In this document: piece after piece, positions 1 through 34,227 of the stretch
How the letters are laid out: every line of letters starts with the position of its first letter
How positions within the stretch are numbered: the first letter of the stretch is position 1
Assembly (NCBI GenBank): GCA_051002645.1
Contig: JBPCMC010000270.1
Span: 1 to 34,227, forward strand
Reading direction: 5' to 3'
Source of the DNA: Thermomicrobiales bacterium
Lineage (GTDB): Bacteria > Chloroflexota > Chloroflexia > Thermomicrobiales > JALYUS01
Length of the DNA: 34,227 nt
Notes under the pieces: generated by a model
The model's input: only the letters and a program-made list of their open reading frames with translations
Told to the model about the DNA's origin: nothing
Database searches by the model: none
Made by a program: the position numbers and the translations under genes

Positions 1-54
1 AACTTCATCGGCGACGGCCTGCGCGACGCGCTCGACCCGCGCATGAACATCTGA
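1..54 (+). CDS. C-terminal end of peptide/nickel ABC transporter permease (OppC/DppC family), partial
   Basis: Frame +1 reads NFIGDGLRDALDPRMNI*. GDGLRDALDP is the typical OppC/DppC C-terminus. The TGA overlaps the next ATG (TGATG). Confidence 0.85.
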   Translation, partial: NFIGDGLRDALDPRMNI

Positions 55-1049
55 TGACGATAGAGACTGGTGAGCGGCAGCGGCAGCAGCAATGGTGGCA
101 CGCGCGACGGGCGGGAGAGATCGTGCCAGTCCACCTCACCCACGGCAATGCCCGCGCGACGGCGTATGCCGCGACGGGCAGTGCGGATGGCCCGATGCTC
201 ACCGTCCTCGGTGCGGTGCATGGCGACGAGTACGAGGGCCCGGTCGCCATCGCGGAACTGCTCCATGCGCTGACGACCCGTTCGATCACCGGTACCCTGA
301 TTGCCGTCCCGGTCGTCAATGCACCCGCCTACGACGCGGGACGCCGCGCGAGCCCACGAGACGATAAAGACCTCGCGCGCTGCTTTCCCGGCGACTCAAG
401 CGGGACAGCGAGCGAGCAGTTGGCGCACCTGATCGCCACGGAATGTATCGCGCCCGCTGATGCGCTCATCGACCTGCACAGCGGCGGTGTCGCGCTCGAT
501 GGCGCGCTGCTCGTCGGCTTTACCGCGACGGACGACACTGCTGGCGCACGATCGCGCGAACTCGCCTCCGCATTCGGCGCGCCGGTGATCTGGGAGCACC
601 CGCCTCCGATACCGCCGGGCCGCACCGGGTCCTTCGCGCTCGACCGGGGCATTCCCTTCATCTATACGGAAGCGACGGGCGGCGGACAGGCGGATCGCAC
701 GACCGTCACATGCTTCGTTGAGGGCGTGCAGCGGGTGATGGTCGCGATGGGGATGCTCCCCGGCGACGCGCCCGCGCCGCGTCATCGCGACTACTGGCGC
801 GGCGGAGGAAACACGGACACGATGGTTGCCGCCCGTATCGATGGGCTTTTCCGCGCCTCTGCCCGCGCCGGAGACGTGGTCACAGCGGGCACACCGGTCG
901 GTGAGATCATCGACGCACACGGCACGGTCATCGAACGCCTCCTCGCCCCGCACGCGGGCGTCCTCCCCTTCATCCGCCGCATCCCCCGCGTGCGCCCCGG
1001 CGACGGCCTCTACATGCTGACCCAACGCGTCGAAGAAGCGCTGCCCTGA
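54..1049 (+). CDS. Succinylglutamate desuccinylase/aspartoacylase family (M14-like) metallohydrolase
   Basis: Motifs GAVHGDE, DLARCFPG, IDLHSGG and a YTE catalytic Glu; C-terminal hybrid (biotinyl-like) domain. Confidence 0.88.
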   Translation: MTIETGERQRQQQWWHARRAGEIVPVHLTHGNARATAYAATGSADGPMLTVLGAVHGDEYEGPVAIAELLHALTTRSITGTLIAVPVVNAPAYDAGRRASPRDDKDLARCFPGDSSGTASEQLAHLIATECIAPADALIDLHSGGVALDGALLVGFTATDDTAGARSRELASAFGAPVIWEHPPPIPPGRTGSFALDRGIPFIYTEATGGGQADRTTVTCFVEGVQRVMVAMGMLPGDAPAPRHRDYWRGGGNTDTMVAARIDGLFRASARAGDVVTAGTPVGEIIDAHGTVIERLLAPHAGVLPFIRRIPRVRPGDGLYMLTQRVEEALP

Positions 1050-1058
1050 CGCGGGGGA

Positions 1059-1100
1059 CCTCACCCCCCGGCCCCCTCTCCATCGCAACGGAGAGGGGGA
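1059..1100 (+). repeat. Family A palindromic repeat (CCTCACCCC..CCCTCTCC-loop-GGAGAGGG)
   Basis: cctcaccccccggccccctctccatcgcaacggagaggggga, starting 10 nt after the stop. Related copies at 2388, 5884, 5978, 8866, 18961, 22097 and two within 26176-26267. Confidence 0.9.
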
Positions 1101-1210
1101 GCAATACAGAGCGCATCGAGCCAAGACATGCTCGGTGTCTGTTTGCAGTGACGTTGGCAACAACGCACATAGGTACGAGCAGGTCGATTACGTCCTCAAT
1201 CATCTCTGGA

Positions 1211-1268
1211 CGAATTCAGCGAATTCAGCGATTTCGCTATTGATTTTCGATTTCAGGTGCTTTAAAGT
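1211..1268 (+). promoter_or_regulatory. Putative sigma70 promoter (TTGATT-N17-TAAAGT) overlapped by CGAWTTCAG direct repeats
   Basis: -35 at 1240-1245, -10 at 1263-1268. Repeats cgaattcag 1211-1219 and 1220-1228, cgatttcgc 1229-1237, cgatttcag 1248-1256. Confidence 0.55.
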
Positions 1269-1318
1269 GGATCCATCGATGCCGCAACCTGTTTATGGAC
1301 ACGATAGGAGATGCGACC

Positions 1319-2260
1319 GTGGATCACGTCGAGCCCACCGAGACGGTTATGACAGAGGAAGCGATGCCGAGGTCTGACGCCCCAAGCCCCCGTGCACAGG
1401 CTTTGCGCGACGAGTTGTTCGGATCCGCGCTCACGGTCGACGAGGTCGCTCACGTCCTCGGCCTCGATCGCACTACGGTCGGCAAGTACCTGCGCGAGAA
1501 CGTGCTCTATGGCTTTCAGATCGGGCGAGAATGGCTCGTCTCCGAGGAGGAGCTCCGTGCCTACGTTACCCGGCTGAGTGCCAAGCAGTTCCGCATCGAC
1601 GACGACCGCTTTGCCAAGTTCACCGACCGTGCCATGAGCGCGTTCGCGCTGGCAAACGATGAAGCGCGCCGGTTTCACCACAACTATCTCGGCACCGAAC
1701 ATCTGCTCCTTGGGCTCATCCGCAATAGAGATGGTGTGGCGGGGCGTGCTCTCGCCAACCTTGGTGTGGAGTTGGATGCAGCCAGGCTGCGACTGACACT
1801 GATCATCGGCCATGGAAGCGGTACGCCAGGCGAACCGAAGATGACCTCACGACTGAGTAAAGTGGTCGATTTGGCCATCAATGAAGCGCTGGAGTTGCGT
1901 CACAACTACCTTGGCACGGAACACCTGCTGCTTGGCCTCCTACGGGAGGGCGAAGGGATCGCTGCCGGTATCCTCGAATCCTTGGGCTTCCCGCTGGAAA
2001 AGGTGCATGAGGGGCTGATGCTCATCCTGACGCAGACTCTCCCGAAGTCTACGACCGAGACCGATCAGGTCACGCACACGTTGCGGCTTCCGAAAGAGAT
2101 GTATGCAGCACTGTGGACGCGTGCTATGCAGGAAAAGCGCATGGTAGATGATCTCATCCGTGGGGCGATCGTGGGCATCATCGAACCGGTTCGTGAATCG
2201 CCTCGCCTCCAAGGGCAGGCCGAATCGGTGTCTGAGGATGAAGCGCCCGCGAATAGATGA
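1319..2260 (+). CDS. HTH (excisionase/HTH_17-like) + Clp N-terminal repeat domain + ribbon-helix-helix fusion; putative regulator
   Basis: LTVDEVAHVLGLDRTTVGKYLRE..GFQIGREWLV (HTH_17-like); two Clp_N repeats FTDRA..HNYLGTEHLLLGL and MTSRL..HNYLGTEHLLLGL; THTLRLPKEMYAALWTRAMQEKRMVDDLIRGAI (RHH-like). No AAA+ module. Start placed at GTG 1319 behind AGGAG (alternative ATG 1295). Confidence 0.82.
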   Translation: MDHVEPTETVMTEEAMPRSDAPSPRAQALRDELFGSALTVDEVAHVLGLDRTTVGKYLRENVLYGFQIGREWLVSEEELRAYVTRLSAKQFRIDDDRFAKFTDRAMSAFALANDEARRFHHNYLGTEHLLLGLIRNRDGVAGRALANLGVELDAARLRLTLIIGHGSGTPGEPKMTSRLSKVVDLAINEALELRHNYLGTEHLLLGLLREGEGIAAGILESLGFPLEKVHEGLMLILTQTLPKSTTETDQVTHTLRLPKEMYAALWTRAMQEKRMVDDLIRGAIVGIIEPVRESPRLQGQAESVSEDEAPANR

Positions 2261-2387
2261 GCGCCCGCAGATCCTGGCCATAGTATTGCCACGGCTACCG
2301 CAAACCCGCGCTGTATATACTCTGGCTAGGTGTGATACAGGGAGAGAAAAGTCATTCAAGGGAAGCCACGACATTCGACGCGAGTCA

Positions 2388-2425
2388 CCCCTCTCCATCG
2401 CGATGGAGAGGGGACGGGGGTGAGG
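2388..2425 (-). repeat. Family A palindromic repeat, inverted relative to the 1059 copy
   Basis: Perfect 26-bp palindrome cccctctccatcgcgatggagagggg (2388-2413) followed by acgggggtgagg. Confidence 0.9.
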
Positions 2426-2519
2426 TTCCCCGCTCGAACGCATATGCGTCCTTTCATGCTATCGTTGTGTCATGATCGAGACACGGCCCGCCGCGTCCGG
2501 CGACTCGGAGGAGGAGATT

Positions 2520-4505
2520 ATGGCCCAATCGCACAGCGCCGCGACGATGCCGGTCGGCCACGATGACGGCAGCGCGGAGATCGTCTGGCGTCCCACCGAC
2601 GAGTATATGCAGCGGAGCCGCCTGCGCCGCTTCATGGAGCGCGAGTGGATCGGTTCGTTCGATGAATTGCTGACGCGAGCGGCGGACGACGCGGCCTGGT
2701 TCTGGGATGCGACGGTCAAGGACCTCGACCTCCAATTCTACCGCCCGTACGATGCGGTGGTCGATCTCTCCACCGGCACGCCGTGGGCGACATGGTTCCC
2801 CGGCGGGCAGTACAACTACGGCCATAATGCGCTCGACAAGCACGCGACGGGCACGTTCGCCGGGAAGACGGCGGTGATCTGGGAGGGCGACGACGGCGAC
2901 AGTCGCCAGCTGACCTACCGCGCGCTCTGGGAGCAGACGAACCAACTGGCGGGCGCGCTCGCGACGCTCGGCGTCGGCAAGGGGGATCGCGTCGGCATCT
3001 TCATGCCGATGCTGCCGGAGACGGTAATGGCGACCTTCGCGGTCTCGAAACTGGGCGCGATCTACATCCCGATCTTCTCCGGCTACGGCGCGGAATCGGT
3101 CGCGACGCGGCTGCGGGATGCGGGCGCGAAAGTGCTGATTACGGCGGATGGCTTCTACCGCCGGGGCAAGGTTATTCCGCTCAAAGAGACCGCCGATGCC
3201 GCGATTGCGGACGTGGAGAGCATCGAGTCCGTCATCGTTTTCCGCCGGACGGGTGGCGATGTTCCCTTCACACCGGGCCGCGACTATTGGTGGCACGAGA
3301 TCGCCCCAAGTCAACCGACCGAGCGGGAGACCGAGCGGACGGATGCCGAAGACCCGTACATGATTATCTACACCTCGGGCACGACCGGCCGCCCAAAAGG
3401 CGCGTTGCACACGCACGACGGCTTCCCGATCAAGGCGACGCAGGACCTCGCGCACTGCTTCGATGTGCAGGAGGACGACACGCTGCTCTGGTTCACGGAC
3501 CTCGGCTGGATGATGGGGCCATGGGCGATCACCGGCACCCTGACACTGGGCGCGACGCTCGTCCTCTTCGAGGGCACACCGGACTGGCCGGGGCCCGAAC
3601 GCATCTGGTCGCTGATCGAGAAGTATCGCATCACCGTCTGCGGCGTCGCGCCGACCGTCGTGCGCGCGCTGATGGCGCAGGGCGACCGGTGGCCTGCGGG
3701 ACGCGATCTCTCCTCCCTGCGGGTGCTTGGCTCCAGCGGCGAGGCGTGGAATCCGGGGCCGTGGCAATGGTTCTTCGCGCAAATCGGCGGCGGCCGCTGC
3801 CCGATCATCAACTACTCCGGCGGCACGGAGATTTCCGGCGGCATCCTCAGCAGCTTCACCATCCTCCCCCTCAAATCAACCTGCTTCTCCGCGCCGGTAC
3901 CGGGAATGGCGGTGGATGTGGTGGACGATACCGGGAACCCGGTGCGCGGTGCGGTCGGCGAATTGGTGATCCGCAACGCCTGGCCGGGCATGACGCGCGG
4001 CTTCTGGCAGGACACCGCGCGCTACGAGGAGACCTACTGGTCGCGCATCCCCGGTCTCTGGGTGCATGGCGATTTTGCGCGTATCGACGCGGACGGCTTC
4101 TGGTACATTCTCGGTCGTTCGGATGACACGATCAAGGTGGCAGGCAAGCGCGTTGGCCCGGCGGAGATCGAGTCGGCGGCCGTTTCCCATCCGGCGGTGC
4201 AGGAGGCGGCGGCGATCAGCATCCCGCACGCCATCAAGGGTGAGACGATTGTCGCCTTCGTCGTGCTCCGGCCGGGTCACGCGCCGAGCGAACCGCTCCG
4301 GCAGGAGATCGAAGCGGAGATCACGAACCAACTCGGCAAGTCGCTCAAGCCAGAGGCGGTCAAATTCGTCACCGACCTGCCGAAGACACGCAACGCGAAA
4401 GTGATGCGCCGCGTCATCCGCGCCCGCTACCTCGACCTCCCATTGGGGGACATCACCGCCCTGGAAAACCCCGCTGCAGTGGAGGGTATTGCTCAGGCAC
4501 GTTGA
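2520..4505 (+). CDS. acsA: Acetyl-CoA synthetase / acetate-CoA ligase (AMP-forming)
   Basis: YTSGTTGRPKG AMP-binding motif, GRSDDTIKVAGKRVG, LPKTRNAKVMRR. GAGGAGGAG RBS before ATG 2520. Exact acyl substrate uncertain. Confidence 0.85.
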   Translation: MAQSHSAATMPVGHDDGSAEIVWRPTDEYMQRSRLRRFMEREWIGSFDELLTRAADDAAWFWDATVKDLDLQFYRPYDAVVDLSTGTPWATWFPGGQYNYGHNALDKHATGTFAGKTAVIWEGDDGDSRQLTYRALWEQTNQLAGALATLGVGKGDRVGIFMPMLPETVMATFAVSKLGAIYIPIFSGYGAESVATRLRDAGAKVLITADGFYRRGKVIPLKETADAAIADVESIESVIVFRRTGGDVPFTPGRDYWWHEIAPSQPTERETERTDAEDPYMIIYTSGTTGRPKGALHTHDGFPIKATQDLAHCFDVQEDDTLLWFTDLGWMMGPWAITGTLTLGATLVLFEGTPDWPGPERIWSLIEKYRITVCGVAPTVVRALMAQGDRWPAGRDLSSLRVLGSSGEAWNPGPWQWFFAQIGGGRCPIINYSGGTEISGGILSSFTILPLKSTCFSAPVPGMAVDVVDDTGNPVRGAVGELVIRNAWPGMTRGFWQDTARYEETYWSRIPGLWVHGDFARIDADGFWYILGRSDDTIKVAGKRVGPAEIESAAVSHPAVQEAAAISIPHAIKGETIVAFVVLRPGHAPSEPLRQEIEAEITNQLGKSLKPEAVKFVTDLPKTRNAKVMRRVIRARYLDLPLGDITALENPAAVEGIAQAR

Positions 4506-4516
4506 GAGCGGTTCGC

Positions 4517-4560
4517 GACGTTTAGTGGCGGCGGGCTTCAGTCCACCGCCACTAAACGTC
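4517..4560. repeat. Family B (GTGG/GTAG REP-like) hairpin, likely acting as acsA terminator/stabiliser
   Basis: Perfect 15-bp arms gacgtttagtggcgg / ccgccactaaacgtc; core gtggcggcgggcttcag shared with copies at 8806, 9503 and 17872. Confidence 0.75.
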
Positions 4561-4642
4561 ACCATGAGACGGTATAATGCGCACGACGCGCCGGGCAACG
4601 GTGCAGGTCTACGCCACCACCGAACGAGAGGCACATGCCGCG

Positions 4643-4837
4643 ATGAGACAAATCTTCCTTCTGCTCTGGATACTCTGGGTAAATATGCTCTGGATCTTCG
4701 GGGTCCCGTCGATCTATCTTCTGCGCCTCGGGGATTGGCGCGCCGGTGTTTCCGTCCCGTTGTTCCTCTTCACGCTCTACGCCGGGTGGCGCCTCTACCG
4801 GCGCACGCGGCGGGATTGGCAGCAGAGCAGTTGGTAG
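4643..4837 (+). CDS. Small two-helix membrane protein (64 aa), hypothetical
   Basis: Two hydrophobic segments and an Arg-rich tail (positive-inside pattern); TATAAT at 4573-4578 upstream. Confidence 0.6.
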   Translation: MRQIFLLLWILWVNMLWIFGVPSIYLLRLGDWRAGVSVPLFLFTLYAGWRLYRRTRRDWQQSSW

Positions 4838-5080
4838 CGCGGGCTGAAGCCCAATACAGTTAAGTGAAGCGCGAAGATGACGCATTCCGTAGGGGCGGTG
4901 CTCGAACCGCCCTCCGTTGCGAACCGATGCCTCGATGGATGGCGACGGACGCCGACAGGCCGGGGAGGGCGGTTCAAGCACCGCCCCTACGCAGGCGTTC
5001 TCGTTGCTGATCGCTGCGAAACTGAATCGCATTGGGCTTCGGCCTGCAAGGGGGATGCAGGCTGGAAAGCCTGCGCTACC
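4833..5080. repeat. Nested cluster of GTAG-type REPs including a REP doublet (REPIN-like)
   Basis: Inner arms cgtaggggcggtgctcgaaccgccctcc (4888-4915) and its inverse (4964-4991), 27/28 identical. Outer gcgggctgaagcccaat / attgggcttcggcctgc. GGTAG-led REPs at both ends. Confidence 0.85.
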
Positions 5081-5879
5081 GGTTTGATTGGCGTTGTCGG
5101 AGCATTTCGTAGAGCAGCACGCCGGCGGCGACGGCGAGGTTGAGCGAACTCGCGCCGCCGTGCATCGGGATGCGCACCGAGAGATCGCCCCGCTCCAAGA
5201 CGTCCGCCGGTAGGCCACGTCCCTCGTTGCCGAACAGGACGAGTGACGGGGCGGGGTAGGTGACCTCCCAGTGATCGTGCGCGGCGCGAGCCGAGGTTGT
5301 CACAATGCTGATCCGGTGGTCGGCGCACCATGCAAACATCTCGTCAATGGTCGCCGCGTGGACGATGGGGAGGCGAAACAGTGTCCCCACACTCGCCCGC
5401 ACCGCGCTCGGGTGATAGGGGTCCGTCGTGTCACCGATCAGCACGAAGCCGCTCCCGCCGACCGCATCGGCGGTGCGGATGATCGTGCCGAGGTTGCCGG
5501 GATTACCGATCTCGTGCAATGCGACGAAGAGCGCGGTCGGCGTGATCGGTAGCGTCTCGATACCGTGCCGCGCCATACGAATCACCGCCGCCAGCCCGGA
5601 CGGATTCTCGCGCGAGGCGATCCGCTCGAAGAGCGCTGCGGCAACCTCAGCGAACGGCGTGCCTGCCGCGCGTTGCTGCTCGACCATCGCGCGGGCAGGC
5701 GCACTCGTCAGCAAATCCGGCGCGACAACGAGCGTTTCGATTGCCGCGCCCGCCTCCACCGCCTGCCAGACCGCCTGGATACCCTCGACAAAGAACGCAC
5801 CGTGCTCCTCGCGCCCCTTGCGCTGCTCCAGCGCGCGGATGCGCTTAATGAGCGGGTTCGCGGCGCTCTCGATAGGCAC
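5076..5879 (-). CDS. TrmH/SpoU family RNA 2'-O-methyltransferase
   Basis: NPGNLGTIIRTADA, FGNEGRGL, IPMHGGASSLNLAVAAGVLLYE (SPOUT motifs); N-terminal substrate-binding domain. Confidence 0.93.
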   Translation of the reverse strand: MPIESAANPLIKRIRALEQRKGREEHGAFFVEGIQAVWQAVEAGAAIETLVVAPDLLTSAPARAMVEQQRAAGTPFAEVAAALFERIASRENPSGLAAVIRMARHGIETLPITPTALFVALHEIGNPGNLGTIIRTADAVGGSGFVLIGDTTDPYHPSAVRASVGTLFRLPIVHAATIDEMFAWCADHRISIVTTSARAAHDHWEVTYPAPSLVLFGNEGRGLPADVLERGDLSVRIPMHGGASSLNLAVAAGVLLYEMLRQRQSNR

Positions 5880-5883
5880 AATT

Positions 5884-6015
5884 CCTATCCCCCGGCCCCT
5901 TCCCTCGGAGGGAAGGGGTGACTCGCGTGGTGTGCCATGGCCTCTCTCATAATGCCTCGATATATCGGCGGCGTGCTCCCCCTTCCCTCGGAGGGAAGGG
6001 GGTTGGGGGGTTAGG
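5884..6015. repeat. Family A inverted doublet
   Basis: cctatcccccggccccttccctcggagggaagggg (5884-5918) and an inverted copy at 5978-6015. Confidence 0.9.
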
Positions 6016-7819
6016 AAGCCCCCATATGCTCGTCGAAGAACGCGATTGTGCGGTGCATTGCATCGACGACGTTTTCGACCTTGCGGAAGCCGTGGCCTTC
6101 GTCCATGTAGGCGTGGTAGCCGACGGTCTTGCCCGCCGCCAGCATCCGGTCCCGCATCTGCTCCGCCTCGGCGAGGGGCACGCGCGGGTCGCGCCCGCCC
6201 TGCAGGATGAGGAGCGGCCGCCGCACATCATCGATGAAGTTGATTGCCGAGCGGTCGTGATAGAGGGTCGGATTCTCGTCCGGCGTGCCGAGCTGCTGCA
6301 CGAGGTAAGGCAGGAGGTCGCCCTTGCGCGTCGTCTGGTGGAGCGTGCGCAGATTGGACATGCCGACGACCGACACCCCCGCCGCCCAGACATCGGGCGT
6401 CTTTGTCATCGCGATCAACGTCATGTAGCCGCCATAGGAGCCACCCGTCACGCCGATGCGCGCCGGATCGACCGCGCCGCTCTCCGCCAGCCATTGGTGG
6501 CCTGCGACGAGGTCGCGGAGGTCGCCGCCCCCCCAATCGCGGATATTCGCGTCGCGATATTCCTTGCCGTAGCCGGTGCTGCCCCGGTTGTTCGGCGCGA
6601 GCACCGCATAGCCGCGCGAGACGAAGAACTGAACCTGCACGCTCCAGCCGTTCATCGTCTGACCCGTCGGGCCGCCGTGGACGAGGATGATCGCGGGCGC
6701 ACGCTCGACACCACGCGGGCGATAGAACCACGCGGGGATCATCCGCCCGTCGAACGACGGATAGCGCACCAACTCCGGGCGTACAAGTGCGTCGCGCGCG
6801 ATCCCCTCCGGCAGACTCTCGGTCAACTGACGCGGCGCGCCGCCATCGAGCGGGATCGCCCAGATATCCGCCGGGTGCTGCGGGCCGTTGTAGATGCAAA
6901 TCAGCGTCGTGCCGTCCGCCGTCAGTTCCGGGTCGGTATGCGCGCCGTCCGGGAAGGCGGTCACTGCCCGCCGCTCACCGCTCGCAAGGTCGTGGACGAT
7001 GGGGATGAGGTTGCCGTCCCGATTCTCCAGATAGACTGCGGAGCGGCCATCATGGGAGAAGCCACCGCCGACGGTGTCATTCGTCGGCGGGGAGAGCGGC
7101 GTGACGGCGCCCGTCTTGGCATCAACGAGGATGACCTGCTGGAAGCCGCTGCTGTCGTCGGTGAAGAGGATGGTTGTCCCGTCGGGCGACCAGTGCGGCG
7201 CGGCGTTGTGGACACCGAAGGTGCCGAGTAAGCGTTCCGTGCCGCTTGACAGATCGAGAATGCCGAGTTCCGCGCGCATCTCCACCCCGGCAGGGACGCG
7301 GCGCGCGAAGGCGGCACGGCTGCCATCCGGCGACACCTTGACGGCGAGTTCGGAGTGCTCGCCGCGCGTCAGTTGCTGTGGCCGGCCGCCATCGACGCTG
7401 ACACGGTAGATATGGTATGGGCCGTCGCCGTTCGAGCCGAAGACGACGGTACGGCCGTCCGGCGTGAAGGAGGGCGAGCCGTCGACCGTCTCGGCATTGT
7501 CCGTGATGCGATGGGCGTCGCCGCCCGCTGCCGGGATCAGCAGCAGGTTGGTATTCTCATCGCCATCATGGTCCCGCCGGAAGAGAATCGACTGGCTGTC
7601 CGGCGTCCAGTCGGGCATCTGCGCGGCGTCCGCGTCATCCGTCAGTTGGCGCACCGCGCCGCCCGCGACCGGGACGACGCAGAGTTGGAACTGCCCGTCG
7701 CGGTTCCAGGTGAAGACCACCTGCGTGCCGTCCGGCGAAACCGCGATGGCGGTGCCGAGGCGCGGCCCGCGCAAGAGGATTTCCGGGTCGATGGTACGAG
7801 TCGTCGTCGCGTGCTGCAT
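6011..7819 (-). CDS. S9 family peptidase (acylaminoacyl/dipeptidyl peptidase) with PD40/TolB-like beta-propeller
   Basis: VHGGP, GGSYGG nucleophile, DPRV, EGHGF triad; repeated SPDG/TPDG propeller blades. ATG 7819 overlaps the upstream TAA. Confidence 0.93.
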   Translation of the reverse strand: MQHATTTRTIDPEILLRGPRLGTAIAVSPDGTQVVFTWNRDGQFQLCVVPVAGGAVRQLTDDADAAQMPDWTPDSQSILFRRDHDGDENTNLLLIPAAGGDAHRITDNAETVDGSPSFTPDGRTVVFGSNGDGPYHIYRVSVDGGRPQQLTRGEHSELAVKVSPDGSRAAFARRVPAGVEMRAELGILDLSSGTERLLGTFGVHNAAPHWSPDGTTILFTDDSSGFQQVILVDAKTGAVTPLSPPTNDTVGGGFSHDGRSAVYLENRDGNLIPIVHDLASGERRAVTAFPDGAHTDPELTADGTTLICIYNGPQHPADIWAIPLDGGAPRQLTESLPEGIARDALVRPELVRYPSFDGRMIPAWFYRPRGVERAPAIILVHGGPTGQTMNGWSVQVQFFVSRGYAVLAPNNRGSTGYGKEYRDANIRDWGGGDLRDLVAGHQWLAESGAVDPARIGVTGGSYGGYMTLIAMTKTPDVWAAGVSVVGMSNLRTLHQTTRKGDLLPYLVQQLGTPDENPTLYHDRSAINFIDDVRRPLLILQGGRDPRVPLAEAEQMRDRMLAAGKTVGYHAYMDEGHGFRKVENVVDAMHRTIAFFDEHMGAS

Positions 7820-8778
7820 TACGTCTCCCCTTCTGCGGCGAGGGCCGCGCGCCACCATGCCAATGTCTCGCCCAGCGATTGCGCGAGCGGTATCTCCGGC
7901 TGCCAGCCCGTTGCCTGCCGGAGCAATGTCGTGTCCCCCATCATCACCGGCACGTCGGAGGGCCGCAATCGTTCCGGGTCACGCTCGACAGCGATAGGCA
8001 CCTGCGCGAGGCGACAGAGCATTTCCAGCACCTCACCAATCGGTATCGCCGTACCGCTGCCGATATTATAGATGCCGCCGCGCGCGCCGTGTTCGAGCAG
8101 GAGGCCGTACGCCCGCACGACATCACGCACATCCGTGAAATCGCGCGCCGCCTCAAGATTGCCGACGGAAACGGTCTGGCGCACGCCCTGCTCCACTTCC
8201 ACGATCTGCCGGGCGAACGCGCCGACGACGAAGCGATCGGTCTGCCCCGGCCCGATATGATTGAACGGCCGGACGACAACGACATCGAGATCGTACGTGT
8301 GCGCGTATTGGAGCGCGAGCATCTCCTGCGCCGCCTTGCTGACTGCGTACGGGTTCACCGGATGGAGCGGGCGCTGCTCGCGCAGCGGTTGCGCCTCGGG
8401 CGGCGTCGGGCCGTAGACTTCGTTGGAACTGACGATCAGGAGGCGCGCATGCGGCGCGTGGGCGCGACAGGCATCCAGCAGATGCAGCGTGCTGACAATA
8501 TTGTTCGTCAGCGTCCCCTCGGGGTCCGCGAACGAGGCGGGGACATTGCTCTGCCCGGCGAGATGGATCACCATCTGCGGCGTCACGCTCTGCACGAGCG
8601 CCATGACGGCGTCTACGTCTCTCAGGTCACACTGGACCAGAGGGGATGCAGAATCGGCGGCATCACGGGTCGTGCCCGTCACCTGCCATGCGGGGTGCGC
8701 GGCGGCAAGATGCGCGGTGAGATACGTGCCGACGAATCCCTCCGCCCCCGTCACCAGTACCCGCCGCGCCTCGTCCAT
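7819..8778 (-). CDS. NAD(P)-dependent nucleotide-sugar epimerase/dehydratase, GDP-4-keto-6-deoxy-mannose reductase (Rmd)/Gmd-like
   Basis: TGAEGFVG, HLAGQSNV, YAVSK, RPFNHIGPGQ, GNLEAARDFTDVRDVVRAY, RLRPSD. Confidence 0.85.
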   Translation of the reverse strand: MDEARRVLVTGAEGFVGTYLTAHLAAAHPAWQVTGTTRDAADSASPLVQCDLRDVDAVMALVQSVTPQMVIHLAGQSNVPASFADPEGTLTNNIVSTLHLLDACRAHAPHARLLIVSSNEVYGPTPPEAQPLREQRPLHPVNPYAVSKAAQEMLALQYAHTYDLDVVVVRPFNHIGPGQTDRFVVGAFARQIVEVEQGVRQTVSVGNLEAARDFTDVRDVVRAYGLLLEHGARGGIYNIGSGTAIPIGEVLEMLCRLAQVPIAVERDPERLRPSDVPVMMGDTTLLRQATGWQPEIPLAQSLGETLAWWRAALAAEGET

Positions 8779-8805
8779 CGCCTCCTCATCTCGTTCTCTA
8801 CATTC

Positions 8806-8940
8806 GGTGGCGGCGGGCTTTAGCCTGCCAAGTCTCGCTGCGGCAGGCTAAGAGCGCCGAACAAACCCTCACCCCCGACCCCTCTTCATCGCCATCGCGC
8901 TTCATGCGCCGATAGATCACGGCGGCGATGGAGAGGGGAG
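8806..8940. repeat. Composite of a family B hairpin (8806-8858) and a family A repeat with enlarged loop (8866-8940)
   Basis: ggtggcggcgggctttagcctgcc..ggcaggctaa, then ccctcacccccgacccctcttcatcgcc..ggcgatggagagggg. Confidence 0.8.
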
Positions 8941-9007
8941 CGCGTAGTTTTGTGAGACGCTTAAGCTCATCACTACCGGCACAGGGTCAGTGCTATTGAT
9001 AGCCGTT

Positions 9008-9403
9008 TTAGGACTTCCCTTCGTCCCCGGTTGGTCGTATCAGCGCGAGATATTCAGCGCGCAAGGGTGTGAAGATTTCGATGATGCGGCACCCCTCCGG
9101 GCCGACACGAATGCCGCCGTGCGTCACGCCGCCGGGGATCACCAATCCGTCGCCCGCGCTGAGGTCGTACCCTGCGTCACCGACCTGGAAATGCACCGTG
9201 CCTTCCAAACAGTAGGTGATCTGCTCGTGCGGGTGGCTGTGCAGCGGCAGCGAGGCGTTCGGCTCGACGCGCCCGAACAGCGCCATCAGCCGGTCGCCCG
9301 CCACGAGGCCGGCGGTCAATGCGGGCACACTGGGGACCGGATGTACGTCGTCCAGCGACGCGACCCGAAAAAACTGCGGCACACTCGCCGTTTCCGTTGC
9401 CAT
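9008..9403 (-). CDS. Cupin domain protein
   Basis: PLHSHPHEQITYCLEG and IPGGVTHG cupin motifs. GAGGAG RBS; TTGACA-N18-GACACT promoter-like sequence at 9475-9446. Confidence 0.88.
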   Translation of the reverse strand: MATETASVPQFFRVASLDDVHPVPSVPALTAGLVAGDRLMALFGRVEPNASLPLHSHPHEQITYCLEGTVHFQVGDAGYDLSAGDGLVIPGGVTHGGIRVGPEGCRIIEIFTPLRAEYLALIRPTGDEGKS

Positions 9404-9502
9404 TGGCTCTCTCCTCATCGTTCACAACATGCTCGCCCGCAGCCGAGTGTCGCTGGGACGCGGTATGGCTGTCAACAGCGCCGTTGAGCGCCAAGCATGA
9501 TT

Positions 9503-9577
9503 GGTGGCGGCGGCCTTTAGCCTGCCGAACGTCGCTGCGGCATGCGGCCCAGAGGGCGCCCCGAGCCCGCCGCCACC
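9503..9577. repeat. Family B REP-like inverted repeat
   Basis: ggtggcggcggcctttagcctgccgaac .. gcccgccgccacc; left arm identical to the 17872 copy. Confidence 0.85.
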
Positions 9578-9597
9578 GGAATTCTGCCCGTGTCCGG

Positions 9598-10365
9598 CTA
9601 GAAATAGTTGCTCGTGATGCCGCCATCGACGACCATTACCGCGCCGTTCGTCCAGTCGGACTCGTCGGAGGCGAGATAAAGGGCGCAGTTGACGATCTCC
9701 TCCGGCTTGCCGAAGCGACCGCTCGGCTGGCGGTTGAGGCGGAGTTGCTTAGCGGCTTCATCCTTCAAGAGCCATTCCGTCATCAGCGGCGTCTCGATCG
9801 GACCGGGGCAGATGGCGTTCGTGCGGATGCCGTGCGGCCGGAACTGCACCGCCAGCGACTTTGTCAGCGAGATCAGCGCGCCCTTCGAAGCGGTGTACGC
9901 ATCCTGCGGCACGCTGCACCCGACGAGCGCAACGAACGAGGCGATGTTAATGATCGAGCCGCTGCCGCGCGTGAGCATCTCCGGGATGGCATACTTGCAA
10001 CAGAGGAAGATGCCGCGCACATTGACCGCCATCACCTGATCCCAGACCTCGACCGAGGTATCGACGACCGAATGATCCGCCTCCGGCATGATGCCCGCGT
10101 TGTTGTAGAGCACGTCCACACCGCCGTACCGTTCGACCGTCGCCGCCACCGCCGCCCGCACGCTCGCCTCATCCGACACATCGCAGAGGATGAATGTCGC
10201 GTCGCCACCCGCTGCCCGCACACGCGTCGCCGTCTCCTCCCCTGCCGCCGCGAGAACGTCCCACGCCGCCACCTTCGCCCCTTCCCGCGCGAAAATCTCG
10301 CACGCGACGCGCCCCATCCCACTCCCCGCCCCCGTGATAATGCACACCTTGTCCTGCAGCCGCAT
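9598..10365 (-). CDS. Short-chain dehydrogenase/reductase
   Basis: TGAGSGMG, NNAG, YTASK, CPGPIETP. Start MRLQDK behind a GAAAGGGG RBS. Confidence 0.92.
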   Translation of the reverse strand: MRLQDKVCIITGAGSGMGRVACEIFAREGAKVAAWDVLAAAGEETATRVRAAGGDATFILCDVSDEASVRAAVAATVERYGGVDVLYNNAGIMPEADHSVVDTSVEVWDQVMAVNVRGIFLCCKYAIPEMLTRGSGSIINIASFVALVGCSVPQDAYTASKGALISLTKSLAVQFRPHGIRTNAICPGPIETPLMTEWLLKDEAAKQLRLNRQPSGRFGKPEEIVNCALYLASDESDWTNGAVMVVDGGITSNYF

Positions 10366-10415
10366 CGCCCTTCCCCTTTCCATTCTTGAGATCACCAAAA
10401 GAGACAAACCGGGTA

Positions 10416-10531
10416 TGAACCGCAGAGACGCAGAGAACGCAGAGGAGATAGAGAGGTACACAAGAGGAAATGAATGTACCTCTCCATCCCATTTTTTGCG
10501 ATCTCTGTGTTCTCTGCGTCTCTGCGGTTCA
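10416..10531. repeat. Family C inverted repeat (arms of tandem CGCAGAGA units)
   Basis: tgaaccgcagagacgcagagaacgcagag / ctctgtgttctctgcgtctctgcggttca, 28/29 complementary; inner hairpin gagaggtaca/tgtacctctc. Confidence 0.9.
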
Positions 10532-10545
10532 ATTGGTTTCCATCT

Positions 10546-11931
10546 TTACCCACGCTCGAAATACCGTTCGCGCTCCCAGGTCGTCACGGCGGCGTCAAAG
10601 GTGTGTTGCTCGACGCGCGCCATGTTCAGGTAGTGCGCGACGACTTCTTCGCCGAAGGCGTCACGGGCCATCGCGCTCTGTTCAAGGGCGTCGATTGCCT
10701 CATAGAGTGCGCGCGGCACGCGCGGTTCGTCGGTCGCGCGGTAGCCGTTCCCCTTAAACTCCGCCGGCGGCTCGATGGCATGCTCGATGCCATACAAGCC
10801 CGCCGCGATGCAGGCGGCGTAGGCGAGATACGGGTTCGTGTCGCCACCCGGCAGGCGATTCTCGATGCGCAGCGCATCGCCGCGCCCGACGACCCGGAAG
10901 CCGCATGTCCGGTTGTCCCGCCCCCAGACGGTGTTGACGGGCGCCCAACTCGCCACGGCGTACCGCTTGTACGCATTGACGTTGGACGCGACAAAGAGCG
11001 AGAGTTCCTGCGCGCACGCCACCATGCCGCCGAGGAAATGGCGCATCGTCCCGGACATCCCGTAAGGCGATCCCGCCGGATCATGGAAGAGATTGCGCAC
11101 CCCGTCGCCGTCCCAGGCGCTCAGGTGAATGTGGCTGCTGGAGCCGGTCCAGGTGTGATCCGGCTTCGCCATGAAGGTGACGGAATAGTCGTTCTGGAGG
11201 GCGATCTCCTTGATGCCGTGCTTGAGGAGCACATGCCGGTCGGCGGATTCCAGCGCGTCGGCGTAGTGGATATTCAACTCGTGCTGCCCCGGCGCGGCCT
11301 CGCCCTTCGAGAACTCGACGGGCACGCCTGCCGCTGAGAGATCGTTGCGGAACTGCCGATAGAGCGGCTCCGCCTTGGTCGCCTGTAGGAGGTGATAATC
11401 CTCGTTGTACCAGCCATAGCGCGCCAAATCCTGATAGCGCTTGGCGTGCGCCTGCTCGTAGGTGTCCGTTAGCAGGTAGAACTCCAACTCCGAGGCGGCG
11501 TTGATCGTCAGGCCCAGCGCGGCGGCCCGCTCGATCTGGCGGCGCAGGATCGTCCGCGGCGCGATCTCCACCGGCGCATCGCGCTCCTCGTCGACGACGT
11601 CGGCGAGCACCATCGCCGTCTTCTCATGCCAGGGCAGCACGCGCAATGTCTGCCAATCGGGGCGCGCCTGCCAGTCGCCGTAGCCGCTCTCCCAGTTCAT
11701 CGCGCGATAGCCGTCCGGCGTCTCCATCTCCATGTCCGTACCGAGCAGGTAGACGCAGAAATGCGTGCCATGCTCCAGGCAGTGCGAAATAAAGAATTCC
11801 CCCGTGACGCGCTTGCCCAATAGCCGCCCCTGCATGTCACAGAAGGCATTGATAACGGTATCAATCTCGCCGCTCGCGACCTTCGCTTTGAGTTCTTCGA
11901 CCGTGATAATGCCCCGTGCCCGCTCCGCCAT
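10546..11931 (-). CDS. Glutamine synthetase-like gamma-glutamyl-amine ligase (GlnA4-like)
   Basis: GEIDTV..DMQGRLLGKR, WESGYGD, ASELEFY, GEAAPGQHELN, FMAKP..GSSSHIHLS, WGRDNRTCGFR, IENRLPGGDTNPY, WERERYFER. Confidence 0.88.
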   Translation of the reverse strand: MAERARGIITVEELKAKVASGEIDTVINAFCDMQGRLLGKRVTGEFFISHCLEHGTHFCVYLLGTDMEMETPDGYRAMNWESGYGDWQARPDWQTLRVLPWHEKTAMVLADVVDEERDAPVEIAPRTILRRQIERAAALGLTINAASELEFYLLTDTYEQAHAKRYQDLARYGWYNEDYHLLQATKAEPLYRQFRNDLSAAGVPVEFSKGEAAPGQHELNIHYADALESADRHVLLKHGIKEIALQNDYSVTFMAKPDHTWTGSSSHIHLSAWDGDGVRNLFHDPAGSPYGMSGTMRHFLGGMVACAQELSLFVASNVNAYKRYAVASWAPVNTVWGRDNRTCGFRVVGRGDALRIENRLPGGDTNPYLAYAACIAAGLYGIEHAIEPPAEFKGNGYRATDEPRVPRALYEAIDALEQSAMARDAFGEEVVAHYLNMARVEQHTFDAAVTTWERERYFERG

Positions 11932-11962
11932 CCTACCCCTCCCGGTCGACTGTGAGATACCA

Positions 11963-12046
11963 AACCACCAAGACACCAAGAAGAGAAGGTAAAAAGGGAT
12001 GTCGTTCTTCTTCGCGTCTCTTGGCGTCCTTGGCGTCTTGGCGGTT
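11963..12046. repeat. Family C variant (CGCCAAGA units) inverted repeat
   Basis: aaccaccaagacaccaag / cttggcgtccttggcgtcttggcggtt. Confidence 0.8.
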
Positions 12047-12054
12047 CAAAATAT

Positions 12055-13389
12055 TCAGATGCCGCCAACGAAGCGGCCGGGATTGAGGGTGCCGCGCGGG
12101 TCGTAGGCGGCTTTCACGTCGCGCATGACGCTGATGGTTGGCGGTTCCACGCCCCAGATGGGAAGCGCATCCGCATGGGCCGGGTCGTAGCCGGAGACGG
12201 TGAGGGCCGGCCAATGCTGCTGCACGCCATCGAGCGTGCGGCGCAGCCCCTCGCCCGACTCGTCGCCCGTGACGCGCATATACGCGACGCCCACCGCCGC
12301 CGAGGCCCGGACAGCGACGGTCAGGCCGTACTGCCGCCCCTCCTCGACCGTCTCGGTCACCGCCGCCAGCAGATCGGTCGGGACGGTCGTCAGTTTCAAG
12401 ACAGCGGTATGCGCGGTGAGATTGGCGACGGCATTCCAGTCCGCCAGGCTTGACCAGAGGCGGACATGGTCGTCGCCCGCGATGGTGGCGATCTCCGTCG
12501 CGCCCATCGCCGCACCGAGCGCGCGGATCTCCTTCTCCTGCCGCGCGACTGTCGCGGCGCTCCCCTCGCACCGCACGCAGACGAGATAGCCGTCGAGCGG
12601 CAAGCGCGTATTCCCGGTCGTCGTCGGCGAACTAAATTCGACCGCCATTGGCCGCAACTGCGACGCGCCGAGGGCGGCAACTGCTGCGAATGAAGGGCTG
12701 GGGCCGGTGAATTGCAGGAGCAACGTGCGCTCCGCGCCGGGCTGCGGCAGCACCTTCAGGTTGATCCGCGTCACGACGCCGAGCGTGCCGAGTGCGCCGA
12801 GATGCATCTTCATCAGGTCAAAGCCCGTAACGTTCTTGACGACCATGCCGCCCGCCTTCGCGAGCGTGCCGTCCGCATACGCCGCGTGCAGGCCGATGCA
12901 GAAATCGCGCATCGTCCCGTAGCCGTGTCGATGCGGGCCGGAGGCATTGGTGGCGAGCATCCCGCCGATGGTGAGTCGGTCGCGCAGGGGAGGGTCGAGC
13001 GGGAGCATCTGGTTGTGGGCGGCCAGCGCGCTGTCGAGGTCGCCGAGCGTCACCCCCGCCTCAACCGCGACCGTCATGTCTTCCGGGAAATAATCGAGCA
13101 AGCGGTTGAGTCGCCGCAGGCTGATCGCGAGATCGTAGCGGCGCGGGGCAAAACCGAGCGCCTGCTGCGTCCCGCCCCCCCACGGCACGACCGCCGCGCC
13201 CGACTCATCCGCCACCCGCAGCAGCGCGGCGACTTCCTCCGCCGAACCCGGCACAGCGACAACGTGAGGCGTCTTCGCGCCGATGGCGAACCCTGCCGTC
13301 CGCTCGCCTGTCTGCGCGTGCTCCCCGCCGACGATTCCCTCGACCGACGCCGCGAATTGATCGAGGTTGACGCGCGTTTCAGACACCAT
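12055..13389 (-). CDS. glcE: FAD-binding oxidoreductase, glycolate oxidase subunit GlcE-like
   Basis: TIGGMLATNASGP, AGGMVVKNVTGFDLMK, YDPRGTLNPGRF. Confidence 0.85.
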   Translation of the reverse strand: MVSETRVNLDQFAASVEGIVGGEHAQTGERTAGFAIGAKTPHVVAVPGSAEEVAALLRVADESGAAVVPWGGGTQQALGFAPRRYDLAISLRRLNRLLDYFPEDMTVAVEAGVTLGDLDSALAAHNQMLPLDPPLRDRLTIGGMLATNASGPHRHGYGTMRDFCIGLHAAYADGTLAKAGGMVVKNVTGFDLMKMHLGALGTLGVVTRINLKVLPQPGAERTLLLQFTGPSPSFAAVAALGASQLRPMAVEFSSPTTTGNTRLPLDGYLVCVRCEGSAATVARQEKEIRALGAAMGATEIATIAGDDHVRLWSSLADWNAVANLTAHTAVLKLTTVPTDLLAAVTETVEEGRQYGLTVAVRASAAVGVAYMRVTGDESGEGLRRTLDGVQQHWPALTVSGYDPAHADALPIWGVEPPTISVMRDVKAAYDPRGTLNPGRFVGGI

Positions 13390-13416
13390 CGAGCCCAACC
13401 AAGAGTGATCGAAACA

Positions 13417-13632
13417 TCACATGTACCTCACGAATTCTTCGACCGTCAGGCCCGCCTGTCGGATGGTTGCCCGGAGCGTGCCGCGATCCAACTCCTTGTG
13501 ATCGGGTACGACAACTTGCGCGAATGGATTGGTGCGTCGCACGACAATATGGCTCCCCTGCTGGCGGACGACTACAAACCCTGCCTTCGCAAGCGCCCGA
13601 ATGCACTCCTGACCGGAGAGGCGTGGCAGCAT
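13417..13632 (-). CDS. hicA: Type II toxin, HicA family mRNA interferase
   Basis: 71 aa; GFVVVRQQGSH with catalytic His, VVVPDH, GTLRATIRQAG. Confidence 0.92.
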   Translation of the reverse strand: MLPRLSGQECIRALAKAGFVVVRQQGSHIVVRRTNPFAQVVVPDHKELDRGTLRATIRQAGLTVEEFVRYM

Positions 13633-13634
13633 CG

Positions 13635-13868
13635 CTATACGGCGACCAAGAGCGTTTCGAACCGTTCCGGCGGCACCGGCAATCCGTCCGCTTCCAACGC
13701 ATCCACGTATGCATGAATCGCTTCACGGACATTGGCAATTGCCGCCGCCCGGCTCTCGCCCTGGCTGATGCAACCCGGCAGGCTTGGGCACTCCGCCACC
13801 CAGTACCCGTCTTCACCGGGATAGATAATCGCCTGGCGCAGCGCGGCTGCGGATGTGTTAGTCGTCAT
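13635..13868 (-). CDS. hicB: HicB family antitoxin (short, no DNA-binding domain)
   Basis: EDGYWVAECPSLPGCISQGES..ANVREAI..GLPVP; start overlaps the 3' end of glcD. Confidence 0.9.
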   Translation of the reverse strand: MTTNTSAAALRQAIIYPGEDGYWVAECPSLPGCISQGESRAAAIANVREAIHAYVDALEADGLPVPPERFETLLVAV

Positions 13869-15456
13869 GCCGTGGCACCGCCATGTCGGCCAGTTCGGCG
13901 GGCGTCGTGTCGTGCTGATGGGCGCTAGTGTGCGAGTGCGGCCCGACGGTGCCGATCGGCGCGGCGGGCTGCATCGAGGCGACCGCCGCATAGCGTACGG
14001 GCATCGCGGTTGCCGCGAGTTCGCGCGCTTCGCCGCAGCCGAGACTTGCGGGCAGGATTTTGTCCGGATTGAAGAGGTCGTACGGGTTGAAGCTGCGCTT
14101 CAGTTTCGCCATCGCCGCGAGATCCTCGTCCGTGAACGAGTACATCATTACGCCCTTCTTCTCGAAGCCGACGCCGTGCTCGCCGGTGATCGCGCCGCCC
14201 ATGTCGATGCAGGCGCGCGTAATCTCCATCGCCGCATCCAGCGTCCGCTCGATGTCGCCCTTCTTGCTCCGGTCGAAGAGCAGCAGCGGGTGGAGATTGC
14301 CGTCACCGGCATGGAAGATGTTCGTCGCTTCCAGTTTGGCGTCCTTCGCTACCTCTGCGACAAGATTGAGGATTTGCGGCAGTTTGGTGCGCGGCACAAC
14401 GCTGTCCTGCTGATAGTAGTTCGGCGCGAGGCGGCCCATCGCGCCGAGCGCACCCTTGCGGCCCGCCCAGAGCGCGTCCCGCTGCGCCTGCGTCGCCGCC
14501 ACGCGCACCTCGCGCGCGCCGCACTCGTTGCAGATCGCCGTGACGCGCTCCGCCAACTCGTCCAGCCCCTCGGCGAGGCCGTCCAGTTCGATCAGGAGGA
14601 TGATCGACTGGCCGTCGTCCGGGTACCCGGCGTGGTAGGTCATTTCGACCGCCTTGCAGGCCGGGCCGTCCATCAACTCCAGTGCGCCGGGGATGATGCC
14701 CGCGCCGATGATGTTCGTGACCGTCTGCGAGGCGGATTCGAGGTCGTCGTAGATGGCGAGCAGGACGCGCAATGTCTCCGGCGAGCGGAGCAACTTGACC
14801 GTCACACCTGTGACGATGCCCATTGTCCCTTCGGAGCCGACGAGCATCCCCGTGAGGTCGTACCCCGGCGCATCGGGCACGCCGCCCGTCTCGATGATCC
14901 GCCCATCGGGCAGGACGACTTCGAGGCCGAGAATATGGTTGACGGTCACGCCGTAGGCGAGGCAGTGCGGGCCGCCCGCATTGGTCGCCACATTGCCGCC
15001 AATCGTCGAGGCCCGCTGACTCGCCGGGTCCGGCGCGTAGTAGTAGCCATGCGGCAGGGTCGCCTGCGACAGGTGCAGGTTGACAACGCCGGGGTCCACC
15101 ATGGCGCGGCGGTTCGCGTAATCGACGCTGCGGATCTGGTTCATGCGCGTCAGCGAGACGACGATGCCGCCCCGGATCGGCGTGCTGCCGCCGGCGAGAC
15201 CGGTGCCTGCGCCGCGCGGCACAATCGGCATCCCCGCCGCACTGGCGAGTTTCACGATCTCGGCGACCTGCTGCACGCCGGTCGGTAAGACGACGACATC
15301 CGGCATCGCGTGCTCGTGCGTGCCGTCGGAATCGTAGACGAGCAAATCGCCCCGCTCGGTCATCACCGCTTCCGGCCCGAGCAGGTTGATGAGGCGGCGA
15401 ATCAGCGTCGCGCGGTCGATGGTCGGTTGTGGTGTCGTTGAAGGCATGGCTGCCAT
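13858..15456 (-). CDS. glcD: FAD-linked oxidase, glycolate oxidase subunit GlcD-like
   Basis: PRGAGTGLAGG, PDPASQ..TIGGNVATNAGGPHCLAYGVT, GSEGTMG, HAGDGNLHP, GEHGVGFEK, FNPDKI. Confidence 0.92.
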   Translation of the reverse strand: MAAMPSTTPQPTIDRATLIRRLINLLGPEAVMTERGDLLVYDSDGTHEHAMPDVVVLPTGVQQVAEIVKLASAAGMPIVPRGAGTGLAGGSTPIRGGIVVSLTRMNQIRSVDYANRRAMVDPGVVNLHLSQATLPHGYYYAPDPASQRASTIGGNVATNAGGPHCLAYGVTVNHILGLEVVLPDGRIIETGGVPDAPGYDLTGMLVGSEGTMGIVTGVTVKLLRSPETLRVLLAIYDDLESASQTVTNIIGAGIIPGALELMDGPACKAVEMTYHAGYPDDGQSIILLIELDGLAEGLDELAERVTAICNECGAREVRVAATQAQRDALWAGRKGALGAMGRLAPNYYQQDSVVPRTKLPQILNLVAEVAKDAKLEATNIFHAGDGNLHPLLLFDRSKKGDIERTLDAAMEITRACIDMGGAITGEHGVGFEKKGVMMYSFTDEDLAAMAKLKRSFNPYDLFNPDKILPASLGCGEARELAATAMPVRYAAVASMQPAAPIGTVGPHSHTSAHQHDTTPAELADMAVPRHDD

Positions 15457-15608
15457 GCGTGGCTCCTCTCTCGGGTCGCATGTTGTTACCGTCTATTGTC
15501 CCGCAATCCGCAAGCCAGAGCAAACGGGAGAGGTCCGAAGTTCGAGGTGTGAGACACGAGAAAGCGTCTCAAATCCGGTCGCGAGAGCGGAGCGCGAGGG
15601 AAATGGGT

Positions 15609-15632
15609 GGTAGCGTAGGCTTTCAGCCTGCG
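15609..15632 (+). repeat. Single GTAG-type REP
   Basis: ggtagcgtaggctttcagcctgcg, similar to the minus-strand copy at 5057-5080. Confidence 0.75.
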
Positions 15633-15711
15633 TCCCTCCTGCCGGAGGGATAGGAGGGTCGCATTGAACGGTATCTTATTGAGGATTGTGGGCATCACAA
15701 GCCCTTCTCAC

Positions 15712-15747
15712 AAAAACAGGCCACCCCCACGAAGAGAAGGCCCTGTT
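15712..15747 (-). terminator. Putative intrinsic terminator
   Basis: Minus strand aacagggccttctc-ttcg-tgggggtggcctgttttt, starting 18 nt after the stop of the 69-aa ORF; stem relies on G-U pairs. Confidence 0.55.
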
Positions 15748-15764
15748 GGAGTCGCGAAGTGTGG

Positions 15765-15974
15765 CTACGGGCGCAGGTGAGACGGGTCCATTGCGGGCAA
15801 ATCGCGCGGCTCACGAGCCGGAAGAATGCGCGGTTGTTCCAGCCGTCTGCGCAGTTCCTCGGCTTCTTCAGCCGTGAGTTCGGTTTCGCGTAGCGCTTCC
15901 GCCATCGTTCGCGCGACCGTACGTTCATCGGTCTTCACTTCCTTGACGGCGCTGTGTTTCATCGGGGCTGCCAT
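15765..15974 (-). CDS. Hypothetical small charged protein (69 aa)
   Basis: AAGGA RBS before ATG 15974; E/R-rich helical core; followed by a terminator-like hairpin. Confidence 0.5.
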   Translation of the reverse strand: MAAPMKHSAVKEVKTDERTVARTMAEALRETELTAEEAEELRRRLEQPRILPAREPRDLPAMDPSHLRP

Positions 15975-16132
15975 GTCTCTCGTCCTTGCTCGCGAATATC
16001 GTGTCGTGTATTTACAAATGTACCATGCCAGCCCCTTTGTTGCGATGGCGACCGGCGAGACAATGTGACACCAAAGTATGTATCGTGCATACTTGCGCCG
16101 CCACGGCGGGCGACACAGAAACGAGGTGGCCG

Positions 16133-17425
16133 GTGCGGGCACGGTTCACGGCGATACGCTCACTCGACGCGACGTACCGGACGCTCGGCTGGCTCTGCCT
16201 CGTCGTGGGGATCAACCAACTCGGTTTCGGCAGCATCGTACCGATCGTGCCGACCTTCGCGCGCTCGTTCGGCGTCTCGCAGGCGGCGGCGGGGCTCGTC
16301 ATCAGCGTCTACGGTCTCGGGCGGCTCCTCTTCGACCTGCCGATGGGCGGCCTCGCAGAGCGCATGGGGCGGCGGAAGATCATCATCATCGGCGAGATCA
16401 TCACCGCCGTCGGCAGTTTCCTCTGCGCGATTGCGGGCTCATTCTGGCTGCTCGTCTTCTTCCGCTTCATCGGCGGCATCGGCGCGGCGACCGTTCTCAC
16501 CGGCGCGCAAGTCGTCCTGGCGGACATCACCGAGCCGCAGACGCGCGGGCGGATCATGAATATCTATCAGGCGATCTTCCTCTGCGCGGTCGGTCTCGGT
16601 CCGTCACTCGGTGGCGTTGTGGCGGACGCCTTCGGCACGCGCGCCCCCTTCTACGCCTTCGGCTTCCTCAGCCTGCTCGCGGGGATCGTCTGCTTCTTCC
16701 AGGTGCCGGAGACGCGCGGGCGCGCCCTCGCCCGCGCGGCGGCGGCGATGCAACCGGCGATGCGGATGGGCCAGGCGTTGCGCATCCTGCTGCGGCGGCG
16801 CGGCTTCCTGCTGATCGGCTTCGTGACGTTCGTGCAATACTTCGCCCGCACGGGCGCGCTCTTCAACATCGTGCCGATCATTGGGCGGGACCGCATCGGT
16901 TTGAGCGCCTCCGCGACCGGCTTCGCTCTCAGCATCGCCTCGCTGATGAACTTCGCGACGATCCCGCTTTCGACGATGCTGATGAGCCGCTGGGGACGGC
17001 GCGGTGGGATCATCCCCGGCACGATTGTCTGCGGCGCGGCGTTCGCCTGCCTCGCCGGGGCCTTCACCTACCCCGTCTTCATCCTCGGCATGTTCCTCTG
17101 GGGACTGGGCGGCGGGGTGGGCGGCTCCGCGCCCGCCGCCTACGCCGCCGACATGGCCCCGCCCGGCGCGAACGGTGTGACGATGGGCATTTACCTGACG
17201 CTCGCCGATGCGGGATATGTGGTTGGCCCGTTCCTGCTCGGCTGGATTAGCGATCTCGCGGGCGCGGGGACGGCGCTGCTCATCACGGCGGCACTCTTTG
17301 TCGTCGCGGTCCTGCTCTTCGCCCTCTTCGCCCCGGAAACGGTGCATGGGCGGTATCGGCGGTTGCCCAAAGAAGTCCCGGTCGCCGCAGCGGGGGACGC
17401 GGCAGGCGGCGCGCCATCAGATTAA
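16133..17425 (+). CDS. MFS transporter (DHA1-like)
   Basis: About 12 hydrophobic segments, GGLAERMGRR motif A, GPSLGG motif C. GAGGTG RBS before GTG 16133. Confidence 0.9.
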   Translation: MRARFTAIRSLDATYRTLGWLCLVVGINQLGFGSIVPIVPTFARSFGVSQAAAGLVISVYGLGRLLFDLPMGGLAERMGRRKIIIIGEIITAVGSFLCAIAGSFWLLVFFRFIGGIGAATVLTGAQVVLADITEPQTRGRIMNIYQAIFLCAVGLGPSLGGVVADAFGTRAPFYAFGFLSLLAGIVCFFQVPETRGRALARAAAAMQPAMRMGQALRILLRRRGFLLIGFVTFVQYFARTGALFNIVPIIGRDRIGLSASATGFALSIASLMNFATIPLSTMLMSRWGRRGGIIPGTIVCGAAFACLAGAFTYPVFILGMFLWGLGGGVGGSAPAAYAADMAPPGANGVTMGIYLTLADAGYVVGPFLLGWISDLAGAGTALLITAALFVVAVLLFALFAPETVHGRYRRLPKEVPVAAAGDAAGGAPSD

Positions 17426-17445
17426 GCGGCACGCCATCGGATTAA
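17406..17445 (+). repeat. 20-bp tandem duplication spanning the MFS stop codon
   Basis: gcggcgcgccatcagattaa / gcggcacgccatcggattaa (18/20). Confidence 0.8.
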
Positions 17446-17459
17446 TGCGGAGGGAGCGA

Positions 17460-17864
17460 ATGAGCCACTTCACCGACAACGAAATTGCCTATCTGAACAC
17501 TCAGCGGCTCGGACGATTGGCGACGCTGAGCGCGGCGGGTGAGCCTCACGTCGTCCCAGTCGGGTTCCGCTACAACCCGGAACTGGATACCATCGACATC
17601 CCCGGCTACGGCATGGGCAAAAGTAAGAAGTTCCGCGATGTCGCGTGCGACGGCCGCGTCGCCTTCGTCGTCGATGACGTACCCCAGCCGGGACAGGTCC
17701 GTGGCATCGAGGTGCGCGGCCGTGCCGAGGCGCTACAAACCGGGGGCAACATGGACGTGCCGGACCGCGACCCACAACTGATCCGTATCCGCCCCACGCG
17801 CATCCTTGGCTGGGGTATCGACACGGATCCGTACCATCCCAACAGCCGGTCGATACCGGACTGA
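17460..17864 (+). CDS. PPOX class F420-dependent oxidoreductase
   Basis: FTDNEIAYLNTQRLGRLAT..PHVVPVGF, SKKFRDV, VAFVVDD, RGIEVRGRAE. Confidence 0.88.
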   Translation: MSHFTDNEIAYLNTQRLGRLATLSAAGEPHVVPVGFRYNPELDTIDIPGYGMGKSKKFRDVACDGRVAFVVDDVPQPGQVRGIEVRGRAEALQTGGNMDVPDRDPQLIRIRPTRILGWGIDTDPYHPNSRSIPD

Positions 17865-17871
17865 TAAAAGT

Positions 17872-17934
17872 GGTGGCGGCGGCCTTTAGCCTGCCGAACG
17901 GAAACACTGCGGCAGGCTAAAGGCCGCCGCCACC
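17872..17934. repeat. Family B perfect 25-bp inverted repeat between convergent genes
   Basis: ggtggcggcggcctttagcctgccg-N13-cggcaggctaaaggccgccgccacc. Confidence 0.92.
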
Positions 17935-17965
17935 GAGCGATCAGCAACGATCACGGCGCCCGGTT

Positions 17966-18889
17966 TCACGCGCCGTTGATATATCGCTCTAGTAGATCGT
18001 AGGTGCGGACAGCGTTCTCGCCCATCGGGGTGTAGACGGCGGCGACGAGGTCGGTCGCGCCTGCCTGAGCCAGCCTTCGCAAGCCTGCAAGTACCGCCGC
18101 CTCGTCGCCGATCAGTGAGACATCGGCGGGATTGGCGGCGCCCTCTTTGTCCAGCACAGCGCGATAGGACGGCAACCGACCGTATGCCGCGAACACACGA
18201 TCCGCTTCAGTGCGCACGGCGTCGGCGTTGTCCGTCACGCAGACGGGCAGGCCGGCGACGATGCGCGGCGCGGGCCGCCCGGCCTCCGCTGCGGCGGCGG
18301 TAATCGTCGGCACGGCGTCATTGGCGAGATAGTGTGCGCCGCCCATCCAGAGCGCGGTGTCGTCCGCGTGCCGCCCGGCGAGCCGGGGCATCTGCTGCCC
18401 GAGCGCCGCGACGAGGACGGAGGGCGGCGTCCCGCCCGGCACCGTGATGCCGAAGTTCGTGATGTGAAATTCCTCACCGGCGAATGTCACGGGCTCGCCG
18501 GCGAGAAAACCGGTCAGGCATGTAAGGTATTCCCGCATGTGGCGGATCGGGTGCGACCAATCGAACCCCAGCCCCTGCTCCATCACCACGCGGTGGCTGA
18601 GGCCGATACCGAGCACGAGCCGCCCGCCCGTCGCGGCGTTCGTCGTTAGCGCCTGCTGCGCGAGCGCGACCGGATGGCGCGGATAGGTCGGCACGACGAA
18701 TGTGCCCAATTCGACCGTCCGGGTCTGCTGCCCCGCCAACGCGAGTAGCGTCAGCGCGTCGAAACCGCGCGGCACATTGGCGACCCAGATCGACTGCATG
18801 CCCCGCTCCTCGGCGCGCGACATCTCGGTAAGCAACGTTTGCAAATCCATCAGCACGCCGGGGTTCGGGAGAATCACACCGATCTTCAT
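17966..18889 (-). CDS. LLM class F420-dependent oxidoreductase
   Basis: ELGTFVVPTYPRHPVALAQQALT, GRLVLGIGLSH, YGRLPSYRAVLDKEG. Confidence 0.88.
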   Translation of the reverse strand: MKIGVILPNPGVLMDLQTLLTEMSRAEERGMQSIWVANVPRGFDALTLLALAGQQTRTVELGTFVVPTYPRHPVALAQQALTTNAATGGRLVLGIGLSHRVVMEQGLGFDWSHPIRHMREYLTCLTGFLAGEPVTFAGEEFHITNFGITVPGGTPPSVLVAALGQQMPRLAGRHADDTALWMGGAHYLANDAVPTITAAAAEAGRPAPRIVAGLPVCVTDNADAVRTEADRVFAAYGRLPSYRAVLDKEGAANPADVSLIGDEAAVLAGLRRLAQAGATDLVAAVYTPMGENAVRTYDLLERYINGA

Positions 18890-18960
18890 CGTTTACTCCT
18901 TATCGCTGTATCGCTATGGTCGCCCCTCGAGGGAGGAGGCTCTTGCTCCCCCTCCCGGTT

Positions 18961-18999
18961 CCCCTTTCCCCGGTGGGGAAGGGGGCTGGGGGGTTAGGG
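18961..18999 (-). repeat. Family A repeat
   Basis: cccctttccccggtggggaagggggctggggggttaggg, 10 nt downstream of the kinase stop. Confidence 0.85.
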
Positions 19000-19008
19000 C
19001 CCCACCGC

Positions 19009-21327
19009 TTATTTCAGAAACGTCACGGAGCCCATGACCGCCTCGATCTCCGCACGGTGTGAGGCGATATTGCTGCACCGGAACTCGTACCGCTTGCCGT
19101 TGTGGTCCACGAGCCAGATGGTCGCGATGCCGGGCTGCAGGTCCGGCTTGTCCTTCTGCGTATAGGAATAGGCGAGCGATTTCGCGGGCGCGCCGCCGAC
19201 TTTCGTGTCGACCGCCGGATCATAGGTACGCACCGTCTTACCGTCGTTGGCCTCAGTATCGCGGATTTTCTTGAGGGCCTGGTCGTAGGTCTCTCCGCTT
19301 GCCGGGTAAACGGAGAGGAAGATGTGTATCTCATCGTTCGCACCGCTCAGGAAGAGCAGGTTCGTCGTATCCGCCGCATCTTTGGAGAGCGCCCATTCGG
19401 TCGGATATTGCAGGCGGATTACTCCGTCCGGGTCGGTGAATGTGGCGGTCTTCGCATTGCCGAAGGTGATAGAACCGACAATCGCGTCCACATCGGCGCG
19501 ACTCGACCCGAGCGGACTGGCGAGGATGGCGAACTCCTTGCCGCCGTTGTTGACCACCCACCACGCGCCGGTGAAGGTCTTCGTGGGATCGGTCTTGTCC
19601 GTGTAGGTGTAGGTCAGCATCTTCGCGGGCTGGCCGCCGATCTGCGCGTCTTGCGTCTTCTGATCGGTGTAGGTGAACTTCTGCCCGCTCGCCTGATTCT
19701 TGATGATGACCTGAATCTCATCCTGCAAGGCGCCTTGCTGCGGGTCGTAGAGAAAGACATAGATGAACGGCACGGCGCCCGGCCCATCCAACTCGACGAG
19801 ATTGCTCGCGTCGGATGTATCGCGCGTCTGCTTCCAGTTGCTCGGATATTTGAGGCTGAGTAGGCCGTTCTGTTCCGTCCAGGTCGTCGGTTGCGCCACC
19901 ACGCTCGGCGTCGCGGTCTTCCCCGCCGTCGGGGCGAGCGTCGGTGTCGCGGCGGCCCGCGTTGGTGACGCAGTCGGTGATACTGTCGGGGCGACCGATG
20001 TCGCGACATGCGTCGCTGTCGCGGCTGCCCCGGTCGGTGCCGCAATCGTGTTCGCCACCGCTGTCCCGGTCGCGCCGGGGCCGAGCGTGACATTGACCGT
20101 CACAACCGTCGCGGTCGCGCCGGCCTGCCCCGGCGTCGCCGTCGCAGTGCTGCCCGATTGTCCATTCAATACCAAGAGGGCGACACCAACCATTGCCAGC
20201 ACGGCGAGCACCGCGCCGCCGATGGCGAAGATTCGCCCCCGGTTGCGCCGGGGCGGTATCGTCGAAGGTGGCGGCGCGTAGCCGGGTGGGGGTGGATAGA
20301 GCGGCGGCGAAAACCCGGAGGAACCCGGCGCGGTGGGCGGCGTTGCCGGGCCACCGTATGTGGCTGGCGCGCCCGTCGCGGTGCCTGTGGGCGCGCCGGA
20401 GGGCCACGAAGCCGGCGGGCCGACGCGCGTCGGGTTGGCATCCGGCGGGCGATACGACTCCGGGCGCATCGGCGCGGCTATCGCCATCCTTTGTAGATCG
20501 CGAATGACCTCCGCAGCGTTCTGGTAGCGAGCATCCACATCTCGCGTCGTCAGCCGGTCCACTACCGCCACCAGTTGCGGCGGCAGGTCGCCGCGTACCG
20601 CGCCGAGCGGCCGGCGACGGCGCGCGAATGGCTCGCCGACGAACATCTCGTAGAGGATCAGGCCGAGCGCGTAGAGGTCCGAGCGGCCGTCGATGTAGCC
20701 ATAGCCCGCCGACTGCTCCGGGCTCATGTAGATCGGCGTACCGGGGTGGCCGCCCGTCGTGATCGTCAGTTGCTGCTCGTGCGCGATGCGCGCGATGCCG
20801 AAATCCATCAGTTTCGCCGCGCCGCGCCGGGTAATCATGATGTTGGCGGGCTTGACGTCTCGATGGACAATCTCTTGCTCGTGGACGGCGTCGAGCGCGC
20901 GGGCGATGTCGATCGTGATCGCGACCGCGCGCGCCTCCGGCAGCGTCCCGACCTGGGTGAGCAGATCGCGCAGATTGGTGCCGTCCACGTATTCCATCAC
21001 AAGGTAGTTGTTCCCCTGTGGATCGACGTGGAGATCGTAGACAGTAACGACATTCGGGTGCTGGATCGTGCCGGTGGCGCGCGCCTCGCGCTGGAACCGC
21101 TCGAGATAGCGCTGATAGGTGTCGCGATCCGTCTGCTCGCGGCTGGCGAGCAGTTCCTTGACGGCGACATTGCGCCGCAAACGGGTATCGAAGGCGAGGT
21201 AGACCCGCCCGAAGGCGCCCTGGCCGATTACGCGCTCGATCCGGTACCGCCCGGCGAGCAGCGCGGTCGGCATGACGGCCTCATGTCCGTCTCGCGGCGG
21301 TATACCCGGCGGTTGCCCGTCCGTCAT
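19009..21327 (-). CDS. Hanks-type Ser/Thr protein kinase, single TM, two PsbP-like extracellular repeats
   Basis: IGQGAFGRVY, VAVK, HRDVKPANI, DFG, GTPIYMSPEQ; Pro-rich linker; TM helix; T/A/P stalk; two repeats starting LSLKYPSNW and IRLQYPTEW. Confidence 0.92.
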   Translation of the reverse strand: MTDGQPPGIPPRDGHEAVMPTALLAGRYRIERVIGQGAFGRVYLAFDTRLRRNVAVKELLASREQTDRDTYQRYLERFQREARATGTIQHPNVVTVYDLHVDPQGNNYLVMEYVDGTNLRDLLTQVGTLPEARAVAITIDIARALDAVHEQEIVHRDVKPANIMITRRGAAKLMDFGIARIAHEQQLTITTGGHPGTPIYMSPEQSAGYGYIDGRSDLYALGLILYEMFVGEPFARRRRPLGAVRGDLPPQLVAVVDRLTTRDVDARYQNAAEVIRDLQRMAIAAPMRPESYRPPDANPTRVGPPASWPSGAPTGTATGAPATYGGPATPPTAPGSSGFSPPLYPPPPGYAPPPSTIPPRRNRGRIFAIGGAVLAVLAMVGVALLVLNGQSGSTATATPGQAGATATVVTVNVTLGPGATGTAVANTIAAPTGAAATATHVATSVAPTVSPTASPTRAAATPTLAPTAGKTATPSVVAQPTTWTEQNGLLSLKYPSNWKQTRDTSDASNLVELDGPGAVPFIYVFLYDPQQGALQDEIQVIIKNQASGQKFTYTDQKTQDAQIGGQPAKMLTYTYTDKTDPTKTFTGAWWVVNNGGKEFAILASPLGSSRADVDAIVGSITFGNAKTATFTDPDGVIRLQYPTEWALSKDAADTTNLLFLSGANDEIHIFLSVYPASGETYDQALKKIRDTEANDGKTVRTYDPAVDTKVGGAPAKSLAYSYTQKDKPDLQPGIATIWLVDHNGKRYEFRCSNIASHRAEIEAVMGSVTFLK

Positions 21328-21497
21328 CGCTCACCATCCTCTATCCGCCGGGACCGCGCGCGTACTGCGCGAAATCTATCTGTCGTCTGCTCGCTACTCT
21401 ACTCGCCGCCTCCCCACCCGTAAAGACGTTTTTCCGGCGGATCGGTAACGGGAGGCGTCGCCTCTGCTACACTGCGGCGAGGGAGGAAAGCAACCGG

Positions 21498-22085
21498 ATG
21501 GACGATAAACCGGAGGGCGCGAAACTCGGCTGGCGGATCCTCGCATCCGCGTACCCATTCGCCTCGCCGTGGATGCGGCTCCGGCAAGACCGCCTCGCCA
21601 TCGCAGGCAAGGGCGAGGTCACCTACATCTATGAGGAGCGGGCGGACGCGGTCGGCATCGTGCCGGTGACGCGCGACGGCATCGTGCTGCTCATCCGCCA
21701 GTACCGCTACCCGCTCGACTGCTGGTGCCTCGAAATTCCCGCCGGCGGCATGCGGGATCATCCGGGCGCGACGGCGGAAGAGGTAGCACACATCGAACTG
21801 CGCGAAGAAACGGGCGCGGTATGCGATGCGATGATCCCGGTTGGCTTCTTTTATGTTGCGTGCGCCGCCCGCGACCAGCGCTTCCATGTCTTTCTCGCCC
21901 TCGATGTCGTCCAATCGGCGGCGAGCGCGCACGAACCGACCGAGCAGATCGAGCACTGCCCGATGCCCGTCCGCGATGCACTCCATCTCGCCCGCACCGG
22001 CCAGATGCCGGAGGGCCAGAGCGCTCTTTCCTTGCTCCTCTGCGAGAACTTGCTGCGCGAGCGCGGCTACCTCGACGCAGAATAA
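21498..22085 (+). CDS. Nudix hydrolase, ADP-ribose pyrophosphatase-like
   Basis: LIRQYRYP..LEIPAGG..ELREETG; extended -10 TGCTACACT at 21465-21473 and GGAGG RBS. Confidence 0.88.
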   Translation: MDDKPEGAKLGWRILASAYPFASPWMRLRQDRLAIAGKGEVTYIYEERADAVGIVPVTRDGIVLLIRQYRYPLDCWCLEIPAGGMRDHPGATAEEVAHIELREETGAVCDAMIPVGFFYVACAARDQRFHVFLALDVVQSAASAHEPTEQIEHCPMPVRDALHLARTGQMPEGQSALSLLLCENLLRERGYLDAE

Positions 22086-22096
22086 GGAGCATTTCT

Positions 22097-22135
22097 CCCC
22101 CTTCCCCAATGGGGAAGGGGGCCGGGGGGTTAGGG
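22097..22135 (-). repeat. Family A repeat
   Basis: cccccttccccaatggggaagggggccggggggttaggg. Confidence 0.88.
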
Positions 22136-22209
22136 CCCCTCTTGCGCAACCGCAGTAGTGTACGTACACTACGGATCAGCGGAATGGCGGAGCGTGAGAG
22201 GAGCCAGGA

Positions 22210-23790
22210 ATGTCGGAGCGACCGATGCGAACGATCTACGCCCTGACGGGCATCCAACCGGAGGTGCAGGCGTACGCGATGGCGAAGTATTCGCGCTCGC
22301 GCAACTCGATGCGCCGCACGGTGGCCGAAATCTCGGCGCAGCGCGCCGAGGAATTCCTCGAATCCTTCTACTTCCAGTATGGCCATCGCTCCATCGCCGA
22401 CCTCGCGCATGTGGCGATGGCGATTGAGAACGTGTCGATCCTCGCGGCGATTGCGGTCGTCGATCAGCAGGTATGGGATGGGCAGGAACGCTCGACGCGC
22501 TATCAGGACTTCGCGCGCACCGGCTACTACACGCCGGACGCCATCGCCGCCTCGCCCGACGCGCCCGCTTACACGGCGGCGGCGGATGCCCTTTTCACCG
22601 AGTACGCCGCGCTCTCCAAGGAGTTGACCGCGCTGCTCGTCGAGACGGTCGGCAAGCCGGAGACGATGGCGGAGGGCGATTACACGCGCACGCTCCGCGC
22701 CCGTGCCTTCGATGTCTCCCGCGCGCTCCTGCCGCTCGCCACGATCACCAGCGTCGGGCAGATCACCAGCGCGCGGACGTTGGAGCGGCAGATTTCCGAG
22801 CTGCTCTCCTCCCCGCTGGCGGAGGTGCGTGGCGTGGCGACGGAGCTGCGCGCCGCCTGTCAGCGCGAGGCGTTCGATCCCGCCGCCACCGCCGCCGAGG
22901 CGCTCCAACGGGCGCTCGACGGCGTCTATCTGCCGCCGGACGCGCAGGATGCCCTGGCAGCGCTCGGCACGGCGCTCGACCGCACCGGCGCGGCCCCGAC
23001 GCTCGTCAAATACACCGCGCCCCTCACCTACCAGATGGAGACGGCGAGCGCGCTCGCGCAGGCCGCGACCGAACTGCTCGCCGATCTGCCACGCGACGCG
23101 ACGAGCCCGACCGTCTCTCTCGCCCCCGCCGCCGCACCGTCCGACGAACTGGTCGCGACGCTGCTCTATCAGTACGACCCCGCCCAGCACGGTTACGCGC
23201 AAATCCTCGAAGTCGTACGGGAGTTGTCGGTGACGTTCAAGCAGGAGATCGTGGATCTCTCCACGCAGCACCGTGGCGCGCACGACGATCTCCTGCGCGC
23301 GCATCAGGTCGGCGCGCCGCTCCAGTTCGATTGCACGATCGACATCGGCGCCTTCCGCGATCTGCACCGGCACCGGCGCTGCGTGCAGATCATCCCCGCC
23401 TTCTCCGCCGAACATGGCACCGACGATGCCGCACAGTGGTTCGCCTGGGGCCTCGGCGAGGCTGCGGCGACCCGTGCGGCGGACGCCGGATTGGTCGGGC
23501 GGTATCAGCAGGCGCTCGATAACGCGCATACCGCCATCGACGCGCTTGGTGCCGCGCACCCGATGGAAGCGGTCTACCTCCTGCCGATGGCCTATCGCTG
23601 CCGCGCGCTCTTCAAGATGGACTACGCCGAAGCCGCCTATATCATCGAGCAGCGGACGAAGGTCGGCGGACACTTCTCCTATCGCCACGCGGCTTACGCG
23701 ATGTACACGGCGCTTGCCGCCCGCGAACCCGGCTGGGCGAAGCACATCCGCGTCACCCCACCCACTGAGGTCGATCTGCTCCGGCGATAA
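22210..23790 (+). CDS. thyX: FAD-dependent thymidylate synthase, tandem two-domain type
   Basis: YGHRSIADLAH, QERSTRY, FDVSRALLP (domain 1); FRDLHRHR, YLLPMAY, GHFSYR (domain 2); 526 aa. Confidence 0.82.
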   Translation: MSERPMRTIYALTGIQPEVQAYAMAKYSRSRNSMRRTVAEISAQRAEEFLESFYFQYGHRSIADLAHVAMAIENVSILAAIAVVDQQVWDGQERSTRYQDFARTGYYTPDAIAASPDAPAYTAAADALFTEYAALSKELTALLVETVGKPETMAEGDYTRTLRARAFDVSRALLPLATITSVGQITSARTLERQISELLSSPLAEVRGVATELRAACQREAFDPAATAAEALQRALDGVYLPPDAQDALAALGTALDRTGAAPTLVKYTAPLTYQMETASALAQAATELLADLPRDATSPTVSLAPAAAPSDELVATLLYQYDPAQHGYAQILEVVRELSVTFKQEIVDLSTQHRGAHDDLLRAHQVGAPLQFDCTIDIGAFRDLHRHRRCVQIIPAFSAEHGTDDAAQWFAWGLGEAAATRAADAGLVGRYQQALDNAHTAIDALGAAHPMEAVYLLPMAYRCRALFKMDYAEAAYIIEQRTKVGGHFSYRHAAYAMYTALAAREPGWAKHIRVTPPTEVDLLRR

Positions 23791-23850
23791 CCCCAGCACC
23801 GGCATCGGGTTGTATACTGTGCCGGTGCGAACATCGCCAAGGAGCGCCCC

Positions 23851-24093
23851 ATGCTGACGAAATACATCGAAGCCGCCATGCGCCACGCGGAGTACGAGAT
23901 TATCGAGGACGACAACTCGTTCTACGGTCACATTCCGGGTTTTAGCGGTCTATGGGCGAACGCCTCGACGCTTGAAGGCTGCCGCGAAGAACTCCAGAGT
24001 ACCCTCGAAGACTGGCTGCTCATCGGCATCAGGCGGAAGATCAACCTCCCAGTCGTTGAAGGAATCGATCTCATGGCGACCGCTCCCGTCTGA
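23851..24093 (+). CDS. hicB: HicB family antitoxin (short)
   Basis: MLTKYIEAAMRHAEYEIIEDD..FYGHIPGFSGLWANASTLEGCREELQSTLEDW. Confidence 0.9.
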   Translation: MLTKYIEAAMRHAEYEIIEDDNSFYGHIPGFSGLWANASTLEGCREELQSTLEDWLLIGIRRKINLPVVEGIDLMATAPV

Positions 24094-24314
24094 TGCCGCC
24101 ATTTGGCCCGATCAAACGACGCGATCTCATTCGCGCCCTCCGCGATGCAGGCTTCACGGGACCGGAGGCCGGCACGAGACACGCGGTAATGGTCCGTGGC
24201 GATACACAAATCCCCCTCCCGAACCCTCATCAGGGCGACATCAGTAAAGGTCTTCTCGCCCGCATTCTTCGGGAGGCCGGGATTTCGCGCGAGGAGTGGG
24301 AGCGGTTGTCATAG
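24093..24314 (+). CDS. hicA: HicA family toxin
   Basis: IKRRDLIRALRDAGFTGP..RH, PNPHQGDISKGLLARILREAGISREEW; TGATG coupling to hicB. Confidence 0.88.
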   Translation: MPPFGPIKRRDLIRALRDAGFTGPEAGTRHAVMVRGDTQIPLPNPHQGDISKGLLARILREAGISREEWERLS

Positions 24315-24431
24315 GCTGCGATGGCGTATGTAGCACTTCTCACATTTCCGTTATCGTGTATTATCACTGTGTGAAAACCGTGCGGGTTGCGACACGCGCG
24401 GCGTCCCGGTGTCCGGGTCGGGGAGGACTCG

Positions 24432-26282
24432 ATGCTCAATCAGCACAGCGTACGCTATCTGGTGCGACGCCTTCTGCGCCACGCTTGGGATACGCCGATC
24501 CTCGCTATCCCCGCCGTTCTGAGCATCATCTTCAGCATCGTCTTCTCCCTCGTCCAGCCGCTGCTCATCCGCTCGCTGATCAACAATGGCATCGCCGCCG
24601 GGGAGCGCCGCCGGTTGATTGAGGTCTCCATCGCCATCATGGTCGTCGCCATCCTCGCGGCCCTGACGACCTATATTCGCTCCGCGACGACGCAATGGAT
24701 CGGCGAGCGCGTCTCCTACGATATGCGCAACCGCCTCTTCCGGCACCTCGAATCGCTCTCCTTCACCTTCTACGACGCCTCGCAGACCGGCCAACTGCTC
24801 TCCCGCCTGACCGAGGACATCCGCAACATCCGGCGCTTCTACTCGCCGGCCTTCCGCGTCCTGCTTCAGACGACCGTGCTCGTCGTCGGCAGCTCGATCA
24901 TCATGTTCACGCTGAACTGGCGACTGGCGCTGCTCGCCCTGGCGATCGTGCCCTTCCTGCTCGTCGTCACGCTCGTCTTCGGCACCCGCGTGCGGCCGCG
25001 CTACCTGCGGGCGCAGCAGCAGTTCGGCCAGACGATGATCGTCCTGCAAGAGAATCTCGCCGGGATGCGGCTCGTCCGCGCCTTCGGGCGGGAGGAGTAC
25101 GAGACCGCGAAGTTCGCCACCTCCGGGATGACTTTTTTCAACCGGCAGATGGAGGCCGCGAAGCTCTCGGTGCTGGCGAACGCCAATATGCCGATGATTA
25201 CCGGCATCGGCACCGCCGTCGTTATCGCCGTCGGTGGCTTGCAGGTGATTCACGGGCAGATGCAAGTCGGCACGCTGCTCGCTTTCTATCTCTACCTCGG
25301 GCAACTGACCGACCCAATTCGGCAGGTCGGCTCGATCGTCAACAACGTTGCCCTCGCCCTCGCCAGTACGGAGCGCATCTACGAGGTGCTCGAACGCCGC
25401 CCGCGCATCGTCACCCCGCCGGACGCCTACCGCCCGACGGCGGTGCGCGGCCACGTCATGTTCGAGGATGTCCACTTCCGCTACGCGCGCGAGAGCCGCG
25501 AGGTGCTGCACGGCATCGACATCAATGCCCCGCCCGGCTCGGTCGTCGCCCTCGTCGGCGCGACGGGCAGCGGCAAGAGCAGCATCATCCAGTTGCTCGC
25601 CCGCTTCTACGACACAACGACGGGCACGGTGCGCATCGACGGCATCGACGTGCGGCAGTGGGATTTGCCGACGCTGCGCGAGAACGTCGGCTACGTGCTG
25701 CAGGAGACCTTCCTCTTCTCGGACTCGATCCGCGAGAACATCGCCTACGGGCGACCGGGCGCGACCTTCGAGGAGGTCGTCGCGGCGGCGAAGGCGGCCC
25801 AGGCGCACAACTTCATCTCCCGGCTGCCAGAGGGATATGACACCCCGCTCGGCGAGCGCGGCGTCAACCTCTCCGGCGGGCAGAAGCAGCGCCTCGCCAT
25901 CGCCCGCGCGATCCTCCTCAATCCGCGCGTCCTCGTCCTCGACGACGCGACGAGCAGCGTCGATATGGAGACGGAGTACGAAATCCAGCAGGCGCTCACC
26001 GTGCTGATGGACGGGCGGACGACCTTCATCATCGCCCAACGATTGAGCAGCGTGCGCACCGCCGATCAGATTTGCGTCTTGAGCGACGGTCGGATCATCG
26101 AGCGCGGCACGCACGCGGAGTTGCTGGCGCTCGGCGGCGTCTACCGGCAAATTTACGACGTGCAGACGCAGGGAACCTCACCCCCCGACCCCCTCTCCAT
26201 TGCGAGGGAGAGGGGGAGCCCGCCTGTTCTCCCCTCTCTCCGTGAGGGAGAGGGGTCGGGGGTGAGGGGAGGCGACGGATGA
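24432..26282 (+). CDS. Heterodimeric ABC exporter subunit (TMD+NBD, degenerate Walker B/H-switch)
   Basis: Six TM segments, GATGSGKS, LSGGQKQ, LVLDD, IAQR. GGGAGG RBS before ATG 24432. Confidence 0.93.
   Translation: MLNQHSVRYLVRRLLRHAWDTPILAIPAVLSIIFSIVFSLVQPLLIRSLINNGIAAGERRRLIEVSIAIMVVAILAALTTYIRSATTQWIGERVSYDMRNRLFRHLESLSFTFYDASQTGQLLSRLTEDIRNIRRFYSPAFRVLLQTTVLVVGSSIIMFTLNWRLALLALAIVPFLLVVTLVFGTRVRPRYLRAQQQFGQTMIVLQENLAGMRLVRAFGREEYETAKFATSGMTFFNRQMEAAKLSVLANANMPMITGIGTAVVIAVGGLQVIHGQMQVGTLLAFYLYLGQLTDPIRQVGSIVNNVALALASTERIYEVLERRPRIVTPPDAYRPTAVRGHVMFEDVHFRYARESREVLHGIDINAPPGSVVALVGATGSGKSSIIQLLARFYDTTTGTVRIDGIDVRQWDLPTLRENVGYVLQETFLFSDSIRENIAYGRPGATFEEVVAAAKAAQAHNFISRLPEGYDTPLGERGVNLSGGQKQRLAIARAILLNPRVLVLDDATSSVDMETEYEIQQALTVLMDGRTTFIIAQRLSSVRTADQICVLSDGRIIERGTHAELLALGGVYRQIYDVQTQGTSPPDPLSIARERGSPPVLPSLREGEGSGVRGGDG
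26176..26267. repeat. Family A inverted doublet inside the 3' end of the ABC transporter CDS
   Basis: cctcaccccccgaccccctctccattgcgagggagaggggg .. cccctctctccgtgagggagaggggtcgggggtgagg, upstream of the TGA at 26280-26282. Confidence 0.9.
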
Positions 26283-28162
26283 GCAAAGCGGCAACTGCAA
26301 CTGCGAACGGCGCGAGCGCGCCCGCCGCGACCGATACGACACCTCCGGCGCGCCCGTTCCTCTCGCTCGATGACCGCGAGAACGACCTCGGGCGCGGTCT
26401 CAACCGCGAGAGCGCCGGTCGCCTGCTCGCCTTCCTCCGGCCGTATCGCGCGCAATGCGCCATCTCGCTGGTCGCGATCACTATTCAGACGCTCGGCGAA
26501 CTCGCCCTGCCGCGACTGCTCGGCATCGCCATTGACAGCGGCATCGCGCGGAACAGCGTCCACACGCTCTTCGTCGCCGTCGGCATCTTCCTCTGCTGCG
26601 TGCTCGTCGTCTTCGGCGCGCGCTGGTTGCAGGGGTACACGACGACGCGTATCGGCAACCGTGTCATCTTCGATCTGCGTTATGCGCTCTTCAAGCACAT
26701 TCAGATTCTCGGCTTCACGACCTTCGACCGGATGGGCGTCGGGCGGCTGATCTCGCGCGTCCAGAACGATGTCTCGGTCTTGCAGGACCTTCTGACGGAC
26801 GGCATCATCGGCCTCTTCGCCGATTTACTCGTGCTGGCGGGTATCGTCATCGCCATGCTGACGATCAACCTCGAACTCGCCCTGCTCTCCTACGTCGTGC
26901 TGCCGATCATGATCGCCGTCGTGATGATCTGGCGGCGGTTCGCGATCAAGGTCTATCGCGCCGTCCGCGCCGCGACCAGCCGCCTAACCGGCTTCTCCGC
27001 CGAGAACATCAGCGGCATGAGGATCATCCAGTCCTTCCGCCGCGAGCAGGAGAACTTCTCACGCTTCGAGCGGCTCAATCGCAATGTCTATGAGGTCACG
27101 ACGCACTCCATCCGCCTCAACTCCGTGCTCGGCTCCGCCGTCGAACTGATCAGCGGCATGGCGACGGTGATCGTCCTGATCGTCGGCGGAAACGCGGTCA
27201 TCCAGGGCACCCTGACCATCGGCGCGCTGACCGCCTTCATCGGCTATGTCACCCGTTTCTTCCAGCCCGTCCGCACCCTCTCCGACCGCTACAACACGCT
27301 GCAAGCGGCGACCGTCGCCGCCGAGCGCGTCTTCGAATTGCTCGACGAGCCGCCGGACATCGTCGACGCGCCGGACGCGATCGCGCTGCCGCGCATCGAC
27401 GGGCAGATCACTTTCGACAATGTCACCTTCGGCTACGGCACGACGCCAGTGCTGCGCAATATCGACCTCGTCATCCCGCCCGGCGCGACCGTCGCCTTCG
27501 TCGGGCCGACCGGCGCGGGCAAGTCGAGCACGATCAACCTCGTGCCGCGTTTCTACGATGTCTGGGATGGCCGCGTCTTGATCGACGGCTACGATGTGCG
27601 CGACGTGACGCTGACATCGCTACGCAGCCAGTTCGGTATCGTCTTGCAGGATACCTTCCTCTTCTCCGCGACGATTGCCGAGAACATCCGCTACGGCAAA
27701 CTGGGCGCGACGGACGCCGAGGTCGAGGCGGCGGCGCGGGCGGTCGGCGTGCATGACTTCATCGCGCAACTGCCGGACGGCTACGACTCGGAGGTCGGGG
27801 AGCGGGGCAGCGGCCTGAGCGTCGGGCAGCGGCAGTTGATCGCCTTCGCCCGCGTCGTCCTCGCCAACCCGCGCATCGTCGTCCTCGATGAGGCGACGAG
27901 CAGCGTGGACACGCAGACGGAGCAAATCATCCAGGAGGCGTTGCGCACCGTTCTGCACGGCCGGACCTCGCTGGTCATCGCGCACCGCCTCTCGACGATC
28001 GTCGAAGCGAATATGATCGTCGTCATCGACGGCGGGCGGATCGTCGAGCGCGGCAACCATGCCGAATTGATGGCGCTGCAGGGGCAGTATCACCGCCTCT
28101 ACACCACCGCCCTCCGCCACACAAACGACGGCCTCGGCAGCATGGCGCTCCTCGAAACGTAA
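26279..28162 (+). CDS. Heterodimeric ABC exporter subunit (TMD+NBD, consensus Walker B/H-switch)
   Basis: GPTGAGKS, LSVGQRQ, VVLDE, IAHR; ATGA overlap with its partner. Confidence 0.93.
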   Translation: MSKAATATANGASAPAATDTTPPARPFLSLDDRENDLGRGLNRESAGRLLAFLRPYRAQCAISLVAITIQTLGELALPRLLGIAIDSGIARNSVHTLFVAVGIFLCCVLVVFGARWLQGYTTTRIGNRVIFDLRYALFKHIQILGFTTFDRMGVGRLISRVQNDVSVLQDLLTDGIIGLFADLLVLAGIVIAMLTINLELALLSYVVLPIMIAVVMIWRRFAIKVYRAVRAATSRLTGFSAENISGMRIIQSFRREQENFSRFERLNRNVYEVTTHSIRLNSVLGSAVELISGMATVIVLIVGGNAVIQGTLTIGALTAFIGYVTRFFQPVRTLSDRYNTLQAATVAAERVFELLDEPPDIVDAPDAIALPRIDGQITFDNVTFGYGTTPVLRNIDLVIPPGATVAFVGPTGAGKSSTINLVPRFYDVWDGRVLIDGYDVRDVTLTSLRSQFGIVLQDTFLFSATIAENIRYGKLGATDAEVEAAARAVGVHDFIAQLPDGYDSEVGERGSGLSVGQRQLIAFARVVLANPRIVVLDEATSSVDTQTEQIIQEALRTVLHGRTSLVIAHRLSTIVEANMIVVIDGGRIVERGNHAELMALQGQYHRLYTTALRHTNDGLGSMALLET

Positions 28163-28169
28163 GCGCGGG

Positions 28170-29288
28170 TCAGACCGACCTCGCCGGCATGCGCTCCCCC
28201 GCTCTGGCGGCGCGCATGGCGTATACCTCCGGCGGAATCGGCGTGAGTGCGGCCGATGCATAATTGACTTCATACCCTGGCAGTGCGGCGTCGTTGCGCC
28301 GCTGCTCATACTCGGCCAGCGCGTCGGCAAGCGGCACGTTGCCGGTGAACCCGGCGTCTATCGCCTCGGCGAGCGTTTCGGCGTCACGGAATGCGTCGCT
28401 GATACCCTGAGCCAGCATCGGGTCCTTCGTGTATCCCGCATCCCCGACGAGCGCCCAACCGGGGCCGTACGGCTTGCGGAAGAAGTTTGGCAGAGCCGCT
28501 GTGCCATACCAATGCTCCTCGCGTCGCCCGGCGCGCACGCGCTCGCTGAGCGCGGGGATACTGTCGAGCGCGCGCAGGAAATGCCCTTCGATGTCCGTGC
28601 GGAAGGTACGAAACCCGTCGATCGGTTCCTGGATGGCCACACAGATCAACCCGTTATTGGTCGGAAAATTGATGTGCGCGCGACCCGGTCGTCGATAGAT
28701 CTCGATCCTATCCATCGGCACGCCGCTGTAATAGCTGTAATAACTGAAGGTGAGCATCGGGCGCTCGTGATAGACCGGAGCCTGCACCGCCTGGGCGACG
28801 ATTGAGCGCGCGCCATCCGCGCCAACGACGATGCGTCCGTACTCCGCGACCGTTACGCCCCCATTCGCGCGCCCGCGGACGCCGACAACGCGGTCACCGT
28901 CCCAGATGATCTCCTGCACCGTGAAGTGCTCGCGCAGTTCCGCACCGGCGGCAACCGCTGCCTTGACGAGCAAAGTGTCGAGCACAAAACGGCGGGGGGC
29001 GTAGTGCGCGTCCGTACCTTCGAGCGGTTCGACCGATGTTGGCAGGAGATAATCGCCGAGGTCTGTGGAGATGACCCGAATCGGCGGTGCGTTCGATGCC
29101 GCGACCTGATCGAGCAGGCCCCACCGCTGCAACTGGCGAACACCCGGCAACTGGATGAAGTGATTGTTGATCGAGTCGCTGGGAAAGGCATGCCGGTCGA
29201 GGAGGAGGACGCGATATCCTTTCCGGGCGAGCAACAGCGCGGTCGGCGAGCCTGCGCACCGTGCGCCGACGATGATCGCGTCATACAT
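28170..29288 (-). CDS. NAD(P)/FAD-dependent oxidoreductase (geranylgeranyl reductase/aromatic hydroxylase-like)
   Basis: DAIIVGARCAG, VVGADG, WALVGDAG..DP..AQGISDA; AGGAGG RBS before ATG 29288. Confidence 0.87.
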   Translation of the reverse strand: MYDAIIVGARCAGSPTALLLARKGYRVLLLDRHAFPSDSINNHFIQLPGVRQLQRWGLLDQVAASNAPPIRVISTDLGDYLLPTSVEPLEGTDAHYAPRRFVLDTLLVKAAVAAGAELREHFTVQEIIWDGDRVVGVRGRANGGVTVAEYGRIVVGADGARSIVAQAVQAPVYHERPMLTFSYYSYYSGVPMDRIEIYRRPGRAHINFPTNNGLICVAIQEPIDGFRTFRTDIEGHFLRALDSIPALSERVRAGRREEHWYGTAALPNFFRKPYGPGWALVGDAGYTKDPMLAQGISDAFRDAETLAEAIDAGFTGNVPLADALAEYEQRRNDAALPGYEVNYASAALTPIPPEVYAMRAARAGERMPARSV

Positions 29289-29533
29289 ATCGTGCCTCCT
29301 CATGGATCAAGGCGCGCGAACGATTCGAATATTGATCGCGTCATTTTCCCGCGCGTCGCGATCATTGTCGATAACGAACACCATGCCTCCACGGTTCTTG
29401 CCGCGCCAGGCGGGGGCTCCTACTCAGGATGCGGGAATGTGACCCGGCACAATGGACGTTGCAGCAGTGCAGGCGTATACTTGGTGTACGCGAATCCGCG
29501 CATGGCAATCATGCGGAAGGAGAAACAACAACG

Positions 29534-29941
29534 ATGGTTACGGAAATCCAGGCGCCTGAGCTGACCGAGGTTGCGCCCATACTCTACTTCACCGATACCG
29601 CCCGCGAGAAACTGGTCGAACTGATCGGCGAGCAGCGCGCGGCGGGTAAGGAAGCACACCTGCGCATTATGGTGCAGGGCGGCGGCTGCGCGGGCGGCTC
29701 CTACGGGATGTTCGTCGATAATCAGGAGCGCCCCGGCGACAACGTCAGCGACGTGGCCGGTGTGAAGGTGCTGCTCGACGACGAGACGCTGGAGATGGTC
29801 TCGGGCTCCGAGGTCGATTATATGGACTCGCTCCTCGGTCGCGGCTTCACCGTCAAGAACCCGAATGCCGCCTCCACCTGCGGCTGCGGCCACTCGTTCC
29901 GCGTCCAGGGCAAGAAGGGCCAAGCCGAGCCCTGCCACTAG
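29534..29941 (+). CDS. A-type Fe-S cluster carrier (HesB/IscA/SufA family)
   Basis: GGGCAGGSY, GSEVDY, NPNAASTCGCGHSF. Confidence 0.93.
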   Translation: MVTEIQAPELTEVAPILYFTDTAREKLVELIGEQRAAGKEAHLRIMVQGGGCAGGSYGMFVDNQERPGDNVSDVAGVKVLLDDETLEMVSGSEVDYMDSLLGRGFTVKNPNAASTCGCGHSFRVQGKKGQAEPCH

Positions 29942-29952
29942 ACGAAGGATCA

Positions 29953-29991
29953 AGGACTGAGGACTGAGCGGGGCGCTCAGTCCTCTTCTTT
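29953..29991 (+). terminator. Intrinsic terminator built from AGGACTG heptamer repeats (family D)
   Basis: gaggactgagcg-ggg-cgctcagtcctc followed by ttcttt, between convergent genes. Confidence 0.7.
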
Positions 29992-30006
29992 ATGTCGTGA
30001 TGGCAA

Positions 30007-30417
30007 TTACTCGCGCGTGCGGAGGGCGGCGGGGCCGGTCCAGGCGAAGACATCCGCGATCTGGCGGGCTTTCCAATCCGAGAGGGGCGGCAGATCGTCC
30101 GGGCCGAACCAGCCGATCTCCGCAATCTCTTCCGGTTGCAGGGCGAGTGTGCCGCCGGTGACGACACCGGCGAAAATGAAGACAAGGATGCGGCGTGGCC
30201 GGTTGAAATAGACACCGATCAATCCGCGCGGCTCGACCGTCAGGCCGATCTCCTCTTTTACCTCGCGGATGGCGGTCTCTTCCGGGGATTCGCCCGCTTC
30301 CGCGCCGCCGCCGACGAAGTCCCACACCCGGTCGCCGTATGCTTGATGGACGAGTAGCAGTCGCCCTTCCGTATTTCGGAGGGCGAAGCCGCCGGCCATC
30401 CGATACGGTACGCTCAT
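30007..30417 (-). CDS. Nudix hydrolase
   Basis: Canonical box GGAEAGESPEETAIREVKEEIGL; ATGA overlap with the PfkB gene. Confidence 0.88.
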   Translation of the reverse strand: MSVPYRMAGGFALRNTEGRLLLVHQAYGDRVWDFVGGGAEAGESPEETAIREVKEEIGLTVEPRGLIGVYFNRPRRILVFIFAGVVTGGTLALQPEEIAEIGWFGPDDLPPLSDWKARQIADVFAWTGPAALRTRE

Positions 30418-31289
30418 CGCGGCTCTCGATCCGCATCCGTGGCGAGCAGCGCGGCAATCGCCGCTGTCGTCGGGATACCGTGCGGGCCAGGGGCGGTAAT
30501 GCTCAATGAGGCGGCCGCGCAGGCGACCCGCGCCGCTTCCTCGGTCCTCGCACCGCGCGCCAGTTGGACGGCCCACGCCGCCGCGAAGACATCGCCCGCG
30601 CCGGTCTCATCCCGCATCGCCACATCGAAGGTCGGCACATGGGTCGTCATGCCTCCGCGCAGAATATCCACGCCGCGCGGACCATCGGTGATCGCGCCGA
30701 GGCCGTCCACCGCCACGCGGAGGACAGCGGACTCCGCGACATCGCGCTCCTCGACGGAGATGACCATCGCGCCGAGACGATCCAACAGGGCATCCGGCAA
30801 TCGGAGCGGCTCGTGTCGGACGGGCGAAGGGAGTACACCCCACCGACGCAACCAGCCCTGCGGGGTGGCGATGGTCAATGCCGCCTCGGTTATACCGAGC
30901 GCCTCCGCCCAGGCATCCGGCGGCAGTTCGTCGGCAATCGTGCCGAGGTGGAGGATCGTCGCCCGCCGCCACGCCACCGGCAGGGCGTCCGGCAGGATCG
31001 GCCCGGCCCAGCCATGCAGTGTCTGCCGCCGTCCCTGCGGCGTCGGGATATTCTCGAAGATGGTTGTCTCCGGCGTCGGCAGGATATGGATCGCAAACGC
31101 ATCCCGATACGGCGCCAGCGCCGGAGCGAGCGCCGCCGGATCGCCCGCCGTCAGCATCGCCGCGCGCATCCCCATCCGTGCCGCAGTCAGTGCGCCATAG
31201 AGGACCGTGCCGCCCGGCAGGTACGATCCATCCGGCTGCACGTCCAGCGCGCAATGCCCAACCACGACGTACTCAGGGAAAGGGATCAT
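30414..31289 (-). CDS. PfkB/ribokinase family carbohydrate kinase
   Basis: PGGTVLY, TPQGWLR, DETGAGDVF anion-hole motif. Confidence 0.88.
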   Translation of the reverse strand: MIPFPEYVVVGHCALDVQPDGSYLPGGTVLYGALTAARMGMRAAMLTAGDPAALAPALAPYRDAFAIHILPTPETTIFENIPTPQGRRQTLHGWAGPILPDALPVAWRRATILHLGTIADELPPDAWAEALGITEAALTIATPQGWLRRWGVLPSPVRHEPLRLPDALLDRLGAMVISVEERDVAESAVLRVAVDGLGAITDGPRGVDILRGGMTTHVPTFDVAMRDETGAGDVFAAAWAVQLARGARTEEAARVACAAASLSITAPGPHGIPTTAAIAALLATDADREPR

Positions 31290-31303
31290 CGAGAAAACCT
31301 AAG

Positions 31304-31402
31304 AAACCGCAGAGACGCAGGGGACGCAGAGGCACGAAGAGAAAAGAGACCTGCGCGGATCGTCATATTCTCTCCTCTGTGCTCTCTGCGTCTCTGCGGT
31401 TT
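31304..31402. repeat. Family C inverted repeat
   Basis: aaaccgcagagacgcaggggacgcagagg / cctctgtgctctctgcgtctctgcggttt. Confidence 0.9.
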
Positions 31403-31416
31403 GATTTCGTCTTCGA

Positions 31417-32247
31417 TCAGCGGGGGTAGATGACGATCTTACGTTGCTCGCCCTCGCCCTGGCTCTCGGTGTAGACGGCGGGGTGGTCGCGCAGGGCGAG
31501 GTGGATGACGCGACGCTCGTTTGGTGGCATCGCCTCCAAGGGCAGCGGGCGACCGCTCTGCGCGACGCGCTCGGCCATCCGGTCGGCAAGGCCGAGCAAC
31601 GCTTCCTCCCGTCGGCGTTTGTAGCCGCCGACATCGACGACGACGCGGTTGAAGCCGCCGATACGCTTGTTGACGAGCAGGGTGATCAGGTATTGGAACT
31701 GCTGGAGCGTCTCGCCGCGCCGCCCGATCAGGACGCCGAGGTCGGGGCCGACGATGTCCACGCCGACGGTCGGCGGCTCGCCCTCCTCCGGCACGATCGG
31801 CGGATCGAGGGGATGGACGGCGGCCTGCAAGCCCATCAAATCGACGAGGTCCTCGGTGATCTCCTGCGCGACAGCGAGCAGGGCGGCGTGGTCTTCCACG
31901 TTGCCGATCTGCTCGTCCTCCTCGACTGGCTCGCGCTGATTGCCGTGGGGTGGTGCGTCCGCGCGCAGGTTGCCGGGCGGCGAAGCGTCCGGACGCACAT
32001 TGCCGGAGACCGCGCCCGCCGGGAGGGGGATGACGCGCACGAGGGCTTCGTCCACATCGTGAATCGTCGGGTCCTCAAGGACCTCAATCTCGACCTGGTT
32101 GTAATTAAGGTTCAGTTGTTGCAGGGCGAGGCGTACCGCCTCGTCCACCGAACTGGCGGCGATCTCGACGGCGCGCTGCGCCGACTGCCCGCCGCCCTCG
32201 CGACCGAGCGAGCGACCCCTGCGACCCATCGGCTCCCGTGGCTGCAT
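31417..32247 (-). CDS. jag: RNA-binding protein Jag/EloR (Jag_N, KH, R3H)
   Basis: SVDEAVRLAL (Jag_N), LIGRRGETLQQFQYL (KH), ERRVIHLAL..TESQGEGEQR (R3H). Confidence 0.94.
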   Translation of the reverse strand: MQPREPMGRRGRSLGREGGGQSAQRAVEIAASSVDEAVRLALQQLNLNYNQVEIEVLEDPTIHDVDEALVRVIPLPAGAVSGNVRPDASPPGNLRADAPPHGNQREPVEEDEQIGNVEDHAALLAVAQEITEDLVDLMGLQAAVHPLDPPIVPEEGEPPTVGVDIVGPDLGVLIGRRGETLQQFQYLITLLVNKRIGGFNRVVVDVGGYKRRREEALLGLADRMAERVAQSGRPLPLEAMPPNERRVIHLALRDHPAVYTESQGEGEQRKIVIYPR

Positions 32248-33417
32248 TTACTTTCTCCCTCCGCCGCCCGTTTGGCCACCCGTCGAATCGGGCGCGGGCC
32301 GGACCGATTTACTCCGCCGTGGGACCGGTGGCATCGCCTTCGCGGGGGTCTCCTGCGCGCCGATTGCCTTCGCGCTCGAGGGCGGCTGCCCGCCTCTCCG
32401 CCGCGCGGCTGCCCGGTTCGTCCCGTTGCTACCATTCGCGCCGTTCGTGGCATCGGACTTCGGCGCACGCTGCGGCGGCGTCGCCTGCCGGTTCCCACTG
32501 ATCGTTGGCGTCGATCCCTTCACCGGGCGACCATCCGGTCGTGGCGGCTGCTGCGCCTGCTTCGGTGCGCTCGTCGGCGGAGCGGCAGTGCCGTCGCCCG
32601 CAGACGCGCCCTGACGCTCCTGCTGCGCGGCCATCCCCTGCTGGAGGAACTGTTGCAGCCGCGACTGCTTGACCGGCGTGGTGATCGGCTTCAGTTCACG
32701 CACCTTCTCCACCTTCACCGGCAGAAAAGGGAAGATGTCGGAGAGCGATCCCCAGCCGGTGATGAAGTATTGCTGCACGGCGCTGAAGACCGCCTGCACC
32801 GCCCAATAGAGCACCATCGCAGAGAGGAAGTTCCAGCCGAAGACGAGCACGAGTGCGGTTGAGGCGGAGAGTAAGGTACTCTGCAACTTCGTCTGCTGGT
32901 CTTGCTGCGCGCGCTTGGCGGCGTTTGGCAATGACATGCGCGTCTGGATGACCTGGAAAATGAAGGCGAGGAAGACGAGGATGCGAAAATGGTCCGCCGC
33001 ACTCTCAAGTTTGGTCAGGTCGGAGACCCAGAGAAAACCCTTGTGCCCCGTCCAGTTCTGCGAGACCTGACGCATCGCCTGATAGACGACGAGGAAAACG
33101 GGCAACTGGATGAGGACGGGCAAACACCCGGCGAGCGGATTAATGCCGTACTGCTGGTAGACCTCCATCTGCTTCTGCGCGAAGGTCTGCTTATCGTCCT
33201 TGTACTTCTTCTGCAGGTCCTTGATGATCGGCGCGACATCCTGCATCGCCTTCGAGGACTTGATGGATTTGAAGGTGAGCGGCGCGAGCAACAGCTTGAT
33301 GAAGATCGTGAAAAGGATGATCGTCACGCCAAGGTTGCCGCCCGTGGCGTCACCGAGGAACTGGATAAATTGCGCGACGAGCTTGATCGCCGGGCCGATG
33401 ATCGGTAAGTGGGTCAC
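32248..33417 (-). CDS. yidC: Membrane protein insertase YidC/Oxa1
   Basis: GINPLAGCLPVLIQLP, FLWVSDL, VLYW..QQY; conserved synteny. Confidence 0.94.
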   Translation of the reverse strand: MTHLPIIGPAIKLVAQFIQFLGDATGGNLGVTIILFTIFIKLLLAPLTFKSIKSSKAMQDVAPIIKDLQKKYKDDKQTFAQKQMEVYQQYGINPLAGCLPVLIQLPVFLVVYQAMRQVSQNWTGHKGFLWVSDLTKLESAADHFRILVFLAFIFQVIQTRMSLPNAAKRAQQDQQTKLQSTLLSASTALVLVFGWNFLSAMVLYWAVQAVFSAVQQYFITGWGSLSDIFPFLPVKVEKVRELKPITTPVKQSRLQQFLQQGMAAQQERQGASAGDGTAAPPTSAPKQAQQPPRPDGRPVKGSTPTISGNRQATPPQRAPKSDATNGANGSNGTNRAAARRRGGQPPSSAKAIGAQETPAKAMPPVPRRSKSVRPAPDSTGGQTGGGGRK

Positions 33418-33419
33418 GG

Positions 33420-33803
33420 TCAGCCCTCCGTCAGGGAGTGCCCTGGCGCATGTGGCGTGCGGGCGGTGTCAATATAGGACTGAGGACTAAGGACTGAGGA
33501 CTGAGTAGTAGCCCACCGTCCCTGTTCATCAGTAACAGGAGTCTGGAATCTCGACGCTGCCTGCTGCCTGCTGCCCGCTGCCTGCTGAGTCAAATCCGGC
33601 ACGGGGTCGTAGCCGTGACCGCCCCACGGATTGCAGCGGACGATGCGCCAGACAGCCAGCGCGCCACCGCAGATCACCCCGTACCGTTCAATCGCCTCAT
33701 GCCCGTACTCCGAGCAGGAAGGGACGAAACGACACGAGGGCGGCAAGACACGCGACACGGTGTGTTGGTATAATCGGATCACGGCGAGGGCGAGCCATTT
33801 CAT
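33420..33803 (-). CDS. yidD: Membrane protein insertion efficiency factor YidD with C-terminal extension
   Basis: SCRFVPSCSEY, RIVRCNPW, GYDPVP. Confidence 0.94.
   Translation of the reverse strand: MKWLALAVIRLYQHTVSRVLPPSCRFVPSCSEYGHEAIERYGVICGGALAVWRIVRCNPWGGHGYDPVPDLTQQAAGSRQQAASRFQTPVTDEQGRWATTQSSVLSPQSYIDTARTPHAPGHSLTEG
33476..33587. repeat. Family D heptamer tandem repeats inside yidD
   Basis: (aggactg/a)x4 at 33476-33503; (gctgcct/c)x4 at 33556-33583. Confidence 0.85.
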
Positions 33804-34183
33804 GCCGATTGCGCCTCCTGCGCGGCGGACACGACGGGCGGCACGAGTAACATCGCCCGGCGCAGCAGCGTGCGGACCACCTCACGGACCTCCGCATAGG
33901 TCTGCCCGACGATTGGCGGTCGCGCGATAAAGATCACGTCGAACCCTGACACGAACGGCCCCACGTCTTTCGATAGGGTCCGCACCGATTCGCGCAAGAG
34001 GCGCTTGACGCGGTTCCGCACCACCGCGCCGCCCAGCCGCTTCGAGACGGAGAAGCCGTAGCGATTGTGCGGCAGATTGTTCGGCAGCGCGCAGAGGATA
34101 GCGAACGGGTGCGCCCACGATTTGCCCTGCTTGCGGACGCGGCGAAAATCGGCGTCATAGGTGAGGCGAAGGGCGCGTTCCAT
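33800..34183 (-). CDS. rnpA: Ribonuclease P protein component
   Basis: DFRRVRKQG, RYGFSVSKRLGGAVVRNRVKRLLRE (RNR motif). Confidence 0.95.
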   Translation of the reverse strand: MERALRLTYDADFRRVRKQGKSWAHPFAILCALPNNLPHNRYGFSVSKRLGGAVVRNRVKRLLRESVRTLSKDVGPFVSGFDVIFIARPPIVGQTYAEVREVVRTLLRRAMLLVPPVVSAAQEAQSA

Positions 34184-34205
34184 GGCGGTGCCGGTGCTCC
34201 TCGCC

Positions 34206-34227
34206 CTACTTCTCGCGCACAACCTTG
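34206..34227 (-). CDS. rpmH: Probable C-terminal end of 50S ribosomal protein L34 (partial)
   Basis: Only KVVREK* is visible; the call rests on synteny upstream of rnpA. Confidence 0.45.

What the first reader, a model, noticed from the sequence alone, without database searches (positions are those of the whole stretch)
1319..2260. Stand-alone ClpC N-domain between two different DNA-binding domains: candidate phospho-arginine/proteotoxic-stress sensing regulator
Seen: an N-terminal excisionase-like HTH, a complete two-repeat Clp N-domain with no ATPase, and a C-terminal strand-helix-helix pattern typical of Arc/CopG RHH. Established: the ClpC N-domain binds pArg through T-x-R and GTE motifs (B. 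subtilis R9/E106 and R83/E32). Actinobacterial ClpC2 is a DNA-binding + Clp-repeat autorepressor that also sequesters cyclomarin-type antibiotics. Both pocket motifs are retained here (FTDRA/GTEH and MTSRL/GTEH). Inference: a ClpC2-analogous sensor or decoy with a three-domain HTH-ClpN-RHH architecture that I do not recall being described; the RHH could dimerise it or read a second operator.
Basis: partly seen in the sequence, partly recalled or inferred. Interest (0 to 1): 0.78.

Follow-up and report, generated by a model that had tools for sequence, protein, structure and literature searches.

The report
Three-domain ClpC-like sensor regulator
A rare accessory gene of a Chloroflexota bacterium joins two different DNA-binding modules to a stand-alone copy of the substrate-recognition domain of the ClpC protein-unfolding machine, and it most likely works as a self-regulating switch that reports protein-damage signals, much like ClpC2 of actinobacteria.

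Summary
The ORF at 1319-2260 (+) encodes an HTH_17 domain, a double Clp_N domain without an ATPase, and a C-terminal ribbon-helix-helix (RHH). Pfam sees the first two domains but not the RHH. The RHH rests on a profile-profile match (hhalign 95%, E 3e-8) to an independently collected RHH_1 alignment.

The core is a small HTH_17+Clp_N family. It was found only in metagenomes and Chloroflexota MAGs (29 protein clusters). Most relatives end in a zinc ribbon or have no tail. Only this protein and two close relatives carry the RHH tail, which resembles the tails of Clp_N proteins resident in this genus.

The gene sits in a 1.38-kb insertion between genes that are adjacent in a same-genus genome.

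A new point: the family's loci share tandem 9-bp direct repeats abutting the -35 of a promoter-like element. In this genome that tandem occurs only here. This fits an autoregulator with BldC/Xis-like head-to-tail DNA binding.

Both ClpC phospho-arginine pockets are retained. However, no McsB kinase was found in 301 genomes of the phylum, and cyclomarin-contact residues are not kept.

Verdict: a convergent, ClpC2-like sensor-regulator and a new variant of a known kind. The ligand and the direction of regulation are untested.

The parts
1058..1104 (.). Left REP-like palindromic element that bounds the insertion
   Evidence: A hairpin with arms 1072-1081 and 1090-1099, 100% complementary. It is an inverted copy of the element at 2380-2431. 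Its 13-nt core occurs 186 times, both strands counted, on 94 contigs of the genome.
1069..2445 (.). A 1.38-kb insertion that carries only this gene and its promoter
   Evidence: In same-genus genome G047, contig C4, window 1-1068 and window 2446-4506 are adjacent, with about 50 nt of intergenic DNA. G025 holds a different gene at this site. GC content of 1001-2000 is 0.59 against 0.63-0.69 around it.
1211..1237 (+). Three tandem 9-bp direct repeats (CGAATTCAG, CGAATTCAG, CGATTTCGC), the candidate operator for the HTH_17 domain
   Evidence: Found by the repeat finder as family D1. The two-unit tandem pattern occurs once in the 4.6-Mb genome on both strands. An equivalent tandem at 2 mismatches or fewer lies 92-128 nt upstream of the start codon in 8 of 11 family loci.
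1240..1268 (+). Promoter-like element: -35 TTGATT (1240-1245), 17-nt spacer, -10 TAAAGT (1263-1268). A fourth repeat unit, CGATTTCAG, lies in the spacer at 1248-1256.
   Evidence: A TTGNNN-17-TANNNT element sits at the same place in 10 of 11 family loci, with the repeat block directly upstream of the -35. The generic promoter scan did not call it; it matches 8 of 12 consensus positions by my count.
1306..1310 (+). Shine-Dalgarno-like AGGAG, 8 nt before GTG 1319
   Evidence: Read directly from the sequence.
1319..2260 (+). Coding sequence of the HTH_17 - Clp_N x2 - RHH protein (313 aa from GTG 1319; the stop codon is included)
1430..1573 (+). HTH_17 (excisionase/MerR-like winged helix), residues 46-93 in P0001 numbering
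   Evidence: Pfam E 6.1e-10 and NCBIfam 'excise' E 6.5e-9. The AlphaFold2 model shows strand-helix-helix-strand-strand-helix over residues 45-97. This region is 70-77% identical across the family.
1610..2038 (+). ClpC-NTD-like double Clp_N domain, residues 106-248, with both pArg pockets kept by position
   Evidence: Pfam E 4.4e-31. PDB sequence search: Mtb ClpC1 NTD E 2.6e-39. Foldseek: 8b9u, target TM 0.92, rmsd 1.6. It is 59.7% identical to this genome's own ClpC NTD. pLDDT is above 90.
2069..2188 (+). Ribbon-helix-helix-like domain, residues 259-298 (strand VTHTLRL, helix 267-280, helix 284-300)
   Evidence: hhalign 95.1% and 95.5% against the independent RHH_1 alignment. PDB EndoAI E 0.0081. 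It is homologous to the tail of paralogue C335 (32% over 47 aa, E 9e-7).
2189..2257 (+). Acidic C-terminal extension with low model confidence
   Evidence: pLDDT is about 51-58. It is partly conserved among the three close relatives.
2380..2431 (.). Right REP-like palindromic element that bounds the insertion
   Evidence: A perfect 13+13 nt palindrome at 2388-2413. It has many copies in this genome and in same-genus genomes.

Best explanation
The gene encodes an autoregulated, ligand-responsive transcription factor built around a stand-alone copy of the ClpC N-terminal domain. It is a convergent counterpart of actinobacterial ClpC2.

Proposed mechanism:
1. The HTH_17 winged helix binds the tandem 9-bp direct repeats (1211-1237, plus a unit at 1248-1256). 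These abut and enter the gene's own promoter. Binding is head-to-tail, as in BldC and Xis.
2. The C-terminal RHH pairs two chains, taking the place of the zinc ribbon found in most relatives. It raises avidity or bridges repeat sets.
3. The Clp_N domain keeps both ClpC phospho-arginine pockets and acts as the sensor. When it is occupied by a ClpC-type ligand, the oligomer on DNA is loosened and the promoter is freed. The ligand could be pArg-marked or otherwise degron-bearing protein, or a compound aimed at the ClpC NTD.
4. The accumulating protein may then buffer ligands of the cell's ClpC.

Shown here: the three domains, conservation of the pocket residues, the conserved repeat-promoter architecture, its uniqueness in the genome, and the accessory status of the gene.

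Inferred: that the repeats are this protein's operator, that regulation is repression, that the RHH dimerises, and what the ligand is.
For: Domains.

Pocket residues across the 28 aligned family members:
- E135: 28 of 28
- E209: 28 of 28
- T184: 28 of 28
- R186: 27 of 28
- T110: 25 of 28 (the other 3 have S)
- R112: 22 of 28

Operator-like repeats:
- The tandem GAWTTSAG-N-GAWTTSAG lies on the coding strand 92-128 nt upstream of the start codon, at 2 mismatches or fewer, in 8 of 11 family loci with enough upstream DNA. L045 has it at 3 mismatches. L016 and L046 have one unit only.
- The background in the own genome is 7 hits at 2 mismatches or fewer in 9.2 Mb, and 2 of those 7 are at this promoter.
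- The stricter tandem regex has 1 hit in the genome, which is this one.
- In 10 of 11 loci the repeats lie directly upstream of a TTGNNN-17-TANNNT element that sits 42-69 nt before the start codon.

Gene neighbours differ between loci, so the gene travels alone with its promoter.

Precedents from papers:
- ClpC2 is an autorepressor released by cyclomarin A (PMC10030653; abstract and sections 7 and 10 read).
- ClpC2 is also released by pArg (bioRxiv 10.64898/2026.06.30.735635; abstract, introduction, two results sections and discussion read).
- BldC, a MerR/Xis-like winged helix, binds 9-bp direct repeats AATTxxxx(C) head-to-tail (PMC5859096; passages).

The genome has ClpC (827 aa) and ClpP, so the system being sensed is present.
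Against: - No DNA binding, ligand binding or oligomerisation was tested.
- No McsB-type kinase (PF00217) was found in this genome, which is 86% complete, or in any of 301 genomes of the phylum, this genome included. No CtsR was found. A pArg signal therefore has no known source here. The same is true of mycobacteria according to the preprint's introduction.
- The pocket residues are also those of ordinary ClpC NTDs. This genome's own ClpC has FTERA, GTEH, LTPRA and GTEH. Their retention may reflect ancestry and fold rather than binding.
- Pfam gives no RHH hit for the tail. No relative of the tail outside its own cluster was found among 1.84 billion representatives.
- The tail-only AlphaFold2 model is a long helix with mean pLDDT 69.5 rather than a compact fold.
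- The generic scan calls no promoter in 1040-2480.
- The repeat consensus was derived from the same loci in which it was then counted. Some of those loci are duplicates (L015=L050, L043 nearly equal to L051) or kin.
- Repeats that lie upstream of the -35 would also suit an activator.
- The RHH-tailed form is known from only three protein clusters. It could be a recent chimera of little consequence.
Confidence: 0.5

Rival explanations
1. The protein has the same architecture and the same operator, but it activates its own promoter instead of repressing it. It would do so by recruiting RNA polymerase from sites just upstream of the -35.
For: In 10 of 11 loci the repeat block lies directly upstream of the -35. 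That is the usual place for class I/II activators and for response regulators that bind direct repeats (general knowledge). The window's hexamers match only 8 of 12 consensus positions, and the scan does not call a promoter there.
Against: The relatives' promoters look self-sufficient, for example TTGCTA-17-TATAGT or TAGAAT. In the window a fourth unit lies inside the spacer at 1248-1256, which favours occlusion. The one characterised analogue, ClpC2, is a repressor.
Confidence: 0.2
2. The protein is mainly a decoy or adaptor of ClpC. Its Clp_N domain sequesters ClpC substrates, adaptors or NTD-binding compounds, and the DNA-binding domains only tether or store it.
For: The Clp_N domain is 59.7% identical to the genome's own ClpC NTD. 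Its model is nearly superimposable on ClpC1 NTD (target TM 0.92). ClpC2 also acts as a sponge (abstract). The genome holds further Clp_N-only proteins.
Against: The strongest conservation in the family is in the HTH region (70-77% identity, 33 invariant columns of 66) and in the upstream repeats. That points to a specific DNA-binding function. Cyclomarin-contact positions are not kept: F80 is M or L, and in this protein K85 is S and E89 is D.
Confidence: 0.15
3. It is an excisionase (recombination directionality factor) or an RHH antitoxin that belongs to a mobile element or a toxin-antitoxin pair.
For: Sources label family members 'excisionase family DNA binding protein'. The gene sits in an insertion flanked by inverted repeat elements. 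The best solved match of the tail is an antitoxin.
Against: The insertion holds this single gene and no integrase or toxin ORF. The flanks are a genome-wide REP-like element with 186 core hits, not element-specific ends. No full-length match was found in 50,697 phage records or 72,556 plasmid records; only the Clp_N part matched. Gene neighbours in the other loci are unrelated to one another.
Confidence: 0.05

Closest known systems
Actinobacterial ClpC2 (for example M. tuberculosis or M. smegmatis ClpC2)
   Same: Both are small proteins without an ATPase that join a DNA-binding or dimerising domain to a ClpC-NTD-like double Clp_N domain. ClpC2 represses its own promoter and is released by cyclomarin A and by pArg. 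It is a single-gene unit with the operator at its own promoter.
   Different: - The ClpC2 N-domain is a four-helix bundle (PDB 8ADA). Here it is an HTH_17 winged helix.
- The ClpC2 operator is the pseudopalindrome CGTCAAC-n5-GTTGACG, which is absent upstream of this gene. Here there are tandem direct 9-mers.
- ClpC2 keeps one of the two pArg sites. Here both are kept by position.
- This Clp_N matches ClpC1 NTD at E 2.6e-39, but the ClpC2 C-terminal domains only at 2.9e-17 and 2.4e-13.
- This protein has an extra RHH and comes from a different phylum.
BldC of Streptomyces (MerR/Xis-like winged helix)
   Same: It is a small excisionase/MerR-like wHTH that binds variable numbers of 9-bp direct repeats with an AT-rich core, AATTxxxx(C), head-to-tail. 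The repeats here are also 9 bp, tandem, with an AATT or ATTT core.
   Different: BldC is a 68-residue single domain with no sensor. No sequence similarity to a solved BldC entry was detected: the profile search of the PDB at E<=10 gave 3 unrelated chains. That BldC falls in Pfam HTH_17 is recalled, not tested.
N-terminal domain of ClpC / ClpC1
   Same: Same fold and 43-50% identity. The positions T7/R9/E32 and T81/R83/E106 are kept.
   Different: There are no AAA+ modules, so the protein cannot unfold or deliver substrates.
Ribbon-helix-helix proteins (CopG/Arc/MetJ superfamily; antitoxin EndoAI, 4me7)
   Same: Strand-helix-helix pattern. hhalign 95% to RHH_1 domains. EndoAI E 0.0081.
   Different: It lies below Pfam detection. 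It is placed at the C-terminus of a larger regulator. The G-x-S/T turn typical of the family (recalled) is replaced by K-R-M.
Unnamed HTH_17 - linker - Clp_N - zinc-ribbon proteins of Chloroflexota MAGs and metagenomes
   Same: Homologous HTH (70-77% identical) and Clp_N (42-53% over the whole protein), with the same promoter-repeat architecture.
   Different: The relatives have a 35-65-residue linker that is missing here. They end in a CxxC...CFNCG zinc ribbon (16 of 28 aligned) or have no tail (9 of 28), whereas 3 of 28 have the RHH. The zinc ribbon gives only sub-threshold Pfam hits.

Membership tests
Pfam HTH_17 (PF12728) / NCBIfam excisionase-family DNA-binding domain | Profile match above the curated cut-off | tested here: met
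   39.7 bits against a cut-off of 27. TIGR01764: 36 bits against a cut-off of 28.8.
Clp_N (PF02861) double repeat = ClpC-type N-domain | Two Clp_N repeats that form one roughly 145-residue helical domain | tested here: met
   107 bits over two stretches. The model superimposes on ClpC1 NTD with target TM 0.92 and rmsd 1.6.
Clp/Hsp100 unfoldase (ClpC, ClpB) | AAA+ ATPase modules after the N-domain | tested here: not met
   The protein ends at residue 321. NCBIfam ClpB, ClpA and ClpK matches cover only the N-domain and lie far below their cut-offs.
Ribbon-helix-helix superfamily | Match to an RHH profile | tested here: inconclusive
   Pfam gives no family at E<=10. hhalign to an independent alignment of 19 RHH_1 domains gives 95.1% and 95.5%. 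PDB EndoAI scores E 0.0081 and 0.033. Of the 10 best genome hits of the tail profile, 8 carry Pfam RHH families at E<=0.1. One of those 8 comes from the unpublished genome G272.
Ribbon-helix-helix superfamily | Strand plus two helices that form an intertwined dimer with a two-stranded ribbon | tested here: inconclusive
   The full-length model shows helices 267-280 and 284-300 after a low-confidence stretch. The tail-only model merges them into one helix. The dimer itself could not be established with these tools.
Actinobacterial ClpC2 | C-terminal domain homologous to the ClpC1 NTD, without an ATPase | tested here: met
Actinobacterial ClpC2 | N-terminal four-helix-bundle dimerisation domain (PDB 8ADA) | tested here: not met
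   The N-terminus is HTH_17. The PDB search with the whole protein matched only ClpC2 C-terminal domains, not 8ADA.
Actinobacterial ClpC2 | Pseudopalindromic operator CGTCAAC-n5-GTTGACG at its own promoter | tested here: not met
   There are 4 matches at 3 mismatches or fewer in the window (2.0 expected), and none lies in 1040-1330.
Actinobacterial ClpC2 | Binds pArg and is released from DNA by it | not testable with these tools
   Only residue conservation could be checked.
BldC-like regulators | Tandem 9-bp direct repeats with an AT-rich core as the binding site | tested here: met
   Repeats at 1211-1237 and 1248-1256, conserved in the family's loci. Binding was not tested.
BldC-like regulators | Sequence or structural similarity to BldC, including its head-to-tail interface residues | tested here: inconclusive
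   No BldC chain appeared among the PDB hits of the HTH profile at E<=10. No separate HTH model was available for a fold search.

The most novel reading that the evidence does not exclude
DNA-binding domains fused to the substrate-recognition N-domains of Clp unfoldases may form a general class of 'unfoldase-mimic' transcription factors, invented several times. They would measure how loaded the proteases are by competing for the same degrons.

Forms seen here:
- HTH_17 + ClpC-NTD (with a zinc ribbon, an RHH or no tail)
- RHH + ClpC-NTD
- ClpC-NTD + RHH
- HTH_17 + ClpX zinc finger
- the known four-helix-bundle + ClpC-NTD of ClpC2

In Chloroflexota no McsB was found in 301 genomes, yet both pArg pockets are kept. 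This would imply either an unknown arginine kinase or a different acidic or phospho degron read by the same pockets.
Probability: 0.3. Interest if true: 0.8.

Novelty: new variant of a known kind. Interest (0 to 1): 0.6.

Why it matters
ClpC2 has just been established as a pArg- and antibiotic-responsive repressor in actinobacteria. This locus shows the same logic, a ClpC N-domain used as the sensor of a transcription factor, built independently in another phylum. It uses a different DNA-binding domain, a different operator grammar (tandem 9-mers rather than a palindrome) and interchangeable C-terminal modules (zinc ribbon, RHH or none).

That makes the principle testable outside pathogens. 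It also gives a natural series of domain swaps for asking how ligand binding to Clp_N is coupled to DNA release.

It sharpens an open question as well: what the conserved 'pArg' pockets read in lineages without McsB. The specific three-domain protein is rare and accessory, so its ecological weight is probably small.

Tried and rejected
- Pfam on the tail alone found 0 families at E<=10.
- The word-based homologue search on the tail found only the two close relatives.
- The exhaustive search of 1.84 billion representatives with the tail found only its own cluster.
- Complex prediction with two copies of residues 250-321 scored 0.37 against a mark of 0.42. The verdict was 'no answer', with no support and no evidence against.
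- The tail-only AlphaFold2 model came out as one long helix, so no fold search was run on it.
- The Foldseek search with the full-length model listed only Clp N-domains and gave no information on the HTH or the tail.
- PF01402 (RHH_1) gave no hit in this genome at E<=0.001. I therefore collected the independent RHH set from genomes of the class.
- The first genome-contig scan, with the single HTH sequence, found nothing. The second scan, with an alignment, found 4 loci.
- The PDB search with the HTH profile gave no meaningful hit.
- The generic promoter/terminator scan found 0 sites in 1040-2480.
- The ClpC2 operator pattern is not present upstream of this gene.
- The look-up of sequencing runs listed no RNA holder.
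- Read laying on four DNA runs returned contigs only, with no variants in the gene or promoter. The many 'joints' between about 1083-1111 and 2363-2400 join the two REP-like copies with other letters between them. I read them as other REP pairs of the metagenome, not as excision.
- Regulon search: in four genomes of genus g137 the tandem pattern at 1 mismatch or fewer hit the family's own promoters (4 hits in G271 and G280) plus 7 other places. Of those 7, 6 lie inside ORFs, including the 3' end of an rpoB-like ORF twice, and 1 is intergenic. No regulon beyond the gene itself emerges.
- Phage and plasmid collections gave only Clp_N-part matches.
- The excisionase and antitoxin readings were rejected for lack of a partner gene. 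The cyclomarin-sponge reading was downgraded because the contact residues are not kept.
- Supplementary files of the papers could not be seen. The supplementary alignments of ClpC2 orthologues and of BldC-like proteins might bear on the comparisons.
Full report
**1. The observation**

The window holds an ORF at 1295..2260 (+) of 321 aa. AGGAG lies 8 nt upstream of it, and the two nearest relatives, P0002 (96% identical) and P0003 (81%), are 313 aa long and begin at the equivalent residue.

Pfam finds HTH_17 at residues 46-93 (E 6.1e-10) and two Clp_N repeats (E 4.4e-31). NCBIfam adds the 'excise' DNA-binding domain above its cut-off. It gives only N-domain-sized, far sub-threshold matches to ClpB, ClpA and ClpK, so there is no ATPase. 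The quoted motifs FTDRA, GTEH, MTSRL and GTEH are all there.

The Clp_N part matches solved ClpC1/ClpC N-domains at E 2.6e-39 to 1e-33, but the ClpC2 C-terminal domains only at 2.9e-17 and 2.4e-13. An AlphaFold2 model built on a 28-sequence alignment has pLDDT above 90 there. It superimposes on ClpC1 NTD with target TM 0.92 and rmsd 1.6. The domain is 59.7% identical to the N-domain of the genome's own 827-aa ClpC.

**2. The C-terminal tail**

Three direct searches failed:
- Pfam gave nothing at E<=10.
- The word-based search found only the two close relatives.
- An exhaustive HMMER pass over 1.84 billion representatives found only the tail's own cluster.

The way in was a paralogue. Contig C335 of the same genome encodes a 268-aa protein with Clp_N repeats and a tail that aligns with ours without gaps (32% over 47 residues, E 9e-7).

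A four-sequence tail profile (A5) hit the solved RHH antitoxin EndoAI (4me7_E, E 0.0081). The alignment covers exactly the strand-helix-turn-helix stretch. Among 401 genomes of the phylum, the same profile pulled out small ORFs. Of the 10 best, 8 carry Pfam RHH families at E<=0.1 at the matched place, and 5 of these reach a curated cut-off. One of the 8 is from the unpublished genome G272.

For a test not selected by my own profile, I collected RHH_1 domains with Pfam's model from 61 genomes of the class. I aligned 19 of the 31 listed matches. I left out those from the two unpublished genomes, one that ran into masked sequence, and the rest for brevity. hhalign gave 95.1% probability, E 3e-8, over 39 columns.

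More tails came from same-genus genomes (G010, G051, G043, G020). With them the figure is 95.5%, E 1.5e-8.

The full-length model has helices 267-280 and 284-300 after a low-confidence stretch where the strand should be. The tail-only model merged them into one helix. The ESM Atlas's own model has RHH clusters as structural neighbours in 7 of 10 rows, at TM 0.51-0.58, which is a lead only.

I accept the RHH reading as probable. The dimer is not shown.

**3. The family**

A search restricted to residues 25-110 found 29 protein clusters, all annotated HTH_17+Clp_N, 182-370 aa long, with the HTH region 68-100% identical to ours. I aligned 28 of them, leaving out two fragments of 182 and 189 aa. 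The alignment shows three things:
- A highly conserved N-terminal region.
- A 35-65-residue linker in all 25 more distant members, which is missing in ours and its two close relatives.
- Three kinds of C-terminus: a CxxC...CFNCG zinc ribbon (16), no tail (9), and the RHH-like tail (3). The zinc ribbon gives only sub-threshold Pfam hits.

Named records are Chloroflexota MAGs. With the HTH profile, strong matches occur in 5 of 401 genomes of the phylum: this one and four of a single other genus. None of the 100 other genomes of the window's own order has a real match; the best is E 1e-6, from generic HTH_17 proteins.

By contrast, Clp_N proteins with RHH-like tails are resident in the window's genus. 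At E<=1e-4 they occur in 5 of the 10 other genus genomes searched. The three-domain protein therefore looks like the head of the HTH_17-Clp_N family joined to a locally common tail.

**4. The locus**

In same-genus genome G047, window 1-1068 and window 2446-4506 are adjacent, with about 50 nt between the two genes. The gene therefore lies in a 1.38-kb insertion. The flanking genes are an AstE/AspA-family enzyme and an acetyl-CoA-synthetase-like enzyme. Another genus member has a different gene at the same site.

The insertion is bounded by inverted copies of a REP-like palindromic element. That element is abundant in the genome, with 186 core hits on 94 contigs. The insertion also has lower GC content.

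The neighbours of family members elsewhere are unrelated to one another. No full-length relative is present in the phage or plasmid collections.

**5. A conserved cis element**

Upstream of the gene lie CGAATTCAG, CGAATTCAG and CGATTTCGC (1211-1237). They are followed by TTGATT (1240-1245), a 17-nt spacer that holds a fourth unit CGATTTCAG (1248-1256), and TAAAGT (1263-1268).

The same design recurs in the other family loci: two or three tandem 9-mers of consensus AGATTTSAG, then a TTGNNN-17-TANNNT element. Counts:
- The two-unit pattern at 2 mismatches or fewer lies 92-128 nt before the start codon, on the coding strand, in 8 of 11 loci with enough upstream DNA.
- One further locus has it at 3 mismatches, and two have a single unit.
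- The promoter-like element is found in 10 of 11 loci.
- In the own genome (9.2 Mb on both strands) there are 7 hits at 2 mismatches or fewer, 2 of them here. A stricter regex hits only here.

Caveats:
- The consensus was read from these same loci.
- Two pairs of loci are duplicates.
- The generic scan does not call a promoter in the window.

In four genomes of the other genus, the pattern at 1 mismatch or fewer hits the family's own promoters and 7 other places. Of those 7, 6 lie in coding sequence. No wider regulon emerges.

Tandem 9-bp direct repeats with an AATT/ATTT core are what the MerR/Xis-like winged helix BldC binds head-to-tail (PMC5859096, passages).

**6. Mechanism**

The best reading is an autoregulated sensor, as set out under Best explanation. 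Three lines support it:
- The ClpC2 papers.
- The pocket residues. By the ungapped correspondence with B. subtilis ClpC (query 106-248 to ClpC 3-145), T110/R112/E135 and T184/R186/E209 stand at T7/R9/E32 and T81/R83/E106. E32, E106 and T7 are named as pArg-site determinants in PMC12583610 (passages).
- Family-wide conservation of those residues: 22-28 of 28.

Four points weaken the pArg part of this reading:
- McsB was not found in this 86%-complete genome, or in any of 301 genomes of the phylum, this genome included.
- CtsR was not found.
- The same residues are standard in ClpC N-domains.
- The ClpC1 residues that contact cyclomarin (F2, F80, E89; K85) are F106, M183, D192 and S188 here, so a cyclomarin-type decoy is unlikely.

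**7. Comparison and novelty**

The protein works like ClpC2 but is not a member of that family. The DNA-binding domain, the operator and the lineage of the Clp_N domain all differ.

Full-text searches found no paper that holds both 'Clp_N' and 'HTH_17' (0 papers). The search for 'ClpC2' with 'Chloroflex...' found one unrelated paper. One search returned nothing relevant beyond a mention of ClpN repeats fused to vWA proteins. These searches cover only the held library.

I rate the finding a new variant of a known kind.

The session also turned up sibling architectures. They suggest a broader class of regulators built on unfoldase N-domains:
- RHH-like + Clp_N (contig C493)
- Clp_N + RHH (contig C335 and genus relatives)
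- A Clp_N + FitA-like-RHH cluster in Actinomycetota
- A 140-aa HTH_17 + ClpX zinc finger protein

**8. Limits**

Supplements of the papers could not be read. Tallies include the unpublished genomes G035 and G015.

Noticed in passing
window 1058-1104 and 2380-2431: A REP-like palindromic element of about 46 nt with the core CCCTCTCCATCGC...GGAGAGGG. The core occurs 186 times, both strands counted, on 94 contigs of the genome, and many times in same-genus genomes. Read in frame it produces the recurrent 'PLSIAMERG' peptides seen in spurious ORFs.
   Followed up: partly
window about 4831-5047: A second, longer repeated element of about 100-210 nt lies between the acetyl-CoA-synthetase-like gene and the SpoU methylase gene. 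It matches more than 20 other contigs of the same genome at 71-94% identity, on both strands. It may be MITE-like. It was not analysed.
   Followed up: no
L112:1405-1824 (+), genome G293: A 140-aa protein made of HTH_17 (E 1.4e-12) fused to the ClpX C4 zinc finger (E 5.2e-20). Its leader resembles that of the HTH_17-Clp_N family. This is a second kind of 'DNA-binding domain + unfoldase N-domain' fusion.
   Followed up: partly
G000 contig C493 5627-6256 (-) and contig C335 7902-8708 (+): Two further Clp_N-only proteins of the same genome carry RHH-like modules. The C493 protein (209 aa) has it at the N-terminus and the C335 protein (268 aa) at the C-terminus. Pfam sees only Clp_N in both. Genus relatives include a 471-aa protein with four Clp_N repeats plus the tail.
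   Followed up: partly
proteins P0004-P0121: There are thousands of proteins of 330-560 aa made of several Clp_N double repeats and nothing else. Many are from Ktedonobacteraceae and other Chloroflexota, are often mislabelled ClpA, and have no known function.
   Followed up: no
L016 about 3944-4970 (same place as L110): The family member in this MAG is split by a frameshift inside the HTH: one frame ends at '...GFQNRT*' and the protein continues in the next frame. This may be an assembly error or a pseudogene. Its upstream region has only one repeat unit.
   Followed up: no
L039 3608-4789 (-), genome G025: At the same intergenic site where the window has the regulator gene, this same-genus genome has an ORF that by eye looks like a DapA/N-acetylneuraminate-lyase-family enzyme. 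It was not scanned. The site seems to be a hotspot for gene gain.
   Followed up: no
phage records NC_011273.1 152877-153368 and NC_054714.1 151775-152242: Mycobacterium phages Myrna (gp251) and Phabba encode a Clp_N-only protein that is 44-46% identical to this Clp_N domain. It could be a phage-borne mimic of the ClpC1 N-domain.
   Followed up: no
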